Below the pieces are notes generated by a model. That model had not been told where the DNA came from, ran no database searches, and saw only the letters and a program-made list of their open reading frames with translations. A DNA stretch of 64,000 bases from Dehalococcoidia bacterium (lineage in GTDB: Bacteria; Chloroflexota; Dehalococcoidia; SHYB01), in contig OZ253453.1 in NCBI GenBank assembly GCA_965261455.1, forward strand, positions 3,447,372 through 3,511,371. The letters are read 5' to 3'. Made by a program: the position numbers and the translations under genes. Positions 1 to 64,000 of this stretch are shown here, piece by piece (positions within the stretch are counted from its first letter, which is position 1; every line of letters begins with the position of its first letter).

Positions 1-271
1 CATCCTGGGCAGAGGGGCCTTTGACGCTCTCACTCGACGATTTCGGCGTCAGTGGCTTGAGGGACGTGAGTTCAGCCGGGAACGGGCGCGTCAGCAGGAC
101 GGGGGTCCTAGCTATTACACGGTGCGGCGACACCGTGTCGGAGATGAGCTCATTGCTTTGGCCCGCCGGATGATGGCGTCCGGCGCGTTATCGACGTCAA
201 GATCCGCCAGAATTCTGGACGTCAAACCCCACCAAGTCCAGGCACTTCTCGGCCTTGGCGCGGTACGGTAG
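1..271 (+). CDS. 3' end of a gene entering from upstream of the window (partial). Hypothetical protein with an HTH-like C-terminus, possibly the partner of the DUF4411 gene that follows
   Basis: Reading frame is open from position 2 to a TAG at 269-271 (…ELIALARRMMASGALSTSRSARILDVKPHQVQALLGLGAVR*). The stop lies 7 nt before the DUF4411 start. Confidence 0.35.
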   Translation, partial: ILGRGAFDALTRRFRRQWLEGREFSRERARQQDGGPSYYTVRRHRVGDELIALARRMMASGALSTSRSARILDVKPHQVQALLGLGAVR

Positions 272-277
272 GGCTTC

Positions 278-760
278 TTGCTGTATCTCCTCGACGAGAA
301 TGTGCTCATTGACGCGCAGCGGGACTACTATCCCATCGACAGAGTTCCCCAATTCTGGGAGTTGCTCGTCCAAAAGGGATTTCTTGGGCAGGTCAAAGTT
401 CCACAGGAGGTCTACGAGAGGCTTACCGACCACCAGGATGATCCTCTCGCGGAGTGGCTGAAAGGCAACAAGGGTGCTTTGCTGCTCGACGAGGCTCTCC
501 CCAGCGGGTTGGTCGCCCGAGTGGTAGAGCAGGGTTATGCCAACGACCTGACCGACGACGAACTCGAGAAGATGGGCAACGACCCGTTCCTTGTCGCGTA
601 CGCGCTCGTCGCCCCTAATCATCGCCGCGTGGTGACGACCGAGCATTCAAAGCCGAATCGTAAGCGGGCGAATCGACACATCCCCGACGTGTGCGGTGGT
701 CTCGGGGTCCGCTGCATCGACACGTTTGAGCTTGTGCGGGCGTTGGACTTCAGGACTTGA
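278..760 (+). CDS. DUF4411-family PIN-like nuclease-domain protein
   Basis: 160-aa ORF (TTG start per the ORF track). Its N-terminus, MLYLLDENVLIDAQRDYYPIDRVPQFWELL, resembles the 49259..49738 paralog (MPDWLDSDTLIQPSRTYYSFALVPSFWSYL). The C-terminus, …RCIDTFELVRALDF, resembles …KCINLFELLTELG in that paralog. Confidence 0.65.
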   Translation: MLYLLDENVLIDAQRDYYPIDRVPQFWELLVQKGFLGQVKVPQEVYERLTDHQDDPLAEWLKGNKGALLLDEALPSGLVARVVEQGYANDLTDDELEKMGNDPFLVAYALVAPNHRRVVTTEHSKPNRKRANRHIPDVCGGLGVRCIDTFELVRALDFRT

Positions 761-936
761 TGAGGCCCGCCCGGCCCCGTCTTTCGTTGCGCGGGTAAAG
801 GGGTTGTGATAACCTTCGCGTTGCTCATTTTCAGGTGGACCGTGGGGCATCTGCGCCTAGGACCACCTACTGAAGGGGGTAGGCCCTGAAAGACTTCGAG
901 TATGTAGCTCCGGCCACTGTCGAGGACGCGGTCGGG

Positions 937-1755
937 TTGATGGCGGAGAAGGGGGCCAAGGCGCGGGCGCTGGCGGGTGGCACCGACCTGCTGATTCACC
1001 TGCGGGCCAAGGTCTTCGAGCTTGACCGCGTGGTCGACTTGAAGAAGATTCCCGAGCTAACCGAGATTGCCATCTCGGCGGGCGAGGGGCTGACTCTAGG
1101 GGCGGCGGCGCCCTGCTACCAGATCTATGAGAACCAAGCGGTGCGGGAGACCTACCCCGCGCTGTTCGACTCCGCGTGGATGATCGGCGGAATCCAGATT
1201 CAGGGCCGGGCCAGCGTGGGGGGCAACGTCGCCAACGCGTCGCCGAGCGGCGACACCATCCCGTCGGTCATTGTGCACCGCGGCGTGTGCGTCATCGTGG
1301 GCCCGAACGGGCGGCGCGAGGTGCCGGCGGCGGAGTTCTGCACGGGGCCGCGGCAGACGGTGCTCCAAGACGGCGAGATTCTGGTCTCGATCAAGTTCCC
1401 GCCGCCGATGAAGGGCGAGGGATCGCATTATCTGCGGTTCATCCCGCGCAACGAGATGGACATCGCGGTGGCGGGCACGGGGGCGTCGGTCGTCCTCAAT
1501 AACGGGACCATCGAGTCGGCGCTAATCGCGCTGGCCTCGGTGGCGCCGAAGCCGGTGGTGGCGACCGAGGCGCAGGAGTTCCTGGCCGGCAAGGAAGCGA
1601 CGGAAGAGAACATCGTCGAGGCTTCGGAGCTGGCGAAGAAGGTCGCGAGTCCGATTACCGATATGCGCGGCACGATCGAGCAGCGGGTGCATCTCGTCGG
1701 AGTGCTGACGAAGCGCGCGCTGCGCAAAGCCGTCGAGCGAGCCAAAGGGGCGTAA
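937..1755 (+). CDS. Molybdenum hydroxylase FAD-binding medium subunit (CoxM/CutM-like)
   Basis: 272-aa ORF with AGGTDLL and GGN motifs. The conserved N-terminal FEYVAPATVEDAVGL is in frame upstream, after a TAG at about 880. The true start is therefore probably a non-canonical codon (CTG) near 886. Confidence 0.85.
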   Translation: MMAEKGAKARALAGGTDLLIHLRAKVFELDRVVDLKKIPELTEIAISAGEGLTLGAAAPCYQIYENQAVRETYPALFDSAWMIGGIQIQGRASVGGNVANASPSGDTIPSVIVHRGVCVIVGPNGRREVPAAEFCTGPRQTVLQDGEILVSIKFPPPMKGEGSHYLRFIPRNEMDIAVAGTGASVVLNNGTIESALIALASVAPKPVVATEAQEFLAGKEATEENIVEASELAKKVASPITDMRGTIEQRVHLVGVLTKRALRKAVERAKGA

Positions 1756-1761
1756 CCGCAG

Positions 1762-2241
1762 ATGTCGAAGAAGATTCACGTTAACGCCAAGATCAACGGC
1801 GACGAGGCCGACTTCCTGGTCGAGGCCCGCCAAAGCCTTCTCGAAGTGCTGCGCGACGTCATCGGGCTCACCGGCACCAAGGAAGGCTGCAACGACGGCA
1901 ACTGCGGCGCGTGCACCATTTCCATGGACGGACGCATCGTCGATGCGTGCTGCGTGCTGGCCGTCGAGGCCGAGGGGTCGGACATTCTAACCATCGAAGG
2001 TGTTGCCTCCCCGGAGGGGCTGCACCCGGTACAGCAGGCTTTCCTGGAGCAGGCCGCCCTGCAGTGCGGCATCTGCACGCCCGGCTTCATCGTCGCCGCC
2101 AAGGCGCTGCTGGAGAAGGAGCCCGACGCCAGCGAACACCGCATCCGCCACTGGCTCGCGGGGAATCTCTGCCGTTGCACCGGCTACGACAAGATCATCC
2201 GCGCCGTCATGCAGGCGGGGGAGATGGCGCAGGCCAAGTAA
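1762..2241 (+). CDS. Molybdenum hydroxylase [2Fe-2S] small subunit (CoxS/CutS-like)
   Basis: 159 aa with the Cys motifs CNDGNCGACT and CGICTPGF…CRCTGY, placed between the medium and large subunit genes. Confidence 0.9.
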   Translation: MSKKIHVNAKINGDEADFLVEARQSLLEVLRDVIGLTGTKEGCNDGNCGACTISMDGRIVDACCVLAVEAEGSDILTIEGVASPEGLHPVQQAFLEQAALQCGICTPGFIVAAKALLEKEPDASEHRIRHWLAGNLCRCTGYDKIIRAVMQAGEMAQAK

Positions 2242-2403
2242 CGAATCTCGGGCGCGCGCCTGAGCGTAGTACGGGAAAGACCGAAGGGGCGCCGGCGCGC
2301 CTGGCGTGCCTGGCGCCTTTATCATTAAGGCGAAGGATGACAGAAAAGCGGCCCGTGCCGCGGGCCAGGGCTTCAGGCCCATTTCGGCTGAGGAGCAGAC
2401 GCT

Positions 2404-4695
2404 ATGACCACCACCGCTGACCCGCCCCCCGAGTTCAAGGTCCTTGGCACGAGACCGCTCCGCCACGATGGCATGGAGAAGGTGACCGGGCAGGCCCGCT
2501 ACGGCGCCGACATTCACCCGCCGGGCCTTCTGCAGGGCAAGATTCTGCGCAGCCCGCACGCCCACGCGCGGATCAAGTCGATCGACACGAGCAAGGCCGA
2601 GGCGCTCGACGGCGTGCGCGCCGTCATCACCAACGCGGACTACCCCATCGTCAGCAATACGCCGATCGACTTGGCGGAGGTGCTGATGAACGCGCGGGTC
2701 ATGGCGGAAAACGACCTTGCCGGCAAGAAGGTGCTCTACAAGGGGCATGCCGTTGTCGCCGTGGTGGCGGTGAGCCCGCATGTCGCCGAGGAGGCGCTCG
2801 ACCTGGTCGACGTGGAGTATGAAGTCCTCGACCCGCTCATGACGGTGGACGTGGCGATGGCGCCCGGCGCGCCGCTCCTGCACGAGGATATGACGACGCA
2901 TACCCTGGCGGCGCGGTTCACCCGCGGCACGGACACCGGCGAGCGCAGCAACATCGCGTCGCGGCTGCTGTTCGAGGGGGGCGACCGTGAGAAGGCGTTC
3001 ACTGAAGCGGACGTGATCGTCGAGCGGGACTTCCGCACCAAGGCGGTGCATCAGGGCTATATCGAGCCGCACAGCTCGACGGCGTCGTGGACGCCGGACG
3101 GGCACGTCACGATCTGGACCTCGACGCAAGGGGCGTTTGGGATCCGGAGCTCGGTGGCGGCGATCCTGCGGATCCCCGAGGCGAAGATCAAGGTAGTGCC
3201 ACTGGAGATGGGCGGCGGCTTCGGAGGCAAGATTTCCAGCTATCTCGACTCCGTCGCGGCCATCGCGTCGCGCAAGACGGGGCATCCGGTGAAGTTCACC
3301 ATGACGCGCAAGGAAGTCTTCGAGGGCACGGGGCCGACTTCGGGGACGCACATCAAGGCAAAGATCGGGGCCAAGAAGGACGGCACGATCGTCGCGGCCG
3401 ATCTGTGGCTTGCCTACGAGGCCGGCGCCTATCCGGGGTCGCCCGTGGGCGCCGGCGTCATGTACGGCATGGCGCCGTACGCCATCGAGAACTTCGCTGT
3501 GGACGGGTACGATGTGGTGGTGAACAAGCCGAAGGTGGCGGCCTACCGCGCGCCGGGTACGCCGCAAGCGGCGTTCGCGATGGAGCAGGTAGTGGACCAG
3601 CTCGCCCGCGAGCTCGGCATGGACCCGATCGAGCTCCGCCTGAAGAACGTGCAGCGTGAGGGCGGGCGGCAGGTGAACGGCATCCCGTTCGGAGCGATCG
3701 GCTGCGAAGAAGTCGAGCAAGCGATGCTCGAATCGGAGCACTACAAGAGCAAACTCGAAGGGCCGAACCGGGGCCGCGGCGTGGCCATGGGGTTCTGGGG
3801 CAACGGCGGCATGCACTCGGCGGCGACCCTGGCGGTGAACGCCGAGGGCACGGTAAACATGGTCACCGGCTCCGTCGATCTCTGCGGCACCCGCGTCGCT
3901 CTGGCGATGCAGGTGGCCGAGGTGCTCGGCCTGCGCGCCGAAGACATCGTGCCCAGCGTGGGCGATACCGACTCGGTGGGCTTCACCGCCGCTTCGGGCG
4001 GGAGCCGCACGGCGTTTGCCACCGGCATCGCGGTGATCCAGGCGGCGCATAAGATCGTCGATCATCTCAAGGCCTTCGCCGGACGCATGTGGGAACTGCC
4101 GCCCGAGGAGATCGCGTTCGAGAACGGGGTCTTCGTCAATCCCAAGGACGCCGAGGAGAACAAGACCTTCAAGCAGTTGGCCATGATGGCCTTCCGCCAG
4201 GGCGCGGTGACCGCCTCGGCATCGGTGAACCCGGGCGGCGTCGGCGTCGCCTACGCGGGGCACATCGCCGACGTCGAAGTCGATCCTGAGACGGGCAAGG
4301 TCACAGTGCTGCGCTACACCACCTTCCAAGACGTGGGCCGCGCCGTCCACCCGAGCTACGTCGAGGGGCAGATGCAGGGCGGGGCGGTGCAGGGCATCGG
4401 TTGGGCGCTCAACGAGGAGTATTTCTGGACGGACGACGGCACGATGGCAAACTCGTCGTTCCTCGATTACCGGATGCCGACGAGCCTCGACCTGCCGATG
4501 ATCGAGACGCAGATCGTGGAGAAGCCGAACCCCGGCCATCCCTTCGGCCTGCGGGGCGTGGGCGAGGTGTCGATCGTGCCGCCGATGGCCGCGATCGCCA
4601 ACGCCGTGGTCGACGCGGCCGGCGCTCGCTTGACGGAGCTGCCGATGTCGCCGGGAGCGGTGCTCAAGGCGATGCAAAAGCAGCAGGGCTCATAG
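2404..4695 (+). CDS. Molybdopterin-binding large subunit of a xanthine dehydrogenase / aldehyde oxidoreductase-family enzyme
   Basis: 763 aa. At the position where form I CO dehydrogenases carry VAYRCSFR, the motif here is AAYRAPGTPQ, which argues against a true CODH. Gene order M-S-L. Confidence 0.9.
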   Translation: MTTTADPPPEFKVLGTRPLRHDGMEKVTGQARYGADIHPPGLLQGKILRSPHAHARIKSIDTSKAEALDGVRAVITNADYPIVSNTPIDLAEVLMNARVMAENDLAGKKVLYKGHAVVAVVAVSPHVAEEALDLVDVEYEVLDPLMTVDVAMAPGAPLLHEDMTTHTLAARFTRGTDTGERSNIASRLLFEGGDREKAFTEADVIVERDFRTKAVHQGYIEPHSSTASWTPDGHVTIWTSTQGAFGIRSSVAAILRIPEAKIKVVPLEMGGGFGGKISSYLDSVAAIASRKTGHPVKFTMTRKEVFEGTGPTSGTHIKAKIGAKKDGTIVAADLWLAYEAGAYPGSPVGAGVMYGMAPYAIENFAVDGYDVVVNKPKVAAYRAPGTPQAAFAMEQVVDQLARELGMDPIELRLKNVQREGGRQVNGIPFGAIGCEEVEQAMLESEHYKSKLEGPNRGRGVAMGFWGNGGMHSAATLAVNAEGTVNMVTGSVDLCGTRVALAMQVAEVLGLRAEDIVPSVGDTDSVGFTAASGGSRTAFATGIAVIQAAHKIVDHLKAFAGRMWELPPEEIAFENGVFVNPKDAEENKTFKQLAMMAFRQGAVTASASVNPGGVGVAYAGHIADVEVDPETGKVTVLRYTTFQDVGRAVHPSYVEGQMQGGAVQGIGWALNEEYFWTDDGTMANSSFLDYRMPTSLDLPMIETQIVEKPNPGHPFGLRGVGEVSIVPPMAAIANAVVDAAGARLTELPMSPGAVLKAMQKQQGS

Positions 4696-4705
4696 GACCG
4701 CCGCG

Positions 4706-4972
4706 GTGGCTATCGTCTTCATTCCGTCGCTCATGCGCGACCTTACGGGGGGCGTGGATAAGGTGACCGTCGAAGGCGCGACACTGCGCCAGGTCATCAA
4801 CGCGCTCGAAGCGGCGCACCCCGGCACAAAGGACCGGTTGGTGGATGCGGAGGGGCGTATTCAGGAGGGCCTCGCCGTTGCCATCGACGGCGAGACGACG
4901 CACCTTGGCCTCATCGAGCCCGTCAAGGAGATGTCCGAGATTCACTTCATCCCAGCCATCGGCGGGGGATAA
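4706..4972 (+). CDS. MoaD/ThiS-family small sulfur-carrier-like protein
   Basis: 88 aa ending in a -GG C-terminus, with a ubiquitin-like fold signature (…IHFIPAIGGG). Lies immediately after the large-subunit gene. Confidence 0.65.
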   Translation: MAIVFIPSLMRDLTGGVDKVTVEGATLRQVINALEAAHPGTKDRLVDAEGRIQEGLAVAIDGETTHLGLIEPVKEMSEIHFIPAIGGG

Positions 4973-4978
4973 CGACCT

Positions 4979-5938
4979 ATGCTCGGCAAGGCGCTCATGG
5001 TCGTGGCCGTCGCCGCGCTGACGCTTTCGGCGTGCTCCTCAGGCGCCGACCCGACGCCGCTTCCGCCAACGTCCCCGCCTCCATCTCCGACGGCGACACC
5101 GGAACCAATGGCGACGCCGGAACCTGCGCCCACGGCCATGTCCGAGCCGACGTCGACCCCCGTGCCAACATGGACACCCGAGCCGACGTGGACGCCCGAG
5201 CCGACGTATACGCCCGCACCCACGGCGGCGCCCGCACCCACGGCGACGGCCGCACCAACGGCGACGGCCGCGCCGGTGTCGACGGCGACGCCGCTCCCTA
5301 CCGCCCCGCCCGCGCCGACAGCGACGGCCGCGCCGGTGTCGACGGTGACGCCGCTCCCTACGTCGACGGCCACCGCGACAGTTACACCGCAGCCCACCCC
5401 CACGCCCACGGTGATGGCGCCGACGACGCAGCAGGGCTGGGCGTGCGCCGAGGATCTCGGCGGAGTCAGGTGGACGTGCGGGGGCGACATCCTGCCCGAT
5501 AGGCCCGGGGAGGAAAGCTGGTCGTGCACCGGCGCCCGAGGGTTGTTCTGGACCTGCCGGAGCGACATCGACGTCGGGGAGCGTTACACGCAAAGCTGGT
5601 CGTGCACTCACCCACCGGCGGACGAGTGGGCGTGCAGCGGCGACGTTGCGTTCGGGACGGAATTTGGCGAGAAGTGGGCCTGCACGGGGGCCCAGGGCGG
5701 CGCCGCGTGGACGTGCACCGGCGATATTGTGACCGAGACCTTCCACGACGAGACCTGGTCGTGCAGCCTTGCCGCCGGGGCCTGGTTCTGCCACGGCAAC
5801 ATCCTGCCCGAGATCGCGAGCCAGACATGGTCGTGCAGTGCCGGCGCCGGGCGCGACTCGTGGATGTGCCAGGGCGGCCTGGGAGGGTTCGAGCCGGTTG
5901 TCGGGATGCCGTTCCTGTTCTTCGACAACAGGGAGTAG
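4979..5938 (+). CDS. Secreted lipoprotein with a Pro/Thr-rich linker and twelve W-x-C-x-G mini-repeats. Function unknown
   Basis: Signal peptide with lipobox LTLSAC. About 120 aa of PT-rich linker are encoded by tandem DNA repeats. Repeats WACAED/WTCGGD/WSCTGA/WTCRSD/WSCTHP/WACSGD/WACTGA/WTCTGD/WSCSLA/WFCHGN/WSCSAG/WMCQGG follow. Confidence 0.6.
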   Translation: MLGKALMVVAVAALTLSACSSGADPTPLPPTSPPPSPTATPEPMATPEPAPTAMSEPTSTPVPTWTPEPTWTPEPTYTPAPTAAPAPTATAAPTATAAPVSTATPLPTAPPAPTATAAPVSTVTPLPTSTATATVTPQPTPTPTVMAPTTQQGWACAEDLGGVRWTCGGDILPDRPGEESWSCTGARGLFWTCRSDIDVGERYTQSWSCTHPPADEWACSGDVAFGTEFGEKWACTGAQGGAAWTCTGDIVTETFHDETWSCSLAAGAWFCHGNILPEIASQTWSCSAGAGRDSWMCQGGLGGFEPVVGMPFLFFDNRE

Positions 5939-5968
5939 GCGGCGCCCTTTCGCCTTCCCCCGCGGCTG

Positions 5969-6781
5969 TTAACTGCCTTCTTTGAGGAAGGCGACGATGG
6001 CGGGCCAGGCGGCGGCGTCTTGCCAGAAGAAGACGTGGCCGCCTTCGAAGAGTTGGAGGCCCGCGTTGGGAATCGCGGCGGCTAGGGCCTCCAGGTTTTC
6101 CGGCGGGGCGATGCGGTCGTAGCGTCCACCGCAGACGAGGGCCGGCACGGAGATTGATCCCAAGCGGTCGTAGGTGTCGTGGCCGCGGCGGGCCTCGAGT
6201 TGGCGGCGTGCTCCGGCGGCGGTCTCCTGTTCTTCGGCCGATCCGGTTGACGGCTGGGTCTTCTTCATCGCCGTGAGTAGGGTGCCGATTTCGGCGGGGG
6301 CCGCGGCAGGGTCGGTCCCCTCGTAGCGCGAGTCGATGAGGCCGACGCCGAACGCGGCGGCTTCGTCCGGCGGAAGTGCCGCCAACTCGTGCAGGGGGTA
6401 GGAGGGTCTGCCCGCGCCGCCGCTCGACGTGCAGGCCAGCACGAGGCGGTCGACACGTTTGGGGTGACGAATAGCGAGCTCCTGCGCCACCATGCCGCCG
6501 AACGAGACGCCCACGACCGGGGCGCGGTCCCAACCGGCGAAGTCGAGCATCGCCGCGGCGTCGTCGGCGTAGTCGCGCATGGTGTAGGGGACGTCGGGCT
6601 TGGCGGACTGCCCGAGGCCCCGCTGGTCGTAGGCGAGAACGTCGAAGGCGTCTTCGAGGGGGCCGGCGAAGATGCGGGCGTCTCGGAGGTCGCCGCCGGT
6701 CCAGTTGAGATAGAGGAGCGGCGGGCCGGCCCCGGCGCGCTCGTAGTAGATGCGGATGCCGCGAACGTCAGCGAAGGGCAT
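5969..6781 (-). CDS. Alpha/beta-fold hydrolase
   Basis: 270 aa with nucleophile elbow GVSFGG and an HG oxyanion motif (…VLAYDQRGLGQS). Confidence 0.8.
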   Translation of the reverse strand: MPFADVRGIRIYYERAGAGPPLLYLNWTGGDLRDARIFAGPLEDAFDVLAYDQRGLGQSAKPDVPYTMRDYADDAAAMLDFAGWDRAPVVGVSFGGMVAQELAIRHPKRVDRLVLACTSSGGAGRPSYPLHELAALPPDEAAAFGVGLIDSRYEGTDPAAAPAEIGTLLTAMKKTQPSTGSAEEQETAAGARRQLEARRGHDTYDRLGSISVPALVCGGRYDRIAPPENLEALAAAIPNAGLQLFEGGHVFFWQDAAAWPAIVAFLKEGS

Positions 6782-6783
6782 GG

Positions 6784-7620
6784 CTATTCCCCGGCGAACT
6801 CGGGGTCGCGCTTTTCGAGGAAGGACCGGACGCCCTCCTCGCGGTCGCTGCTCTGGAAGGCGTTGCGGAGGGTGAACGACTCGTACTGAGCGAAGGTCTC
6901 CAGGTCTTGCCGCAGGCCCAGATAGACGGCGCGTTTCGCCATGGCCAGTGCGATGGGCGGGCCCTTAGCGAGGGTCAGCGCGACCTCGCGGGTGCGCTCG
7001 TAGAGCTTGTCGTGGGGGACGACCTCGTTGACCAGACCAATCTCGGCGGCTTCCTTGCTGTCGAGCATCTTGCCCATGAAGATGATCTCCATGGCCTTGG
7101 GCAGAGGCACGATCTGGGGCAGGGTGTAGGCGCCAAGGGCCTCGGGAGGAATCCCCCGCTTCAGCCAGGCCGCGCCGAACTTGGCCTCGGTGGAGGCGAT
7201 GCGCAGGTCGCAGGCCAGGGCAAGGGAGAAGCCGACGCCGACCGCGGGTCCGTTAACGGCGGCGATGACGGGTTGGGGGGCGTGGCGCAGCGCCCGCACG
7301 AAGCTGTCCTGGCCGGTGCGCGGGGTGAAGCGTTTCTTCAGCAAGGGATGTTCGCCGCGGCGAGGCTCCTTCAGGTCTTGGCCCGAGCAGAAGCCGCGCC
7401 CGGCGCCGGTGATCACGAGCACCCTGGCGTCGCTTTGGGCGACGTGCTCGATGGTGTCGAAAATCTCATCGAGCATCCCCGGGGCCGTGGCGTTGAGCCG
7501 TTCGGGACGGTTGAGCGTGATCGTGGCGATGCCGTCGCCGTCGGTATCGAGCAGGACTCGCTCGCTTGCCATGAAGGACTCCCTGGAACAATCGCGCCGA
7601 AGCGCCGTGGCGAAGATCAT
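6784..7620 (-). CDS. Enoyl-CoA hydratase/isomerase (crotonase) family protein
   Basis: 278 aa with crotonase fold motifs (ITGAGRGFCSGQDL, AAVNGPAVGVGFSLALACD). Confidence 0.85.
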   Translation of the reverse strand: MIFATALRRDCSRESFMASERVLLDTDGDGIATITLNRPERLNATAPGMLDEIFDTIEHVAQSDARVLVITGAGRGFCSGQDLKEPRRGEHPLLKKRFTPRTGQDSFVRALRHAPQPVIAAVNGPAVGVGFSLALACDLRIASTEAKFGAAWLKRGIPPEALGAYTLPQIVPLPKAMEIIFMGKMLDSKEAAEIGLVNEVVPHDKLYERTREVALTLAKGPPIALAMAKRAVYLGLRQDLETFAQYESFTLRNAFQSSDREEGVRSFLEKRDPEFAGE

Positions 7621-7666
7621 AGCCCCCGTGCGGGCGCCGCGCCAACCGCAGCCCTATAATCGGGCC

Positions 7667-8122
7667 ATGACGGTGGTGATACGCGACGCGGAGGAGGGCG
7701 ACCTGGAGCGCCTACGGGAGTTGTACGCCCAGCTTGCCCCCAGCGGCGACTCCCCCGAGCCGGGCGGCCCGCAGCGGTCGCTGGCGGCCCTTGAAGAGAT
7801 CACGGCGCGTGAGGGAGTCCGCCTGCTCGTGCTGGAGGCCGATGGGCGGGTCGAGGGCAGTGTAGTCTTGGTCATCGTCCCCAATCTGACCCACGGGGGC
7901 AGGCCATGGGCAGTGATTGAGCACATGATCGTCGATGAGTCACGGCAAGGTACGGGGATGGGGCGGCTACTGATCCGCCGCGTCGAGGATATCGTGGCCG
8001 AGGCGGGCTGCTACAAGCTCCAGTTCCTCAGCGCGTGGCGACGCAAGGACACGGCTCACCCCTTCTACGAGGCGATGGGTTACGAGTCGCCGGCGCGGGG
8101 GTTCCGGAAGCACTTCTCTTAG
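7667..8122 (+). CDS. GNAT-family N-acetyltransferase
   Basis: Internal ATG of track ORF 7181..8122. Sequence MTVVIRDAEEGDLERLRELY… with acetyl-CoA motif RQGTGMGRLL. Confidence 0.75.
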   Translation: MTVVIRDAEEGDLERLRELYAQLAPSGDSPEPGGPQRSLAALEEITAREGVRLLVLEADGRVEGSVVLVIVPNLTHGGRPWAVIEHMIVDESRQGTGMGRLLIRRVEDIVAEAGCYKLQFLSAWRRKDTAHPFYEAMGYESPARGFRKHFS

Positions 8123-8356
8123 CCCCAGTTTGCGGAGGGTGGGGGCGGTGCTATACTAGCCGCCCGGTTCAACGGAGCGTTCGGCCCAGCCTCCGACTTC
8201 GAGAGATGGGGGCTGGGATGCGCTTCGGTTTGGCTCCCACCGGCAAATCCGAAGATGGCGTTTTGGCGTTAGGTTAGGCGAAGTCCTGAGCACGCTCCTA
8301 TGGCTCGATAGACGGCGGCCTCGGTGCTCCGCATTTCCGTTAGGGATGGTGCATTG

Positions 8357-9598
8357 ATGGACCGTCGCGTCGCGGTCACCGGCCTCGGCCTTGTTACGCC
8401 GCTGGGGCTCGACCTAATGTCGACGTGGCGAGCGGCCCTGGCGGGCGTCTCGGGCGTCGATACCATCGCGGGGTTCGACGCTGAGTCCTTCGCCACGCGC
8501 ATCGCCGCCGAGGTGAAGGGCTTCGACCCGCTGGCCTGCATGGAGCGCAAGGAGGCCAAGAACACCGACCGCTTCGTGCAGTTTGCCACCGCGGCGGCGC
8601 TGGAGGCGCTGGCTCACGCCGGTCTGGACGTCGAGGGCAACGCCGACGAGGTGGGGTGCATCGTGGGCAGCGGCATCGGTGGGATCGGCACGCTGTCGAA
8701 GCAGGTGACGACGTTGAACGAGCGCGGGCCGAGCCGTGTCTCGCCATTCTTAGTCCCCATGATGATCGCGGACATGGCGTCGGGGCACCTCTCGATACGT
8801 CTGGGCGCCAAGGGGCCGAACTTCTGCACGACTTCGGCCTGTTCGAGCGGGGCCGACGCCATCGGCGTCTCGGCGGAGATGATCCGGCGAGGCGAGGCGA
8901 CGGCCATGATCACCGGCGGCGCCGAGGCCTGCGTGGTCCCCATCGGACTCGCCGGTTTCTCTTCCGCCGGCGCGCTCTCCAAACGCAACGATGAGCCGAC
9001 CAAGGCCTCCCGGCCGTTCGACGCCGACCGCGACGGGTTCATCCTGGGCGAGGGCTCGGGGATCTTGATTCTCGAAGAGATGGAGCACGCCAAGGCGCGG
9101 GGCGCCACGGTGCTCGCCGAAATGGCGAGCTACGCGGCCACCGCCGACGCGCATCACATCACGCAGCCCGCGGAGCGCGCCGAGGGCGCGGCGCGGGCGA
9201 TGCGCCACGCCCTGAAGAAGGCCGGACTCGGCGTCGACGAGATCGACTACATCAACGCGCACGGCACCTCGACGCCGCTTAACGACAAGTTCGAGACCAT
9301 GGCGATCCACGACGTCTTCGGCGACGAGGCGCCCAAAATCCCGATCAGCTCGACGAAGTCGATGACGGGGCACCTGATCGGTGCCGCGGGAGCGGTCGAG
9401 GCCGCCTTCTCGGTGCTGGCGATCCGGGACGGCGTCGTCCCGCCGACGATCAACCTCGAGACGCCCGACCCCGACTGCGATCTGGACTACACGCCGCACA
9501 TCCCCAAGCGCGGGCCGGTGCGCGCGGTGCTCTCGAACTCGCTGGGCTTTGGCGGCCACAACAGCTGCCTTGTCTTCCGCCGCTACGAGGGGTCGTGA
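8357..9598 (+). CDS. fabF: Beta-ketoacyl-ACP synthase II
   Basis: MDRRVAVTGLGLVTPLG… with active-site Cys in …TACSSGADAIG and His motifs NAHGTSTPLND / SMTGHLIGAAG. Confidence 0.9.
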   Translation: MDRRVAVTGLGLVTPLGLDLMSTWRAALAGVSGVDTIAGFDAESFATRIAAEVKGFDPLACMERKEAKNTDRFVQFATAAALEALAHAGLDVEGNADEVGCIVGSGIGGIGTLSKQVTTLNERGPSRVSPFLVPMMIADMASGHLSIRLGAKGPNFCTTSACSSGADAIGVSAEMIRRGEATAMITGGAEACVVPIGLAGFSSAGALSKRNDEPTKASRPFDADRDGFILGEGSGILILEEMEHAKARGATVLAEMASYAATADAHHITQPAERAEGAARAMRHALKKAGLGVDEIDYINAHGTSTPLNDKFETMAIHDVFGDEAPKIPISSTKSMTGHLIGAAGAVEAAFSVLAIRDGVVPPTINLETPDPDCDLDYTPHIPKRGPVRAVLSNSLGFGGHNSCLVFRRYEGS

Positions 9599-11325
9599 GC
9601 CTGAGCACGAGGCCGAAGCGCCTCTGGCGAACGCATCCCGAGCCTCCCGATTCCTACTTCGCGCGCATGGCGGCCTATCCGCCCATCGCGGCGCGAGTGC
9701 TCTACAACCGTGGGATCCGTGGCCCCGAGGAGGCGAAGGACTTCCTCGACGCGTCGCTTCCCGCGGGCGAGAGCGGGTCGCTGCTCCATGAGTTCCGGCC
9801 CGCAGTCGAACGGTTGGCGCGCGCCGTCGAACGTGGCGAGCGCATCGCCGTCTACGGCGACTTCGACGCCGACGGCGTCACCTCGGCGGCCATACTGACC
9901 AAGGGGCTGCGCGGCCTCGGCGTGACGGTCATGCCCTACATCCCAGACCGTGTTGCCGAAGGGCACGGCCTCAACGAGGGGGCGGTCCGCCTGCTGGCGG
10001 AGTCGGGCGCGGACCTGATCGTCACCGCCGACTGCGGGATCACCGACGCGGACGAGGTGGCGCTCGCCGCGGAGCTGGGCGTCGATACGATCGTGACCGA
10101 CCATCACTCGCCGCCGGCGCGCCTTCCCGACGCGGCGGCGGTGGTGAACCCCAAGCTGCCGGGCCAACCGGCGGCGTACCGCGAGCTCGCCTCCTGCGGC
10201 GTGGCCTACAAACTGATTGAGGCGCTGTACGAGCACGCGGGCAAGACGGTCGGCGAATCTCTTTCGGGGCTCGCCGCGCTGGGGACCATCGCGGACATGG
10301 CGCCGCTGACCGGCGGGAACCGCGCGCTGGTGCGCCAGGGGCTCGCCGCGCTGAACGGCGCCTGCGACGCGGGAATCAAGGCGCTCATCGAGGTGTCGAG
10401 GATCCGGGCTGGACGGGTCGACGCGGAGGCGGTCTCATTCTCCCTGGCGCCCCGCATCAATGCGCCGGGGCGCATGGGCCACGCTGAAGACGGCTACAAG
10501 CTGCTCACCGCCGAGTCGGCGGACGAGGCGGCGGCGCTGGCCAAGACGCTCGACGCGAAGAACCTGGAGCGGCGGACGGTGACGGCGGCGATTGTGGCCA
10601 AGGTGCTGGAGCGGCGGGCGGCGTTCGAGTCGAGCCCAATTATCATCCTTGGGGACGCGGACTTTCCGCCCGGCGTCGTCGGGCTGGCGGCGGGCAGGCT
10701 GACCGATCAGTACTACCGGCCCGCCATCGTGTGCACGACCGGCCCGGAGGAGACGCGAGGAAGCTGCCGGAGCATCCCGGAGTTCGACATGATCGAGGCG
10801 CTGCGGCGCGTGGACGGGGAGGCGGACGGCATCTTCCTGCGCTACGGCGGCCACGCGCAGGCGGCGGGCTTCACCGTCGCGGCGGACCGGTTCGCCGAGC
10901 TTACCGAACGTCTGACCGCGGTGGCCGCCGAGGAGTTGCGCGGGGTCGAGCTCGCCCCGCGCCTGGAGATCGACGCCGAGGTCCCGCTCGACCGGATCGA
11001 CGGCGCGACGATCAAGGCGCTGCGCCGGATGGAGCCCTACGGGCAGGGGAACCCTCCGCCGACCTTTCTGGCCCGCGGCGTCGAGGCACTCGACGCGCGC
11101 CCGCTAGGTGCAAGCGGGGACCACCTGCGGTTGAAGATCCGCGCCGGCAGGGTGACCTGGAACGCGATCTACTTCAACGCGGCGGTCCCGGCGGAGGCGG
11201 CGCGCGGCGCGCTCGACCTCGTCTTCGCGCTCAAGGTTGACCGCTTTGGGGAGCACGAGACGCTCCGGCTTGAAGTGCTGGACCTGGCCCTGCACACCGC
11301 CGGAGTGCAGACGGCGATGCTGTAG
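9595..11325 (+). CDS. recJ: Single-stranded-DNA-specific exonuclease RecJ (DHH/DHHA1)
   Basis: 576 aa with DHH motifs VYGDFDADGVTS, DHH at TDHHSPP, and GGHAQAAG. Overlaps fabF by 4 nt. Confidence 0.9.
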   Translation: MSLSTRPKRLWRTHPEPPDSYFARMAAYPPIAARVLYNRGIRGPEEAKDFLDASLPAGESGSLLHEFRPAVERLARAVERGERIAVYGDFDADGVTSAAILTKGLRGLGVTVMPYIPDRVAEGHGLNEGAVRLLAESGADLIVTADCGITDADEVALAAELGVDTIVTDHHSPPARLPDAAAVVNPKLPGQPAAYRELASCGVAYKLIEALYEHAGKTVGESLSGLAALGTIADMAPLTGGNRALVRQGLAALNGACDAGIKALIEVSRIRAGRVDAEAVSFSLAPRINAPGRMGHAEDGYKLLTAESADEAAALAKTLDAKNLERRTVTAAIVAKVLERRAAFESSPIIILGDADFPPGVVGLAAGRLTDQYYRPAIVCTTGPEETRGSCRSIPEFDMIEALRRVDGEADGIFLRYGGHAQAAGFTVAADRFAELTERLTAVAAEELRGVELAPRLEIDAEVPLDRIDGATIKALRRMEPYGQGNPPPTFLARGVEALDARPLGASGDHLRLKIRAGRVTWNAIYFNAAVPAEAARGALDLVFALKVDRFGEHETLRLEVLDLALHTAGVQTAML

Positions 11326-11353
11326 CCCGCGCGTCCGGCCTGGGCGCGTGGGC

Positions 11354-12670
11354 TCATTCTTCGACGTGCAGGCCGATCTTCTCCAGGTCGCCGTTGATCT
11401 CTTCGATATTGGCGTAGGGGCCGATCTTCGTCGCGACCACGACGCCGTCGGCGTCGATGACGTAGGTCGAGGGGACGCCGAAGAGGCCATAGCCTTGGTC
11501 CGCGATCATGCGGCCGTCGTCGATGACGACGTTGAGGGCAAGGCCGATCTCGTCAAAGAAGGCGGTGACAGCCTCGCCGGTCTCGTCGAGATCGACGGCG
11601 AGGAGGGTGAGTTCGTCGCCGAGGGTGTCGTGGACTCTCTGTAAGTCCGGCATTTCGGCGCGGCAGGGCCCGCACCAGGTGGCCCAGAAGTTGACGATGA
11701 CGGGCTGACCGCGGAGTTCGGCGAGGCTGAACTCCTCGCCGTCGTCGGAGGTGAAGCGGAAGTTGGGGGCGAGCTTGCCGGGCACGGCGCCGGCCTCGCC
11801 GCCGGGGGTGTCGGCGAGCCCGAGGGACTGGTAGATGGTGAAGCCCTCGCTCGCGTCTAAGGGCCGCTCCACGGCCGGGGGAGCGCTCTCTAGGAAGGAG
11901 AAGTATTCGTTGAGCTTGGTCAGCTGGTTGAAGAAGATGAGGAGGCCGATGAGCACCATCAGGATGCCGCTGGCGACGGTGATCGCGGGGAGGTAGCGGT
12001 TCACCTTCTTGAAGATAGGCGTGATCTGGCCCAGTGCCGCACCGGTGATGAGGAACGGGATGCTGAGGCCGGCGGTGTAGAAGGCAAGCAGGATGGTGGC
12101 CTGGCCCGCGGCGCTCCAGGCGTTTAGGGAGTTGCCGGCCTCGTTGAAGGCGAGGGTGAGGATCGCGCCGAGGAGGGGGGTAATGCACGGCGTCCAGCCG
12201 ACGCCGAACGCGCCGCCGACGATGGTCGAGCGCCAGTACGAGGGTGGGGCGTCCTCGCCGCCGATGTGGATGCGGCGTTCGCGGAAGTAGATTCCGTCGA
12301 GCCAGTTGGTAAGCGGTCCCAGCACGGTCCGCAGCACCGGGAGCTTGAATACCCCCGCCATGTAGAGGCCCACGGCTATGAGCAGGGCGCCGGCGATGCG
12401 CGCGATCAGGTCGCCATAGCCGCCGGCGGTCCCTCCGAGGACGCCGACGGTCGCGCCGAGAATGATGAATGGCACGGAAAAGCCGATGACGAAGCCGAGG
12501 CTGTGGAGGAACGTCGTCCGCCCGCCCTGGAGTTGTCCGTCCTTGATGGAGACGCCGGAGAGATGGCCCAGGAAGATCGGAACGAGCGGCAGGACGCACG
12601 GGGAGACGAAGGAGGCGATTCCCCCGACGAAGGCTACGATCAGGGCGACGAGTGAGAGGTCTTCGATCAT
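11354..12670 (-). CDS. Fusion of a cytochrome c biogenesis CcdA/DsbD-like membrane domain with a C-terminal TlpA/ResA-type thioredoxin
   Basis: N-terminal TM domain carries the Cys pair SPCVLPLVP. C-terminal domain carries WATWCGPCRAEMP (CxxC). Confidence 0.8.
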   Translation of the reverse strand: MIEDLSLVALIVAFVGGIASFVSPCVLPLVPIFLGHLSGVSIKDGQLQGGRTTFLHSLGFVIGFSVPFIILGATVGVLGGTAGGYGDLIARIAGALLIAVGLYMAGVFKLPVLRTVLGPLTNWLDGIYFRERRIHIGGEDAPPSYWRSTIVGGAFGVGWTPCITPLLGAILTLAFNEAGNSLNAWSAAGQATILLAFYTAGLSIPFLITGAALGQITPIFKKVNRYLPAITVASGILMVLIGLLIFFNQLTKLNEYFSFLESAPPAVERPLDASEGFTIYQSLGLADTPGGEAGAVPGKLAPNFRFTSDDGEEFSLAELRGQPVIVNFWATWCGPCRAEMPDLQRVHDTLGDELTLLAVDLDETGEAVTAFFDEIGLALNVVIDDGRMIADQGYGLFGVPSTYVIDADGVVVATKIGPYANIEEINGDLEKIGLHVEE

Positions 12671-12719
12671 GGTGGTGGACCCAGGTATGGGGTTATACGA
12701 CTCCGCGGATCAGATGGCT

Positions 12720-15128
12720 CTACCGATCATACGCGTGCGTCACGGCGGCGCCGTCGGCGTGCATGGCCGCGATCTCGTCGGCGGTGAAGCCGGTCTCTCT
12801 CAGGATGTTCGTGGTGTGCTCGCCCAGGTAGCAGTTCGCGCCCTCGTTGGCCGGCGTCAGGGAGAAGTCGAACGGCGCGGCGTGGCGCAGGTAGGCGCCG
12901 AGCGACGGGTGCTCGACTTGCTTCATCAGCCCAGCTTCGAGCGCCCAGGGCGTCTCTGTCATGAAGCGCCCGGTGTCGCGGTCGGCGAGGCGGACGCAGG
13001 GAACGCCGGCGGGCAGGAGGCGCCGCTCCCAGTCCTCGGCGGAGGCTTCGGCGAAGGCGAGTTCGAGTATCGCGGCGATTTGGGCGTCATGCTCGCGGCG
13101 ACCCTGCTTGGTCGAGAAGGCGGGGTCGGCGAGTCGCCCGCCGAGGGCGCCGGCGAGGGCGGCCCATTCGTCGTCCTGAGGGCAGGCCAAGAAGACCCAG
13201 CCCTCGCCGCAGCGGTAGATGCGGTAGACCGCGCTCAACCCGTTGAAGTCGGTGTCGGCAAGCGGGCGCTCGGGTTTGCCATCGTACTGGAGCGCGTCGT
13301 CGGCGTTGGCGTAGAGGTTGGCGCTCAGCATCGACGTCTCGATGTACTGGCCCTCGCCGGTGCGGGCGCGGTGGTAGAGGCCCATGAGGATGGCGGCGCA
13401 GTGGGTGAGGGCGGCGACGGGATCGGGGTTGGACTCGTTGGCGCGCCGGAGGATGTCGCTCATGGCCTTTACGCCGTCGAGGTCAAGCGGGACGTCGGAG
13501 GCCGTGGGCAGGTCGCCGCCAAGCTGGTACCGAGGCCCGCCGGTGATGGCGGCGGCGATGGGGTGGAAGCCGGTGCGGTGGGAGTGCGGCCCCGTCGAGC
13601 CGTAGGCCCCGGCGTAGAGGTAGACGATGCCGGGCCGGAGACGCTTGGCCGTTTCGTAGTCCATGCCCAACCGCTCGGGGACGCCGGGCCGGAAGTTGTG
13701 GAGAAGGACGTCGGTGTTTTCGATCAGCTTATGCAGGACGCGCCGCCCCCGTTCGTCCTTCAGGTCGATGGCGAGGGACTCCTTGCCCTGCAGGGTCTTG
13801 CACATGCGGGGGAAGCTCATGATGCGGTAGGCGTCGCCGGTGACAGGCTCGACCTTGATGACGCGGGCGCCGAGGTCGGCGAGGAGAGCGGTGGCGTAGG
13901 GGCCGGCGATGTAAGAGGCGAATTCGAGGACCTGCAAGCCTTCGAGCGGGGACCGCGGCGGGGTCGAGGTGGGCCGCGGCGCGGGGGACGCGGCGTGGTC
14001 GAGGCCGGCGAGAACGGCGGCGGTGTCGGCGCCGAGACGTGGCGCCGGGCCGCCGGCCTCCAGCGGAGTCGTGCCGAACTTGGCCAGGACGCCGAGCTGT
14101 TTGGTCGCGCCCGCGTCGGGATCGGGGAGGTCGATCACGTTGCGGTTGTGAATCGCTTGGGAATGCCGCATCCCTTCTTGCGTGGTGCGGAAGGGCTCGG
14201 CGGCGATGTCGTTCTCCATGAAGATGCGCATCCACTCGTCGCGGTCTTTTTCGAGCAGGGCTGCGAGGCAGAGGCGCTGGAGTTCGCGCAGGTCATCCCC
14301 TTTAGCGAAGACGGGCTGGTTGGCGTAGCGCTCGTCTTGGAGGGTCCAGTCTAGTCCTAACTGCTGCAGGAAGTTGAACAGCGTTTGGGGTGTGAGGTTG
14401 CCGAACTGGATCCAGTGGCCGTCTTTCGATCTGCCGGTCATGTAGGGCGGGACGCCGCCACCGTTGTAGCGGAACGGCCCGTTGAACTCGCCGCGGTCAT
14501 AGAGCTGCCAGCCGACGAAGTAGCTCAGGTCGAAGTTCATCGTCGCTTTGAGCAGGCTGGTCTCGACGCGCTGGCCTTGGCCGCAGCGCTCGCGGACGAC
14601 GAGGGCGGCGAGAATGGCCTGGACGGTGTTGAGCGCCGTGCCGTAGCTGGTGAGGAACTGGGCCGGGTAGGCGGGACGGTCGGCGCCGGTGGTCTCGTAG
14701 TGGGTGTCCATGCGTCCGGCGACGGCGTTGACGACGCCCTCGTAGGCGCGGACGTTGGCATAGGGGCCGGTGGAGCCGAAGCCGGTGAGGTCGGCGTAGA
14801 CGAGGCCGGGGTTGCGGGCGGCGAGGCCGTCGTAGTCCATGCCGAGACGGGCGGCCACGCCCGGGCGGAAGCCGGCGAGGACGACGTCGGCGGTGTCGGC
14901 GAGGCGCTGGGCGTCGGTGCGGCCTTCCTCTGTCTTGAGGTCGAGGACGACGCTGCGCTTGCCGCGGTGCCACATGAGGGCGGCGTAGTGCTCGCGGCTG
15001 GGATCGCCCTCCGGCGGCTCCACCTTAACGACCTCGGCGCCCGCGTCGGCGAGGACCATGGTGGCCAAGGCGCCGGTAAAGCTACGGGTGAGGTCGATGA
15101 CTCGCAGGCCCTGGCAAGGGGTCGGCAT
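12720..15128 (-). CDS. Tandem fusion of two family-III CoA-transferase (CaiB/BaiF) domains
   Basis: 802 aa. Two N-terminal Rossmann signatures, LRVIDLTRSFTGALATMVLADAGAEVVKVEPP and LQVLEFASYIAGPYATALLADLGARVIKVEPV, lie about 400 aa apart. Each is followed by the conserved Asp region. Confidence 0.85.
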   Translation of the reverse strand: MPTPCQGLRVIDLTRSFTGALATMVLADAGAEVVKVEPPEGDPSREHYAALMWHRGKRSVVLDLKTEEGRTDAQRLADTADVVLAGFRPGVAARLGMDYDGLAARNPGLVYADLTGFGSTGPYANVRAYEGVVNAVAGRMDTHYETTGADRPAYPAQFLTSYGTALNTVQAILAALVVRERCGQGQRVETSLLKATMNFDLSYFVGWQLYDRGEFNGPFRYNGGGVPPYMTGRSKDGHWIQFGNLTPQTLFNFLQQLGLDWTLQDERYANQPVFAKGDDLRELQRLCLAALLEKDRDEWMRIFMENDIAAEPFRTTQEGMRHSQAIHNRNVIDLPDPDAGATKQLGVLAKFGTTPLEAGGPAPRLGADTAAVLAGLDHAASPAPRPTSTPPRSPLEGLQVLEFASYIAGPYATALLADLGARVIKVEPVTGDAYRIMSFPRMCKTLQGKESLAIDLKDERGRRVLHKLIENTDVLLHNFRPGVPERLGMDYETAKRLRPGIVYLYAGAYGSTGPHSHRTGFHPIAAAITGGPRYQLGGDLPTASDVPLDLDGVKAMSDILRRANESNPDPVAALTHCAAILMGLYHRARTGEGQYIETSMLSANLYANADDALQYDGKPERPLADTDFNGLSAVYRIYRCGEGWVFLACPQDDEWAALAGALGGRLADPAFSTKQGRREHDAQIAAILELAFAEASAEDWERRLLPAGVPCVRLADRDTGRFMTETPWALEAGLMKQVEHPSLGAYLRHAAPFDFSLTPANEGANCYLGEHTTNILRETGFTADEIAAMHADGAAVTHAYDR

Positions 15129-15349
15129 AGGCGCTTCCGTTCAGGCGATGAACGCTCGACGAACGAGTATAGCATTCCGGCCCCAGCCGAGGCCCACTCG
15201 CGAGGGTGACGCGCTTCGATGGCCTTTGGCGGTTGCGGCGTTTGGTTGGCGGAAGGCGCACCGGGGCCAAGGGGGCGATCCCATTTAAAGAGTGAGAAGG
15301 AGCGGCCGGCGCGCCGGGGAGGGCGGCCGGCCCCACGAGCCCGGCGGGA

Positions 15350-15622
15350 TCAATGGGCCGAGCTTGCTCTCCCAGTCTCTCTTTCCAACTCGCGCAGCCA
15401 CGCTTCGCACAGGGCGTCGATGGCAGCGAAGGGTTCTTCAAGGCGTTCGCCGAAGGGCAGTTTCGCCTCGCGCAAGCGCCGACGGAGTCTCTCGTCGTCG
15501 AAATAGGAGACACGGGTATCTCGACGACCGGCGCTCGTTGTGCCTACGCGCTTGAGTTCCCGGAGGAAGGCGTGTTCCCACCGATTCCCGGGGAGTTCCC
15601 GTGGCTTATCGCGCGCGCCCAT
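15350..15622 (-). CDS. Hypothetical small protein
   Basis: Internal ATG of track ORF 15350..15691 (MGARDKPRELPGNRWEHAFLRELKRV…). Helical-looking sequence with no recognised family. Confidence 0.3.
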   Translation of the reverse strand: MGARDKPRELPGNRWEHAFLRELKRVGTTSAGRRDTRVSYFDDERLRRRLREAKLPFGERLEEPFAAIDALCEAWLRELERETGRASSAH

Positions 15623-15795
15623 GGCCAACCGGCGACCTCCGAGAGGAGAGGCCGTCAGTGGTTGGCCGGCACCGCTGGGCTGGGTGTGCATGAGGACATA
15701 GTAGGGGGTGGGGGCGGGGATGCGGAAGGGGCGGATGGCAGAGCGAGGGGGGCAGGGGCGTCATGCTATGATCCGGCGATGGCGGAGATAGGTCG

Positions 15796-16374
15796 GTGAA
15801 GGATACGGTCGACCTCGCGCGGCTCGGCGAGTGGCTGCGCCGCCGCGAGCGGTGGCGGGGCGCCGAGGGCGAGCGTCCCCGCGCCGCGGTGCTGATTCCG
15901 CTGTACGGCCCGGGCCCGGACTTCCGCGTCATCTACACGGTGCGCACGCAAGAGGTCGAGCACCACAAGGGCGAGATATCGTTCCCCGGCGGGGGCGTCG
16001 AGCCTGCCGACGAGTCGCTGGAGCACACGGCGCTCCGCGAGACCCACGAGGAGGTCGGCATCGCGCCCGCCGACATCACCCTCCTTGGGCGCTTGGACGA
16101 CATCATCACGATCTCGGACTTTCTGGTCACACCGGTGGTGGGGCGCGTCGAGGTGTTCCCCTACGCCTTCGCGCCGGCGCCGCTGGAGGTGGCGGAGGTG
16201 CTCGAAGTCCCCCTGTCGCACCTCCGGGACCCCGCGAACATTGAGGGGCATCCCAATCCACCCCCCGGACGGTCCCGCGCGAAGTTCCCCGCCTACCGCT
16301 TCGGCGAGCACCTGATCTTCGGCGCCACCGCGCTGATGACGACGTACCTTCTGCGCGCGCTCGCGGAGGGGTAG
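15796..16374 (+). CDS. NUDIX hydrolase, CoA-pyrophosphatase-like
   Basis: Nudix box GEISFPGGGVEPADESLEHTALRETHEEVGI. Length and layout resemble NudL-type CoA pyrophosphatases. Confidence 0.8.
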   Translation: MKDTVDLARLGEWLRRRERWRGAEGERPRAAVLIPLYGPGPDFRVIYTVRTQEVEHHKGEISFPGGGVEPADESLEHTALRETHEEVGIAPADITLLGRLDDIITISDFLVTPVVGRVEVFPYAFAPAPLEVAEVLEVPLSHLRDPANIEGHPNPPPGRSRAKFPAYRFGEHLIFGATALMTTYLLRALAEG

Positions 16375-16450
16375 GGGGTAGGGGGCCCAAGGCCTTTCTC
16401 GCAACTTGCTGGGCGCCCAACTGGCGCAGTCTTCAGAATGAGGTGAACCC

Positions 16451-17431
16451 GTGCCAGGCAAGAAGCGCCCATTCCTGCGAACGGCTTTCGCAAAGGCCCT
16501 CCAGTCCCACATGCAAACGTGGCGTGGCGATATTGGCAAACGTCCGCCGATGTGGGAGGAGTGGACCGAGGGAATCCATCCCAACTATCGAGGCTTAGCC
16601 GAGGAGACCCGGCGCGCCGATTCGGTGAAACTTCATAGTCACATCTCCGCGCTCATCAGTTCCCAGGCGTTTGCGTTCAATCTCTTCCTGCCGTTCCGGG
16701 AGGGGAAGCGAGGGCGGCTTTCCGAACGCATCGGCGAAATGGTCGGCGCCCGGCTGACCATTGATAAGGTGCGTTTCGAGTTTGTGCCCCCCGGTGAGTT
16801 GCTGTGTGAATTGGATGGCGCATACCCCGCCGCCGAACCCGCTACGGTGGTTGACGTAGTGCTGTGGGGATGGCTGGAGAATGGTCGCCGCGCTGCCGTC
16901 TTAGTCGAGGTCAAACTGAGTGAGAGAACGTTCTCAGATTGCAGCGGGTACATTAGCAAACACAACGAGCGTCAAGACGTCTGCGAGAACGCGAGGTTAT
17001 TCTTTAATGTGCGACCGTCCACGGCTAATGATCCAGACCGGAACGCCTGCTATATCCGCAGACCGAAGGGGAAGCAGCGGGACTGGCGCTATTGGGAGAT
17101 CTTCAGCAGGAGCTACGGCAGTGTTCGGGACGCCTTCCCCGGCGCGGAACTCGGCGGACGGTGTCCCTTCGCCCGTGACCTGTATCAGCCTATGCGAAAT
17201 CTCGCCATCGCCCGGGGTCTCGAACAGGAGGATATGGTCGAGAAGGCGTGGTTCGCGCTCTGCCTGCACGACAGGAACCCCGACATTCCCAAACATTGGG
17301 AAGAGTGGACAAGCCTTCTACCCGACCCATCTATGGCTCCATGTCTCCCTGCGTCGGAGATCGTCAGCGTCGGCGAAGCCGAGGGGCTGAACGGGTGGGC
17401 GGAATACATGCGCGAGCGCTATCAACTCTAG
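16451..17431 (+). CDS. Uncharacterised protein with PD-(D/E)xK nuclease-fold motifs (gene 1 of a two-gene module)
   Basis: 326 aa. Motif …VVDVVLWGWLENGRRAAVLVEVKLSE (D … E-V-K) is preceded by a helix ending FRE. Visibly lower G+C than the flanks. Confidence 0.6.
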   Translation: MPGKKRPFLRTAFAKALQSHMQTWRGDIGKRPPMWEEWTEGIHPNYRGLAEETRRADSVKLHSHISALISSQAFAFNLFLPFREGKRGRLSERIGEMVGARLTIDKVRFEFVPPGELLCELDGAYPAAEPATVVDVVLWGWLENGRRAAVLVEVKLSERTFSDCSGYISKHNERQDVCENARLFFNVRPSTANDPDRNACYIRRPKGKQRDWRYWEIFSRSYGSVRDAFPGAELGGRCPFARDLYQPMRNLAIARGLEQEDMVEKAWFALCLHDRNPDIPKHWEEWTSLLPDPSMAPCLPASEIVSVGEAEGLNGWAEYMRERYQL

Positions 17432-17438
17432 GAGGCCG

Positions 17439-18392
17439 ATGATGACGACGCCATACTACAACCGCGCTCCGTCGCCCCACTTGCAGGAGCTTCTGATGCC
17501 GGGAGGGCCTCTCTCGTGGCTCGTCGAGCTCAACGAGAGGAAAATTAGCGGCCGCGCATTCGACGTGCACTTCCGCAGCGGCGGCGAGGTTCACGTCTAC
17601 CACGGAGGGACAAGACTCCTCAAGGTGGAGAGGCTCAAATGGCCCAAGGGCTATGTGACGCTAACGGCAAATGATGAGTACAAGAAACAGCCATGTGCGA
17701 AGGGGCTCTTCCGGCGGCGGCGAATCGACGACCCAAAACTCCGAGAGGCTGCCGAAGCCTATCTCCGCGACGTGAAGATCGGGCCACGGTGGACTGAAGG
17801 GGAAGGGGCCATCCAGATGCTGTGGTCGCGGGTAACGAAGCCTTGGACGCCATTCGACCGTGAGGCCGTTCTGGGTGGTGCGTCCACACAATATCAGCAG
17901 ACTGCCAAGGTCGATGCGGCGCTAGATGAATTGATGGACATCTATACGGCCCATCAACATGCGGCCGGGCGGAAAAGATGGGCGAAGCCCAAGAAGAGCG
18001 GCAAGGAAGTGGACCAACTCGCGGTCGACTCGGATAGGCGCTTGGTGCTGATCGAAATCAAGGATGCTTCCAACCGGACTGCCGAGGTGTATTACGCGCC
18101 GTTCCAGCTTCTGCAGTACATCTGGGAGTGGCACGGCGCGCTCGGTGCGGTGGGGGCCGACCTGCACAAGCTGATTGACGCTCGCGTGGCGGTCGGTCTG
18201 ACGCCGCCCGGTGTTACCCGACTCACAGGCGACATACGAGCCGCCGTTGGATTTGGCCCCGATAGTCGGAGCAATGAAGTGAGGCGCCGCTACGGCATAG
18301 TCTTGGGCATCGTCAATAAACATCTCCCTCCCGGCGTCGGCCCCATAGAGACGTGGTCGATCACGGAGAACGGCCCGTGCCGAGTGGCGTGA
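17439..18392 (+). CDS. Uncharacterised protein with PD-(D/E)xK nuclease-fold motifs (gene 2 of a two-gene module)
   Basis: 317 aa. Motif …VDQLAVDSDRRLVLIEIKDASNR (D … E-I-K). Begins 8 nt after gene 1. Lower G+C. Confidence 0.6.
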   Translation: MMTTPYYNRAPSPHLQELLMPGGPLSWLVELNERKISGRAFDVHFRSGGEVHVYHGGTRLLKVERLKWPKGYVTLTANDEYKKQPCAKGLFRRRRIDDPKLREAAEAYLRDVKIGPRWTEGEGAIQMLWSRVTKPWTPFDREAVLGGASTQYQQTAKVDAALDELMDIYTAHQHAAGRKRWAKPKKSGKEVDQLAVDSDRRLVLIEIKDASNRTAEVYYAPFQLLQYIWEWHGALGAVGADLHKLIDARVAVGLTPPGVTRLTGDIRAAVGFGPDSRSNEVRRRYGIVLGIVNKHLPPGVGPIETWSITENGPCRVA

Positions 18393-18800
18393 GCATGCCT
18401 CGCTGAGGTGGAGGCGTAGGGGTTGGGAGCGCTTCGGGCGCCCGCGCGCCGCAGGCGCGCGCCCTCTCTTGGTCTCGCCCTAGAGAAACCTTGCGTAACC
18501 TCGTCGCGGAGGGAGCGGGCGCCCACGAGGGGCGCCCCTACGGGAGGGATGGATTCCCGCGAACGCGGGAATGACGGATATGGAGCAGAGGGGAGGGCGA
18601 TTCGCGAATCGCCCCTACGGGGAGCGCGGCGCGGGTTGGCGGGCTTCGATGGGCTTTGGTGGTTGCGAGGGTGCCCCTCATCTCAATCTTCTCCCGTGGG
18701 GAGAAGAGGCAAGACCTCCCGGCCCCGCCCATGCTTGCCCGTGGGCGGTTGTGCAGAGGTCTCCGTTGGGAGAGGGGGTAAGACTTCACCCCGCCGCGGT
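18393..18800. repeat. Cluster of mosaic intergenic palindromic repeat modules (families A/B/C)
   Basis: Contains gggcgcccctacgggagggatggattcccgcgaacgcgggaatgacggatatgg (module B) and cttcgatgggctttggtggttgcgagggtgcccctcatctcaatcttctcccgtggggagaagaggc (module C). Both recur elsewhere in the window. Track ORFs here are artefacts. Confidence 0.8.
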
Positions 18801-19783
18801 CAGGCTTGGCCGTGCTCGCGCTTTAGGGGGAGGGCGACTTCGTTGTAGAAGCGTTCCAGGGCGGTGTAGTCGTAGGGGTGGAGGGCTTGGACGGCGAAGT
18901 GGGTAAAGCCGTTGGCGATGTGCTCGCGGATGAGGGCGCTCATGTCGTCGGGGGTGCCGAGCATGTGGGTGCGGCGGAGGTCTTCGAGGGGGCGGTCGCC
19001 GATGGTGGAGCGTGAGCGCTCTTCGCGCCGGTGCTCGAGGAAGCGGGTCACGTCGGCGGGGTCGTCAGTCATGTGGATGTTGAGGAGCATGAGCGTCTTT
19101 TCGATGGAGTCGTAGTCGCGGCCCTCGGTCTGGCAGTGGCGGCGGAGGGCGCCGAGCTTGCGGGCGGCCTCGTCGGGGGTGGCGATGAAGTTCCAGGCGT
19201 CGGCGTAGCGGGCCACGTAGCGGGCGGTGAGCTGCTCGCCGCCGCCGCCGATCCAGATGGGGATATCGCCGTTGACGGGCTTGGGCTCGCAGATCGCGTC
19301 GTCGATCTGGTAGTAGCGGCCCTTGAACGACGGGCGCTCCTCCGTCCAGAGGGCGCGCATGATCTGGACGGCCTCGCCCATGCGATGCACCCGCTCGGCG
19401 GGCTTGGGGAAGTCGAAGCCGTACATGGCGTGCTCGGGCTGGTGCCATCCCGACCCGATGCCCATGTTTAGCCGCCCGCCGCTTATGTGGTCGATGGTGA
19501 CGGCCATCTTGGCGAGGAGCGCGGGGTTGCGGTAGCCGTTGCCGGTGATCATCACGCCGCAGCGGGCGCTCCGGGTGGAGGCGGCGAGCGCCGCGAGCGC
19601 GGTCCAGCCCTCGAAAACGGGGAGTTCGGGGCCGGGCAGGATCGAGGGGGTGACGTGGTCCGAGGTCCACAGGCTGTCGAAGCCGAGGTCGTCGGCGAAG
19701 CGCCAGACGCGGAGGAGCTCGTCCCAAGGCGCGCCCTCGGTGAGCGTTTCGAGTCCGAAGCGGAGGGGGTGGATGGTGGTCAA
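18800..19783 (-). CDS. LLM-class (luciferase-like) flavin/F420-dependent oxidoreductase
   Basis: 327 aa with TIM-barrel LLM signature (…FDSLWTSDHV…, GGRLNMGIGSGW). Confidence 0.85.
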   Translation of the reverse strand: MTTIHPLRFGLETLTEGAPWDELLRVWRFADDLGFDSLWTSDHVTPSILPGPELPVFEGWTALAALAASTRSARCGVMITGNGYRNPALLAKMAVTIDHISGGRLNMGIGSGWHQPEHAMYGFDFPKPAERVHRMGEAVQIMRALWTEERPSFKGRYYQIDDAICEPKPVNGDIPIWIGGGGEQLTARYVARYADAWNFIATPDEAARKLGALRRHCQTEGRDYDSIEKTLMLLNIHMTDDPADVTRFLEHRREERSRSTIGDRPLEDLRRTHMLGTPDDMSALIREHIANGFTHFAVQALHPYDYTALERFYNEVALPLKREHGQA

Positions 19784-19802
19784 GGGTGGGCTCCCAAGGG
19801 GT

Positions 19803-20495
19803 TCAGCGGCCGCCGGTCATCATGTCGCGGAAACCGTCGAGGGTGAAGCCGGGCGACTTGCAGTAGTCGATGATGCGGCGCTCGCGCTCCTCGACCTTCC
19901 GCGCCGCTTCGGGAAGCTCGCGCGCGGCCTCGATGGGGATGTTGGTAACGCCGTGCTCGTCGCCGTGGAGGAGGTCGCCGGGCTTCACGACGAGCCCGCC
20001 CACCTCGACGGAAACGCCGACGTCGATCAGGTGGTGGTAGGCGTGGGAGACGAGGACGCAGGAGGCGAAGGCGTGGAAGGGCATGGCCTCCATCTCGGGG
20101 AGGTCGCGGACGCCGCCGTTGGTGATGGTGCCCACGCAGCCGAGTGCCTTGAAGATATTGCCGTTGACCTCCCCCCAGAAGGAGCCGATGGGGTTGGGGT
20201 AGTCCATGTCCTGGATGACGAGCACCTTGGGGCCGGGCGTGGCGGCGACGTGCTCCCAGAGCTCGGTGACGCGGGTGCGGGGCTTGGGACTCGGCGGCAT
20301 CCGGGCGCTGATGATCGCGGTGCAGGCGTAGGCGACCAGAGGGTCGAGGTCCGGAAAGAGGCAGTTGATCTCCGGCCCCATGAAGCCTTCGGAGCGGGGG
20401 CGAAGGTCGAGGGTCTCGATGGCGTTGCAGACGGTGGGGCTGGTGATCTGCCGGAGCGCCTCGATCTCGTCGGCGGTGAGGGGGGCGTCGGTCAT
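19803..20495 (-). CDS. RraA-family protein (RNase E inhibitor / 4-hydroxy-4-methyl-2-oxoglutarate aldolase-like)
   Basis: 230 aa. Motifs …VLVIQDMDYPNPIGSFWGEVNGNIFKALGCVGTITNGGVRD… are typical of the RraA/MenG-like fold. Confidence 0.75.
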   Translation of the reverse strand: MTDAPLTADEIEALRQITSPTVCNAIETLDLRPRSEGFMGPEINCLFPDLDPLVAYACTAIISARMPPSPKPRTRVTELWEHVAATPGPKVLVIQDMDYPNPIGSFWGEVNGNIFKALGCVGTITNGGVRDLPEMEAMPFHAFASCVLVSHAYHHLIDVGVSVEVGGLVVKPGDLLHGDEHGVTNIPIEAARELPEAARKVEERERRIIDYCKSPGFTLDGFRDMMTGGR

Positions 20496-20499
20496 GGGT

Positions 20500-20944
20500 T
20501 GTCCTTCCCTCTCTCAATCTCTCCCAGAGGGAGAGAGGTTTAAGGTGCTCTCCCAGGGGGTTTAAGGTGCTCTCCCTAGGGGGAGAAAGGTGCTCTCCCA
20601 GGGGGAGAGAGGCTTATGGTGGCCCTCTCTCAGTCTCTCTCAGAGGAGACCTTTACGTAACCCTTGTCGCGAGGGAACGGGCGCCCACTAGGGGCGCCCC
20701 TACGGGAGGAGATGGATTCCCGCTTGCGCGGGAATGACGGATGGGGGCGGGGCCGGGCACTCAGAAGGCGAGAGTGGTGCGCTTCGATGGGCCTTGGTGG
20801 TTGTGAGGGGGCCCCTCATCTCAATCTTCTCCCGGGGGGGAGAAGAGGCCGGAGGGATGGGATGGATTCCCACTTGCGCGGGAAAGACGGATATGGGCGG
20901 GTCTTGCATGAGGTTTCCAGAGGGAGAGGCTTACGGTGTGGCGG
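20500..20944. repeat. Cluster of mosaic intergenic palindromic repeat modules (families A/B/C)
   Basis: Several copies of ccctctctcaatctctcccagagggagagagg (module A). Also module B (…atggattcccgcttgcgcgggaatgacgg…) and module C (cttcgatgggccttggtggttgtgagggggcccctcatctcaatcttctccc…). Confidence 0.8.
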
Positions 20945-21697
20945 CTAGAGGCGGCGGTCCTCGCCGCCGTCGATGAGGAGCACCTGCCCGGTCATGAAGT
21001 CGCTGTCGCGGGAGGCGAGGAAGACGAGGGCGCCCTGGAGGTCCTGGGGGGTGCCGAGGCGGCGCAGGGGCATGCGGGAGACGAGGTGGTCGAGTATTTG
21101 GGAGTCGATGGTGACGCGGGTGGACTCGGTGTCGATGGGGCCGGGGGCGATGCAGTTGACGTTGATGTTGTCTGGGCCGAGCTCGCTGGCGAAGCCGCGG
21201 GTGAGCCCGACGACGGCGAGCTTGGAGAGGACGTAGGGGCTGGAGCCGGCGACGTAGGCGGCGCCGGAGGACTGGAAGATGATCTTGCCGCCGCCGCGCT
21301 CGCGCATGGAAGGGACGACGGCGCGCGTCATCAGCATCTGGCCGGTCATGTTGACCGCCATGAAGTGCTCGAAATAGTCGAGATCGACAGTGCTGAAGGT
21401 GTCGGTGCGCATGCTGTGGTAGATGGCGCCGTTGTTCACGAGAATGTCGATGCAGCCGAAGCGGTCGACGACGGCGCCGGCGAGATCGAGGCAGCTCTGC
21501 TCTTGGGCGAGGTCGAGGGGCAGGTAGGTGGCCACGCCGCCGAGCTCGTTGATCTCCTCGGAGACCTGCTGGCCGGTATCGGGGTTGATCTCGGCGACGA
21601 CGACCTTTGCGCCCTCGTTGGCCAGGGTCTTGGCGTACTCCCGCCCGATGCCCTGGCCGGCGCCGGTAACGATGGCGACCTTGTCTTCGAGGCGCAT
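20945..21697 (-). CDS. SDR-family oxidoreductase
   Basis: 250 aa with TGAGQGIG Rossmann motif and catalytic YxxxK. Confidence 0.85.
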   Translation of the reverse strand: MRLEDKVAIVTGAGQGIGREYAKTLANEGAKVVVAEINPDTGQQVSEEINELGGVATYLPLDLAQEQSCLDLAGAVVDRFGCIDILVNNGAIYHSMRTDTFSTVDLDYFEHFMAVNMTGQMLMTRAVVPSMRERGGGKIIFQSSGAAYVAGSSPYVLSKLAVVGLTRGFASELGPDNINVNCIAPGPIDTESTRVTIDSQILDHLVSRMPLRRLGTPQDLQGALVFLASRDSDFMTGQVLLIDGGEDRRL

Positions 21698-21852
21698 GTT
21701 GAGTGTCTGCTTGGTCTGTCTAGGAGTGGAGGCGGCGGCGCGATACTAGCACAGGGGCCTGGGCGGGGTGAAGGGAGCGAAATAGCTTGCTATGCTAAAG
21801 CGAATCGACTAGTCTTAAGCCTAGTCAGCGGTGGCACTGCGGGAGGAAAAGT

Positions 21853-22113
21853 ATGGGCAAGGCGTGGCAGGTCCAAGACGCTAAGGCGAGGTTCAGCGAG
21901 TTTCTTGAAGCCAGCCTGGCGGATGGGCCGCAGATCGTGACTCGACGAGGCGTGGAAACGGCGGTGCTTCTTCCCATCGAGCAGTGGCGGAGGTTGGAGA
22001 AGATAACGAAGCCGGACCTGAAGGAGTTGTTGCTCGCGCCGGACGCGCGAACCGACTCGCTCACGCCGCCGCGCCGTGAGCATCGTCACCGAACACCCTC
22101 GGCCATCGAGTAG
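21853..22113 (+). CDS. Type II antitoxin, Phd/YefM family
   Basis: 86 aa (MGKAWQVQDAKARFSEFLEASLADGPQIVTRRGVETAVLLPIEQWRRL). Ends 5 nt before the PIN toxin gene. Confidence 0.8.
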   Translation: MGKAWQVQDAKARFSEFLEASLADGPQIVTRRGVETAVLLPIEQWRRLEKITKPDLKELLLAPDARTDSLTPPRREHRHRTPSAIE

Positions 22114-22117
22114 CCCG

Positions 22118-22525
22118 ATGTACCTGCTCGATACGAACGTGGTCTCGGAGCTGCGGCGTCCAAGGCCTCAGAGGGCCGTCTTAGACTGGATCGCGGACGT
22201 GCCCGCGGAGCAGCTCTTCATATCCGCGGTCACGGTTGGGGAGATCCAGGCAGGGATCGAAATCACTCGCGTGCAAGATGGGGCGAAGGCGGAGGAACTA
22301 GAAGCCTGGCTCGATAGAGTCCTCGCCTCCTATAGCGTCCTGTCGATGGACGCCGCTGCTTTCCGGGAGTGGGCACGGCTCATGCACGGAAAGTCGGACA
22401 CCATAACCGAGGACGCCATGATCGCGGCGACGGCTATCGTTCACAGGCTGACGGTGGTGACTCGGAACGTGGGTGACTTTCGCCAACTTGGCGTGGCGTT
22501 GCAGAATCCCTTCGACAACGAGTAG
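22118..22525 (+). CDS. vapC: Type II toxin VapC (PIN domain)
   Basis: MYLLDTNVVSELRRPRP… with PIN acidic residues (D5, E…, D near the C-terminus in …VTRNVGDF). Internal ATG of track ORF 22076. Confidence 0.85.
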   Translation: MYLLDTNVVSELRRPRPQRAVLDWIADVPAEQLFISAVTVGEIQAGIEITRVQDGAKAEELEAWLDRVLASYSVLSMDAAAFREWARLMHGKSDTITEDAMIAATAIVHRLTVVTRNVGDFRQLGVALQNPFDNE

Positions 22526-22526
22526 C

Positions 22527-22745
22527 TCCGATTCGGCCCTCTCTCAGTCTCTCCTTTTGGAGACCTTTGCGTAACTCGGCGGGCGGGCTTCAGCAAGGTC
22601 GCGCGGTCCCCGCCTCCCCCCGCCCTCTCTCAGTCTCCCCCAGAGGGGGAGAGGTTTAAGTGAATGCCACCTCCGCTCCGCCCACCAGGACCCCAGTCGG
22701 TTGTGCAAAGGGCTCCAGAGGGAGAGAGGTTTGTGGTGATCGCCG
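22527..22745. repeat. Intergenic repeat cluster (module A copies)
   Basis: ccctctctcagtctctccttttggagacctttgcgtaact…, ccctctctcagtctcccccagagggggagaggtttaagtg, …ccagagggagagaggtttgtggtg. Confidence 0.75.
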
Positions 22746-22756
22746 AGAGGAGGCGC

Positions 22757-23683
22757 TTAGCGGTGGAAGGGCGCGATGACTTCGCGGGCGGCGCGTTCGG
22801 TCTGGGCGAGGGTTTCTTCGGGGGGGCCGGCGTGGCGGAGGACGAACTTGGTGGCGCCGTTGTCGACGTAGCGCTGGACCATCGCGGCGATGTCGTCGGG
22901 GGTGCCGATGGCGGCGTAGTCGAAGGGGTCGAGCTCGGGGCGGAGGCGGCCCATGAGGTAGGGGGCCGCGGTCTCGACCGCCTTGGCCTTGGAGTCGTCG
23001 AGGCGGAAGCTGATGATCGTGCCGAAGTGGTCGTCGGGCACGGTGCGGCCGGCCTCTTCGGCGTAGTGGTGGATCCGCTCGATGCCGTGGCCGAGCTCGT
23101 CGGGGGTGAGGGAGGCGGTGAGCCAGCCGTCGCCTCTGCGCCCGACGCGGCGGAAGGCGGGCTCGGTGCGCCCGCCGATCCACACCGGCATCGGATCTTG
23201 GTGGGGCTTGGGCTGGATGGTGGCGTCGTGGACGGTGTAGTAGCGTCCCTCGAAGGTGACGTCGTCCGCGCTCCAAAACTTGCGCATAAGGTCGATGGCC
23301 TCGTCGGTCCTGCCGGCGCGCTGCTTGATATTGGAGCCGCACGCCTCGAACTCGTTGGGGGAGTCGGTCCCGAGGCCGACGGCGGGGAGCATGCGGCCCT
23401 TGCTGATGAAGTCGACGGTGGCGATTTCCTTGGCGAGGACGGCGGGGTTGCGGAGGGGCAGGGCGAGGACGCTGTTACCGAACTTCATGCGCTTGGTGCG
23501 GGCGGCGATGGCGGCCATGACCGTCATGGACTCCATGCTGTAGGCGGGTGCGACGATGCGGTCGGCCAGCCAGATCGAGTCGGCGGCGGAGTCCTCGACC
23601 ATGTCGATGTAGTCCCACAGCAGCTGGGGGTCCTTCTTGGCGAAGGGCCAGCCTAAGAAGCCAACGCCCAAGCGAACCTTCAT
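22757..23683 (-). CDS. LLM-class flavin/F420-dependent oxidoreductase
   Basis: 308 aa (MKVRLGVGFLGWP…SIWLADR…) with LLM-family signature. Confidence 0.85.
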   Translation of the reverse strand: MKVRLGVGFLGWPFAKKDPQLLWDYIDMVEDSAADSIWLADRIVAPAYSMESMTVMAAIAARTKRMKFGNSVLALPLRNPAVLAKEIATVDFISKGRMLPAVGLGTDSPNEFEACGSNIKQRAGRTDEAIDLMRKFWSADDVTFEGRYYTVHDATIQPKPHQDPMPVWIGGRTEPAFRRVGRRGDGWLTASLTPDELGHGIERIHHYAEEAGRTVPDDHFGTIISFRLDDSKAKAVETAAPYLMGRLRPELDPFDYAAIGTPDDIAAMVQRYVDNGATKFVLRHAGPPEETLAQTERAAREVIAPFHR

Positions 23684-23830
23684 GACGCGTGCCTTTCCCG
23701 CGGACGCCGTTCCGTCCGTCCGCCGCGCTGGGATGATACCAGGAGAGGGACGCGCCGTCCGATTGCTCGAAGCGAAGCGGCGCGCCTAGAATGACGCGCA
23801 CTCCATACCGACGCGGCGAGGCCGGTCCCC

Positions 23831-24660
23831 TTGCTCTGGGCCCACTTCATCAACTTCTTCGTCCCTGAGACAAAGGCCGACGCTGCCCTGCATCGGGCTT
23901 GGGAGCGCTGCTACGAGCCGCTGCTGGCCCTGATCGCCGCGCATCCCCGGGCGCGCTTGACGTGCAACGTCGATGGGTCGTTCATCCGGCGGCTGCTCGA
24001 CGCGGGGCTGGGCGCGGGGGTCGCGGCGATCCGGCGGCTCGCCGAGTCGGGACAGGTGGAGCTGACGGCGAGCGCGACGGCGGCCCCGTCCTGGGGCCGA
24101 TGAGCGACGACGCGATCGGGGGCGCGGTGGCCCGCGGTGTCGAGGCGGCGCGAGAGGCGTTCGGCGAGGTCTATGCGCCCGTAGGCTTCTTCCCGCCGGA
24201 GATGTCGTACGACCGGAACGTGGGCGCGGTGACGGCGCGCCTCGGCTTCGAGTGGATGCTGCTCGACGAGATGTCGCACTCCGGCAAGCCGGGGTCGGTG
24301 TCGTGGGACCGGGCCTACCGGCTCGATACGGGGCCGGATACGGCGGACCCGAGACTGAAGCTCCTGTTCCGGGACCGGTCGCTCAGCCAGGGCATGGTCT
24401 ACGGGTCGTTTGACGCGCCGGCGGTGCTGGCGTCGGCGGCGGCGAGCGCCGCACCGGACCGCGTCTACGCCTTCACCGGCGTCGAGGCGGATATCTATGG
24501 AACGCGGCGAGTGCAGCCGAGGGAGTTCCTCGCCGCCATGTTCGAGTACGATGCGTGGGAGATGGTGACAGTGTCGGAGCTTCTGGGGAGGCTCGGCGAC
24601 ACGGAGCCGGTGACGCCGTCGCCGGCGTCGTGGTCGGCGTGGGACACGCTGGCGTTCTAG
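23831..24660 (+). pseudogene. GH57-like glycoside hydrolase family protein, apparently frameshifted near 24070-24100
   Basis: N-part (23831..24103, …SGQVELTASATAAP) and C-part (frame of track ORF 23899, containing GFFPPEMSY, compare GH57 GFWLPE) lie in different frames and overlap by about 30 nt. Confidence 0.45.
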
Positions 24661-24673
24661 AAGGAGTGGCATC

Positions 24674-25663
24674 ATGGACTCCAAGCTGGGGCTTGTGCTC
24701 TACCACGGCTTTGAAAGCGGGGCGGAGTTGGCGCGGTACGCCGAGATCGCGGAGCGCGAGGGGTATGAGAGCCTGTGGATGACGGAGCGCAGCGGCCACG
24801 AGGAGGCCTTCGCGACGCTGGGCTACGCGGCGGCGTCGACGAGCCGGCTGCGGCTGGGGCTCGGCGTGGCCAACGCCTACTCGCGCCATCCGGTGCTGCT
24901 GGCGATGGCGGGCGCGACCCTCGACCGGCTCTCCGGCGGCCGCTTCATCCTGGGCTTGGGCGCGAGCGACCGCGATGTAATCGAGGGGAAGCTGGGCATC
25001 CCGCACGAGCGGCCGATCGCGGAGCTGGAACGCGCCGTCCGGTCGCTGCGGGCCCTGTTCGCAGGGGAAACGGTCGATGAGGAAGCGGGGCGGAGCAAGA
25101 TACGCGGCGTCCGGCTGGGCGTGCATCCCGTGGCCGAGCCGCTGCCGCTCTATGTGGCGGCGGCGGGGCCTAGGGCGCTGGCGATGGCGGGTCGGACCGC
25201 CGACGGGATCATCCTGAATACCTACAGCCCGACGTCGTACGTGCGGTGGGCGGTCGCGACGGCGCGGCGGGCGGCGGAGGAGTCGGGGCGCGACCCCGCG
25301 TCGCTCGACGTGGTGTGCATGCTGGTGGTGCGGCTCACCGACGATCCCTCATCGCTCTACCCCATGTTCAAGGAGCGGGTGGCGCGGCTGTTGTCGGAGC
25401 CCCACGGCGGCGAGCTGCTGCTGAAGGACAGCGACTTCGATCCTGTCCTAGCGGGCCGCGTCCGCGAGGCGGCCTCGGACGGGGGGACGAAGGCGGCCGC
25501 CACGCTGATTCCCGAGGCGATGGTGGAGGAGTTCTACGTCCTCGGCGACGCGGCCCGGTGCAAGCAGCGCATCAAGGAGTACCGGGCGGCGGGGGTGGAC
25601 CAACCGCTGCTGCTGCCTCGGCTGGAGGACTTCGAGGCGGTGGCGTCGGCGTTCGCGGGGTAG
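24674..25663 (+). CDS. LLM-class flavin/F420-dependent oxidoreductase
   Basis: 329 aa (…ESLWMTERSGHE…). Its last 128 nt are duplicated at 28119..28248. Confidence 0.85.
   Translation: MDSKLGLVLYHGFESGAELARYAEIAEREGYESLWMTERSGHEEAFATLGYAAASTSRLRLGLGVANAYSRHPVLLAMAGATLDRLSGGRFILGLGASDRDVIEGKLGIPHERPIAELERAVRSLRALFAGETVDEEAGRSKIRGVRLGVHPVAEPLPLYVAAAGPRALAMAGRTADGIILNTYSPTSYVRWAVATARRAAEESGRDPASLDVVCMLVVRLTDDPSSLYPMFKERVARLLSEPHGGELLLKDSDFDPVLAGRVREAASDGGTKAAATLIPEAMVEEFYVLGDAARCKQRIKEYRAAGVDQPLLLPRLEDFEAVASAFAG
25537..25663 (+). repeat. Direct repeat copy 1 (3' end of the LLM gene) bounding the HEPN-STAND island
   Basis: ctacgtcctcggcgacgcggcccggtgcaagcagcgcatcaaggagtaccgggcggcgggggtggaccaaccgctgctgctgcctcggctggaggacttcgaggcggtggcgtcggcgttcgcggggtag. 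Five mismatches versus copy 2. The 3' 85 nt or so are identical. Confidence 0.85.
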
Positions 25664-25714
25664 GAGCGCGGGGCCATGGACGCCTAAGCCGGAAACCGCC
25701 GAACCTGGCCTTCG

Positions 25715-28048
25715 CTAGGCGTTAAGGTAGCCGCGCAAGTCAGGGAATCGATACAGAAGTCGCTCTTTCTCCGACGCTGCATCGGCATCGTGGGGGTGTT
25801 CTTTCCCCCAGCTTATCAAAGACTGAGATAGCATCTTGAGAGAGCGATGCCGTTGATCGGCCTCTTGGTGAGCTTCACTGATGCGTGCCAGGCGCTCGTA
25901 GTTCAGCACGATAGCACGACATACCTGACTGCGGGACTGATATGGACCATGCTCGAACTCTTCCGGATCCGAGAGTGCATCCTTGAGATGAGTCTCCGCT
26001 TTACGTGCTTCTTGTATTGCTCGGTCGTACTGAACTTGTTGGTACAAGTCCTGAGCCAATCGGCTTCGAGCATATCCAGCCAGGAAGGAAAGCCGCTCGG
26101 AGGGGCCGACGTTCTTGAGGCCGTTTTCAGCAGACCGGGCTGCTGCAGTCCACTCTTGTCGATCACCCTCCATGCTTGACCAGTGCCTGTAGGTTTCCAT
26201 GTTTGAGGACTTAAACTTCGATGCCCGCTCGAAGTGGTAGCGGGCGTCGGTGTAACGGGGCTGCGGTTTCCAGGCTTTGTAAACCCAGCCTAGCATTCCA
26301 TGCAGGTCAGGGTTGTCGGGGTACACGTTCAAGGCGTTGAGAAGAGTCTCTCGGGCATCAGAGTGTTTGTCCAATTTCACTAGGCTGATGGCTTGCCTAA
26401 TATATTGGCCGATACGCCCACGGTCTGCAGGTGACGGTCGCGCCTTGTCCTTGAAGAGCTTGAGAGCGCTTGCTATGCGGCGAGTCAGGTCCGATCCTTC
26501 ATAGACGTCCCGCACCAGTTTTCGCGTGTTCGAATTCAGTGAAAACCTGGACTGTCCTTCGACGAGGTGCGGGGCAGGCAACAAGAATAACTCCTGTAGC
26601 TGCTCAACCGAGTCCTTGCATTCACTTTCCGATAGGTCAGCGACATCCTGTATTTCGGCCAGGGATATCTCTCCCGGATAGAGCGCGCAAGTCAGTAGTG
26701 CCTTCTGGGCTGGAGGTGAGAGCATGTCGAACTCTCTTCCCAAGGCATACCTACGAGCGTCCTCCCCTCCATTATCACGCCATTTATTTGTCGCCATATG
26801 AGGGGTCTCACCCACCTTGCACAAACGCAGCAAGTCTTGAACAAAGAGCGGGCTTCCTTCGCACACCTTCAAGATTTCACGGATGGTGGAACGTGTAAAT
26901 TGACTGGGTTCTAAACCGTACATAGCCACGCGGCTCTTGACAAACTCTATTCCGTCATTTTCAACCTCGAAACCCTTCACCTGTGTCCGTTCCATGGCAT
27001 AGCGAGCTCGGCGTGAGGTAAGCAGGAACTTTGACGGTGTCTTCGTGCGATTCAGAAAGAAGGATACCGCCTCGTCGCTTTCAAGAGAGTCTATGTCGTC
27101 AAGGATAACCAAAGCTGGTAGCAACGAGAGTGATTGACGACACTCGCCTTCTTTCTCTGGAATACCCATGCCTTCGATGTCGGGGCAACCATAGGCACGG
27201 AGGATACAGTCGATGGCGGAATCAAGATTCCAGAAATCCGGTGCTTCGATGTCGACGGTACGGCCTGCTTCGAACCGGCGAGCCTTGGCGCTCATCCAAA
27301 TGATGTATTGAAGGTCAGGAGGTGGATCTTGTGTCACTGACACAGCAAACTGGTAGGCGATGGCGGTTTTGCCTTTCCCTCCGTCGCCCGCCAATAGCCA
27401 GGCGCTGGAATAAGGATCGTTGACCCACTCATGTAGTTGTTGGAGCTCCGCTTTCCTACCGACGAATTGCAGCGCCACCGATTCTCGTGGTGGCAAGGTG
27501 TTCTCCAGCAATCTCTTCTCTGCTATAGCTGCGCTGTTGAATGCTATGCCGCTGATGGATTCGTAGAGAGTTAGAATCTGCTTAGCGGCTTCCATATCAA
27601 TATGGTCCAAGATACGCCTAGCAGAATCCAGCAACATGAGTGCGTCTTTGTCATCCACATCAGCTTCTGCTGGGTGTCCGACGATCGGATTCCGAAGGGT
27701 GGCCACAGTTCTTGCCCACCCAAGGACCGCTTGTCGCCTATCTTTTGTGGGAACTGGCGCCTCTTGATGACTGGGAAATAGGTCGTTGAAGTATTTCTCG
27801 AATAAGTTGAAGAAGTGATGCGCATCTAGCAGATCTGCATCATCCCTAAGTGGTGTCTCAAGTTCACCGGTCGCTCGGACCGTTGCAGCTTTTTCCTTGA
27901 TCCCGGGCCATTCCTTTTGGAATGATGCGGCAATCCTCGTTTGCCAGTCGCCCGGGTATTTTTCGCTCAGCATGTTGCGAATGTGGTTCACGACGGCATT
28001 GCGATAGATTCGGAGTCCGTCAAAGCAAATTGTGTTTGTGGAGGGCAT
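25715..28048 (-). CDS. Tripartite conflict-system-type protein: N-terminal Swt1-like HEPN RNase domain, STAND (NB-ARC-like) P-loop NTPase, C-terminal TPR repeats
   Basis: 777 aa. HEPN R-x5-H in …ATLRNPIVGHPAE…. Walker A LLAGDGGKGKTAIA, Walker B LVILDDIDSL, sensor LLTSRRA. TPR-like C-terminus (…LLNALNVYPDNPDLHGMLGWVYKAW…). Markedly lower G+C than the flanks. Confidence 0.8.
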   Translation of the reverse strand: MPSTNTICFDGLRIYRNAVVNHIRNMLSEKYPGDWQTRIAASFQKEWPGIKEKAATVRATGELETPLRDDADLLDAHHFFNLFEKYFNDLFPSHQEAPVPTKDRRQAVLGWARTVATLRNPIVGHPAEADVDDKDALMLLDSARRILDHIDMEAAKQILTLYESISGIAFNSAAIAEKRLLENTLPPRESVALQFVGRKAELQQLHEWVNDPYSSAWLLAGDGGKGKTAIAYQFAVSVTQDPPPDLQYIIWMSAKARRFEAGRTVDIEAPDFWNLDSAIDCILRAYGCPDIEGMGIPEKEGECRQSLSLLPALVILDDIDSLESDEAVSFFLNRTKTPSKFLLTSRRARYAMERTQVKGFEVENDGIEFVKSRVAMYGLEPSQFTRSTIREILKVCEGSPLFVQDLLRLCKVGETPHMATNKWRDNGGEDARRYALGREFDMLSPPAQKALLTCALYPGEISLAEIQDVADLSESECKDSVEQLQELFLLPAPHLVEGQSRFSLNSNTRKLVRDVYEGSDLTRRIASALKLFKDKARPSPADRGRIGQYIRQAISLVKLDKHSDARETLLNALNVYPDNPDLHGMLGWVYKAWKPQPRYTDARYHFERASKFKSSNMETYRHWSSMEGDRQEWTAAARSAENGLKNVGPSERLSFLAGYARSRLAQDLYQQVQYDRAIQEARKAETHLKDALSDPEEFEHGPYQSRSQVCRAIVLNYERLARISEAHQEADQRHRSLKMLSQSLISWGKEHPHDADAASEKERLLYRFPDLRGYLNA

Positions 28049-28118
28049 TGGGAAGTCGCTTTAGGGCAGCTGTGAGGCCGTCGCGAGTCTAGTTGCATTG
28101 ATGGAGTCCTGCAAGTGC

Positions 28119-28248
28119 CTACCTCCTCGGCGACGCGGCCCGCTGCAAGCAGCGGATCGAGGAGTACCGGGAGGCGGGGGTGGACCAACCGCTGCTGCTG
28201 CCTCGGCTGGAGGACTTCGAGGCGGTGGCGTCGGCGTTCGCGGGGTAG
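28119..28248 (+). repeat. Direct repeat copy 2 (displaced copy of the LLM gene 3' end), distal border of the island
   Basis: ctacctcctcggcgacgcggcccgctgcaagcagcggatcgaggagtaccgggaggcgggggtggaccaaccgctgctgctgcctcggctggaggacttcgaggcggtggcgtcggcgttcgcggggtag. Confidence 0.85.
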
Positions 28249-28258
28249 GCGTGCGGCG

Positions 28259-30133
28259 CTAGCGGTTGCCTTCGACCACTACGGTGATGATGTCGATCTG
28301 GTGATACTTGCGGTGCTGCACGGAAGAGGCGTAGTGCCGCAGTAGGCGGAATGAGATCTCGCGGTCGTCCTGGATCTCGGGCTGATCGCTCAGGTACGCC
28401 TGCCGGTCTTCGAGGTTTTCTTCGTCCGCGGCAGCCGCGAACTCCATCTCGATCTTTCCATTGATGCGGCGTGCGTTGATGATCAAGCTTCGTTTGTCGC
28501 CGTCTTGGTCCTGAGGCAGCAAACTCTCCAGCGTCTCCTCACCGGCTGAACGCAGCCTGTCCGTTGAGGCCTCGTTCCAGCCCGCCTTGGAGGCAACGTC
28601 GCTCAGGAACGCGTCTATTTGGGGAAGCGCGGCGACATTCAGCTCTACGTTCAACCGTCTGCGCCGGGAGCCGCCAAGCTCCAGCAAGAGAGTGAAGGCG
28701 ATCAAACTCACGGCGCCAACGGTCAGGCCGTTGCCAAGGAGGGTTTCTAACGTCCCGCTGAGGACGTCGGAGAAGATCAGGTCGTTCTGGAAGCCTACGC
28801 CCAGCCAGAAGGAGACACCGACCGCGAGAGCTTTCTTCGGGTCGAGGCCGTCGCCGATGACCAACTTCATGCCCTGCACGAACAGCAACGCCAGTGTGAC
28901 GGTCACATAGGCGCCGAAGACGGCGCCGGGGATGGCGGTAATGAGGGCTATCAGCTTGGGAAGGAAGGCCACCGCGATGAGAATGGCCCCGCCGTAGACG
29001 CTGATGCGGCGCGCGGCGACCCCGGTGATGAGGGTCCGCGGGGCATTGCTCGGTGGGGCCATGTTGGGGAGCGATCCAAGGGCGGCGGACATGAGGTTGG
29101 TGAGGCCGATGACATTCAACGTGCCTTGGACGACGCGGAAATCGGCGGCGCGCGGCCTGCGCCACGAGACCTGTTGAATGGCAACCATGTCGCTAATGCC
29201 GTAGAGCGTGGTGGAGAGGGTCACGATGATGAAGCCGGGCAGGAGGCCCCAGAATTCCGTGCCCAGACCGAAATCGAAGTTTGGCCGCGCATCGAGGGGC
29301 AGGCCGATCCAGGCCGCGTCGAGGAAGGGCTGAACGTCAAAGAGGCCGAACGGCGCTGCAACGACACAGCCGGCCACGATGGCAATGACCGGCGTCCACT
29401 GCTGCAAGATAGGGGTGCCAAATAAGCGCAGCGCGATAAGGAGGGCGAACGTCGCTCCCGCGATGGTGGGAGCGGCATGGCTGGCCGCGCCTTCGGGGGT
29501 TGCCGACAGCCTGCTGAGGAGGACCGACATGACGGTGCCCGCCAGCAGCATGAGGACGGAGCCGGTGACCGTCGGGGTGATGATGCGGCGCAAGAGGGAG
29601 AGCCTCGAGACCAGCACGAACTGAAAGATCGCGGAAACGACGATGAGGCTCGACAGCATGGCGGGTCCGCCCGCCACCAACGCGCTGATGGCGACCGCGA
29701 TGTAGGCGGAGCCGTTGGAGACGCCCAGTGGATACCCCGCCCCGAATCGCCAGATTCTGAAGGACAGAAGGATGGTGCCGAATCCACATATCGCCAGGGA
29801 GCAGAAAAAGACCCACGACAGGTAGCTTTCGGGTTGGCCGCTTGCCTGAACGATGATGGCGGTGGAGGCGGCCATCCCCGACAGCCGGCTCATAACGCTC
29901 TGGAAGCCCTGGCCAAGGGCCACCATGGGAGGCGGCTCTTCGTCCGGCTCGTAGAGGATGTAGTCGTTTGTCTGCGGCGCGGCCAAGTCCGTTCTCGAGT
30001 TGCTGCTTGTGGGGACCGCTTCCGTTGACGGCGCTTTCAGGGCCGGGATACGGGACGGGCGGTGGGATAGCAGACCGCCGATGGCGGCACACCCGCGGAA
30101 GCGGCGGCGGATGGTGGGCGGGGACCCCCTCAA
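28259..30133 (-). CDS. Nucleobase/anion permease-family membrane transporter (NCS2/SulP-like core) with a C-terminal cytoplasmic domain
   Basis: About 12 predicted TM segments rich in G/A/L/I, then a soluble tail of about 150 aa. The first 69 codons are low-complexity, so the start is probably the internal ATG near 29926 (MVALGQGFQSV…). Confidence 0.65.
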   Translation of the reverse strand: MRGSPPTIRRRFRGCAAIGGLLSHRPSRIPALKAPSTEAVPTSSNSRTDLAAPQTNDYILYEPDEEPPPMVALGQGFQSVMSRLSGMAASTAIIVQASGQPESYLSWVFFCSLAICGFGTILLSFRIWRFGAGYPLGVSNGSAYIAVAISALVAGGPAMLSSLIVVSAIFQFVLVSRLSLLRRIITPTVTGSVLMLLAGTVMSVLLSRLSATPEGAASHAAPTIAGATFALLIALRLFGTPILQQWTPVIAIVAGCVVAAPFGLFDVQPFLDAAWIGLPLDARPNFDFGLGTEFWGLLPGFIIVTLSTTLYGISDMVAIQQVSWRRPRAADFRVVQGTLNVIGLTNLMSAALGSLPNMAPPSNAPRTLITGVAARRISVYGGAILIAVAFLPKLIALITAIPGAVFGAYVTVTLALLFVQGMKLVIGDGLDPKKALAVGVSFWLGVGFQNDLIFSDVLSGTLETLLGNGLTVGAVSLIAFTLLLELGGSRRRRLNVELNVAALPQIDAFLSDVASKAGWNEASTDRLRSAGEETLESLLPQDQDGDKRSLIINARRINGKIEMEFAAAADEENLEDRQAYLSDQPEIQDDREISFRLLRHYASSVQHRKYHQIDIITVVVEGNR

Positions 30134-30227
30134 GCGTGCGTAGGCTATACTCCGCGCGGGCTACCTTCTGTAGCCCGCCCCTTCTGTTGCCTGAGGGTTC
30201 TGGTTACAACGCGGAAGGGGATGAACC

Positions 30228-30514
30228 ATGGCGGGCTACGTGATCACTGAAGTTGAGATAACGGACGCGGAACGGTACGCGGAGTTTCTCGGGCAGGTGA
30301 CGGCAACGGTTGAGGGTCACGGGGGCAAGTTCATCGCGCGGGGCGGCGCCATTGACGTCGTCGAGGGCGATTGGACGCCTTCGCGGCTCGCGATACTGAA
30401 TTCGACAGCGCCGAGCAGGCGAAGGCGTGGCTGAACTCTCCCGAGTACACCGCGCTCAACGAGCTTCGCACCAGCTCCGCCAACATCAACATGGTGGTCG
30501 TCGAGGGCTTGTAG
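30228..30514 (+). pseudogene. DUF1330-family protein with an apparent 1-nt deletion frameshift near 30390
   Basis: MAGYVITEVEITDAERYAEFLGQV…GDWTPSRLAIL, then the frame shifts. The continuation (E)FDSAEQAKAWLNSPEYTALNELRTSSANINMVVVEGL* is in the +1 frame. Confidence 0.55.
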
Positions 30515-30537
30515 CTCCGCCCTTCGTCCGCGCCGTC

Positions 30538-30585
30538 CTATTCCCGCGGCACGCCGCCGGCCTCGAATTCGGTGAGGGCGGCTTT
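30538..30585 (-). repeat. Degenerate displaced copy of the amidohydrolase (31296..32720) 3' end, distal border of the VapBC cassette
   Basis: The minus strand would encode KAALTEFEAGGVPRE*. The real gene terminus at 31296..31343 encodes KAALNEFEAAGGPRGE*. Confidence 0.6.
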
Positions 30586-30595
30586 GCGCGGCTAT

Positions 30596-30997
30596 CTAGG
30601 GGGTCTCTAGGCCCTCGGCGAGAGCGGCCCCCGCCAGTTTTCTATCCAGCGTGGCCAGTGTCGTTCCCAGCCGTTTGGCCAACTCCAAGTACAGGGCATC
30701 GTAGAAGGACAGGCCATGTTCTCTCGCGAGATTGAAGGCCGCCTGGAGGTTGGTGTCACCGTCGGTGCGTATGGGCAATGCCTTTAGGGAATCCAGACGC
30801 TCCGTGGTCCCATTCTGGGACACTCGGCCCCGACGCTCCGCTGCCAGCAGCGCGTTGCGCACCTCGTCGTGCCAGAGCGGCGGCACGATCGCCCCATCCC
30901 GCCGGAGCCGCGTCAACGCGTCGGCGGCCCTTGGTTCAAACTCGTCGTCCAAGAGCCAATCGGCGGTGATCGACGCATCGAGAACGAGACGGCTCAT
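30596..30997 (-). CDS. vapC: Type II toxin VapC (PIN domain)
   Basis: MSRLVLDASITADWLLDDE… with the PIN acidic quartet. Overlaps the antitoxin by 4 nt. Confidence 0.85.
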   Translation of the reverse strand: MSRLVLDASITADWLLDDEFEPRAADALTRLRRDGAIVPPLWHDEVRNALLAAERRGRVSQNGTTERLDSLKALPIRTDGDTNLQAAFNLAREHGLSFYDALYLELAKRLGTTLATLDRKLAGAALAEGLETP

Positions 30998-31245
30998 ACG
31001 CGGCGGCCCTCGCGGTGGGCGGTCACGATTTCGTCGAGGGACATTCCGGTGGGCTCCCAACCGGCCCGCAGTTGTAGGAACCGGTCCACGGCTGCCTCGC
31101 GATCGGCCCGGGCTTGGGTGTGGGCCGGGACCAAGTGGGCGATGGTCGCGCCGTGGCGCGTGATTGCGACGGTCTCGCCGTGTTCGACACTTCGCAGGAG
31201 CTCGGCGAGGCGTGTCTTTGCTTCCGTAGCTTGAACTTTACGCAT
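30994..31245 (-). CDS. Type II antitoxin, Phd/YefM family
   Basis: 83 aa (MRKVQATEAKTRLAELLRSVEHGETVAITRHGATIAHLVP). Confidence 0.8.
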   Translation of the reverse strand: MRKVQATEAKTRLAELLRSVEHGETVAITRHGATIAHLVPAHTQARADREAAVDRFLQLRAGWEPTGMSLDEIVTAHREGRRV

Positions 31246-31295
31246 GACGCACTTCCAACCGGTTAGTTTGACCAGTTTTATTGTAGCAGCTCCGG

Positions 31296-32720
31296 CTACT
31301 CGCCGCGCGGCCCGCCGGCCGCCTCGAACTCGTTGAGGGCGGCCTTGACCCAGGCGAGGTCGTCGGTGGCGGCGCGTTGGCGAGCCGCTTCGGGGTCGAT
31401 GCCGTAGACGCGGGCGGCGTTGAGGCCGAGGATCTTGGCCTTGATGCGCGGGGTGAGCTCGGGGTAGCCGTGGCGCTCGCGCAATTCCTGGGGGATTTGG
31501 AAGGCGCGGAAGGCGTCGATCAGGGGCTGGGGCGAGCCGTACCAGATTGAATCGCTGCCCCAGAGGACGTTGTCTTCGCCGACGGCGAGGAGGAGCTTAC
31601 CGAGGACGTGGGCGGCCTCGCGGGGGCGGCGCACGAGGACGAACCAGGTGCTGCCAAGCTCGGCGTAGACGTTGGCGCCGGGCGGGATTCCGGCGTCGGC
31701 GAGGCTCTTCACGAGGCGGTCCGTCCCGCCGCCGGACTGGTCGTAGGGGCCTTCCTCCTCGTCGGCCACGGGGGTCTCGTAGCCGGAGTGGTAGACGAGG
31801 AACTTGATGTCGGGGAAGGCCGCGGCGGCGGGGCCGACGTCGCGGGGCGAGCCGGCGGGGGCGAGGGCGCTGAGACCCTTGTGGGCGCAGACGATCCCGA
31901 CGCCGAGCTCGCGGCTGCGTTCCAGCAGGGGCAGGCCGTGGGCCTCGTCGTCGAGCTGCCAGCCGGGTTCGCCGTTCCAGCCGTGGGCGGTGTAGACCTT
32001 CCACGCCACGGGCTTGTTGCGTTCCTTGATCCGGTCGAGGCGGTCGATTTCGCCTGGCGCGTTGGGATGGACGATGGCGTGGCTGAGGAGGCGGCCGGTG
32101 CCGGCGAACCGGTCGATCAGCTCGCGGGAGCCGGCGATCTCGGGGTTGGTGAGGATGTTGCGGCGCTCGTCGCCCGGAGCCGAGGTCAGCACCGCCACCG
32201 CCGTCTCACTTTCAAGGAAGACGTGGCGGAGGTAGTTGGTGAAGTCAAGGTGAATGCGTGGGTCGAGGCCCTTCCAGCGGTCGGGGGCGACGTTGCGGAT
32301 GAAGCCCATGACGCCGGCGACGCCGTGGGCTTCGGCGCGGTGCCGCGCGACATAATGCGTCTGCACGTCGATGACAAGCTCGTCGCCGGCGAAGGCGGCG
32401 TTGGCGGCCTCGGGATCGGTCTCCGCCTCGGGTGGGACGTGGTAGTAGCCGCCGCCCCAGGCGTCGTCGATGGCGCGGAGGGCCGCTGCGCCGCCGCGGC
32501 GGCTCTCCGCGAAACGGCGTTGGTCAAGCAGTGTGCGGCTCTCGGCCACGGCGCGGGCGGCAGTCCGTCCTACAGCGGCAAGGTCGCGCTCCGACCAGAG
32601 GAGCGGGCGGAACTCGTCGTTGCCGCGGCGCTGGAGGACAAGCGGCAGGGGCGGGGTCGTCATGCGGCGCATTCTAGCGCACGAGGTGCCCCGCGCCGTT
32701 AAGAAGAAGGCCCCCGCCAC
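31296..32720 (-). CDS. Amidohydrolase-2 family metal-dependent hydrolase
   Basis: 474-aa ORF (GTG at 32720 per the track). The real start is probably the internal Met about 17-20 codons in. Sequence …VIDVQTHYV…, …HSGYE…. Confidence 0.8.
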   Translation of the reverse strand: MAGAFFLTARGTSCARMRRMTTPPLPLVLQRRGNDEFRPLLWSERDLAAVGRTAARAVAESRTLLDQRRFAESRRGGAAALRAIDDAWGGGYYHVPPEAETDPEAANAAFAGDELVIDVQTHYVARHRAEAHGVAGVMGFIRNVAPDRWKGLDPRIHLDFTNYLRHVFLESETAVAVLTSAPGDERRNILTNPEIAGSRELIDRFAGTGRLLSHAIVHPNAPGEIDRLDRIKERNKPVAWKVYTAHGWNGEPGWQLDDEAHGLPLLERSRELGVGIVCAHKGLSALAPAGSPRDVGPAAAAFPDIKFLVYHSGYETPVADEEEGPYDQSGGGTDRLVKSLADAGIPPGANVYAELGSTWFVLVRRPREAAHVLGKLLLAVGEDNVLWGSDSIWYGSPQPLIDAFRAFQIPQELRERHGYPELTPRIKAKILGLNAARVYGIDPEAARQRAATDDLAWVKAALNEFEAAGGPRGE

Positions 32721-32748
32721 TGCTGGCGGGGGCCTTCTTTCGCGCCGG
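32712..32748 (-). terminator. Strong hairpin downstream of the ABM gene, likely a rho-independent terminator
   Basis: aagaaggcccccgcc actgct ggcgggggccttcttt: a perfect stem of about 15 bp with T-rich flanks. Confidence 0.5.
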
Positions 32749-32759
32749 TCGGCCTGTGG

Positions 32760-33056
32760 TTAGGCGGCGTGGCGCTCGCCGGTCACCGTGAGGATCTGCT
32801 CGCGGAGATCGGGCTGGCTGAACCGGTGGATGCGGGACCGCACCGCGATGGTGTGGGGCTGGGTCGCGGCATGGTCGGCGTCTTCGCGGCTCTCCCAGAT
32901 GGAGACCCGCCCGAGCGAGCCGGTGGTCTCGAGCTCGTAGCTCTCGACGAAACCGGGCTGCTTCGCCAGGTAGCCGTCGAGCTCATCGAGGAGCTCGTGC
33001 AACGCGCCGGTGGCGCCGTTCTTGGGGTGGATAAGAGTGGATCGCAGGACCTTCAT
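32760..33056 (-). CDS. Antibiotic-biosynthesis-monooxygenase (ABM/Dabb) domain protein
   Basis: C-terminal 98 codons of track ORF 32760..33518 (MKVLRSTLIHPKNGATGALHELLDELDGYLAKQPGFVESYE…). Confidence 0.65.
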   Translation of the reverse strand: MKVLRSTLIHPKNGATGALHELLDELDGYLAKQPGFVESYELETTGSLGRVSIWESREDADHAATQPHTIAVRSRIHRFSQPDLREQILTVTGERHAA

Positions 33057-33333
33057 CAGACCTCTCCGGCGCCTCGGCGCCTTCCCCGCCGTCTGGCGGG
33101 GCGTAATATGACGATATGAGTCTATGCCTCGCCGCTGAGAGGCGTCAAAATCACAAGACCCCGCGAAATCAATCGAAAGTGCTACAAAGTGGGCGGTGAA
33201 TGCGTCTATCTTTCGTCCACATTGTGAAACGCATCGCAATACGTTACGAATATCGTCACGCTTTACGAAGGTCAAGAGAGACGATATTCGTTTAGCTGCG
33301 CAATGAGGCAGGCCGTCGAGCCGAGCTGGCGGA

Positions 33334-34101
33334 TCACGAAAGCCACGAGCCTGCGTTGACGTGGAGCGTCTGCCCGGTGATGTGGCGCGCCTCGTCGGAG
33401 ACAAGGAAGAGTACGGCGTTGGCCTGGTCGCTCGGTTCGAGATAGACGCCCATCGCGGTCTTGAGGATCGAGTCGGTGGCCGCCTGGCGCATGGCGTCGT
33501 CGGTCTTGAATGATGCACGGGTCATAGGGGTGTCGGTGAGCCCCGGCGCGATGGTGTTCACCCTGATGTTCTCGGCGCCGAGGTCGTAGGCGAGGCTGCG
33601 GGAGACGTGGGCCACGGCGGCCTTGGACGCGCCGTAGGCGAGGCTGCGCCCCGAGGGGCGAAAGCCGGAGCCCGAGGAGAAGTTGACGATGACGCCGCCG
33701 CCCCGCCGGCGCAGGTGGGGGAGGGCGGCCTGGCAGAAGAACATCACGCCCTTGAGGTTGACGGCGAGGATGCGGTCCCACTGCTCCTCGGTCACGTCGT
33801 CGATGGCGCCGCTCCCGGCGATGGCGGCGCAGTTCACCAGAATGTCGAGGCCGCCGAAGCGCTCGGCGGCGCGGGCCACGGCGCGCTCGACGGCGGCCTT
33901 GTCGGAGGCGTCGGCCTGCATACCGATGGCGTCGCCACCGGCGGCGGTGATCTCCTCGGCGACGCGCTGCACACCGTCGGCGTCGATGTCGGCGAGTGCG
34001 ACGGCGGCGCCCTCACGGGCGAGGGTCGCGGCGGTAGCGCGTCCGATTCCCGAAGCGCCGCCGGTGATGATCGCGACTTTGCCCTGAACTCGGCCCACCA
34101 T
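33334..34101 (-). CDS. SDR-family oxidoreductase
   Basis: 255 aa with TGGASGIG motif. Confidence 0.85.
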   Translation of the reverse strand: MVGRVQGKVAIITGGASGIGRATAATLAREGAAVALADIDADGVQRVAEEITAAGGDAIGMQADASDKAAVERAVARAAERFGGLDILVNCAAIAGSGAIDDVTEEQWDRILAVNLKGVMFFCQAALPHLRRRGGGVIVNFSSGSGFRPSGRSLAYGASKAAVAHVSRSLAYDLGAENIRVNTIAPGLTDTPMTRASFKTDDAMRQAATDSILKTAMGVYLEPSDQANAVLFLVSDEARHITGQTLHVNAGSWLS

Positions 34102-34152
34102 GTGGTGAGGATACCACGGGCGCGTCCCTGTCCCGTGGGGGCCCCTGATAAG

Positions 34153-34188
34153 AAAAAGCCCCCGTGAAGGCGGGGGCTCGTCGTTCGC
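34153..34188 (-). terminator. Rho-independent terminator for the small gene 34201..34365
   Basis: The minus strand reads gcccccgccttcacgggggc followed by ttttt. Confidence 0.6.
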
Positions 34189-34200
34189 GTTGGGCGCGGG

Positions 34201-34365
34201 CTAGCTGTTGTCGTCGAGGGTCTTGGGCCAGGGGGCCTTCCCGGTGAGGACTTCCATTGAAATCTCGCGGGTCTTCTGGCCGTCGTTGGACCGCTTGCGG
34301 GAGATACCGCCGCGCTTGCCGCCGCGAACCTTCTTGACGCCCTTCATCTGTGCTTTGTGTGACAT
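34201..34365 (-). CDS. Small basic hypothetical protein (54 aa)
   Basis: MSHKAQMKGVKKVRGGKRGGISRKRSNDGQKTREI… Followed by a terminator. Internal ATG of the track ORF. Confidence 0.4.
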   Translation of the reverse strand: MSHKAQMKGVKKVRGGKRGGISRKRSNDGQKTREISMEVLTGKAPWPKTLDDNS

Positions 34366-34534
34366 GCCTAGTTCCGCTCGCCGTGGTGGAGTGTGTTTGT
34401 AATTGTACCGCACCGGCCCAGGGGCGGCAACGCGGCTGGGGGGACGTGTGCGACGCACGGTGGTTGCGGGGATGTACTCCTTCAGCTATATGCTGTCAAA
34501 CAATTTGGACATACCCAATACGGCGAATTGATAG

Positions 34535-34831
34535 GTGACCGATATGCAAGTAAAACCCCGTAAGCTGCCCACACTTTTCAACCTGCCTCGGTCTCTTTCA
34601 GTGAAAGGGCTCATTGAAGAGTCCTTGGCCCCAGGCGAATTTGAGGTCACTCTGAATTTCGGGGACGCGGAGTTCTATATCCTGGCGCCAGTCTCCAAGG
34701 TCAACCTCGATGCCGGTACTTTGGAAGTAAACCTTGTCGGAGAGACTGAAAACGAGTTTTGGGTGAGTTTCCCTGGGGAGGTCGAGAACGGCATGTCCAC
34801 CGCTCTCGTACCGAAGAAGTTCCTGAAGTAG
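34535..34831 (+). CDS. Hypothetical protein (98 aa)
   Basis: Lower-GC ORF lying 12 nt upstream of the dCTP-deaminase-like gene. Confidence 0.45.
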   Translation: MTDMQVKPRKLPTLFNLPRSLSVKGLIEESLAPGEFEVTLNFGDAEFYILAPVSKVNLDAGTLEVNLVGETENEFWVSFPGEVENGMSTALVPKKFLK

Positions 34832-34843
34832 AGCGAAGGGACG

Positions 34844-35395
34844 ATGCGGCTCTCCCGGCCATCCATAATCAGGGAGTTGGATTCCGGGCGATTGTCATTC
34901 GATCCTCCGTTGGAGCCAGGCCAGCTCGGGGCCTCTTCGATCGATCTGCGCTTGGGAGAGACATTTACCCATCTTGATCGCGAGTTGGCCGAGGAGCGGG
35001 GTGCGGGCGCCAGAGTCCACTGGTACGTACAGGACGCGAAGTGGGGTCTTTTCGCCAAGAAGTACGGACGAACCCAACACATTGCTGTGGGAGACGAGAT
35101 TGAATTGACGCCCGGTAAGTTGATTCTAGGGTTCACTCAAGAGTATGTCCGGATCCCGCAGACCCTAGCCGGCCGGGTCGAAGGCAAGAGCGGCATCGCG
35201 CGGCGCGGCCTGTTGATTCATATCACGGCCCCGACAATTCAAGTCGGCTTTGAGGGACAGATACAGTTGGAGCTTTACAATCTTGGGCCTGCGCCGCTGC
35301 TGCTTCTTCCCGGAAAGCCCATCTGCCAACTTGTGTTGGAGCAGGTCACGGACACCGAGCAGTATGAGGGGCAGTTCTCGAAGCAGCGTGCGTAG
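34844..35395 (+). CDS. dCTP deaminase (Dcd) / dUTPase-fold family protein
   Basis: MRLSRPSIIRELDSGRLSFDP…SIDLRLG… and …GRVEGKSGIARRGLLIHITAPTIQVGFEGQIQLELYN…. These align to the Dcd motifs GRSSLAR and VLEFYN. Visibly lower G+C. Confidence 0.8.
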   Translation: MRLSRPSIIRELDSGRLSFDPPLEPGQLGASSIDLRLGETFTHLDRELAEERGAGARVHWYVQDAKWGLFAKKYGRTQHIAVGDEIELTPGKLILGFTQEYVRIPQTLAGRVEGKSGIARRGLLIHITAPTIQVGFEGQIQLELYNLGPAPLLLLPGKPICQLVLEQVTDTEQYEGQFSKQRA

Positions 35396-35411
35396 CGTTC
35401 GCCCTGTCGCG

Positions 35412-35759
35412 TTAGCCCATCTGGCCGCTGAGTTGACGTCCGCCGAGGACGTGCATGTGGAGGTGGGCGACGCTCTGGCCGCCTTCCACGCCGGTGTTGA
35501 TGACGAGGCGGTAGCCGGATTCGGCGAGGCCGGCGGCCTTCGCGGCGCGGTTGGCCATGAGGGTCATGTTTTGCATGAGCGCGGCGTTGTGCTCGCCGAA
35601 GTCGGCCACGGAGACGAGGTGCTCGAAGGGAATGACGAGGAGGTGCGTCGGCGCTTGGGGGGCGATGTCGGCGATCACGAAGACGGCGCCGTCGTCGTGC
35701 AGCTTCTCGCTGGGAATCTCACCCGACGCGATCTTGCAGAAGATGCAATCGTCCGCCAT
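35412..35759 (-). CDS. HIT-family (histidine triad) nucleotide hydrolase
   Basis: MADDCIFCKIASGEIPS… …HLHMHVLGG. C-terminal 115 codons of the artefactual 481-aa track ORF. Confidence 0.85.
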   Translation of the reverse strand: MADDCIFCKIASGEIPSEKLHDDGAVFVIADIAPQAPTHLLVIPFEHLVSVADFGEHNAALMQNMTLMANRAAKAAGLAESGYRLVINTGVEGGQSVAHLHMHVLGGRQLSGQMG

Positions 35760-35854
35760 GAGGCTCCTCGCCGGGCGCCGCCGCGCCGCCCGATTCCCGC
35801 CGGTAAAGAAGAAGCCCGGCGCGTGCCGGGCTTCTTGCCAGCCGTTCGTTTGGT

Positions 35855-36985
35855 CTAGATGCCGAGGTGCTGCGCCACCAGCTCGCGGTGGTAGTCGCCG
35901 TCGCCGAAGGCGAGTTCGGCGGCCTTGGCGCGGCGGAAGTAGAGCTGCATGTCGTGCTCTTTGGTGAAGCCGATGCCGCCGTGGATCTGGTGGCCCAGTG
36001 CGCAGACCCGCCGGTAAGCGTCGCTGACCCAAGCCTTGGCCATGGAGACTTCCTTGGAGGCTTCCATGCCTTCGCTGACCCGCCAGATCGCCTCGTAGGC
36101 GATGTAGCGCGAGCCGTCGACGTCGGTGACCATGTTGGCGCAGTGGTGCTGGATGGCCTGGAAGCTGCCGATAGGGCGGCCGAACTGCACGCGCTGCTTG
36201 GCGTACTCGACGCTCATTTCGAGCACTTCCTGCGCACCGCCGACCATCTCGGCGCACTTGCCGGCGGCGCCCCACTCGGCGATCTTCTGCACGACCGTCC
36301 AGCCGCCGTTCTCCTCGCCCAGCACGTTGGCGGCGGAGACCTTGACGTTGTCGAACGTGATCTCGACCTGGTGGTCGGAGGCGATGGTCTTCAGCGGCTC
36401 GTAGGAGATACCGGAGCTCTTGGCGTCTACGAGGAAGAGCGTGATGCCGTCCTCGCCCTTGCCTTCTTTGGTGCGGGCGACGACGAGGAGCTGGTCGGCG
36501 GTGCCGCCGTAGGAGATAAACAGCTTCGTCCCGTTGAGGCTGTAGCCGTCGCCGTCCTTGGCCGCGGTGAGCTCGACGCCGGAGGCCTCCCAAGTGGCGG
36601 AGGGCTCGGTCTGGGCGTAGACCCAGATCTCGTCGCCGCCGGCGATCTTCTTGAGGTGGGCGTCCTTCTGGGCATCGGAGCCGAACTCGAGGATGGGCAG
36701 GCCGCAGAGCACAACGGTACTGAAGAAGGGCGAGGGGGTGAGGTTGCGGCCCATCTCTTCGAGGAGCACGGCGAGGTCGAGGAAGCTGAAGCCGTCGCCG
36801 CCGTACTTCTCGGGGAAGACCATGCCCATCCAGCCCTGGCCGGCCATCTCTTTCCACAGCTCGGGAGGATAGCCGAGGTCGTCTTCCTCCATCGCCCGCA
36901 CGACCTCTTTGGACGACTTCTCCGCGAGAAACTCGCGCGCCGAGGTCTGGATCATTTGTTGCTCTTCGCTAAGACCGAGATCCAT
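35855..36985 (-). CDS. Acyl-CoA dehydrogenase
   Basis: 376 aa with typical ACAD N-, middle and C-terminal domains (…GQGWMGMVFPEKYGG…, …IHGGIGFTKE…). Confidence 0.9.
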   Translation of the reverse strand: MDLGLSEEQQMIQTSAREFLAEKSSKEVVRAMEEDDLGYPPELWKEMAGQGWMGMVFPEKYGGDGFSFLDLAVLLEEMGRNLTPSPFFSTVVLCGLPILEFGSDAQKDAHLKKIAGGDEIWVYAQTEPSATWEASGVELTAAKDGDGYSLNGTKLFISYGGTADQLLVVARTKEGKGEDGITLFLVDAKSSGISYEPLKTIASDHQVEITFDNVKVSAANVLGEENGGWTVVQKIAEWGAAGKCAEMVGGAQEVLEMSVEYAKQRVQFGRPIGSFQAIQHHCANMVTDVDGSRYIAYEAIWRVSEGMEASKEVSMAKAWVSDAYRRVCALGHQIHGGIGFTKEHDMQLYFRRAKAAELAFGDGDYHRELVAQHLGI

Positions 36986-37157
36986 CCATCTCCTCCTTGG
37001 AGTCCGTAACGACCCGCCGCCGTGCGGCGATGCCGAGGGTCTTCGTTGGCTCGTTCAGGGGCGGCTCAAAAAGGCCCCGTACAGTATATGCGGTTGGCCC
37101 GTCCAAGCAAGAGTGGGCGCGGCGAGTGAGGGGCGGGCATGGAAACCTGCGGCGCGC

Positions 37158-37394
37158 TCAGATGGACACCGAGAGGCAACTAACGGTCCGCACGATACCC
37201 GACACGGTGTGGACTTGGCTGGTGACGGCCTCGCCGATGCCTTCGAGGCTGTCGGCCTCGATGACGGCGATGATGTCGTAGGGGCCGGTGACGGCGTCGA
37301 CACGGACGACTTGACTCATGCCGGTGAGCGCTTGGACCACCTGCTTGGTCTTCCCGACCGAAGTCTCGATCAAAACGAAGGCTTGTGTCGCCAT
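37158..37394 (-). CDS. Small Lrp/AsnC-type ligand-binding (RAM) domain protein
   Basis: 78 aa (MATQAFVLIETSVGKTKQVVQALTGMSQVVRVDAVTGPYDIIAVIEADSLEGIGEAV…). Confidence 0.55.
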   Translation of the reverse strand: MATQAFVLIETSVGKTKQVVQALTGMSQVVRVDAVTGPYDIIAVIEADSLEGIGEAVTSQVHTVSGIVRTVSCLSVSI

Positions 37395-37489
37395 CGGATA
37401 CTCCTTGAGGTTCGGGCGGGGGGCCATCGGTATTCTAGGGCGGGCCCGCGGGGGTGTCAAACCTGTTGCGGGCCGCGACAGCGGGCGGT

Positions 37490-38641
37490 CTAGGCGGTGC
37501 GGAGAGGCCGGAAGAAGGCGCGGACGTCCTCGATGAGCAGCTCCGGCTCCTCCATCGAGGCGAAGTGGCCGCCCCTGTCAAACACGGTGTAGCGCCGGAG
37601 GTTGGGGAACTTGCGCTCGACGGCGACGCGCGGCGGCTGGGAGACATCCGCGGGAAAGAGGGCCGCCGCCGCGGGCGTATCGATGACGACGGGACGGACC
37701 GCCGCCGGAGGCCGCCGCCGGTGCTCGTAGTAGAAGTGTGCCGACGAGCGGATGGTCCCGGTCACCCAGTAGATCATGACGTTGGTCAGCAGCTCGTCCT
37801 TGGTGAAGCGGCGCTCGACGTCGCCGCCGCAATCGCTCCACGCGCGCCACTTCTCCACGATCCACGCGGCCAGCCCCGCTGGCGAGTCGTTCAGACCGTA
37901 GCCCAGCGTCTGCGGTTTGGTGCTCTGGATGCCCATGTAGCCGCCCTCGGCGGCGCGCCATGCCGTTTGACGTTCGAGCCAGGCGCGCTCCTCGGGGCGG
38001 CGCTCGGCCTCCGGGCTTGGGATGGCGAGGCCCATGTTGAGGTGGATGCCTGCGACGTTGGCGGCGTGCCGGCTGCCCAGTCCGGCGGAGACGAAGGCGC
38101 CGCGGTCGCCGCCCTGCGCGCCGAAGCGCGGATAGCCCAAGGTGTCGACCATGAGGTCGCGGAAGACATCGGCGGCGCGGTCGGCGTTGAAACCGGGCTC
38201 GCGGGGGGCGTCGGAGAAGCCGTGGCCGGGAATGGATGGAATGACGACGTGGAAGGCGTCGGCGGGGTCGCCGCCGTGGGTGGCAGGGTCGGCGAGGGGC
38301 CCGGCGATCTTATACATCTCGAAGTAGGAGCCGGGCCAGCCGTGGATGAGCAGCAGCGGGAACGGGTCGGGGCCCTTGCCGGGAAGATGGGCGAAGTGAA
38401 TGCCGAGGCCGCCGATCTCGGCGCGGAAGCTGGGCAGGCGCTCATTCAGCATACGTTCCTGGGCGCGCCAGTCGTAGCCGCCGCGCCAATATTCGACGAG
38501 CTCGCGGACGTAGGCGAGCGGCGTGCCGTCGTCCCACCCTATGTCCGTGAGCTCGTCGGGAAAGCGGACGCGGTCGAGGCGGCGGCGCAGGTCGTCGAGA
38601 ACGCCGTCGGGGACGTGGATGGGCCAAGGGGAGACGGTCAT
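37490..38641 (-). CDS. Epoxide hydrolase (alpha/beta hydrolase with microsomal-EH-type N-terminal domain)
   Basis: MTVSPWPIHVPDGVLDDLRRRLDRVRFPDE… …LLLIHGWPGSYFEM…. Confidence 0.85.
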   Translation of the reverse strand: MTVSPWPIHVPDGVLDDLRRRLDRVRFPDELTDIGWDDGTPLAYVRELVEYWRGGYDWRAQERMLNERLPSFRAEIGGLGIHFAHLPGKGPDPFPLLLIHGWPGSYFEMYKIAGPLADPATHGGDPADAFHVVIPSIPGHGFSDAPREPGFNADRAADVFRDLMVDTLGYPRFGAQGGDRGAFVSAGLGSRHAANVAGIHLNMGLAIPSPEAERRPEERAWLERQTAWRAAEGGYMGIQSTKPQTLGYGLNDSPAGLAAWIVEKWRAWSDCGGDVERRFTKDELLTNVMIYWVTGTIRSSAHFYYEHRRRPPAAVRPVVIDTPAAAALFPADVSQPPRVAVERKFPNLRRYTVFDRGGHFASMEEPELLIEDVRAFFRPLRTA

Positions 38642-38934
38642 GGGCGGCTCCGGACGGGCGTCTGCGCGGATTCTATGCGGCGCGGCGCCAGCGGGCAACG
38701 CGGCGCCTTAGCTCCACTTCGTCGGGCGCGTCAACACGTAGCCGTCGGGCTTGACGACTCTGTCGGGCAACTGGCTGTCCCTGAACGCATCACGGCCTAT
38801 GGTGAAGGATGCCGTCGCCGCTTTACGTAGGTGCTTGGATGCACGGTTGGGTGGGAAAGCAGCAACTACTCGCTTCTTGGGGAATCGCTCGCGGACAGCG
38901 GTTACCGGACGAGTCAGGTCGTTGCCGCCGCATA

Positions 38935-39170
38935 GCGCCGGTGCTATGGTGAGCGCACCACCCCAGCGATAGCATCGCTGGCCCGACGCTCCCATCCGGG
39001 GGCGTCTCTTTGTGTGACGAGCTTCTTTCTGTCTCTTGTATTAGTAGCATGGCGCTGCTGGCAATCCCTAACGCCGGTGCTATCCGGTGTTATAGTTAGC
39101 ACACCCCCCCAGCGATAGCATCGCTGGGCCGACGTCCCCACCCGGGGGCGTCTCTTTTTGCCCTTGACAC
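38935..39170 (+). repeat. Two tandem units of about 85-95 bp, each with a perfect hairpin cagcgat-agc-atcgctg plus a terminator-like GC hairpin and T-tract. Candidate small RNA or leader elements
   Basis: Unit 1: ccggtgctatggtgagcgcaccaccccagcgatagcatcgctggcccgacgctcccatccgggggcgtctctttgtg. Unit 2: ccggtgctatccggtgttatagttagcacacccccccagcgatagcatcgctgggccgacgtccccacccgggggcgtctctttttg. Confidence 0.5.
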
Positions 39171-39314
39171 TTGCTCAGGACGGTCTTGGAGCGGGCTCGC
39201 CACCCTGCTGAACCGCCGCAAGCAGCCGGGCCATTGTACTCGTCCGACAACGCCCGCCCGCCTTGCTACGATGTGGGGCGTAGCCGTAGACTTGCCGCGT
39301 CAGGGAGGTCTGTA

Positions 39315-39650
39315 TTGGCGGGAGAGGTCAGGTTCGTCAAGGCGGCCCGGGAGGGTGAGATACCCGTGGGCCGCGGCAAGATGGTGTTCGGCCCGCACGA
39401 CAAGCCGATCGCGCTCTTCCACCATGAGGACGGCGGTTACTACGCGGTGAACTACGTCTGTCCGCACATGGGTGGGCCTATTGGCGAGGGCAAGCTGCAC
39501 GGCTACATCGTCGATTGCCCCTGGCATGGCTGGAGCTACGACATTCGCGACGGCAAGGACCCGACGCCGCCGGGCCACGACATCACCGCCTACGAGGTCA
39601 AAGTGGAGGACGGTGTCGTCCTCGTGGGCTGGGTGAAGCCGCCCGCCTAG
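39315..39650 (+). CDS. Rieske [2Fe-2S] domain protein
   Basis: CPH…CPWHGW motifs (VCPHMGGPIGEG…DCPWHGWSYD). TTG start 7 nt after GGGAGG. Internal start of track ORF 39171. Confidence 0.75.
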   Translation: MAGEVRFVKAAREGEIPVGRGKMVFGPHDKPIALFHHEDGGYYAVNYVCPHMGGPIGEGKLHGYIVDCPWHGWSYDIRDGKDPTPPGHDITAYEVKVEDGVVLVGWVKPPA

Positions 39651-39673
39651 CGCGCAAGCGCCCAAACTCTGGG

Positions 39674-40108
39674 ATGAAAGCCACCTCGATGTCCGCCGAA
39701 ACGACGCTTACGAAGACCTTCGAGTTCTCCTCGTCGCACCGGTACTTCCGGGCCGAGTGGACGCAGGAGGAGAACGAGCGGGTCTTCGGCGCCTGCGCCC
39801 GCCCCAACGGCCACGGGCACAACTACTTGCTCGACGTCACGGTCAAGGGCCCCGTCGATCCCGTCACCGGCATGGTGATCAACATCGTGGACGTGAAGGC
39901 GGTGGTGGAGGATGTCCTGGAAGAGTTCGATCATCACCATCTGAACTACGATATGCCGTACTTCGAGGACCGTGTGCCCACGACGGAGAACCTGGCGGCC
40001 ACGCTGTGGGAGCTGATCGCGCCGCGCCTGCCCGCGGGGTCAGCCCTCGCCGGCGTCCTGCTGCGTGAGGACGAGGACCTCGCGGTCGAATACCGGGGCG
40101 GCGCGTGA
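39674..40108 (+). CDS. 6-pyruvoyl-tetrahydropterin synthase / QueD-family protein (paralog 1)
   Basis: …SSSHRYF…CARPNGHGHNY… and EFDHHHLN (Zn-binding His triad, Cys/His-Asp-His catalytic pattern). Confidence 0.85.
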   Translation: MKATSMSAETTLTKTFEFSSSHRYFRAEWTQEENERVFGACARPNGHGHNYLLDVTVKGPVDPVTGMVINIVDVKAVVEDVLEEFDHHHLNYDMPYFEDRVPTTENLAATLWELIAPRLPAGSALAGVLLREDEDLAVEYRGGA

Positions 40109-40590
40109 CTGCCGAACGGACGACGGGCGAAGGGGCGGGAAGCGTCTACTTGACGCGGCGGTACCGGTTCTCCGCGACGCACCGGCTGTACAGCGAGGCG
40201 TTGTCCGACGCGGCCAACCGCGAGATCTACGGCAAGTGCGCCAACGACAACGGCCACGGCCACAATTACCAGGTCTTCATTACGATGAAGGGGCCCATCG
40301 ATCCCGTCACCGGCATGTGCTGCGACCTCGACGCGCTGGATGCGCTGGTGGGGGAGCGGGTGATTGACCGCTACGACCACCGGCACCTGAACCTCGACGT
40401 CGAGGACTACGTCGATCTGGTGCCGACGGGCGAGAACATCGTGCGGCGTATCTGGGACCTCCTTGCGGAGGCGCCGCCTCGGAGCGGGGTGCGCGGCGAC
40501 CAGGCGGCGGGTCCACGCCTGCACAAGGTTCGGCTGGTGGAGACCCGCGACAATGCCTTCGAGTTCACCGGCGGGGCGACCGAGCCGTAG
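40105..40590 (+). CDS. 6-pyruvoyl-tetrahydropterin synthase / QueD-family protein (paralog 2)
   Basis: …SATHRLY…CANDNGHGHNY… and RYDHRHLN. Overlaps paralog 1 by 4 nt. Confidence 0.85.
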   Translation: MTAERTTGEGAGSVYLTRRYRFSATHRLYSEALSDAANREIYGKCANDNGHGHNYQVFITMKGPIDPVTGMCCDLDALDALVGERVIDRYDHRHLNLDVEDYVDLVPTGENIVRRIWDLLAEAPPRSGVRGDQAAGPRLHKVRLVETRDNAFEFTGGATEP

Positions 40591-40665
40591 CGCGGCAACA
40601 TCCCGGAATAGCATCTCCCCCTCTGGGGGAGAACGAGAGAGGGAAGTGAAAGAGAGGAACGGCGC

Positions 40666-41373
40666 ATGGCGTCCATGAGCGGGCGGGCGTGTCTGATTAC
40701 CGGCGGATCGAGCGGCATCGGGCTCGCGATCGCGCGGCGCTTCGTCGAGGACGGGGCGTCGGTGTGCATCGCGTCGCGTTCGCGGGAACGGCTCGACGCC
40801 GCGGCGGCGTCGCTGGGCGGCGTGGGCTCGGTCACCGCGGACGTGTCGACGGCGTCGGGTGCGGCGTCCGCCGCGGACTACGCGCTGGAGCGGTTGGGGC
40901 GCATCGACGTGCTGGTCAACGCCGCCGGCGCGGCCTACTTCACCCCTCTCCACGAGACCACCGAGGAGCTGTGGGACGCCACCATCGACGGCAACTTGAA
41001 GTCGGTCTTTCTGATGTGCAAGGCGGTCGCGCCGCGCATGCTGGAGGCGGGGCGCGGCGACATCGTGAACATCGCCTCGATCGCCGGACATCAGGGCTTC
41101 GACGCGAGCACGGCCTACTGTGCCTCGAAGCACGGCGTGATCGGCTTCTCGAAGGCACTGGCGATGGAAGTGCGGCGGCAGGGCTTGCGGGTGATCACCG
41201 TCACGCCGGGCGCCGTCGATACGCCATTGTGGGACGCAGCCGGCGCCGACTTCGACCGCTCCCGCATGCTGACCCCGGGCGACGTGGCGGAGGCGGTGTA
41301 CGGCGCGCTGACCTTCTCGGCGTCGGCGGTGCAGGACGAGGTGCTGGTGATGCCCGCGGACGGGGTGCTCTAG
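40666..41373 (+). CDS. SDR-family oxidoreductase (possible sepiapterin-reductase-like partner of the PTPS genes)
   Basis: ITGGSSGIGLAIA Rossmann motif. Catalytic YCASKHG. Confidence 0.8.
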   Translation: MASMSGRACLITGGSSGIGLAIARRFVEDGASVCIASRSRERLDAAAASLGGVGSVTADVSTASGAASAADYALERLGRIDVLVNAAGAAYFTPLHETTEELWDATIDGNLKSVFLMCKAVAPRMLEAGRGDIVNIASIAGHQGFDASTAYCASKHGVIGFSKALAMEVRRQGLRVITVTPGAVDTPLWDAAGADFDRSRMLTPGDVAEAVYGALTFSASAVQDEVLVMPADGVL

Positions 41374-41384
41374 CCGCGCGCTTG

Positions 41385-41600
41385 CAGCGCGTACCCTCTC
41401 TCAATCTCCCCCAAAGGGGGAGAGGCCGGAGGGGAGGGCGCCCACAAGGGGTGCCCCTACTAGAGCCGCAGGGCGTGGGCCGGATGGGCTTTGGTGGTTG
41501 CGAGGCGGCCCCTCATCTCAATCTTCTCCCGTTGGGAGAAGAGGCAAGACCTCCCGGCCCCACCCATGATTGAGCCTGCGGGCGGGTCGTGCAAAGCACT
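41385..41600. repeat. Intergenic repeat cluster (modules A, B, C)
   Basis: ccctctctcaatctcccccaaagggggagaggccggagggg …gggcgcccacaaggggtgcccctac… cttcgatgggctttggtggttgcgaggcggcccctcatctcaatcttctcccgttgggagaagaggc. Confidence 0.8.
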
Positions 41601-41966
41601 CTACAGGCCGTGGCTGTGCAGCCACTCGTCGCCGAAGCCGAAGTAGTGGCCCACCTCGTGGATGACGGTGCGGCGGATCTCGTCCACGAGCGACTCCTCA
41701 GAGGCGGCGTTGTGCTCGATGGGGCGGCGGAAGATCGTGATGCGGTCGGGGAGGACGTTGCCGTAGCCGTAGCCCCGGTCGGGGAGCGGCACGCCTTCGT
41801 AGAGTCCGAGTAGGCCGTACCGGCTGCGGATCCTGTTCTCGCGCATCTGCGTCCGAGTGGGAAAGTCCTGGACGAGAATAGCGACGTTCTCGATGAGGCT
41901 GGCGACGTCGTCGGGCAGCGACTCCAGCGCCGCGGCCACCGATTCCTCGAACTCTTCGAGCGTCAT
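41601..41966 (-). CDS. Minimal zincin-like metallopeptidase (HExxH; COG3824-like)
   Basis: MTLEEFEESVAAALESLPDD… …IHEVGHYFGFGDE. Confidence 0.55.
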   Translation of the reverse strand: MTLEEFEESVAAALESLPDDVASLIENVAILVQDFPTRTQMRENRIRSRYGLLGLYEGVPLPDRGYGYGNVLPDRITIFRRPIEHNAASEESLVDEIRRTVIHEVGHYFGFGDEWLHSHGL

Positions 41967-42553
41967 CGGCGCGTCCGCCTGCCGCCCTCGTCGACCCACC
42001 AGCTTCTCGACTCGGGGCCGAAGCCCCAGGGCGGGCCGCTCGCCTTGCCGAGGCGCGTGGGGAACCAAAGGAGCCGGTGGCTCGGGTTGCGGTCGAGGCG
42101 GTGGACCATTTCGAGCTCGCGGAAGCCGCGCCGCTCGAAGAGGCGCAGCGCGGGATAGGTCTTGAGGTCTTTGACGAAGAGGCGGGTGGCGACGGACCCC
42201 CTGGCGCGCTCGACGGCGGCGTCGAGCAGGGCGTGTCCGATGCCGCGTCGCCGGTGTTCGGGGGCGACGAGAATCTCGCGGACGGTGGCGTAGGGGCCAT
42301 GCTGATCTTGCAGGAAGCGCATCCGCACGACGCCGGCGGCGTCGCCGTCCACGGCGGCGACGATCCAGTTCTCGGGGTCGTTGGCGAGGCTCAGAAGATG
42401 GAGCCGCATCTCGTGCTCGACGTAGTCCTTGTCCTCGGGGGGGGCGACCTGGGCGGCGAAGACGGCCTTCTCGGCGAGGCCAACGCGTAGGATGGCGGCG
42501 ACGGCGGCTTCGTCCCCGGCGTCGTATGGGCGGATGTGGGTGGGTTCAGGCAA
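41963..42553 (-). CDS. GNAT-family N-acetyltransferase
   Basis: …ILVAPEHRRRGIGHALLDAAVERA… acetyl-CoA-binding motif. Confidence 0.75.
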   Translation of the reverse strand: MPEPTHIRPYDAGDEAAVAAILRVGLAEKAVFAAQVAPPEDKDYVEHEMRLHLLSLANDPENWIVAAVDGDAAGVVRMRFLQDQHGPYATVREILVAPEHRRRGIGHALLDAAVERARGSVATRLFVKDLKTYPALRLFERRGFRELEMVHRLDRNPSHRLLWFPTRLGKASGPPWGFGPESRSWWVDEGGRRTRR

Positions 42554-42568
42554 TGATGCGCTCGTGTG

Positions 42569-43866
42569 TCATAAGAGGTCGAGGACGAGGGTGGACCATC
42601 CGAACCGTTCGGCGCCATAGCCCTCGCCGGTATGAGGATTATAGAACTCTCGGAAGCCTGATTTGAGCGTCAGCCCGATGGTGCGCCGGGCGAGCTCGCC
42701 GGCCTCGTCGCCGTAGCCGTGCTTGCGGAGCCCGCGGATGAGCACCCAGTTCGTGTTGATCCAGGTCGGCCCCCGCCAGATGAGGAAGCGCTCGCTTGGC
42801 CGAAAGCTGGGCTCGGTCATCGCTACCGACGGGACGGGGTAGTCGGGCCAGAAGCGGCGAGGGTCGCGCAGTTGGCGGACGATGCCCTCGGCGCGCTCCG
42901 GAGGGAGCGAGTCGAGTAGGAGCGGCGCGAGGCTGGAGACGGTCAGCGTCCGCAGGGGACGCCCGCCGGGGTCCCTGAGCGACCAGAATGCGCCGTCGTC
43001 CTCGTGGAAGCAGCGGTCGAGGATGGCGCGCTCGGCGCGGTCGGCGAGGCGGGAGTAAGGAGTCGCGGCTCGGCTGGTCGCCGGCCATGGCGCAGAGCCG
43101 GGCGACACAGCGCAGCCCCTCGGCGTAGAGGCAGTTGAAGAGCACGTCTTCGACGTTGAAACGGCCGCGCTCGAAGATCGTGGACAGCCGGTAGTTGCGT
43201 CCCAAGACCAGGTTGGCGGCGTCGAGGAGACGGAGCCTGACCTGCAGGCCGAGGCGGGAGGGGTTGGGCGCGCCGAGGGCCTCGTCGTAGGCGGGGAGGT
43301 GGTCCATGCCCGTTTCGTAGGGTGTGATGCACGAGACGAGGCCGTCGGCGTCGGGGTCGCGGTGGTCGCGCAGCCAGAGGTAGTAGCGCTTGCAGCGGTC
43401 GAGGGCCTCGGCGAGGAAAGCGTCGTCACCGCCGCGCTCGGCGACCTTGAGCGCGGCCTGCGCCAGAACCGGCGGTTGGACGAGGGCGCTGTGCCGCGGC
43501 CTCCAAGAGAGGCGGCACTGGAGATGCGCCGGCGGGAGCAAGATGCCCGCGCCCCAGTGGATAACGTGCGGGATGAAGCCATCGGGGGCCTGAGCGGCCC
43601 ACAGCGTCCGGAGCTCGCGCCGCGCCGCGGCCGGGTCGAGGTGACTCAACGCGATGGCGTGGAAGCAGGAGTCCCAGAACCACTGCCACGGATAGCCGCC
43701 GGCCGCCGAGGGGCAGACGTAGTCGTACTCGATGCCTGTGGCGGCATCGACTCCGCGCTTGACGTTGCCGGCGAGCACGTCCGCGGCGCCGCGGCGGAGC
43801 GCCTCGGCCTCGGAAGCGGTGATGCGCGGGGGCAAAGTGCCTCCGTCGAGATCCTGGACCCGGGGG
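42569..43866 (-). pseudogene. (alpha/alpha)6-barrel glycoside hydrolase (GH63/glycogen-debranching-like), apparently frameshifted near 43060-43090
   Basis: N-part is in the frame of track ORF 42639..44060 (…GYPWQWFWDSCFHAIAL…FNCLYAEGLRCVARLCAMAGD). C-part is in the frame of 42569..43582 (…YSRLADRAERAILDRCFHEDDG…WRGPTWINTNWVLIRGL…). Confidence 0.5.
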
Positions 43867-44172
43867 CTACCGCCAGTCGGCGTCGGTGGGGTGGAGGTTG
43901 GTGCAGCGGACGACGGAGGCGGAGGCGCGGATATCCTTCGTCGCCTCGTTCCAGCGGGCGTAGTGGGCCGTTTGGGTGTGGGCCTTGAACGCGTCTTCGT
44001 CGCGGTAGACCTCGACGAAGACGAAGCGCTTGGGGTCCGCCTGGTCCTGGTAGGCGTCAAAGCGCACGCAGCCTGGCTCCTGCACAGAGTTCGAGGCGTC
44101 GTCCAGCGCGGCTTTGAGGAAGGCGTCCTCAGCGCCGGGATTGCATTCGAGGTTTACGACGATGGCGTACAT
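43867..44172 (-). CDS. Antibiotic-biosynthesis-monooxygenase (ABM) domain protein
   Basis: 101 aa (MYAIVVNLECNPGAEDAFLKAALD…FVFVEVYRDEDAFKAHTQTAHY). Confidence 0.7.
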   Translation of the reverse strand: MYAIVVNLECNPGAEDAFLKAALDDASNSVQEPGCVRFDAYQDQADPKRFVFVEVYRDEDAFKAHTQTAHYARWNEATKDIRASASVVRCTNLHPTDADWR

Positions 44173-44184
44173 AGGTTTCTCCCG

Positions 44185-44330
44185 TGTTTGGTTGTTTTCT
44201 TACTCTCTCTCCCCTGAGGGAGACCTCTACTTAACCTTGCCGTGGAGGAAAGGCGCCCTTCGGGCGCCCGCGCGCCTGTGGCGCGCGCCCTCTCTCTAAT
44301 CTCCCCCTGAGGGGGAGAGGCCGGAGGGGG
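44185..44330. repeat. Intergenic repeat cluster (module A plus a GC palindrome)
   Basis: …ctctctcccctgagggagacctctacttaacc… ggcgcccgcgcgcctgtggcgcgcgcc ctctctctaatctccccctgagggggagaggccggaggggg. Confidence 0.75.
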
Positions 44331-44775
44331 CGTTGCGTTCGCGGTCGAGCACTTTGTTGAGGCGGCGCACGTGGCGCTCCTCGCCGGTGAAGGCGGCGCT
44401 CATGAACGCGGTGATGAGCTCGCGTTCGACCTCGGCGCCGACGACGCGCCCGCCGACGCAGAGGATGTTCATGTCGTCGTGCTCGACGCCTTGATGCGCG
44501 GAGTAGGTGTCGTGGCAGACGGCGGCGCGCACGCCGGAGACTTTGTTGGCTGCGACGCTTGCGCCGACGCCGCTCCCGCAGGCGAGCACCCCGCGCTCGA
44601 CCTCGCCGGCGGCGACGGCGTCGGCCAGCCGGAAGACGAAGTCGGGGTAGTCGTCCGCCGGGTCGTACGACGCCGGGCCGTAGTCGACGACGTCGTGGCC
44701 GAGGCCACGCAGGACCTCGGCGGCGAAGTTCTTGGACTCGAAGCCGGCGTGATCGCCGGCCACCCCAACGCGCAT
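44296..44775 (-). CDS. rpiB: Ribose-5-phosphate isomerase B
   Basis: MRVGVAGDHAGFE…ACGSGVGASVAANK… RpiB/LacAB signature. Confidence 0.85.
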   Translation of the reverse strand: MRVGVAGDHAGFESKNFAAEVLRGLGHDVVDYGPASYDPADDYPDFVFRLADAVAAGEVERGVLACGSGVGASVAANKVSGVRAAVCHDTYSAHQGVEHDDMNILCVGGRVVGAEVERELITAFMSAAFTGEERHVRRLNKVLDRERNAPSGLSPSGGD

Positions 44776-44888
44776 GGCGGCTCCTTACTGGCGCGGTGCT
44801 GAGGCATAGTAGCCCGGCGGCGGCGCACCCGGCAAGGCGAGTCGGCGCGGCCGGGCGGGGCGTATACTTTCCCTCTTGACCGCTTTGC

Positions 44889-46325
44889 TTGTGGCCATGG
44901 CGAGGCGAAAGGGTATCGTTGGCGCGCGTCCAGGACTCCGACTCCCCATCCGCCGCCGAAGGGCGCAGGTTCCGCCTCATCCTCTTTGGCGTCGCCTTGG
45001 GGACGATGCTCGCGCCGTTGAACACCACGCTGGTGGCTCTGGCGCTGCCCGATATCAGCGGCGATTTCGACGCCAGCCTCGACGCCGTCACCTGGACCAT
45101 TACCGCCTACGTCATCGCGATGGCGGTCGTCCAGCCGATCGGCGGGAAGGTGGGCGACCTCTACGGGCGGCGCAGGCTTTACCTCTTCTCGATGCTGGGC
45201 TTCGGCGTGGCGAGCATTCTTGCGGCGCTATCCACCGACCTGACGATGCTGATCGTGACGCGCGTCGTCCAGGCACTCACGGCCGCGATGATGCTGCCCA
45301 CCGGCGCGGCGCTGGTGCGGCAGGTGTTCCCGGTCGAGCGCCGGGCCGCGGCCTTCGGTGTCGTGGGGGCGGCGGCGGGCCTCGCGGCGGGGATCGGGCC
45401 GGTCTTGGGCGGCGGCATCCTCGCGCTCGGCGGATGGCGGGCTATGTTTTGGATGAACATTCCGATCGTCGTGCTGGGTCTGGTCGTGGCCTATCGCTAC
45501 TTCCCACCCGCCGCGAAGCGGGGCGCGCGTCCGCCCTTCGATCTCGTGGGCGCGGCGCTGCTGGGCGCGGCGATGATCACGTTCGCGCTGGCGCTCAGCC
45601 TTGCCGGCAGCGCGTCCCTGAGCTTGACGGCCGGCCTTGCCGGAGCCGCGGCCGCGCTCTTGGCGCTCTTCGCCGTCAACGAGCGCCGTGTCGTGGAGCC
45701 GCTCACCGATCCGCGGCTGCTTGGCAACCGCTCCTTCGTAGGGGCGACGGGCACGATTCTCTTCTCCACCATCGGGCTGTACGCCATCGTCCTCGTCCTA
45801 CCGTTACTCCTCAAGGTGGTGCAGGAGCGGGGTTCGGCTGAAACCGGCCTCATCATGGCGGCGATGTCGGCGCCGATCTTTGTCCTCGCTCGCGTAGGGG
45901 GCCGTTTGGCGGACCGCTTTGGCCGACGGCGGCCGGCGATGGCCGGCGGCGTGCTGCAGGCGGCCGGCGCGGCGGTACTGCTTCTTTCGGACCTCGATGC
46001 GAGCGCCTGGCCGGTCGTGGCGGCGCTGCTGCTCATGGGCGCGGGGCTGGCGCTGCAGATTCCCGCCGCGCAGACCGCCGCCGTGGAGGCGGTGGGGGAG
46101 CGCGACGCGGGAATGGCGAGCGGGGTGTACTCGATGGGGCGTTACATCGGAAGCCTTATTGGAGCGGCGGCGCTCGGCGCGCTCGTCGGGGTCGCCGCCG
46201 TCGAGAACATCGGCAGCGGCGACCTGACGCCGGTCTTCATCATGGTCGCGGCGGCAACCACCGCGTCGATTGGGTCGGCGTGGTTTATCAGGTCGCGCGG
46301 CGCGTCCCCGGCGGCGCGCAACTAA
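44889..46325 (+). CDS. MFS transporter (DHA2/EmrB-like, about 14 TMS)
   Basis: …GDLYGRRRLYLFSMLGFGVASILAA… MFS motif A. Start codon uncertain (TTG at 44889 per the track). Confidence 0.8.
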   Translation: MWPWRGERVSLARVQDSDSPSAAEGRRFRLILFGVALGTMLAPLNTTLVALALPDISGDFDASLDAVTWTITAYVIAMAVVQPIGGKVGDLYGRRRLYLFSMLGFGVASILAALSTDLTMLIVTRVVQALTAAMMLPTGAALVRQVFPVERRAAAFGVVGAAAGLAAGIGPVLGGGILALGGWRAMFWMNIPIVVLGLVVAYRYFPPAAKRGARPPFDLVGAALLGAAMITFALALSLAGSASLSLTAGLAGAAAALLALFAVNERRVVEPLTDPRLLGNRSFVGATGTILFSTIGLYAIVLVLPLLLKVVQERGSAETGLIMAAMSAPIFVLARVGGRLADRFGRRRPAMAGGVLQAAGAAVLLLSDLDASAWPVVAALLLMGAGLALQIPAAQTAAVEAVGERDAGMASGVYSMGRYIGSLIGAAALGALVGVAAVENIGSGDLTPVFIMVAAATTASIGSAWFIRSRGASPAARN

Positions 46326-47497
46326 CGGGGGAGGCCGAGGCCGCGCTGGGCGATGATGTTTCGCTGAATCTCCTGGCTGCCGCCGCCGACTTTGCAGGCG
46401 GAGCGGAGGTAGGAGCGTTCGACGGCGCCGCCCATGGGAATGGCGCGCCCGCCGGCGGGGTCGAGCTGGCCGAAGAGCCCCATGATCTCCATCGACGCGA
46501 GGGAGACGTTGCTGCGGACTTCGACGGCGAAGACCTTGGCCAGCGAGGCTTCCATGTTGGGGACCTCGCCCCTCGCCTGCATGCCGATGACTCGGTAGGA
46601 GAGCATGCGGGAGACCTGAATCTGCACCGCCATGTCGGCGAGTTTGTGGCGTACGGTGCTCCCCGCGAGGAGCGTGCGCCCGAAAGCGTCGCCGGCGAGG
46701 TAGGCCATGAGGTCGTCGAAGTCGCGGCGGTAACCGGCCATCGAGGCGACGTTGGAGCGCTCGAAGTCGAGCGTCGTGGTGGCGACGTACCAGCCGCGGT
46801 GCAGCTCGCCGAAGAGGCCGTCGCGGGGGACGCGCACGTTGTCGAAGTAGACCTCGTTGAAACCTTGGCCGTTGTCCATCTGCCGGATCGGTTTGACGGT
46901 GACGCCCGGCGATTTCATGGGGAAGAGGAAGTAGGAGATGCCGCGGTGCTTGGGGGCGTCGGGGTCGGTGCGGGCGAGGAGGTGGATGTAGTCGGCGTTG
47001 TGGGCGCTGGAAGTCCAGATCTTCTGCCCGTTGATGACGAAGTCGTCGCCGTCCTGCTCGGCGCGGGTCTGAAGGGAGGCGAGGTCGGAGCCGGCGTTGG
47101 GCTCGGAGAAGCCCTGGCACCACCGGCTCTCGCCGCTCGCGATGCGTCCGATGTGCTCGCGCTTCTGGGCCTCGGTGCCGTGGACGATGAGGGCGGGGCC
47201 GAGCTGGTAGGCCTGGGGGTCGATGCCGGGGCAGCGGGCGTAGGACATCTCCTCTCGGAGGATGGCCTGGTAGGTGAGGGAGCGGTCCTGGCCGCCGTAC
47301 TCTTTGGGCCAGGACATGGCGATCCAGCCGCGGGCGCCGATCTTCATGCGCAGCGCGCGCACCCGACCGGCGAGGCCGGGATCGGTGGCGTCGCCCTGTG
47401 CCCCCGCCAGTGCGAGATCCTCGGGCATCTCTTCGTCGATGAACCGGCGAACCTCGCCCCGGTAGGCGTCTTCTTCGGGAGTGAAGCGGAAGTCCAT
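46322..47497 (-). CDS. Acyl-CoA dehydrogenase
   Basis: MDFRFTPEEDAYRGEVRRFIDE… …ILREEMSYARCP… ACAD domains. Internal ATG of track ORF. Confidence 0.85.
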   Translation of the reverse strand: MDFRFTPEEDAYRGEVRRFIDEEMPEDLALAGAQGDATDPGLAGRVRALRMKIGARGWIAMSWPKEYGGQDRSLTYQAILREEMSYARCPGIDPQAYQLGPALIVHGTEAQKREHIGRIASGESRWCQGFSEPNAGSDLASLQTRAEQDGDDFVINGQKIWTSSAHNADYIHLLARTDPDAPKHRGISYFLFPMKSPGVTVKPIRQMDNGQGFNEVYFDNVRVPRDGLFGELHRGWYVATTTLDFERSNVASMAGYRRDFDDLMAYLAGDAFGRTLLAGSTVRHKLADMAVQIQVSRMLSYRVIGMQARGEVPNMEASLAKVFAVEVRSNVSLASMEIMGLFGQLDPAGGRAIPMGGAVERSYLRSACKVGGGSQEIQRNIIAQRGLGLPR

Positions 47498-47631
47498 GGC
47501 GTCCTCGTGGATAGGCGGGCGGATGGTGGGGAGCATAGCAAACGCGGCGGGCGTGGCAAACCGCCCGCGGCTTGACCCTGCGGAGCGCCCCGGTTATAAG
47601 ATGAGGCCGCCTATCGAGGAGGAAGCCGTCC

Positions 47632-48066
47632 ATGAACTATGCGTCGCCGCGGTTCGATGAGCTGGAGGCCGGTCAGGAGTTGCCTCCGCTGGTGAAGACG
47701 CCCAGCGAAGTCCAGCTCTTCATGTTCAGCGCGATCACGTGGGATACCCACCGCACCCATTTCGACACGCCCTATTCGGTCGACGAAGAGTCGCTGCCCG
47801 GCATCCTTGTGCACGGACATCTGCAGGGTGCCTTCCTCTCGCAGTACGCCGCCAACTGGGCCGGCAAGGCGGGGCGGCTGCGTTTGCTGGACTATCAGAA
47901 CCGAGGCATGGTGATCCCGGGCGAGCGGCTGACGGTGAAGGCGAAGATCACCGGCAAGTCCCAAGAGGCGGACGTGGGCGTGGTGACGATGGACATGTGG
48001 TTGGAGAAGGACGGCGGCGATATCCCGACCACCGGGAACGTCGTCATCGAGATTCCGCTGGACTAG
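47632..48066 (+). CDS. MaoC-like (hot-dog fold) dehydratase
   Basis: 144 aa (…ITWDTHRTHFDTPYSVDEESLPGILVHGHLQ…). Confidence 0.8.
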   Translation: MNYASPRFDELEAGQELPPLVKTPSEVQLFMFSAITWDTHRTHFDTPYSVDEESLPGILVHGHLQGAFLSQYAANWAGKAGRLRLLDYQNRGMVIPGERLTVKAKITGKSQEADVGVVTMDMWLEKDGGDIPTTGNVVIEIPLD

Positions 48067-48154
48067 CCCACACGAGCGCCTCCGTTTCCGTTGACACCGC
48101 CGAAAGGGCGGTGCTACCGTCGAGCCTCGAAGCGCTTTCCCCTGGAGGCGGCCC

Positions 48155-49243
48155 GTGGCCGAATTCACCTGCATCTCCGCCGATTCGCACATTGTGGAGC
48201 CCGGCAACCTGTGGCTCGACTATATCGCCCCCGCGTACCGGGACCGCGCCCCGCGCGTCGTCCGCGAGGACGACCGCGACATCTACATGTGCGAGGGGAT
48301 GCGGCTGATCTCGATGCAGGGGGCGGCGAGCGCGGGGCGGCCCAGCGAGGCGCTTGGCTTCAAGGGCCGTGAGCGCGATGTCCCCCAGGGGGCGTGGGAC
48401 CCGAAGGCGCGTCTGGCCGAGATCGAGCCCGACGGCGTGCAGGCCGAGGTCTTGTATCCCACGATGACGCTGCGCCTGTTCGCGGTCGAGGACACGGGAC
48501 TGCAGGACGCGTGCTTCCAGGCGTATAACGACTGGCTCACCGACTTCTGCAAGGAGGTCCCCGGCCGGTTCAAGGGCATCGGCGTGATCAACCTCGACGA
48601 TGTCCCCGGCGCCATCGTCGAGATGCAACGCTGCTTGGAGATCGGGCTGCCCGGTGTGAGCATCGCGCTGTATCAGGACCAGGAGCGGCACTACGGGCAT
48701 CCCGACTTCGACCCGTTCTGGGCCGCCGCCGAGGATACGGGCGCGCCGGTGAGCCTGCACATCCTGACGGAGCGCCGCCGCGCCTCGAGTATCTATCGGA
48801 GTCCCGCCGACGGGGTCTGCGAGGCGGACACGATCCAACGCTCGCTGGCGCACATGACGTTCAACGGTGTCTTCGAGCGGTTCCCCAAGCTGCGCGTCGT
48901 CTCCGCCGAAAACGACATCGGATGGATGCCGTACTACCTCGAACGCATGGACTACGTCTTTGACCGGCGGCGCAATCTCTATCAGATGAACCTCTCGCGG
49001 GAGACCCCGCCCAGCGAGATGGTCAAGCGCAACGTCTTCCTCACGTTCATGCGGGACAAGGCGGGCGTGATGAACCGCGGCCTGATCGGCGTGGACCGGA
49101 TCATGTGGTCGAGCGACTACCCCCACGGCGACAGCACGTGGCCCCGCTCGCAGGAGATGATCGACTACCTGATGGACGACGTCCCCGCCGACGAACAGGC
49201 CCGCATTCTCGTCGACAACGCGCGGGGGCTCTACGGGTTCTAG
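48155..49243 (+). CDS. Amidohydrolase-2 family hydrolase
   Basis: MAEFTCISADSHIVEP… …MWSSDYPHGDSTWP. Paralog of 50963..52108. Confidence 0.8.
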   Translation: MAEFTCISADSHIVEPGNLWLDYIAPAYRDRAPRVVREDDRDIYMCEGMRLISMQGAASAGRPSEALGFKGRERDVPQGAWDPKARLAEIEPDGVQAEVLYPTMTLRLFAVEDTGLQDACFQAYNDWLTDFCKEVPGRFKGIGVINLDDVPGAIVEMQRCLEIGLPGVSIALYQDQERHYGHPDFDPFWAAAEDTGAPVSLHILTERRRASSIYRSPADGVCEADTIQRSLAHMTFNGVFERFPKLRVVSAENDIGWMPYYLERMDYVFDRRRNLYQMNLSRETPPSEMVKRNVFLTFMRDKAGVMNRGLIGVDRIMWSSDYPHGDSTWPRSQEMIDYLMDDVPADEQARILVDNARGLYGF

Positions 49244-49258
49244 ACGCCCAGGCGCTGC

Positions 49259-49738
49259 TTAAAAGCTGGCACCGAGCTCTGTGAGCAGCTCGAAAAGATT
49301 GATGCATTTGACCCCGTAATGATCGGCTACATCTGGAATCTTGGGTTTCGTTGACTGTGACTCGCGCTTTTCGAAAGTCACGACACGTCCGCCCTCTACG
49401 GCGGCGTGGGCAATCAGCCAAGCGTCCGCTTTCGCTAGAAAACGAGCAACGTGGTGTTGCGCGAAGCGATGATCGGCTTTTACCGAATCGGCGATCTGCC
49501 CGAAAACCCGCTGGACTTCTTCACTTGGTTGTCTGAAGAAGGACTCCTGGACGTTCGTGGCCCATGCATTCAGATCATCGTCGACCTCCTTGAGTTCACC
49601 AAAGACCCGCTCAGGTGCCGCGAAGACCTGTTCCTGAACCTTCCGGTCCAGGTAGCTCCAGAATGAAGGGACTAGTGCAAAGCTATAGTAAGTGCGGCTT
49701 GGCTGGATGAGCGTGTCCGAATCAAGCCAATCAGGCAT
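49259..49738 (-). CDS. DUF4411-family PIN-like nuclease-domain protein
   Basis: 159 aa. Paralog of 278..760. Overlaps the upstream ImmA gene. Low G+C. Confidence 0.7.
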   Translation of the reverse strand: MPDWLDSDTLIQPSRTYYSFALVPSFWSYLDRKVQEQVFAAPERVFGELKEVDDDLNAWATNVQESFFRQPSEEVQRVFGQIADSVKADHRFAQHHVARFLAKADAWLIAHAAVEGGRVVTFEKRESQSTKPKIPDVADHYGVKCINLFELLTELGASF

Positions 49739-50912
49739 GCGCCGGTCCGCTGCCCAGCAATCGGGCTTCGAGCCTGTCGTAGGTTGCTGAAGTGCTGATG
49801 TTCAGTAGAGACGCCGCTTCTCGATAGGGGACCTTCCCTTCGGCCACGGCGGTGAGCACGGTCATCGTGAAGGTGCGGCTATTCCGGCTCAGGACGTTGT
49901 TGTGGTAGTTGCCGCCACCATCTGTGCCCGCTTGCTGCAAGTCGTTTTTGAACTCGTTTAGCTTTTCGGCATAGGCGCTTGACTCAACCCGTCCATAGTC
50001 ATACGCCGACCGCAGTATGACAAACCTACTTACACGGTATTGACGCGATAGCTTCGCGATATTCTCGTCAAGCCCGATTGTGTCATCCCACCGCATGCTG
50101 AAGTTGTTCGGCGGAACGAGCACCTGAGCGGCAATCCGGTCGCATTGCCGCTCAGCGGGGTTGTTTTGTCGACTTGCACTTTTCGAATAGTCAGGGTTGG
50201 ATATTCCGCTCTGGCCGATCCAGAGATGCGCCAATTCGTGAGCGAGCGTGAATATCTGCGCGGACTTTGCATCTTTGGAGTTAATGAAGACCAGTGGAGC
50301 AAGTGGATCGTTGATTGCAAACCCTCTGAATTCACTCACATCTAGTGGCCTATGCGTGTTGTTGCCCACGATGCCACTTCGGAGAACTAGCACCCCGGCG
50401 TCTTCGGCCCGCCTTACAAACTCCGTTAGGAACTGCTCCCAATTTCCCGTATCGGCCCGCATGCGATCGTCAATACGCAATGCACTTGTGAGATCCGAAG
50501 CAACTACGGAAACCGGTTCGTTGAGGGTGTATTTACCAACAAACGGCAGCGACTCGGCACCCTTATCTTGTAGATACTCCCGGTACCAATCCTGTTTCCG
50601 AAGAGCATCTTCCAAAACTTCCAAGAAATCAGGGCTTGGATGCTCTGACGTGTCGGGTAACAGGGTGCGCAGGTCGGGCAGAGGGAGCTCTTCGGATGGG
50701 GGCTGTGCAAGGAAGAGATAGCCAAACGGGACGTTCAACTTGTCAGCAATGCCACCCGCCTTCTTGAAGGTCGGGCGTGATTCGCCACGTTCCCAACGCT
50801 GCAGCGTTGGCGCTACGACCCCCAGCCTCTTGGCTGCGGACGGGATGTCAAGACCCATCCGCTGCCGTGCCCATGTAAGGATCTCCGGCGTTACAAACGC
50901 TTCAGTCGTCAT
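49731..50912 (-). CDS. XRE-family HTH fused to an ImmA/IrrE-family (COG2856) zinc metallopeptidase
   Basis: N-terminal HTH (…LGVVAPTLQRWERGESRPTFKK…). HExxH in FTLAHELAHLWIGQ. Low G+C. Confidence 0.8.
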   Translation of the reverse strand: MTTEAFVTPEILTWARQRMGLDIPSAAKRLGVVAPTLQRWERGESRPTFKKAGGIADKLNVPFGYLFLAQPPSEELPLPDLRTLLPDTSEHPSPDFLEVLEDALRKQDWYREYLQDKGAESLPFVGKYTLNEPVSVVASDLTSALRIDDRMRADTGNWEQFLTEFVRRAEDAGVLVLRSGIVGNNTHRPLDVSEFRGFAINDPLAPLVFINSKDAKSAQIFTLAHELAHLWIGQSGISNPDYSKSASRQNNPAERQCDRIAAQVLVPPNNFSMRWDDTIGLDENIAKLSRQYRVSRFVILRSAYDYGRVESSAYAEKLNEFKNDLQQAGTDGGGNYHNNVLSRNSRTFTMTVLTAVAEGKVPYREAASLLNISTSATYDRLEARLLGSGPAHA

Positions 50913-50962
50913 GAATTACCATCGAGTTTCTTGGATGGCTTTTCCGCAGAGACCGGCCCCAC

Positions 50963-52108
50963 TTAGCCGCCGTTGAGGTTGAAGACCTTGACGGCGTTGT
51001 CGACGAGGACTTGGCGTCGCTCCGCTTCCGACCAATCGCCGATGGCGCGCTCGATGTACCACTGCGACTTGGGGAAGGTGCTCGTCGGGTGGGGGAAGTC
51101 GGACGACCACATGATGTTGTCCATCCCGATGACGTCGCGCATGCGGAGGCCGACGGCCTCGAACCAGAAGTTGATGTAGCACTGACGGTGGAAGTAGTCG
51201 CTGGGCTTGATCTTCAGGCTGCCCCGCACCTTGAGGTTCTGCGCCTCCCACTGATGGTCGGCGACTTCGAGGAGGTAGGGCGCCCAGCCCAAGCCGCTCT
51301 CGGACGAGACGACCTTGAGCGCGGGGAAGCGTTCGAGGATGCCGGAGAAGAGGATGGTGCTCATCACCATGATGTTCGCCGAGATCGTGCGGGTGGAGCC
51401 GTCGGAGAGCCTGGTGACGGCGTTGTGGCCCTCCCAGGGCGCGGGGAACGAGATGCCCTGGGCCCCGCCGGAGCCGATGTGAAAGTTGACCGACATTTTC
51501 GTCTCTTGCGCCGCGTCCCAGAGCGGGTCCCAGTAGGGGTCGCAGACGTCGGGGTAGCCGAACTGCTGAGGGAAGGCGATGGCGATGCCGTTCATCTTGC
51601 GCTCGACGGCGCGGCGCAGCTCGGCGACGGCGAGGTCGAGGTCCCACATGGGTAGCTGGGCGAGCGTGATGAATCGCCCAGGGTAGGGCTCGGCGTACTC
51701 CTCGACCTGGAAGTCGTTGTAGGCGCGGATGCAGTCGAGGCGGAAGTCGGCGGGCCAGTCGGCGTTGTAGAAGGTGTTGCCGGCGATGCCGGCGACGTTG
51801 GCGAAGAAGGTGTGCACGTCCACGCCGTCCGCTTCCATGGCCTTCACCCGCTCGGCGGGGATGTAGGCTTTTGGGGGCATCTCGTCGAAGTTGACCGCGC
51901 TGGCGGTGCGGTCGGCCATGGTGGCGTGGACGCTGCCCGGCCCCTTCACGGCGCGGGGTTCTCCGTTGATCCACCAGGTGTCACCGCCGTCGGCGTCGCG
52001 GACGACGTGGGGGATCTTGTCGCCCCACTTCGCCGCGCTCATCCGCGCCGTCCAAGTATCGGGCTTCTCTTGCAGGTGGTCGTCGGTCGAGATGCAGTTG
52101 TACCGCAT
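50963..52108 (-). CDS. Amidohydrolase-2 family hydrolase
   Basis: MRYNCISTDDHLQE… …MWSSDFPHPTSTFP. Internal ATG of track ORF 50963..52171. Confidence 0.8.
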   Translation of the reverse strand: MRYNCISTDDHLQEKPDTWTARMSAAKWGDKIPHVVRDADGGDTWWINGEPRAVKGPGSVHATMADRTASAVNFDEMPPKAYIPAERVKAMEADGVDVHTFFANVAGIAGNTFYNADWPADFRLDCIRAYNDFQVEEYAEPYPGRFITLAQLPMWDLDLAVAELRRAVERKMNGIAIAFPQQFGYPDVCDPYWDPLWDAAQETKMSVNFHIGSGGAQGISFPAPWEGHNAVTRLSDGSTRTISANIMVMSTILFSGILERFPALKVVSSESGLGWAPYLLEVADHQWEAQNLKVRGSLKIKPSDYFHRQCYINFWFEAVGLRMRDVIGMDNIMWSSDFPHPTSTFPKSQWYIERAIGDWSEAERRQVLVDNAVKVFNLNGG

Positions 52109-52255
52109 CGTCTGCTCCTTCGCGTCTCTAGGGAATGCCGGAATTGTAGGAGTGCCCGCGGGCAGGGTCAAACGAGGCCGCCGGCGCGTGGGCGCGGGCG
52201 TGTAGTATAGGCAGCGCTACGAAACCGCGCCGCGCTCCGGCGCCCGGAGGGCCCC

Positions 52256-53128
52256 ATGCACATTGGACTCACCGCGGGTCTGCAGATCTTCTCCATGCCA
52301 CCGTCCGACACGCTGAGCATCGCCCAGCGCGCTGAGGCCGCCGGCTTTGAATCGATATGGATACCGGACCATCCGGTTATCCCCGAGGCGATACCGCCGC
52401 AGTATCCCTACAACGACACCGGCGAGCCCCCGTTCAACAACAACTCGCCCTGGTTGGAGCCGACGTCTATGCTCACCTTCCTGGCGGCGGGAACGAAGAC
52501 GCTCGGCCTCGGCACCGGCATCTACATCGTGCCGCTGCGCAATCCGCACCTGCTGGCGCGCAGCCTCTCGACGGTGGACTGGCTGTCGAACGGACGCCTG
52601 CTGCTCGGTGTGGGGGTCGGCTGGATGCCCGACGAGGCCGCCGCCACCGAGACCGACTTCGACAACCGGGGCAAGCGGACCGAAGAGATCCTGCACATCA
52701 TGGTACGGCTGTGGACGGAGGACGTGGTCGAGCACACCGGCGCGTACTACTCCTTCGGCAGGGTGAAGCTGAACCCGAAGCCGGTGCGTAAGCCGCACCC
52801 GCCGATACTCTACGGCGGGCATACGCCCGTCGCGCTCCGCCGGGCGGCGCAGCTCTGCGACGGGTGGATCGGCATGGGCTACACGCCGGAGCAGTTGCCC
52901 GCCTACCTGGAACGGCTGACCGAGCTTCGGAAACGGCACGGCCGCGACGGAGAGGCGTTCGACATCACGGTGACGCCCGCCGTTCCCCCCACGCTCGACG
53001 CGGTCAAACGGTTCAAGGATCTCGGCGTGACGCGCCTCAAGCTGACCCCATTCAAGCGGGACGCCGACGCCGCGGCCTGCCTCGAAGGCATCGACCGGTT
53101 CGGCGACGAGGTGATCGCGAGGCTCTAG
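52256..53128 (+). CDS. LLM-class flavin/F420-dependent oxidoreductase
   Basis: MHIGLTAGLQIF…ESIWIPDHPV…. Confidence 0.85.
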   Translation: MHIGLTAGLQIFSMPPSDTLSIAQRAEAAGFESIWIPDHPVIPEAIPPQYPYNDTGEPPFNNNSPWLEPTSMLTFLAAGTKTLGLGTGIYIVPLRNPHLLARSLSTVDWLSNGRLLLGVGVGWMPDEAAATETDFDNRGKRTEEILHIMVRLWTEDVVEHTGAYYSFGRVKLNPKPVRKPHPPILYGGHTPVALRRAAQLCDGWIGMGYTPEQLPAYLERLTELRKRHGRDGEAFDITVTPAVPPTLDAVKRFKDLGVTRLKLTPFKRDADAAACLEGIDRFGDEVIARL

Positions 53129-53167
53129 CTTCCCGGCCCGGCGGCCCGGAGCCGGGGGGAGAACAAC

Positions 53168-53395
53168 GTGACTGGCTCTATCCGACTGTCACCCGAAACC
53201 GAGCAGCGGCTTGCCTTGCTGGCTTCGCAGACCGGGCGCACGAAGGCCTTCTACCTGCGTGAGCTCATTGGCCGTGGTCTTGAGGACATAGAAGACTACT
53301 ACCTCGCCGCGGACGTTCTCGAACGTATCCGCAAAGGGCGGGAACAAGTACATGCCGCCGCGGATGCGAGGAAAGAGCTCGGTCTGGGCGATTGA
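53168..53395 (+). CDS. Ribbon-helix-helix type II antitoxin (RelB/ParD-like), apparently orphan
   Basis: 75 aa (MTGSIRLSPETEQRLALLASQTGRTKAFYLRELIGRG…). No intact toxin gene follows. Confidence 0.5.
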   Translation: MTGSIRLSPETEQRLALLASQTGRTKAFYLRELIGRGLEDIEDYYLAADVLERIRKGREQVHAAADARKELGLGD

Positions 53396-53465
53396 CTACA
53401 TTGCGTTCGTGCCCTGCCGGCCGTGCTACGCGGCCGCCGGCTGAGGCGCCACGCTCGTCCTGGGC

Positions 53466-54257
53466 TTAGAGCATGGTGAAGCCGCCGCTGACGCTGAAGG
53501 TCTGGCCGGTCACGAACGAGGCGGCGTCGGAGGAGAGGTAGAGGACGGCGTTGGCGGTGTCGTCGCCGTGGCCGAGCCGTCCCAGGGGGTAGTGCGCCGT
53601 GGCGCGTTGCATGCGGTAGTCGGGCGACCCGCGTTCCTCGCCGCGCCACGGTCCGGTCAGCGTCTCGATGTGCGTGCCCTCGGGCTGCGTCGCGCCGGTG
53701 CAGACGACGTTGACGCGCACGCCCTGCGGCGCGACTTCCTTGGCGATCGACTTGCAGGCGGCGATGACGGCCCCGCGAGCACCCGAGTAGACCGCGGCCT
53801 TGAACTCGCCCACCCGCCCAGCCTCGGATGAGATGGCGACGATGTTGCCTGAGCCCTGGCGGACCATGTGCGGGAGGGCGGCGTGGATGGTGTTGAGCAC
53901 GGCGATGAAGTTGCTGTGGACGATTTTGGTCCAGGTGTCAGGGTCGTTGTTAATGAAGAAGGCGCGGCCCGCCCAGTGCGCCATGGCGGTGACGAGGACG
54001 TCGAGGCGCCCCGTCGCCTCGACGGCGCGGTCAATGACCACCTGGGCCTCGGCGCGCGAGGCGGCGCCGGCGTGGATGGTGGTGATGGCGAGGCCGGCGG
54101 CTTCGACGTCCCGCCGGACGGACTCGAGCATGGTCTCGTCCTCGGCGGAGAGAAAGACGCGGGAGCCCTCGGCGGTGTAGAGCAAGGCCAGCGAGCGTCC
54201 GAGCTTCGAGCCGCCGCCGGCGATGACGACGGTCTTGTCTTCAAGTCCTAGGCGCAT
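53466..54257 (-). CDS. SDR-family oxidoreductase
   Basis: 263 aa with IAGGGSKLG Rossmann-like motif and YxxxK. Confidence 0.8.
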   Translation of the reverse strand: MRLGLEDKTVVIAGGGSKLGRSLALLYTAEGSRVFLSAEDETMLESVRRDVEAAGLAITTIHAGAASRAEAQVVIDRAVEATGRLDVLVTAMAHWAGRAFFINNDPDTWTKIVHSNFIAVLNTIHAALPHMVRQGSGNIVAISSEAGRVGEFKAAVYSGARGAVIAACKSIAKEVAPQGVRVNVVCTGATQPEGTHIETLTGPWRGEERGSPDYRMQRATAHYPLGRLGHGDDTANAVLYLSSDAASFVTGQTFSVSGGFTML

Positions 54258-54351
54258 GGTTGGGAGAGTCGGCGTTGCCCGGCAGCCCGGGCCCGTTTGA
54301 CGCTAGGCCGCGGGGCGCGGCGTGTCAAGCGCGGCGCTTCGGCGCACCACA

Positions 54352-54392
54352 AAGAGAGAGGCGGCCCCTGGGGACCGCCTCTCCTTGCGAGT
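54352..54392 (-). terminator. Terminator hairpin downstream of the ABC substrate-binding protein gene
   Basis: The minus strand reads gagaggcggtcccc agg ggccgcctctc followed by tctttgtgg. Confidence 0.45.
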
Positions 54393-54407
54393 CTGTCTGT
54401 TGGCGGG

Positions 54408-56435
54408 TCAGTTACTTCCGGGGACGTAGTTCGGCGAGCCGCCGTCGGTCTTGTCGCCGAAAGGCGTGAAGTCCCGGTCGATCCAGAGTTGCTCCATGTC
54501 CTCGACGACGTCGGCGACGGTGCAGCACTGGGTCAGCGGCATGTTGCGCAACGAGGGCCACCAGGAGTGGAAGCGCTTGGTGCGGAAGAGGGGGACGAAG
54601 ATGCGGCGTTCGAGCAAGTCGATCTGGATCTCCTCGGCGATGGCCAACTGTTCGTCGAAGGTCCGGGCTTGGAGGAAGTCTACCCAAAGCTGACCGACTG
54701 GGCCGAGGTCCCAGTGCTCGGTGAAGTACCCCTCGTCGTTGAACGTCGGGCCGTACTGGAGGCGCATGTTGGCGCCGGGGAAGGGGGAGCCCGAGAAGAG
54801 GAAGAACCAGCCCACGTCCCAGTTCTTGGTGCGCAGCTCGTCGAAGTCGCTCGAGCCGGGGATCACGAGACCCTCGCCGGTGGGCACGACCCAGATGTCG
54901 GCCAGGGAGTCGATGGCGATCTGCATGGCCTCCTGGGAGGAGAGGCGGGCGACGAACCGCAGCTCAAGCGGATTGTCGGGGCTGAAGCCGGCGGCTCTCA
55001 TGAGCTGACGGGCGGCGAGGACGTCGCGGGCGCGGTCGACCTGGTTATCGGCGTAGCCGGGGCGGCCCTCGAACATCTGTCGAGGCAGGGCCCAGGCGCC
55101 GTTCAACTCGGCGGGGATACCGACGCCGTGGAGGACGATGGCGGTCTCCGGGCCGTAGGCGAGGTCGCGGACGGCGAACCGGTCGACGGCGATGTCGATG
55201 GCTTCACGGACACGGGGGTCCCTGAGGGCCGGGTTGCGGTTGTTGAGGAACAAGGAGTTCAAGGTGGACGCCATGTTCGCATGTTGCCAACCGGGGATGG
55301 AGTTGGTCAGCTCGGCGTTTCGTCCCGCCAAACGGTTGGTGACGACGGGCCGCTGCCAGAGGACGTTGCCCGAGGTGAAGGCGCCGATGATCGCGGTGGT
55401 GTCCGAGATGATGAAGATCTCGATGGCGTCGAGGTAGGGGATCTGCCGCCCCGCGGCGTCGGTCTTCCAATGGTCGGGGCTGGCTTCCATGGCGAACTTC
55501 ACGTCCGCCTCGGAGGAGACGAAGCGGAAGGGCCCGGTACCGTTGCCCTTCTCGTTGACATCGCCTGGCCTGACGTCGGAGGGGAGGATGTAGAGCGTCC
55601 GAGTGAGTTCGAGGAGCTGGTTGAAGAACGCGCTGCTGAACTCCTTGAGGCGAATTTCGACGGTGGTGTCGTCGATGGCGACGGCCGCGTCGACGACGGC
55701 CATGGCGGCGGCGTTCCCCGGGTCACGGAGCCTCGAAGGGGCGCCGCCGTCGCCTTCCGTCTGACTCTCATACTTCTCGGCGTTCTTCATCCGGTCCATG
55801 CTGTAGACGACATCTTCGGCGGTAAAGGCGGAACCGTCGTGGAACGTGACGCCCTCGCGGAGTTTGAAGGAGTAGACCTTCCCGTCGGAGCTCAGGGACC
55901 ATTCCGTCGCGAGGTCGGGGACGGCGCTCGCCCCGTCGAATTTGCTCGGTTCGATGAGCTTGTCGTACATGGGGCGGATGGGGGTGACGATGCCGGTGCT
56001 GATCCGCAGGAATGGATCGAGGCCGCGGGCGTTCAGTTGCTGCACCGCGGTGAGGGTGCCGCCGCGGATGGGATCGACGCCGGGAACCGCGGTGGGCACC
56101 GGCACGGGCGTGGCGGTGGGGGCGCGGGTCGGGGGTACGGCGGTGGGCGTGGCCCCGGGCATGGAGGTGGCCGCTGGCATGGCGGTAGCCGCGGGCATGG
56201 CGGTGGCCGCTGGCATGGAGGTAGCCCCGGGCATGGCGGTGGCCGCTGGCATGGCGGTAGCCGCGGGCATGGCGGTAGCCGCGGGCATAGCGGTAGCCGG
56301 CGCGGCCGTCGGCTGCGGCGCGGCCGTGGGTTGGGGTGCCTCGGTGGGATCGCCGCCGCCGCACGAGGCGACGATCAGCAGCATGACCCCGAGCGCGGCG
56401 ACAAACGAGAAGAGTCTGCGGTGCCGTGTGAGCAT
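54408..56435 (-). CDS. ABC transporter substrate-binding lipoprotein, family 5 (peptide/nickel, DppA/OppA-like)
   Basis: Lipobox LIVASCGG. (ATAMPA)n linker encoded by 18-nt tandem repeats. SBP_bac_5-type body. Confidence 0.85.
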   Translation of the reverse strand: MLTRHRRLFSFVAALGVMLLIVASCGGGDPTEAPQPTAAPQPTAAPATAMPAATAMPAATAMPAATAMPGATSMPAATAMPAATAMPAATSMPGATPTAVPPTRAPTATPVPVPTAVPGVDPIRGGTLTAVQQLNARGLDPFLRISTGIVTPIRPMYDKLIEPSKFDGASAVPDLATEWSLSSDGKVYSFKLREGVTFHDGSAFTAEDVVYSMDRMKNAEKYESQTEGDGGAPSRLRDPGNAAAMAVVDAAVAIDDTTVEIRLKEFSSAFFNQLLELTRTLYILPSDVRPGDVNEKGNGTGPFRFVSSEADVKFAMEASPDHWKTDAAGRQIPYLDAIEIFIISDTTAIIGAFTSGNVLWQRPVVTNRLAGRNAELTNSIPGWQHANMASTLNSLFLNNRNPALRDPRVREAIDIAVDRFAVRDLAYGPETAIVLHGVGIPAELNGAWALPRQMFEGRPGYADNQVDRARDVLAARQLMRAAGFSPDNPLELRFVARLSSQEAMQIAIDSLADIWVVPTGEGLVIPGSSDFDELRTKNWDVGWFFLFSGSPFPGANMRLQYGPTFNDEGYFTEHWDLGPVGQLWVDFLQARTFDEQLAIAEEIQIDLLERRIFVPLFRTKRFHSWWPSLRNMPLTQCCTVADVVEDMEQLWIDRDFTPFGDKTDGGSPNYVPGSN

Positions 56436-56718
56436 TCTTGCCTCCTGATAAGGGGCGCCTTCAAAGCGCGTCCTCTGAAGTCTCACCCGCGAGGACGCGC
56501 AGAACGCCCGCAGTCGGCACGATAGCAGGGGGCTTTCGCTTCTGTCAATGCGCGTAGGCGCAGCCCGCGGAGGGCGAAATCGGCATGCTTGACGCTCCCA
56601 GAGGGGCGTACTACAGTTCGCGCACGCTCACGCGCCGGCGGAGCGCGCCCGCGGCCCAGGCGTCTATCCGACTAGGTTTGGAAGGAGTGCGCCTCACCGG
56701 CGCTCCGGTTCCCGCCTC

Positions 56719-57687
56719 ATGCAGAAGTACATCGCCCGCCGGCTCCTGCTTTTCGTTCCAACGCTCTTCCTTGCGTCGGTGCTGGTCTTCCTCATCGTGC
56801 GGGTCGCGCCCGGCGATCCGGTGGACACGTTCTTTGGGACCGACCCCACGCTCGACGCGGGGGTCTCGTTCTCGCAGGAGCAGCGCGACGCGCTCCGGGA
56901 GGAGCTGGACCTCGACCACAACGTCGTGGTGCAGTACGGCCTCTGGGTGGCGGACGTCTTCACGCTGAACCCAGGAGAGTCGTTCCGCACCCAGGAAGAG
57001 GTCCTCGACGTGGTGAAGTCGTCGCTGCCGCTGACCCTGGAGCTTGCCTTTGCGACCATGATCATCGCGGTGTTGGTGGCGCTACCCTTGGGGATCATCA
57101 GCGCGATACGTCAGGACACCTGGCTCGACTACGGGTTGCGGGTCTTCAGCATCGGCTTTCTGGCGATGCCGATTTTCTGGACGGGGATCATCGCCTTGGT
57201 GATCGCCTTCGAGACGTTCAGATGGGGGCCGCCGGTGGACTACGCCGACATCTGGGAGGACCCGTGGCTCAATATAAGGAAGCTGTGGCTGCCGGTGTTG
57301 ATTCTGGCGCTCAACTCGGCGGCGGTGCTCGCCCGGATGCTGCGCTCCGCCACCCTGGAAGTGCTGCGCCAGGACTACGTGCGCACGGCCTTCGCCAAGG
57401 GCCTGCGGGAACGGACGGTGGTGGCGCGGCACGTGGTGAAGAACTCGCTGCTGCCCGTGGTAACGGTGGCGGGTATCCAGTTCGCGGTTCTCTTCAGCGG
57501 CACGGTCATTACCGAGCAGCTCTTCAACCTCCCTGGCGTGGGCAAGAAGCTGATCCTGTCTCTTGATACCAACGACTTCCCCATCATCCAGTTCGTGGTG
57601 GTGCTGGTGGCGCTGTTCGTCACCATCATCAACCTTCTGGTGGACTTGCTCTACGGCTACCTCGACCCTCGGATTCGGTACGAATAG
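56719..57687 (+). CDS. ABC transporter permease (DppB/OppB-like)
   Basis: 322 aa, 6 TMS, with permease EAA-like loop …AFAKGLRERTVVARHVVKNSLLPVVT. Confidence 0.9.
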   Translation: MQKYIARRLLLFVPTLFLASVLVFLIVRVAPGDPVDTFFGTDPTLDAGVSFSQEQRDALREELDLDHNVVVQYGLWVADVFTLNPGESFRTQEEVLDVVKSSLPLTLELAFATMIIAVLVALPLGIISAIRQDTWLDYGLRVFSIGFLAMPIFWTGIIALVIAFETFRWGPPVDYADIWEDPWLNIRKLWLPVLILALNSAAVLARMLRSATLEVLRQDYVRTAFAKGLRERTVVARHVVKNSLLPVVTVAGIQFAVLFSGTVITEQLFNLPGVGKKLILSLDTNDFPIIQFVVVLVALFVTIINLLVDLLYGYLDPRIRYE

Positions 57688-57699
57688 GCGCGCCGCCCC

Positions 57700-58713
57700 A
57701 TGACGATGAAGGCACCGCTGCAAGAACAGGCCCGCCACCCCGCGGCGTGGGCGCTCGACCGGGCGCGCACGCTGCCGGCGTCCCTGTGGGGCTTTTCCCG
57801 AAGCAAGCCGCTGGGCGGCATCGGCTTGGCCATCCTGGTAGGCTTGGTCCTAATAGGGATCTTCCGAGGTGTCATCGCGCCCTACGATCCGGAGCGGGTG
57901 TTCAACCAGACGACGGAGACGGCGGACAAGCCGGCGGAGACCCTGCGCCTCCGCGGCCCCTTCACCAGCGGCACGGTGTCCGAGATACCGGACGACGCGG
58001 TCACGGTCGACGACATCATCGTCGAGGACGTCTTCTTCTTGCTGGGAACGGACCAGCTGAGCAAGGACGTCTTCAGCCGGCTGGTACACGGGGCGTGGAC
58101 GGCGACCAAGCTCTCCCTGAGCGCCGTCGTGCTGGCGACTCTGGCCGGTTCGCTAGTCGGCCTGCTGAGCGGCTATTACGGGGGGAGGCTCGATCTGTTC
58201 GCGCAGCGCGTTGTCGACGCCTGGCTCTCGATACCGGGGCTGATCCTGGCGATCGCCATCGTCGGCGGCATCGGGGCGAGCACGCTCACGATCATCATTG
58301 CTATTTCCTCCTTCCTCTGGCCGGCGACCTCACGCGTCATCCGGTCGGTCACGCTCAGCGTGAAGGAGTCGCAGTACGTGGAGGCGGCGCGTGCGCTGGG
58401 GGCCGGCGACGTGCGCATCATGCTCCGCCACGTGCTCCCGCAGACGATGGCGCCCCTGATGATCATGGCCTCCTCCATCGTGGGCATCGCCATCACCGTG
58501 GAGGCGGCGCTGGCCTTCCTTGGAGTCGGCATTCCGCCGGGGCAGGCCTCGTGGGGGCAGATGCTTTCGGGCCAAGTGGTGACGCACGCCCGCACCGAGC
58601 CGCTGCTCGTCGTCTGGCCCGGACTGGTAATCACCGCCGCCGTGTTCGGGGCCAACCTGCTCGGCGACTCGCTCCGCGACGTGCTCGACCCCAGGCTCCG
58701 CGGCGCCCAATAG
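57700..58713 (+). CDS. ABC transporter permease (DppC/OppC-like)
   Basis: 337 aa. …EAARALGAGDVRIMLRHVLPQTMAPLMI. Confidence 0.9.
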   Translation: MTMKAPLQEQARHPAAWALDRARTLPASLWGFSRSKPLGGIGLAILVGLVLIGIFRGVIAPYDPERVFNQTTETADKPAETLRLRGPFTSGTVSEIPDDAVTVDDIIVEDVFFLLGTDQLSKDVFSRLVHGAWTATKLSLSAVVLATLAGSLVGLLSGYYGGRLDLFAQRVVDAWLSIPGLILAIAIVGGIGASTLTIIIAISSFLWPATSRVIRSVTLSVKESQYVEAARALGAGDVRIMLRHVLPQTMAPLMIMASSIVGIAITVEAALAFLGVGIPPGQASWGQMLSGQVVTHARTEPLLVVWPGLVITAAVFGANLLGDSLRDVLDPRLRGAQ

Positions 58714-58814
58714 CCTGCTGACCGTTGCGGGGCCATCGGGTACAATTCCGTAAGCGAATGACCGGTCGCGCAAGAGTGGCGGAGCGGCGGGCGGGCCGCC
58801 GGAAGGGGACTCGG

Positions 58815-60512
58815 ATGCAGTACGACCTCGTGATCAAGAACGGCACCGTCGTCGATGGGACGGGACTGCCCAAGCAGCAGGCCGACGTGGCGATCAAGGA
58901 TGGGCTGATCCAGCAGGTCGGCCGGATCAACGCCCCGGCGAACGAGACTATCGACGCTGAAGGGCTGATCGTCTCCCCAGGCTTCATCGACCCGCACACG
59001 CACTACGACGGCCAGCTTACCTGGGACCCGCTGGCGCTTTCGTCGTCGTGGCACGGGGTTACCACGGTGGTGATGGGGAACTGCGGCTACACGCTCGCGC
59101 CCTGCCGCCCCAGTGACAAAGAGCACGAGTACATGAGCAAAACGTTTGCCAAGGTGGAGGGCATGTCGCTCTCCGCCCTCGAGGCGGGCGTCCCGTGGAC
59201 GTGGGAGACGTACGCCGAGTACCTCGACACCCTCGACGCGCGCCTCGGCGTCAACGCCGTCCCCTACATCGGCCACACCGCGGTCCGGCGCTACGTGATG
59301 GGCGAGGAGTGCTTCGAGCGCGAGGCCAACGACGACGAGATCCAGCGCATGCGCATGGAAGTGGGCAAGGGGATGGCGGCGGGCGCCTGCGGCTTCTCTA
59401 CGTCGCAAGCGTCAAGCCATGTTGGATATTACGAGGAGCCGATCCCCAGCCGCCTCGCCACCGACCGCGAGATCGAGGAGCTCTGCGGGGCCGTCGGCGA
59501 CGCCAATGCGGGCAACCTGATGGTCCTGTGCCGCAGCGCCATCGAGGGCATCAACGCCGACGACCGCAAGCTGCTCATCCGCCTCTCCGCCGACAACGGC
59601 CGCCCGGTGATCATCCAGGGCCGCCTGATCCAGGAGGCCATCGATGCCGGCGCCGGCGTGTTCGGGCTGCTGCAGGCGAGGCCCTTCGACCGCATCTTCA
59701 ATCTCAAGCACACCACTGTCCTCGACGGGCTGCTCACCTGGGGCACGGTGCTGCGTAAGCCCATGGACGAGCGTCTGCGCCTGCTCCGCGACCCCGAGAC
59801 CCGGGCCGCCATGCGCCACGACGTGGACCATCCCAATACCGACCGCAACAAGGGCGTCGTCCTGCCGGCCCCGCCGTGGGAGACGATCTTCGTCAACACG
59901 GTGAAGCTCGACAAGAACCGCGGCCTGGAAGGCAAGTCGGTGGTCGAGATCTCGAAAGAGACCGGCAAGCACATCGCCGACGTCATCATCGACCTGGCGC
60001 TGGAGGAAGACCTCGAAACGTTCTTCCGCTACTTCAAGGGCCGGACGGACGCCGAAGAAGAGAAGATGCTCCGTGACCTCCGGTCGCCGTACGCGGTCCT
60101 GGGCATCTCGGACGCAGGGGCGCACCTCGACCGCGACGACGGGGCCTACTATGCTACCCACTTCCTGCAGGAATACGTCCGCGATAAGGGACTGTTCTCG
60201 CTGGAGGAGGCGGTCCGCATGTTGACGTTCGTGCCCGCGGCGGTGTGGAACATCTACGACCGCGGCATTCTGCGTCCCGGCTACGCCGCCGACGTGACAA
60301 TCTTCGACGCCGCGAAGATCCGGCTCGTCTCCAAGGACATGTCGAACGACCTCCCCGGCGGCGACTACCGCTTCAGCGCGGTGCCCGACGGCGTGAACTA
60401 CACCATCGTCAACGGCCAGGTCCTCATCAAGGACAGGGAGCACCAGGGCGCGTACCCCGGCAAGGTGATCCGCTCGAACAAGGTGAGCCGCCCCGCCATC
60501 GGCGTAAGCTAG
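58815..60512 (+). CDS. D-aminoacylase / N-acyl-D-amino-acid deacylase family (amidohydrolase-3)
   Basis: MQYDLVIKNGTVVDGTG…SPGFIDPHTHYDGQ…GISDAGAHLD. Internal ATG of track ORF 58725. Confidence 0.8.
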   Translation: MQYDLVIKNGTVVDGTGLPKQQADVAIKDGLIQQVGRINAPANETIDAEGLIVSPGFIDPHTHYDGQLTWDPLALSSSWHGVTTVVMGNCGYTLAPCRPSDKEHEYMSKTFAKVEGMSLSALEAGVPWTWETYAEYLDTLDARLGVNAVPYIGHTAVRRYVMGEECFEREANDDEIQRMRMEVGKGMAAGACGFSTSQASSHVGYYEEPIPSRLATDREIEELCGAVGDANAGNLMVLCRSAIEGINADDRKLLIRLSADNGRPVIIQGRLIQEAIDAGAGVFGLLQARPFDRIFNLKHTTVLDGLLTWGTVLRKPMDERLRLLRDPETRAAMRHDVDHPNTDRNKGVVLPAPPWETIFVNTVKLDKNRGLEGKSVVEISKETGKHIADVIIDLALEEDLETFFRYFKGRTDAEEEKMLRDLRSPYAVLGISDAGAHLDRDDGAYYATHFLQEYVRDKGLFSLEEAVRMLTFVPAAVWNIYDRGILRPGYAADVTIFDAAKIRLVSKDMSNDLPGGDYRFSAVPDGVNYTIVNGQVLIKDREHQGAYPGKVIRSNKVSRPAIGVS

Positions 60513-60554
60513 CGCGGGGACTTTTCCCGCTCACGACGGCGGCGCCCCTGTTCT

Positions 60555-60720
60555 GGGGCGCCGCGCCTTAAGCCTCTCCCCCTCTGGGGGAGACTTAGAG
60601 AGGGCGCGCGCCGCGTGCGCGCGCCCTTAGGGCGCCGCCTCCCTCCGAAACCCGCCAACCCTGTCGAGGTCTGCCACTCCCGTAGCCTGGTTCTCCTAAG
60701 GAGAAAAACCTCGTAGCGTA
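60555..60720. repeat. Intergenic repeat cluster (module A plus a GC palindrome)
   Basis: ctctccccctctgggggagacttagagagggcgcgcgccgcgtgcgcgcgccc…. Confidence 0.7.
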
Positions 60721-60816
60721 TACTTGAAGAAGGAGCGTCGCGGGCCCGGAGGCAGGCTCGCGGCCCCCGATTCCGGCGCGTCCGACGGGCGCGCCCGTGC
60801 GAGCAGAGGTGAGGCA

Positions 60817-61647
60817 ATGCCGCTACGCGCCGTCTGGAAGGGCGCCATCAGCTTCGGCATGGTGGTCATCCCCGTAAAGCTCTACCCCGCGACCGAACAT
60901 CGCGACATCCGCTTCGTCAACCTTCACAAGGACACCCATACCCGCATCCGCATGAAGCGCTGGTCGCCCCACCACGACGTCGAGGTCGGCATGGAAGACC
61001 TCGTCAAGGGCTACGAGTACGGCAAGGACCAGTACGTCATCCTCGAGGAGTCTGACTTCGACGACCTCCCCGTGCCTTCCAAGCATTCCCTCGACATCAT
61101 CAAGTTCGTCGACATCAAGACCATCGACCCCATCTTCTTCGAGCGCACCTACGTCCTCGAACCGGAGGAGCTGGGCCGCAAGCCGTACGCTCTCCTCCGC
61201 CGGGTCATGGAATCGACGGGCCGCATCGCCGTGGGCAAGCTCTCCCTCCGTCAGAAAGAGCACCTCGTCACCCTCCGCCCCTACCAGAACGGCCTTGCCG
61301 TCGCCACCATGTTCTACGCCGACGAGATCCGCCCCACCGCGGAGATCTTCGACGAAGACGGCGCCGAGGTCTCCGACGCCGAGATCCAGATGGCGTCCAT
61401 GCTCGTCGATCAGCTCACCGGCGAGTTTGATCCCGAGGCCCACGAGGACGAGTACCGCGCCGCCCTCATGCAAGTGATCGAGAACAGGCTCGGCCAGGGA
61501 GGCCCCGTCGCCGCGGCCCCCGAGGCGCCCAAGACGACGGTGCTCGACCTGATGGAAGCCCTGAAGGCGTCGCTCGCCGGCGCCGAATCCGAGCCCGCGC
61601 CGGCCCCGGCCGCCAAGAGCCCCGTCAAGGCGCGCAAGGCGGTCTAG
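60817..61647 (+). CDS. ku: Ku protein (non-homologous end joining)
   Basis: MPLRAVWKGAISFGMVVIPVKLY… Ku core. RBS gaggtgagg is upstream. Lys/Ala-rich C-terminal tail. Confidence 0.9.
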   Translation: MPLRAVWKGAISFGMVVIPVKLYPATEHRDIRFVNLHKDTHTRIRMKRWSPHHDVEVGMEDLVKGYEYGKDQYVILEESDFDDLPVPSKHSLDIIKFVDIKTIDPIFFERTYVLEPEELGRKPYALLRRVMESTGRIAVGKLSLRQKEHLVTLRPYQNGLAVATMFYADEIRPTAEIFDEDGAEVSDAEIQMASMLVDQLTGEFDPEAHEDEYRAALMQVIENRLGQGGPVAAAPEAPKTTVLDLMEALKASLAGAESEPAPAPAAKSPVKARKAV

Positions 61648-62330
61648 CCGCCCCCGAGCCACGCTGGCGGCTCGCCCTCGATGCGCACCGCGAGCCGCTC
61701 CGGTCTCGCGAGATCGCCCTCTGCCGCGTGCGGCAGCACGATCAGCGGGACTTCGGCGTACCGCTCGCGGAAGAAGCGCAGGTTCTCCTGCTCGACCACC
61801 TCCGGCTCCGGCGATACGCCGCTGCAAATCAGCGCGTCGACCGCGAGACCACGGCGGGACGCCGCCTCCATGGTGAGCGCGGTATGGTTTAACGTCCCCA
61901 GGCCGGGCCGGACCACGATGGCGAGCCGTGCGCCCAGCCGCGCCGCGAGGTCGGCGAAGTCGCGCTCGTCGTCCAGCGGGACGAGCAGCCCGCCCGATCC
62001 CTCGACCAGCGTGAGGTCATGCGCCGCCGCGACTTCCTCGCACCGGCGGGCCAGCCCCTCGAAGTCCACCCGCCGCCCCGCCCGCCGCGCCGCGATCGAG
62101 GGCGCCAACGGCTCGGGGAACGCCAGTACCGTCTCGATTGCCGCGTCCACGCCTGCCAGCGCGGCGCGGTAGAAGGCCTCGTCGCCATCGACCTTGGGGT
62201 CTGTGCCGGTCTGCGCCGCCTTGATCAGCGCGACGCTGCCCGCGCGCGACGCCCGCCACGCCAGCCACGCCGCCGCCACCGTCTTCCCCACGCCGGTGTC
62301 GGTCCCGGTGACCAGGACGACCTCACCCAC
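61644..62330 (-). CDS. bioD: Dethiobiotin synthetase
   Basis: VTGTDTGVGKT P-loop. …EGSGGLLVP…. Confidence 0.85.
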   Translation of the reverse strand: MGEVVLVTGTDTGVGKTVAAAWLAWRASRAGSVALIKAAQTGTDPKVDGDEAFYRAALAGVDAAIETVLAFPEPLAPSIAARRAGRRVDFEGLARRCEEVAAAHDLTLVEGSGGLLVPLDDERDFADLAARLGARLAIVVRPGLGTLNHTALTMEAASRRGLAVDALICSGVSPEPEVVEQENLRFFRERYAEVPLIVLPHAAEGDLARPERLAVRIEGEPPAWLGGG

Positions 62331-63507
62331 GCGGCGCCTCCCACCCCTCCAACGCCGCGACGACCTGCCGGATGTGACCCGCGTCGTGGGCGGCGGTGAC
62401 GCCGAATCGGATACGCGAAGCCCCTCGCGGCGTCGCCGGTGGACGCACCGCCCGTGCCAGGATTCCCCGCTCCCGCAAATGCGCCTCGGCGGCGAGCGCC
62501 GCCGCCGGCTTCCCCAAGATCAGCGGCACGATCTGCGACGCCGAGGTCGAGGGCGGATAGCCCAGGTCCGTCAGTCCCACCCGCAGCGCCTCGCTCAGAC
62601 CCAGGGCGCGCTCCGCGAGCTCCGGCTCGGCGCGGGCGATGTCGAGCGCGGCCGACGCCGCGGCAACGGCGGACGGCGGGAGCGCCGTGTCGAAGATGAA
62701 CGTCCGCGCCCGGTTGATTAGATAGTCGATCAGGGCCGCGTCGCCGGCGGCGACGCCCCCAATCGAGCCCAGCGCCTTCGACAGCGTGCCCACCACGACG
62801 GCGCCCGGGCCCGCGCCGTGGGCCGCGAGGAGACCCCCGCCGAAGACGCCGACCGCGTGCGCCTCGTCCACAACCAGGAGTGCCTCGTGACGCAGCGCCG
62901 TGTCGCTCAACGCCTCCAGCGGCGCGAGGTCGCCGTCCATGCTGAATAGGCTCTCCGTCGCCACCAGACGGCGCCGCGCCGGCGTCCTGCGAAGCAGATC
63001 GTCCAGCCGTTCGGCGTCGTTGTGCGGATAGGAGACCGCCGCCGCACCCGAGAGCTTGGCCCCGTCGATGATCGAGGCGTGGGCCCGTTCGTCGTAGAAG
63101 ACAACGTCGCCGCCGCCGGCGAGCGCCCCGATCACGCCGAGGTTCGCCATGTAGCCGGAGCTGAACAGCAGCGCAGCCGTCTGCCCCGTCCACGCCGCCA
63201 GCCGTTCCTCCAGCGCCTCGTGCGCCGGCGTCGAACCATGCAGCAGGCGCGCGGATCTGGCCCCCGTGCCGTACCGCGAGGCGGCGGCGTTCGCCGCGTC
63301 GATGACCTCCGGCCGCGACGCCAGTCCTAGGTAGTCGTTCGAGGTGAAGGCGACGTACTCGCGCCCGCCGAGCGTGGCGTGGACTTCCCCCCGGCGCTCC
63401 GGCGTGACCACCGACCGGCGTAGGCCAAGCCGTCCGAGGCGGACGCGCTCCGCGCGAAGGAAGTCAGCCCACGCCGGGGGCAGACCGCGCGGCGTCGTCG
63501 AGTCCAT
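62323..63507 (-). CDS. bioF: 8-amino-7-oxononanoate synthase
   Basis: PLP lysine in …TLSKALGSIGG… and …SNDYLGL…. Overlaps bioD. Confidence 0.85.
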   Translation of the reverse strand: MDSTTPRGLPPAWADFLRAERVRLGRLGLRRSVVTPERRGEVHATLGGREYVAFTSNDYLGLASRPEVIDAANAAASRYGTGARSARLLHGSTPAHEALEERLAAWTGQTAALLFSSGYMANLGVIGALAGGGDVVFYDERAHASIIDGAKLSGAAAVSYPHNDAERLDDLLRRTPARRRLVATESLFSMDGDLAPLEALSDTALRHEALLVVDEAHAVGVFGGGLLAAHGAGPGAVVVGTLSKALGSIGGVAAGDAALIDYLINRARTFIFDTALPPSAVAAASAALDIARAEPELAERALGLSEALRVGLTDLGYPPSTSASQIVPLILGKPAAALAAEAHLRERGILARAVRPPATPRGASRIRFGVTAAHDAGHIRQVVAALEGWEAPRG

Positions 63508-64000
63508 ACCGCACCGCCTCGCAGATTTGCTCAAGCTCACGCTCCTCGATCGAGAGCGGCGGCATCACCACGATCGTCTCACCCAGCGGCCGGACGAAGA
63601 CTCCGCGGTCACGCGCACCCAGGCACGCCGACCACGCCGCCGGCGCCGACGAGACCTCGATCCCCGTCATCAGTCCCTGTTGGCGGACCTCCGCCACCAG
63701 CGGATGCCCCGCGATCATCTCGTGCAGCATCTCGCTCAACGCCGCCGACCGCCGGCCCACCCGCTCCAGCACCGGCTCGGACTCGAAGATGTCCAGGCTC
63801 GCCACCGCCGCCGCGCACGCGATCGGATTGCCGCCGTAGGTGTGCCCATGATAGAGCGTCTTGCCGTAGTCTTCGTCATCATAGAAGGCGTCGTACACTC
63901 GGTCCGCCGCCGCCGTCGCCGAAAGCGGCAGGTAGCCCCCGCTCAGGCCCTTCCCCAGCGCCATGATGTCCGGGGTCACGCCTTCCAGGTCGCAGGCGAA
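63464..64000 (-). CDS. bioA: Adenosylmethionine-8-amino-7-oxononanoate aminotransferase, C-terminal part (gene continues beyond the window)
   Basis: …GKGLSGGYLPLSA…HGHTYGGNP… class-III aminotransferase C-terminus. Confidence 0.8.
   Translation of the reverse strand, partial: FACDLEGVTPDIMALGKGLSGGYLPLSATAAADRVYDAFYDDEDYGKTLYHGHTYGGNPIACAAAVASLDIFESEPVLERVGRRSAALSEMLHEMIAGHPLVAEVRQQGLMTGIEVSSAPAAWSACLGARDRGVFVRPLGETIVVMPPLSIEERELEQICEAVRYGLDDAARSAPGVG

Follow-up and report, generated by a model that had tools for sequence, protein, structure and literature searches.

A HEPN-STAND-TPR gene bracketed by a duplicated oxidoreductase gene end forms a probable accessory immune islet in Dehalococcoidia

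In a Dehalococcoidia genome, a single gene of low G+C content lies between two convergent housekeeping genes and is bracketed by two copies of the end of one of them, which raises the question of what this gene encodes and how it came to be there. The DNA examined is a stretch of 64 kb (the window). On its plus strand, an intact gene for an LLM-class (F420-type) luciferase-like oxidoreductase of 329 aa occupies 24674..25663; the product matches Pfam Bac_luciferase (5e-67) and the NCBIfam F420/LLM families, and dN/dS against orthologues is 0.11-0.23. An NCS2/xanthine-uracil permease gene (28259..30133, minus strand; Pfam Xan_ur_permease 7e-28, NCBIfam pbuX) converges on it. Between the two lies an islet of 2.4 kb (25675-28118), whose sole credible gene (25715..28048, minus strand, 777 aa) is co-directional with the permease gene. 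The 40-nt 3' flank of this gene (25675..25714, minus strand) forms the left inner edge of the islet, and a scan found no terminator-like structure in it (fold z-score +1.5). The 70 nt upstream of the start codon (28049..28118, minus strand) form the right inner edge. By eye alone, TTGCAG-17 nt-TAGACT can be picked out in them as a possible promoter, and a CTTGCA motif within them is kept in two related loci (L001 and L002); a consensus promoter scan of this region returned no promoter. The wider neighbourhood, which includes VapBC, DUF1330 and amidohydrolase genes besides those for the LLM oxidoreductase and the permease, is metabolic and not a defence island.

The encoded protein was described in an earlier note on this DNA as a combination of HEPN, STAND/NB-ARC and TPR modules, and the open reading frame and all four motifs named there (LRNPIVGH, GDGGKGKT, LVILDDID and TSR) are present in the sequence. 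The profile search that the note proposed, complemented by fold searches, supports the three modules, with NB-ARC above the Pfam cut-off and HEPN_Swt1 and TPR sub-threshold in the window protein itself. The N-terminal Swt1-type HEPN domain (aa 1-168, 27545..28048) has the all-alpha fold of HEPN domains and is a predicted RNase effector. Its putative catalytic motif LRNPIVGH (aa 118-125, 27674..27697) contains R119-x5-H125, and both residues are invariant in 36 homologues of 40-85% identity; some homologues have R-x4-H (RDPxSHP) instead, and both spacings fall within the Rx4-6H pattern of HEPN domains. Pfam HEPN_Swt1 scores 16.5 bits over the full model length (cut-off 27.5), matches 7/36 homologues at E<=0.01 (best 7e-6), and three database homologues carry a precomputed PF18731 match. 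The NB-ARC-type STAND NTPase with its helical/winged-helix arm (aa 195-520, 26489..27466) is identified by Pfam and Foldseek: NB-ARC reaches 25.6 bits in the window protein (cut-off 23.5) and matches 35 of the 36 homologues (best E 5.6e-11). Walker A (GDGGKGKT, aa 221-228, 27365..27388; G221, G223, G224, K225, G226 and K227 invariant) and Walker B (LVILDDID, aa 313-320, 27089..27112; D317 and D318 invariant) agree with the STAND consensus motifs GxxxxGK[ST] and hhhhDD, and the sensor motif TSR is found at aa 344-346.

In the AF2 model (pLDDT 81.5), a NOD fold leads into a helical and winged-helix arm, an arrangement known from Apaf-1/CED-4. Foldseek returns CED-4, the NRC/Sr35 resistosomes, Apaf-1 and the archaeal STAND-TPR protein 6mfv at E 1e-10 to 1e-8, and the range extends to 1e-6 when matches across CED-4, plant NLRs, Apaf-1, 6mfv, Avs3 and Avs5 are considered. 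In the C-terminal TPR-like helical repeat region (aa 540-777, 25718..26431), a predicted ligand sensor, TPR_16, TPR_11, TPR_2 and TPR-S match below threshold, homologues match TPR families, and the model is all-helical with repeats (pLDDT above 90) and yields Foldseek matches to TPR proteins. The identity of the protein as HEPN_Swt1, NB-ARC STAND and TPR is thus supported by profile and fold searches, and its RNase activity is predicted. With an N-terminal effector, a STAND NTPase and a C-terminal repeat sensor, it has the tripartite effector-NTPase-sensor layout of NLR/Avs-type receptors. Moreover, the same NTPase-TPR body occurs in relatives behind a different N-terminal domain, e.g. a metallophosphatase, which constitutes effector swapping.

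Proteins combining Swt1-like HEPN, STAND ATPase and TPR modules were listed in a sequence-based survey (Anantharaman et al., 2013; PMC3710099), with Npun_F6454, MED222_16016 and Desac_1927 as examples in their Table 1, and no characterisation of this architecture has been reported. The window protein shares the three-module architecture and the N-terminal Swt1/Abi2-clade HEPN domain with conserved Rx4-6H, and its likeness to the three examples is one of architecture within a class known from sequence analysis alone; unlike these examples, which often contain an extra S1/cold-shock RNA-binding domain, no such domain is detected in it. The layout is also that of Avs and bacterial NLR-like receptors (Avs1-5; Avs7-21, PMC13581612), and the likeness extends to fold matches to Avs3 (8dgc) and Avs5 (9jap), effector swapping on a conserved NTPase-sensor body, low G+C and the defence-island neighbours of the family. 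The earlier characterisation as Avs-like therefore holds for the architecture but not for model membership: PADLOC-DB 2.0 gives 0 families at E<=1, with no Avs or bNACHT model, and NCBIfam only a marginal ProA match (E 0.02), in a membership test against these two collections. Further differences from Avs are the NB-ARC/AP-ATPase type of the NTPase, the small size (777 aa, the sensor measuring about 240 aa vs 400 aa or more in the census of PMC13581612) and the effector, a predicted HEPN RNase where the Avs effectors studied so far are nuclease, SIR2, TIR or protease. The NB-ARC domains of Apaf-1, CED-4 and plant NLRs are the best structural matches for residues ~195-520, in line with the Pfam NB-ARC match, but sequence identity to them is 12-17% and their N- and C-terminal modules differ.

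How the gene arrived at this site is recorded in the direct repeats that bracket it. The left copy (25534..25674, plus strand) and the right copy (28119..28259, plus strand) are 141 nt long and 94% identical, and consist of the last 130 nt of the LLM gene and a short spacer. The coding part, from 25535/28120 to TAG at 25661-25663/28246-28248, spans 43 codons with 5 mismatches (three non-synonymous, two synonymous), as had been noticed earlier for a repeat of ~128 bp with an in-frame stop. Beyond TAG, 11 more nt match at ~7/11 positions, and their end coincides with the permease stop codon (28259-28261). The working LLM gene has its 3' end in the left copy; upstream of the STAND gene, the right copy persists as a non-coding, dead remnant. 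Within 15 kb, the 64-kb window contains only tandem or dispersed elements and nothing comparable to this pair, and therefore a chance origin of the repeat is excluded. The breakpoints lie 130 nt inside the LLM reading frame and 10-11 nt past its stop, which corrects the previous view of an insertion exactly at the stop codon. In the remnant copy, positions 1-54 show ancestral or other-clade states (C25, G41, A54), whereas from position 61 onwards it has states specific to the window and L094; T85 is unique to the window and occurs in both copies. Paralogue distances are 5-7 vs orthologue distances of 9-10 or more. The two copies have thus exchanged sequence: the element does have its own copy of the gene end, as proposed, but the copies are recombination mosaics and not simple donor and host copies.

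A comparison of 12 related Dehalococcoidia loci provides the empty sites that the earlier note had expected. Nine loci (L003-L006 and L091-L095) are empty, with LLM and permease genes abutting in convergent orientation, and three (the window, L001 and L002) are occupied with identical junctions. The islet protein of L001 is 85% and that of L002 72% identical to the window protein at the amino acid level. The empty L094 and L095 share 96-98% identity with the window; in the flank tree, L003, the sister of the window, is empty, as is L004, the sister of the occupied L002 (97-100% bootstrap). Occupied genomes do not form a clade and occupancy is patchy, and with the same junctions in L001 and L002 the insertion is neither private nor recent. 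The further two hosts have diverged, the more their STAND genes differ, and the trees of the STAND gene and of the flanks agree in topology. A mis-join that produced the duplicated 141 bp or the insert is conceivable for a metagenome-assembled genome, but this reading is effectively refuted already: the structure is common to three independent assemblies, L001 and L002 included, with own substitutions in both copies of each, and the STAND gene is under purifying selection (dN/dS 0.11-0.16).

The composition of the islet differs from its surroundings, in agreement with what had been seen by inspection. G+C is 0.534 for 25675-28118 vs 0.670 for the rest of the window, and GC3 of the STAND gene is 0.57 vs 0.83-0.94 in neighbours. 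In the occupied loci GC3 stays at 0.54-0.57 against a background of 0.9, with no AT-to-GC drift towards the host. Furthermore, in a set of about 85 loci, G+C almost always falls below that of the flanks. The dS of the STAND gene is 2-4x that of the flanks (0.48 vs 0.09-0.25), which simple vertical descent with losses would not predict and which calls for allele exchange or site-specific rate differences.

The islet does not resemble an autonomous mobile element. A transposon or IS is rejected, as there is no Pfam match to a transposase, the ends lack terminal inverted repeats and the duplication is not of short fixed length (141 nt vs 80 and 370 nt in sister cases). An integron gene cassette is likewise rejected, since the two non-coding ends contain no attC-like structure (fold z-scores +0.6 and +1.5) and no Rfam match. 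Integrase islands are classically recognised by direct repeats that stem from duplication of a gene's 3' end and leave that gene intact. The islet shares this signature, its repeats being att-like in that they are made from the target gene end, though atypically long. It might accordingly be a CIME-like remnant with the 141-bp repeats as attL/attR and the recombinase elsewhere or lost, but this is very improbable. As the earlier note stated, there is no integrase: neither the islet nor its vicinity encodes an integrase, transposase or other recombinase, and no larger parent element is found at the LLM/permease junction in the 12 related loci. The repeat is also far longer than typical att cores and the usual att identity blocks. 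Related repeat-bracketed STAND genes occur at unrelated targets (uvrA 5' end, DUF4160 5' end), and therefore there is no conserved site.

The clue to an alternative origin comes from one of these related cases, L018, in which the two bracketing repeats are distinct alleles that share 87.5% identity. The upstream one matches the copy in L019 at 97.5% identity, and the parental arrangement is preserved in L036/L019. The novel joint of L018 is a 9-11-nt microhomology, C[A/G]CTTCCACGC, between the DUF4160 gene and the tail of an R-M gene, i.e., between two host genes, which speaks further against an integrase. By analogy with L018, the islet of the window most likely originated by homology-facilitated illegitimate recombination (HFIR; de Vries and Wackernagel, 2002; Prudhomme et al., 2002, as cited in PMC2884548). 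The repeat would be the trace left by a single recombination between a chromosome of the empty type and a fragment carrying a STAND gene beside an LLM gene, one side being anchored by homology within the LLM gene and the other joined illegitimately inside the LLM 3' end. A parental 'Y-STAND-LLM' arrangement was not found in searches for the window locus. The uvrA 5' end in L079 provides a third, independent case. In all three loci the polarity is the same, the STAND gene having the truncated fragment on its upstream side and the intact gene on its downstream side; the enrichment of bracketing repeats in the family comprises only these three independent events and uses neighbouring, mostly core, genes as control. 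Small variable segments that are dimorphic and lie between direct repeats have been described (Touzain et al., 2010; PMC2884548), and the islet is similarly small, strain-variable and free of mobile-element hallmarks, with L018 showing the homologous side and microhomology joint of HFIR. Of the flanking repeats in that survey, 66-94% were shorter than 30 bp, whereas the repeat of the islet is 141 bp long (80 and 370 bp in sister cases) and is a piece of a gene end, the target gene itself remaining intact.

The constant polarity fits another reading, a circular cassette that is excised repeat-by-repeat and re-enters empty LLM 3' ends by a single, Campbell-type RecA crossover, with the carried 141-bp gene end as its address and a separate integration in each occupied lineage. 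Such a circle reproduces identical junctions each time, as in the window, L001 and L002, crossovers within the repeat would yield exactly the mosaic copies observed, and both the patchy occupancy and an allele divergence deeper than that of the flanks fit horizontal cycling. We nevertheless regard it as unlikely, because no circle junction is observed, RecA would make poor use of 130 nt of homology on a circle that does not replicate, and ordinary homologous recombination with an occupied donor yields that product by a double crossover; moreover, a linear one-sided event at microhomology accounts for the L018 joint, and divergence scaling with the host and congruent topology are what vertical descent predicts. 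That congruence would suit one ancient duplicative insertion, with 141 bp duplicated in place through staggered breaks or template switching, followed by vertical descent with at least four losses by repeat-mediated deletion only, while gene conversion maintains the similarity of the copies. This history agrees with the identical junctions of three genomes drawn from both clades, with ancestral states in the remnant copies of the window and L001, and with copies that differ by only 4-6% vs a clade divergence of about 17%. It is decidedly unlikely, however, given the elevated dS and unameliorated GC3 of the STAND gene and the many independent precise losses needed, including within the cluster of 96-98% identity; L018, the sole case with visible parents, has different alleles and not an in-place duplication.

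After an origin by HFIR, the repeat copies may serve as a RecA substrate for scar-less deletion of the islet, and ordinary homologous recombination in the flanks might re-introduce it. The patchy distribution is proposed to result from this deletion and re-introduction.

For the function of the protein, a MalT/AfsR-like STAND signalling or regulatory ATPase or a housekeeping RNA-processing factor has to be weighed against an immune receptor. Many members of STAND clades have no part in defence (PMC13581612), the fold matches include MalT, the neighbourhood in the window is metabolic and no PADLOC model matches. A non-immune role is still highly doubtful, as the protein has no DNA-binding output domain, its gene differs in presence among near-identical genomes, G+C is below the flanks almost throughout the set of about 85 loci, N-terminal effectors are swapped, and family members often have R-M, GmrSD, AIPR, AbiU, SspE, DRT and McrBC genes right next to them. 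A literature search returned no experimental report of anti-phage activity or of a phage-protein trigger for the HEPN-STAND-TPR family. By analogy with solved Avs and NLR complexes, binding of an invader-derived ligand by the C-terminal TPR region would license NB-ARC-driven oligomerisation, which would unite the N-terminal Swt1-type HEPN domains into active RNase sites that shut down the infected cell. Taken together, it is reasonably probable that segment 25675-28118 is a single-gene accessory immune islet that arose by HFIR, is lost through its repeats and re-enters by homologous recombination. Overall, it is a solid but largely ordinary defence islet.

Two direct-repeat copies of 141 nt (25534-25674 and 28119-28259; 94% identity) bracket the low-G+C islet (25675-28118). 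The left copy is the genuine 3' end of an LLM oxidoreductase gene (24674..25663, 329 aa; Pfam Bac_luciferase, 5e-67), while the right copy is non-coding and is referred to here as the remnant. From the TAC codon (25535/28120) to the TAG stop codon (25661-25663/28246-28248) the copies differ by five mismatches, three of which are non-synonymous and two synonymous in the LLM frame. Beyond the TAG, weak similarity continues for a further 11 nt and ends at the permease stop codon (minus strand). The sole credible ORF between the copies is a HEPN-STAND-TPR gene on the minus strand (25715..28048, 777 aa; hereafter the STAND gene), and G+C in this interval is 0.534 compared with 0.670 in the remaining window. 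The 128-bp repeat with five mismatches and the G+C far below the flanks that the earlier note had read from the sequence are thereby borne out. No second medium-range repeat of this kind occurs within the 64-kb window, and chance or artefact was rejected as the source of the repeat. As to an assembly artefact, the same duplicate segment with the same inner junctions was also found at the loci of the two closest homologues, P0002 and P0003.

These homologues (loci L001 and L002; 85% and 72% amino acid identity, respectively) are encoded at the same site between the permease and LLM genes. Upstream synteny matches the window at both loci, and the LLM 3' remnant abuts the permease stop codon. Using the LLM protein as bait, we recovered the LLM-only empty sites that had been predicted: nine in total, four in Dehalococcoidia MAGs (L003-L006) and five at metagenome loci (L091-L095). 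At all nine, the LLM and permease genes are directly convergent and the 130-nt segment is single-copy. Over ~12 kb, two of the empty loci, L094 and L095, share 96-98% identity with the window. In a neighbour-joining tree built on 3,667 positions of the flanks, occupied and empty loci are interspersed in both clades, namely ((L003 empty, window)100, L001 occupied)100 and ((L005, L006)100, (L002 occupied, L004 empty)97). Three or more gains or losses are therefore needed to account for this distribution. The locus is dimorphic, and even near-identical genomes include empty sites. Across 12 related loci, the LLM/permease junction contained no other cargo.

The LLM orthologue at the empty site L094 carries an in-frame 18-nt insertion, TGGGCGAAAGATCCACAT (~6955-6972), which falls inside the segment duplicated in the window and extends the product to 335 aa. 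The permease gene (28259-30133) shows ~77% nucleotide and 71% amino acid identity to its counterparts in L002, L004-L006 and L091, compared with 85-89% nucleotide identity for neighbouring genes, a divergence between the two clades far above that of its neighbours. In L091 the permease is called as two ORFs (270 and 246 aa) and may be a pseudogene.

The encoded protein has three modules. Its NTPase module matches Pfam NB-ARC with 25.6 bits, above the gathering score of 23.5, and AAA_16 and NACHT weakly. In an alignment of 36 homologues with 40-85% identity, NB-ARC is matched by 35 sequences and AAA_16 by all 36, and the Walker A motif (G221xGGKGK227), the Walker B residues D317/D318 and T344/R346 are invariant. 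The N-terminal domain (aa 1-168) matches the HEPN_Swt1 model over its full length at 16.5 bits, below the cut-off of 27.5; seven of the 36 homologues match the same model (best E 7e-6). Within the motif LRNPIVGH, R119 and H125 are invariant among homologues, with an R-x4-H variant in some. The C-terminal region (aa ~540-777) is predicted with confidence as an all-helical repeat, and its TPR matches are sub-threshold. A Foldseek search with the AlphaFold2 model (pLDDT 81.5) retrieved CED-4, plant NLR resistosomes, the archaeal STAND-TPR protein 6mfv, Apaf-1, MalT, Avs3 and Avs5 at E-values of 1e-10 to 1e-5. Hence, the profile and structure searches agree with the domain reading of the earlier note, with NB-ARC above and HEPN_Swt1 and TPR below their cut-offs. 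PADLOC lacks a model for this protein, PDB sequence searches, whether run with the protein or the HEPN profile, returned nothing useful, and no contig location was found for P0001, its 752-aa database version.

From this architecture we infer an Avs/NLR-like immune receptor, in which the TPR region would sense the invader and the HEPN domains would act as an RNase after oligomerisation. A 'Swt1-like HEPN + STAND ATPase + TPR (+S1)' architecture was listed in a 2013 survey of HEPN proteins (PMC3710099), and a 2026 census describes hundreds of defence-associated STAND clades with mostly TPR-like sensors (PMC13581612). The protein is a newly described, uncharacterised instance of an already catalogued architecture. 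Our literature search found no experimental work on a STAND member with a HEPN effector.

Close homologues number at least 278 (~780-800 aa), and clustering at 50% identity (E<=1e-30) divides the family into 608 clusters. Some relatives combine the same NTPase-TPR body with another N-terminal domain. Frequent neighbours of family members are Type I/III R-M, GmrSD, AIPR, AbiU, SspE, DRT, HEC-05 and McrBC. The next-closest members (55-58% amino acid identity; L097 5222-7455 and the flanks of L096 and L098) lie beside McrBC and between DDE transposase genes, contexts that differ from the metabolic neighbourhood in the window.

The STAND gene is lower in G+C than its flanks at nearly all of ~85 family loci. 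It is under purifying selection, with dN/dS of 0.16 and 0.11 relative to the alleles in L001 and L002, respectively. Its dS (0.48 and 1.55) exceeds that of neighbouring genes (0.09-0.25 and 0.34-0.55). Either exchange of alleles between lineages or weaker homogenisation of a gene that is rarely shared would explain this excess better than purely vertical inheritance. GC3 of the three alleles is 0.57, 0.54 and 0.54 compared with 0.83-0.94 in neighbouring genes, and no excess of AT-to-GC changes was seen among polarised third positions (29:24 in the window, 29:43 in L001). Since the three alleles lack AT-to-GC drift, the insertion is not datable from its low G+C. The data do not support recent acquisition as the cause of the low G+C, as alleles with dS of 0.5-1.5 all have GC3 of 0.54-0.57; the composition looks like the equilibrium state of an accessory gene. 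The observation and interpretation of the earlier note are upheld, with the breakpoints and the age of the insertion corrected.

In agreement with the earlier claim that the islet carries no integrase, neither a recombinase nor inverted repeats were found at the islet. There is no tRNA or tmRNA target within the window or in the sister loci, no Rfam family in the islet, and no attC-like or att-like structured ends or terminators at it. A scan of the islet yielded no sigma-70 promoter, the sole candidate being a weak one read by eye. Searches for the STAND gene in phages gave zero matches, and plasmids carry only distant STAND relatives (28% or less). The insertion is a well-documented integrase-free, repeat-flanked dimorphic islet, and the locus is a clean natural case in which near-identical genomes of an uncultured Dehalococcoidia lineage differ by gain and loss of one defence gene, with no dedicated mobility gene.

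How might the bracketing repeat arise? Bracketing repeats occur at three further loci in a set of ~60 family members for which both flanks are available. One of these (L025) was set aside as a gene-fragment case because its repeat is a palindromic REP/MITE-like element. In the other two, 370 nt of the uvrA 5' end (L079) and 80 nt of a DUF4160-like 5' end (L018) are duplicated. In a control, five of 165 ORFs (>=400 aa) were bracketed by repeats of >=50 nt, four of them in the HEPN-STAND-TPR family, a comparison that comprises three independent events and mostly core genes as control ORFs. The fifth, sole non-STAND ORF is bracketed by a dispersed MITE-like repeat. All three gene-fragment cases share one polarity, with the truncated fragment upstream of the STAND start and the copy continuous with the intact gene downstream of the STAND stop. 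In a published survey, repeats, most of them <30 bp, flanked 10-18% of small variable segments (PMC2884548).

L018 lies in a defence island with the order Eco57I/MmeI-type R-M, DUF5677, STAND and AIPR. In two related loci, L036 and L019, the same STAND gene (89-92% nucleotide identity) has the R-M gene end directly upstream and lacks both the DUF5677 gene and the upstream DUF4160 fragment. Comparison of L018 4990-6000 with L036/L019 5750-6000 delineates a hotspot R-M / X / DUF4160-AIPR, in which X stands for either STAND or DUF5677+STAND. In the alignment, the L018 fragment stops at CGCTTCCACGC and runs directly into CTGGGAGAAGAAA...TGA; in L036 and L019 this sequence forms the tail of the R-M gene, upstream of STAND. 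CACTTCCACGCCTGGGAGAAGAA is present within the R-M gene itself. The fragment is 97.5% identical to the L019 DUF4160 allele and 87.5% identical to the downstream copy of L018 itself. The L018 repeat therefore arose when two alternative arrangements of a single hotspot were joined, and both parental arrangements and the recombinant are kept at this defence hotspot. The joint, with homology on one side and 9-11-nt microhomology on the other, has the pattern of homology-facilitated illegitimate recombination (HFIR). The microhomology encodes the peptide HFHA in both genes, and a 21-nt direct repeat, CTTCCACGCCTGGGAGAAGAA, lies on either side of the extra ~920 nt in L018. HFIR is described for transformable bacteria in work cited in PMC2884548.

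By analogy with L018, the repeat in the window is probably the scar of a one-sided recombination anchored in the LLM gene. A donor-type arrangement, with STAND beside the LLM gene and no remnant, was not found among the next-closest relatives. Repeat-by-repeat deletion would then regenerate empty sites, and flank homology would allow the islet to return. The repeat copies themselves record exchange. They track their own genome (paralogue distances 5 and 7, orthologue distances 9-10), and per-site comparison with the closest empty genomes revealed a mosaic. The window remnant has C5, C25, G37, G41 and A54 within positions 1-54, several of which are states of the other clade, and the functional copy equals L094 at four of these five positions (5, 25, 37 and 54; not 41). 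From position 61 onward, both window copies have G61 and G64, a pair otherwise found only in L094, and T85, which is unique to the window. The L001 remnant is likewise mixed. Sequence has therefore been exchanged by recombination within the repeats, as conversion tracts or crossovers. Duplication of the target in place after the split from L094 is excluded for the window because the functional copy shares C54 with L094 and the remnant lacks it.

A broader proposal is that HEPN-STAND-TPR genes, and perhaps defence genes generally, spread recombinase-free as 'self-addressed' cassettes. The mobilised fragment would consist of the gene plus a stretch of adjacent host gene, and this stretch would direct RecA-dependent integration into the same gene of a related genome. 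The gene end or start would be duplicated (80-370 bp), the target gene would stay intact and precise excision would be possible later. A cassette-like structure with the same polarity at three independent loci (LLM 3' end, uvrA 5' end and DUF4160 5' end) is consistent with this proposal. We consider the proposal unlikely. Such a RecA-dependent cassette would cycle via a circular form, but no circle junction was seen.

A second low-G+C islet (0.52-0.57; 49259-50912, minus strand) carries genes for a 159-aa DUF4411 protein and a 393-aa protein combining HTH and M78-peptidase, the latter matching PADLOC RmrA models (7e-20). Together they resemble a toxin/regulator defence pair of the Rosmer-like type. 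This islet is not bracketed by a direct repeat, and the duplication is therefore not general to islets in this genome. PhdYefM-PIN (VapBC-type) toxin-antitoxin pairs flank the region at 21853-22525 (plus strand) and 30596-31245 (minus strand); the latter is variable: L094 and L095 have it, and L001 has other small ORFs in its place. A MITE/REP-like dispersed repeat of ~130-175 nt containing GGATGGATTCCCGC..GCGGGAATGACGGAT occurs at 18527-18701, 20690-20896 and ~41484-41596, as well as in L004 (4339-4481/6604-6744) and L001 (3859-3989). Two of its copies bracket an RraA-like and LLM gene pair (~18.8-20.5 kb). A 77-nt repeat pair (38938-39014 and 39084-39160; 87% identity, 146 nt apart) has the internal palindrome CCCAGCGATAGCATCGCTGG in each copy, and a tandem array of ~12 copies of an 18-nt GGCATGGCGGTAGCCGCG-like unit (56108-56323) probably encodes a repetitive peptide.

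The L018 locus provides direct sequence evidence for one route by which integrase-free islets can form. Persistence of GC3 near 0.55 in a genome with GC3 of 0.9, despite dS of 0.5-1.5, bears on how high G+C is maintained in core genes. STAND receptors with HEPN effectors form a branch of bacterial NLR-like immunity that is catalogued and experimentally untouched. Because its members are compact (~780 aa), fall into about 600 clusters and yield good AlphaFold models, the HEPN-STAND-TPR family is a tractable candidate for studying RNase activation by a STAND switch and ligand recognition by a short TPR sensor.

Follow-up and report, generated by a model that had tools for sequence, protein, structure and literature searches.

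How a toxin-antitoxin gene pair comes to lie between an amidohydrolase gene and a second copy of that gene's own end is the question raised by a locus in the genome of a Dehalococcoidia bacterium, which is probably sponge-associated. The window analysed here, a stretch of 64,000 nucleotides from contig OZ253453.1, was compared with strain-level alleles taken from metagenomes, designated L001, L042 and so on.

The insert contains a Phd/YefM antitoxin gene directly upstream of a PIN toxin gene, both on the minus strand. The antitoxin gene, vapB (30994–31245, 83 aa), matches PF02604 (E 2.2e-10) and the toxin gene, vapC (30596–30997, 133 aa), matches PF01850 (E 1.6e-11), the two overlapping by the ATGA at 30994–30997 in a bicistronic layout. 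In the toxin, D7, E45 and D100 do not vary among 10 relatives, and the conservation of D118 is 90% or more. The pair is predicted to be a type II toxin-antitoxin system, VapBC, and its function as such probably favours retention of the cassette. The leader of vapB (31246–31295, minus strand), found once in the window, is conserved in VapBC relatives of 74% identity from other genomes. It carries an extended -10 box (TGcTACAAT, 31288–31280), a ribosome-binding site (GGAAG, 31256–31252) and, between them, an operator-like inverted repeat at about 31275–31259; an inverted-repeat-like element is kept in the 74% relatives and is, at the sequence level, a perfect CTAGT..ACTAG in L032. The leader has no -35 box, and a promoter scan gave no canonical -35/-10 pair in it. 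At the other end, a linker of 10 nt (ATAGCCGCGC, 30586–30595, minus strand), invariant in all class A alleles, leads from the vapC stop to the repeated gene end. The cassette is thus compact, consisting of the extended -10 promoter, the operator-like inverted repeat, vapB, vapC and about 10 nt more.

Type II VapBC selfish cassettes share with this one the Phd/YefM and PIN components, the overlapping genes, the operator-like leader and a patchy distribution between close strains; compared with them the proteins are ordinary, and what stands out is limited to the insertion scar and the population pattern. A search for the cassette in viral contigs gave no match, and in JGI metagenomes the matches covering most of VapC had at most 44% identity, accompanied by a few short partial matches. 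The vapB-type leader was considered as a common cassette boundary and rejected, being the family's own promoter/operator, kept in distant relatives. Such a leader also precedes the Ymh cargo in L019, L025 and L027, where it seems to be left over from an earlier VapBC-like occupant. A breakpoint inside the last vapC codons, proposed from the length of 133 aa in class A against 135 aa, was withdrawn, the C-terminal tail being variable across the family.

The adjacent gene on the minus strand encodes an amidohydrolase (Amidohydro_2, 31296–32720; PF04909, E 3.1e-14); its reading frame as listed is the longest possible, and the true start is probably further downstream. Orthologues of 88–93% identity occur in Dehalococcoidia MAGs with conserved synteny, and the tail ...FEA-x-G-x-PR is specific to this amidohydrolase lineage. 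A repeat search of the whole window identified 30545–30586 and 31306–31347 as a direct repeat of 42 nt, identical at 36 of 42 bases (86%). The best other match of this 42-mer in the window, with both strands scanned, reaches at most 28/42, and random 42-mers gave a mean best score of 25.9, with all scores of 36 or more corresponding to true repeats. The initial annotation had described a displaced, same-strand copy of the amidohydrolase end at 30538–30585 with the Phd-VapC pair between both copies; the copy is real, its similarity to the functional end is above chance, and the pair lies where it was said to lie. The functional terminus, which had been placed at 31296–31343, is also genuine, its interval starting one codon late: the end of the gene reads K, AALNEFEAAGGPRGE and a stop, with the K codon at 31344–31346. 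The distal copy (48 nt, minus strand) would encode KAALTEFEAGGVPRE and a stop, and it is non-coding because a stop lies in frame three codons upstream of it and a start codon is lacking. Beyond it lie a native spacer of 23 nt (30515–30537) and the convergent DUF1330 gene (30228–30514, plus strand), the Pfam matches of which fall on two ORF pieces in different frames; alignment with intact orthologues indicates that one nucleotide has been lost from a run of A near 30399, shifting the frame. It has to be noted that the region has a GC content of 65–70% and contains many weak repeats.

The origin of the two ends is indicated by L042, a cassette-free allele in which the amidohydrolase gene ends in ...GGCGTGCCGCGGGAATAG, followed by the 23-nt spacer and then the DUF1330 stop, an exact match to the distal copy plus spacer of the window. 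Its nucleotide identity to the window is 92–99% across the flanking genes, which places it in the same population, and 95.5–98.2% in the amidohydrolase gene. The displaced copy is thus the end of the same amidohydrolase, as had been claimed. Two types of end can be distinguished, the resident type, ..CCGCGGGAATAG, and the proximal, cassette type, ..CGCGGTTAG; the cassette-linked gene end of the window (31296–31305, minus strand) reads ..C GGC GAG TAG, whereas the resident one reads GG GAA TAG. In alleles of classes A, B and C, the latter two having cassettes that are 93% and 82% relatives, the amidohydrolase stop is found at the same position, within a few nucleotides, relative to the -10 box of the cassette, and this stop is absent from L042. 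The class C lineage, which has no DUF1330 gene, has the same cassette and gene end. In other strains, the proximal, functional copy (31306–31347, minus strand) contains gene-conversion patches exchanged with the distal one.

Taking into account that L042 ends like the distal copy and that the functional end stays with the cassette in three classes, the distal copy is, as read from these alleles, the displaced resident terminus, which in other alleles decays by deletion as junk DNA. The cassette sits inside the last codons of the amidohydrolase gene and supplies its own short gene end and stop, and the resident end, comprising about 41 nt of coding sequence with the native last codon and stop, has been displaced beyond the cassette, where it is still joined to the spacer and DUF1330. 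Against this argument, L042 could be a precise excisant instead of a never-occupied allele, which would weaken the identification of the distal end as the original one.

The VapBC pair is an insertion/deletion polymorphism, and its alleles differ in how much of the displaced end they keep. The full distal copy is kept by 11 alleles of class A, two of which, L024 and L027, have indels that shift its frame. About 17–19 nt of the native terminus are left after vapC in class B (L029–L031), most of the copy has been deleted in L067, and in L041 it has been removed, a VapB C-terminal remnant and a new cargo being present. The closest cassette-free genome, L001, was considered as the ancestral empty site and rejected, since its gene end is of the cassette type and is followed by the final 13 nt of the displaced copy, a scar after cassette loss. 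Thus, of the cassette-free alleles sought in related genomes, L042 provides the resident end, and L001 is no naive allele.

The cassette itself varies far less than its surroundings. Nucleotide diversity is 0.000 in vapB and 0.002 in vapC, versus 0.033 in the amidohydrolase gene, 0.044 in the distal copy and 0.036 in DUF1330; among the 11 class A alleles vapB has no segregating site in 252 positions, and vapC has 3 in 402. Likewise, the HEPN_Toprim_N cargo of a neighbouring slot is 99.4–100% identical between strains, with 93–96% identity in the adjacent luciferase-like monooxygenase (LLM) gene in most of the same pairs. A cassette diversity near zero beside flanks at about 3.5% points to spread by ordinary recombination. 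Allelic replacement from a donor, one of two routes suggested in the initial annotation, therefore fits the dissemination of the cassette, which is 99.5–99.8% identical across strains with flanks at 92–99%.

The same geometry is found at that neighbouring slot, between a permease gene and the LLM gene, as had been proposed for its STAND gene. Here 25534–25674 and 28119–28259 form a repeat of 141 nt with 94% identity. The first copy (plus strand) is the functional 3' end of the LLM gene, the second (plus strand) is a displaced terminus beside the permease stop, as in empty alleles, and 125 of 130 coding positions are identical between them. Between the copies lies a gene for a STAND NTPase (NB-ARC/TPR by Pfam; 25715–28048, minus strand, 777 aa), a low-GC cargo with 49–57% GC compared with about 70% in the flanks. 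In otherwise syntenic strains the slot exists in four states, with STAND, with HEPN_Toprim_N, with Ymh or with no cargo. The displaced LLM fragments measure 34, 117–125 or 141 nt, each length being specific to one cargo type, and the three different cargos adjoin the LLM stop codon within 0–2 nt. In L024, the LLM gene contains an in-frame filler of 18 nt copied from the HEPN_Toprim_N cargo gene, so illegitimate recombination is active at this hotspot. The choice of a donor LLM copy was given up, both copies being within population diversity and identical in their last 76 nt. In its variable content the slot resembles the defence hotspots known between core genes, which in enterobacteria and Pseudomonas usually hold integrase-bearing mobile elements or simple replacements; it differs from them in that each cargo type has its own displaced gene-end fragment.

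The signature recurs without being general, since two other modules of the window have no terminus duplication: the end of the adjacent HIT gene is not repeated at the DCD module (about 34535–35395), and no repeats flank the second VapBC pair (21853–22525). Of the "two, possibly three" modules to which the signature had been attributed, VapBC and STAND stand, and the third, DCD, does not.

With modest confidence, we favour a homology-anchored, integrase-independent insertion, either by a Campbell-type single crossover or by one-sided homology. The incoming DNA would consist of the amidohydrolase 3' end plus the cassette, from a donor with a different downstream context, and would pair with the recipient through the gene end only; a class-C-like donor shares no downstream (right-arm) homology with a DUF1330-bearing recipient, because the class C lineage lacks this gene. 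The stretch of homology would then be duplicated, either because the fragment had circularised and entered by a single crossover or because it was joined homologously at one end and illegitimately at the other, the general recombination machinery of the cell presumably making the insertion with no dedicated integrase. The same process would have operated several times at the permease/LLM slot, where the displaced fragments left behind measure 34, about 120 and 141 nt. An established cassette would spread between strains by ordinary homologous recombination and could later be lost or trimmed by deletion.

What is found at the locus, target-homologous direct repeats of arbitrary length with no element-encoded enzyme, agrees with Campbell-type or one-sided insertion. 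In Campbell-type insertion-duplication the direct repeats are also the carried homology, of arbitrary length and made by no enzyme of the element, although that process is known mainly from laboratory plasmids. To our knowledge, the natural use of gene ends of 41–141 nt to seat single defence or toxin-antitoxin genes has not been described as a recurrent route. A single crossover of circular DNA has been reported to produce target duplications of 109–950 bp, whereas classic homology-facilitated illegitimate recombination (HFIR) leads to deletions (PMC3240628). One-sided homology with illegitimate recombination, followed by spread through homologous recombination, has been proposed for the C-terminal displacement of Rhs, CDI and T6SS effector-immunity modules (Jackson 2009; Kirchberger 2017, PMC5361080). 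As here, an incoming module with upstream homology brings a new 3' part and the old one is orphaned downstream; there, however, what is displaced is a toxin tip or an immunity gene that still functions, and the payload is the variable part itself. Here it is a 16-codon tail of a housekeeping enzyme that has no function, and the payload forms an operon of its own. Several points weigh against the favoured insertion model. Neither a circular intermediate nor a donor genome was seen. A single crossover at about 41 nt would be rare, because this length is near the minimum for RecA-dependent pairing. In addition, the precision of 0–2 nt at the LLM stop looks site-specific, and the model needs donor-inherited junctions or strong selection to account for it. 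A recombinase acting in trans could also be encoded elsewhere in the genome, outside the 64-kb window.

That precision is among the arguments for a different origin, site-specific integration of the kind known for e14 and phage 21 in icd, which we regard as rather unlikely. The cargo would be an integrative element or its remnant, with an attP that mimics the 3' end of the target and a tyrosine integrase since lost or acting in trans. The geometry is the same as that of e14 in E. coli icd, with direct repeats of the gene end flanking the insert and the insert-side copy completing the gene. In e14, as verified in this analysis, the prophage supplies the last 165 nt of icd, and the pseudogene icdC at the far border, also of 165 nt, differs from them at 13 positions; there, too, the insert supplies a diverged substitute 3' end that leaves the reading frame intact, and the resident end becomes a pseudo-terminus. 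However, e14 is a prophage of 15 kb that encodes intE and xisE and uses a fixed att, whereas the inserts described here are of 0.7–2.4 kb, carry single genes as cargos and no recombinase, and have cargo-specific repeats of 34–141 nt. Among the called genes of 30 alleles, no recombinase (integrase or excisionase) and no transposase was found in either slot or within about 5 kb, and no tRNA or Rfam match occurs anywhere in the window. VapBC relatives of 74% identity do lie at island edges beside recombinase genes, but these encode large serine recombinases and the loci have no flanking repeats. Integration by large serine recombinases is not expected to produce long direct repeats.

Nor do the boundaries behave as an att site would suggest. 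The repeats have no fixed boundary, measuring 42 nt at the amidohydrolase and 34, 117–125 or 141 nt within the single LLM slot, and the two slots share no core sequence apart from an EFEA/DFEA codon match due to chance. The sequence GASTTCGAGGCGG was considered as an att core shared by the amidohydrolase and LLM termini (6 matches versus 0.67 expected), yet it was judged a codon-level coincidence because the other matches are gene-internal and encode (N/D)EFEA-type peptides, and because the 34-nt LLM fragment stops before this motif, the sole one common to both termini. Integration at an att site overlapping the terminus, the other route suggested in the initial annotation, thus finds no support in the alleles. 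An insertion sequence or transposon was rejected, as the repeat search detected no inverted repeats at the cassette ends, no transposase lies within about 5 kb and the duplications vary (34–141 nt). An integron gene cassette was discarded too: no IntI is encoded in the neighbourhood, and vapC is followed by the amidohydrolase tail, in which no attC end motifs are visible by eye and whose predicted fold is no better than that of shuffled sequences.

A related idea, which we likewise regard as rather unlikely, is that single-gene defence and toxin-antitoxin cargos are mobile cassettes without an integrase, each carrying a copy of the last 30–140 nt of a host gene as a portable attachment site. 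The two copies would recombine to excise a circle, and one crossover within the same gene end would bring this circle back into naive strains. Such a cycle would account for the near-invariant cassette beside diverse sequence just outside the repeats, the mosaic copies and the clean L042 allele.

It is improbable, although less so than the readings that follow, that the cassette entered the spacer with no duplication and that the repeat arose later, through unequal crossing-over or slippage between sister or homologous chromosomes, as a local rearrangement unrelated to acquisition. Class B and class C alleles, in which the cassette has little or no distal copy, would fit such an order of events, as would the 13-nt tandem-like structures at the GC-rich end of L001. 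However, the native terminus kept after vapC makes class B look like a deleted class A and not like a precursor, in L067 part of the distal copy was deleted independently, the proximal end is unlike the native one and travels with the cassette, and the same geometry exists with three other cargos at the next slot.

A repeat kept for its function, as a vapBC terminator, an RNA-stability hairpin or a regulatory site, is very improbable. The distal copy does contain an imperfect palindrome centred on GAATTC, but its predicted fold is no better than shuffled (z -0.2 to -1.3), no terminator-like site was found in it, and the copy has indels and has been deleted in several lineages that keep vapBC. 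Finally, the weak repeats of this GC-rich region might have suggested that the resemblance is accidental or that the copy comes from some unrelated decayed gene. This reading is refuted by the score of 36/42 over a background maximum of 28/42 and by the identity of the distal copy with the L042 gene end, and the lineage-specific tail speaks against it as well.

In sum, the locus carries an insertion scar of a known kind, here with no integrase nearby and recurring at a neighbouring defence-gene hotspot. These strain-resolved alleles show that very small modules, a toxin-antitoxin pair or single defence genes, enter tight convergent gene pairs with neither gene broken and with no visible mobile-element machinery. 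For annotation, this means that short pseudo-termini beside toxin-antitoxin or defence genes should not be called genes. The decay series, from full copy to partial copy to 13-nt scar, allows gain and loss to be timed in relative terms. Should the pattern prove general, displaced gene ends would be a simple signature of recent integrase-independent acquisitions and of defence hotspots in uncultured bacteria.

Two copies of the 3' end of the amidohydrolase gene enclose the Phd/YefM antitoxin gene vapB (30994-31245) and the PIN toxin gene vapC (30596-30997), which overlap at an ATGA. The toxin conserves its acidic residues, and the VapBC module is in itself ordinary. The initial annotation had described this terminus duplication, and comparison of the two copies confirms it, yielding a direct repeat of 42 nt (30545-30586 and 31306-31347) with 86% identity, above the chance background. 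When both strands of the window were scanned with the 42-mer, the distal copy, located beyond vapC, matched at 36 of 42 positions, versus at most 28 elsewhere and a mean best score of 25.9 for random 42-mers; therefore, the repeat is not a product of chance. The functional end, or proximal copy, beside the vapB leader, is translated as (K)AALNEFEAAGGPRGE before its stop, the interval previously assigned to it (31296-31343) starting one codon past that of the K. The distal copy (minus strand, 30538-30585) is translated as KAALTEFEAGGVPRE followed by a stop, and it is non-coding, since an in-frame stop lies three codons upstream and a start codon is absent. The convergent neighbour, a DUF1330 gene (30228-30514), carries a frameshift near position 30399 that is specific to this window, where one A is missing from CTGAAATTC, and its orthologues are intact in three syntenic strain-level loci (L023, L042 and L001); the frameshift may mark a true pseudogene or stem from a homopolymer error of long-read sequencing.

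Close VapC relatives are carried by many long-read metagenome contigs, which were fetched by this means as a strain series. The order SDR, amidohydrolase, first slot, DUF1330, permease, second slot and luciferase-like monooxygenase (LLM) is conserved. Amidohydrolase orthologues (88-93%) occur in Dehalococcoidia MAGs, and homologues (~75%) in Candidatus Poriferisocius and other Acidimicrobiia; from these relatives, the host is probably a sponge-associated Dehalococcoidia bacterium. Class A alleles (the window and L019-L028) contain the cassette and a full distal copy, which is mostly deleted in L067, another carrier of the class A cassette. In class B (L029-31), the cassette is 93% identical and only ~17-19 nt of native terminus are left after vapC, while class C (L065 and L066, VapC 82%) has the cassette after the amidohydrolase, with no distal copy, in a lineage without DUF1330. 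In L041 (6437-7200), the 5' half of the cassette has been replaced by a gene for a membrane protein of 167-175 aa, fused onto a VapB C-terminal remnant ending in ADREAAVDRFLERRASWEPTGMSLDEIVTAHREGRRL and a stop; this allele has lost vapC and the distal copy, and its DUF1330 is truncated to 48 aa. The cassette is absent from L001, where a cassette-type gene end (CGCGGTTAG) precedes what remains of the displaced copy, its final 13 nt, and from L042, which has one clean amidohydrolase end.

This last locus identifies the resident terminus. Its flanking genes share 92-99% nucleotide identity with those of the window, placing both in the same population, and its amidohydrolase ends in GGCGTGCCGCGGGAATAG, from which a spacer of 23 nt leads to the DUF1330 stop. 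This end and spacer are identical to the distal copy and spacer of the window. The proximal copy has another ending (CCGCGCGGCGAGTAG), and the amidohydrolase stop keeps the same spacing, within a few nt, from the cassette -10 box in classes A, B and C, so that the last codons and the stop move with the cassette. Thus, the distal copy is almost certainly the resident terminus, displaced to the far side by insertion of the cassette. One reservation is that L042 may instead have arisen by precise excision, through recombination between both copies. The distal copy is polymorphic, with frameshifting indels in L024 and L027, and in several strains the two copies have swapped sequence patches, which indicates gene conversion.

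A like signature, also claimed at the STAND gene (an NB-ARC/TPR NTPase), is borne out by a repeat of 141 nt with 94% identity (25534-25674 and 28119-28259) flanking this low-GC gene. Across the window and the otherwise syntenic loci L019-L031 and L042, this second slot (25534-28259) is a hypervariable site for defence genes: it is occupied by STAND (777 aa), by HEPN_Toprim_N (447 aa) or by a Ymh-family gene (302 or 247 aa), or it is empty, with the permease and LLM stop codons ~10 nt apart. The displaced LLM fragment by the permease stop is cargo-specific in length (34, 117-125 or 141 nt), and on the LLM side the cargo begins 0-2 nt from the stop codon. The nominally empty L024 carries within its LLM (335 aa versus the usual 329) an in-frame 18-nt filler (7791-7810; PRL[DGRKIHM]DFEAV) copied from the HEPN_Toprim_N gene, with a 17-nt exact antisense match to it; illegitimate or template-switch recombination left this filler as its scar, which is direct evidence for such events at the hotspot. 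Before the unrelated Ymh cargo (L019, 7865-7905; L025, 7867-7907; likewise in L027) lies a leader of the vapB type, with a -10, an operator-like repeat, an RBS and ATGCGT, which looks like the remnant of an overwritten VapBC-like occupant. Both the amidohydrolase and LLM termini contain GA(S)TTCGAGGCGG (25628-25640, 28213-28225 and 31319-31331) in equal register to their stops, encoding EFEA and DFEA, respectively; as a shared core, this motif was judged coincidental, because its remaining matches fall inside genes.

The signature is recurrent and not universal, since two other modules have no flanking gene-end repeats. The low-GC DCD module (34535-35395; a 98-aa ORF and a dCTP deaminase-like gene), present or absent between strains, had been suggested as a possible third case, which was not upheld: it starts 3 nt past the stop of a HIT gene whose end is not duplicated. 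The other is a second Phd/YefM-PIN pair (21853-22525), which has an SDR gene on one side, an LLM paralogue on the other and REP-like repeats at its borders. Dispersed intergenic palindromes (18460-18701, 20507-20896, 22535-22735, 41394-41431 and 44289-44326), with a core CCCTCTCTCAATCTCTCCCAGAGGGAGAGAGG and longer common blocks of 57-65 nt, look REP- or MITE-like and flank this pair and a two-gene LLM/RraA block. Other repeats are 18-nt tandem units (GGCATGGCGGTAGCCGCG-like; 56108-56323, nine overlapping 72-nt registers) within a long ORF (54297-56525), and two intergenic 77-nt copies (38938-39014 and 39084-39160; 87% identity, 146 nt apart), each containing hairpin-like palindromes and closing with a T-rich stretch, with no Rfam match.

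As to mechanism, the initial interpretation is partly supported: it stands for the displaced gene end around the insert, but not for integration at a dedicated att site. No allele has a recombinase or transposase within ~5 kb, the window has no tRNA or Rfam match, and neither terminal inverted repeats, an att core common to both slots, a fixed repeat boundary nor significant RNA structure in the repeats was detected. In experiments, single crossover of a circular molecule duplicates 109-950 bp of the target; classic homology-facilitated illegitimate recombination instead gives deletions (PMC3240628). On these grounds, we lean towards a homology-anchored, integrase-independent insertion. The main rival, a tyrosine integrase since lost or acting in trans, is best argued from how precisely the junctions sit at the LLM stop codon, but seems unlikely given the lack of a nearby recombinase, common core and fixed boundary. 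The closest VapBC relatives outside the cassette classes (74%; L036-L040) lie, in other genomes, in divergent orientation beside large serine recombinase genes, at the edge of islands with DNA methylase, Vsr, FRG and GmrSD, and no long repeats flank them; we know of no large serine recombinases that create such repeats. In the homology-anchored insertion, the incoming DNA would carry a gene end plus cassette, pairing being possible through the gene end alone, and class C shows that donors of this type with a different downstream context exist. The cassette would later spread via homologous recombination and decay through deletion.

The geometry is that of e14 and phage 21 in Escherichia coli icd: in MG1655, e14 begins 165 nt ahead of the icd stop, and the 165-nt icdC pseudogene at its far border differs at 13 positions. 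However, e14 carries its own intE and xisE genes. The process nearest in concept is the C-terminal displacement seen at Rhs, CDI and T6SS loci, where a combination of one-sided homology and illegitimate recombination has been proposed (PMC5361080). New here are the lack of an integrase nearby, the very small size of the cargos, and the recurrence, with repeats of variable length, at two neighbouring convergent gene pairs of a single population.

Among the 11 class A alleles, nucleotide diversity is 0.000 in vapB (0/252 sites segregating) and 0.002 in vapC (3/402), versus 0.033 in the amidohydrolase, 0.044 in the distal copy, 0.039 in the spacer and 0.036 in DUF1330, where further breakpoints fit with ordinary homologous recombination. 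Similarly, HEPN_Toprim_N is 99.4-100% identical between strains, versus 93-96% for LLM in most of the same pairs. Because cassettes and cargo are near-invariant between diverse flanks, the cassettes are, judging from these sequences, young haplotypes that have spread through a strongly recombining population.
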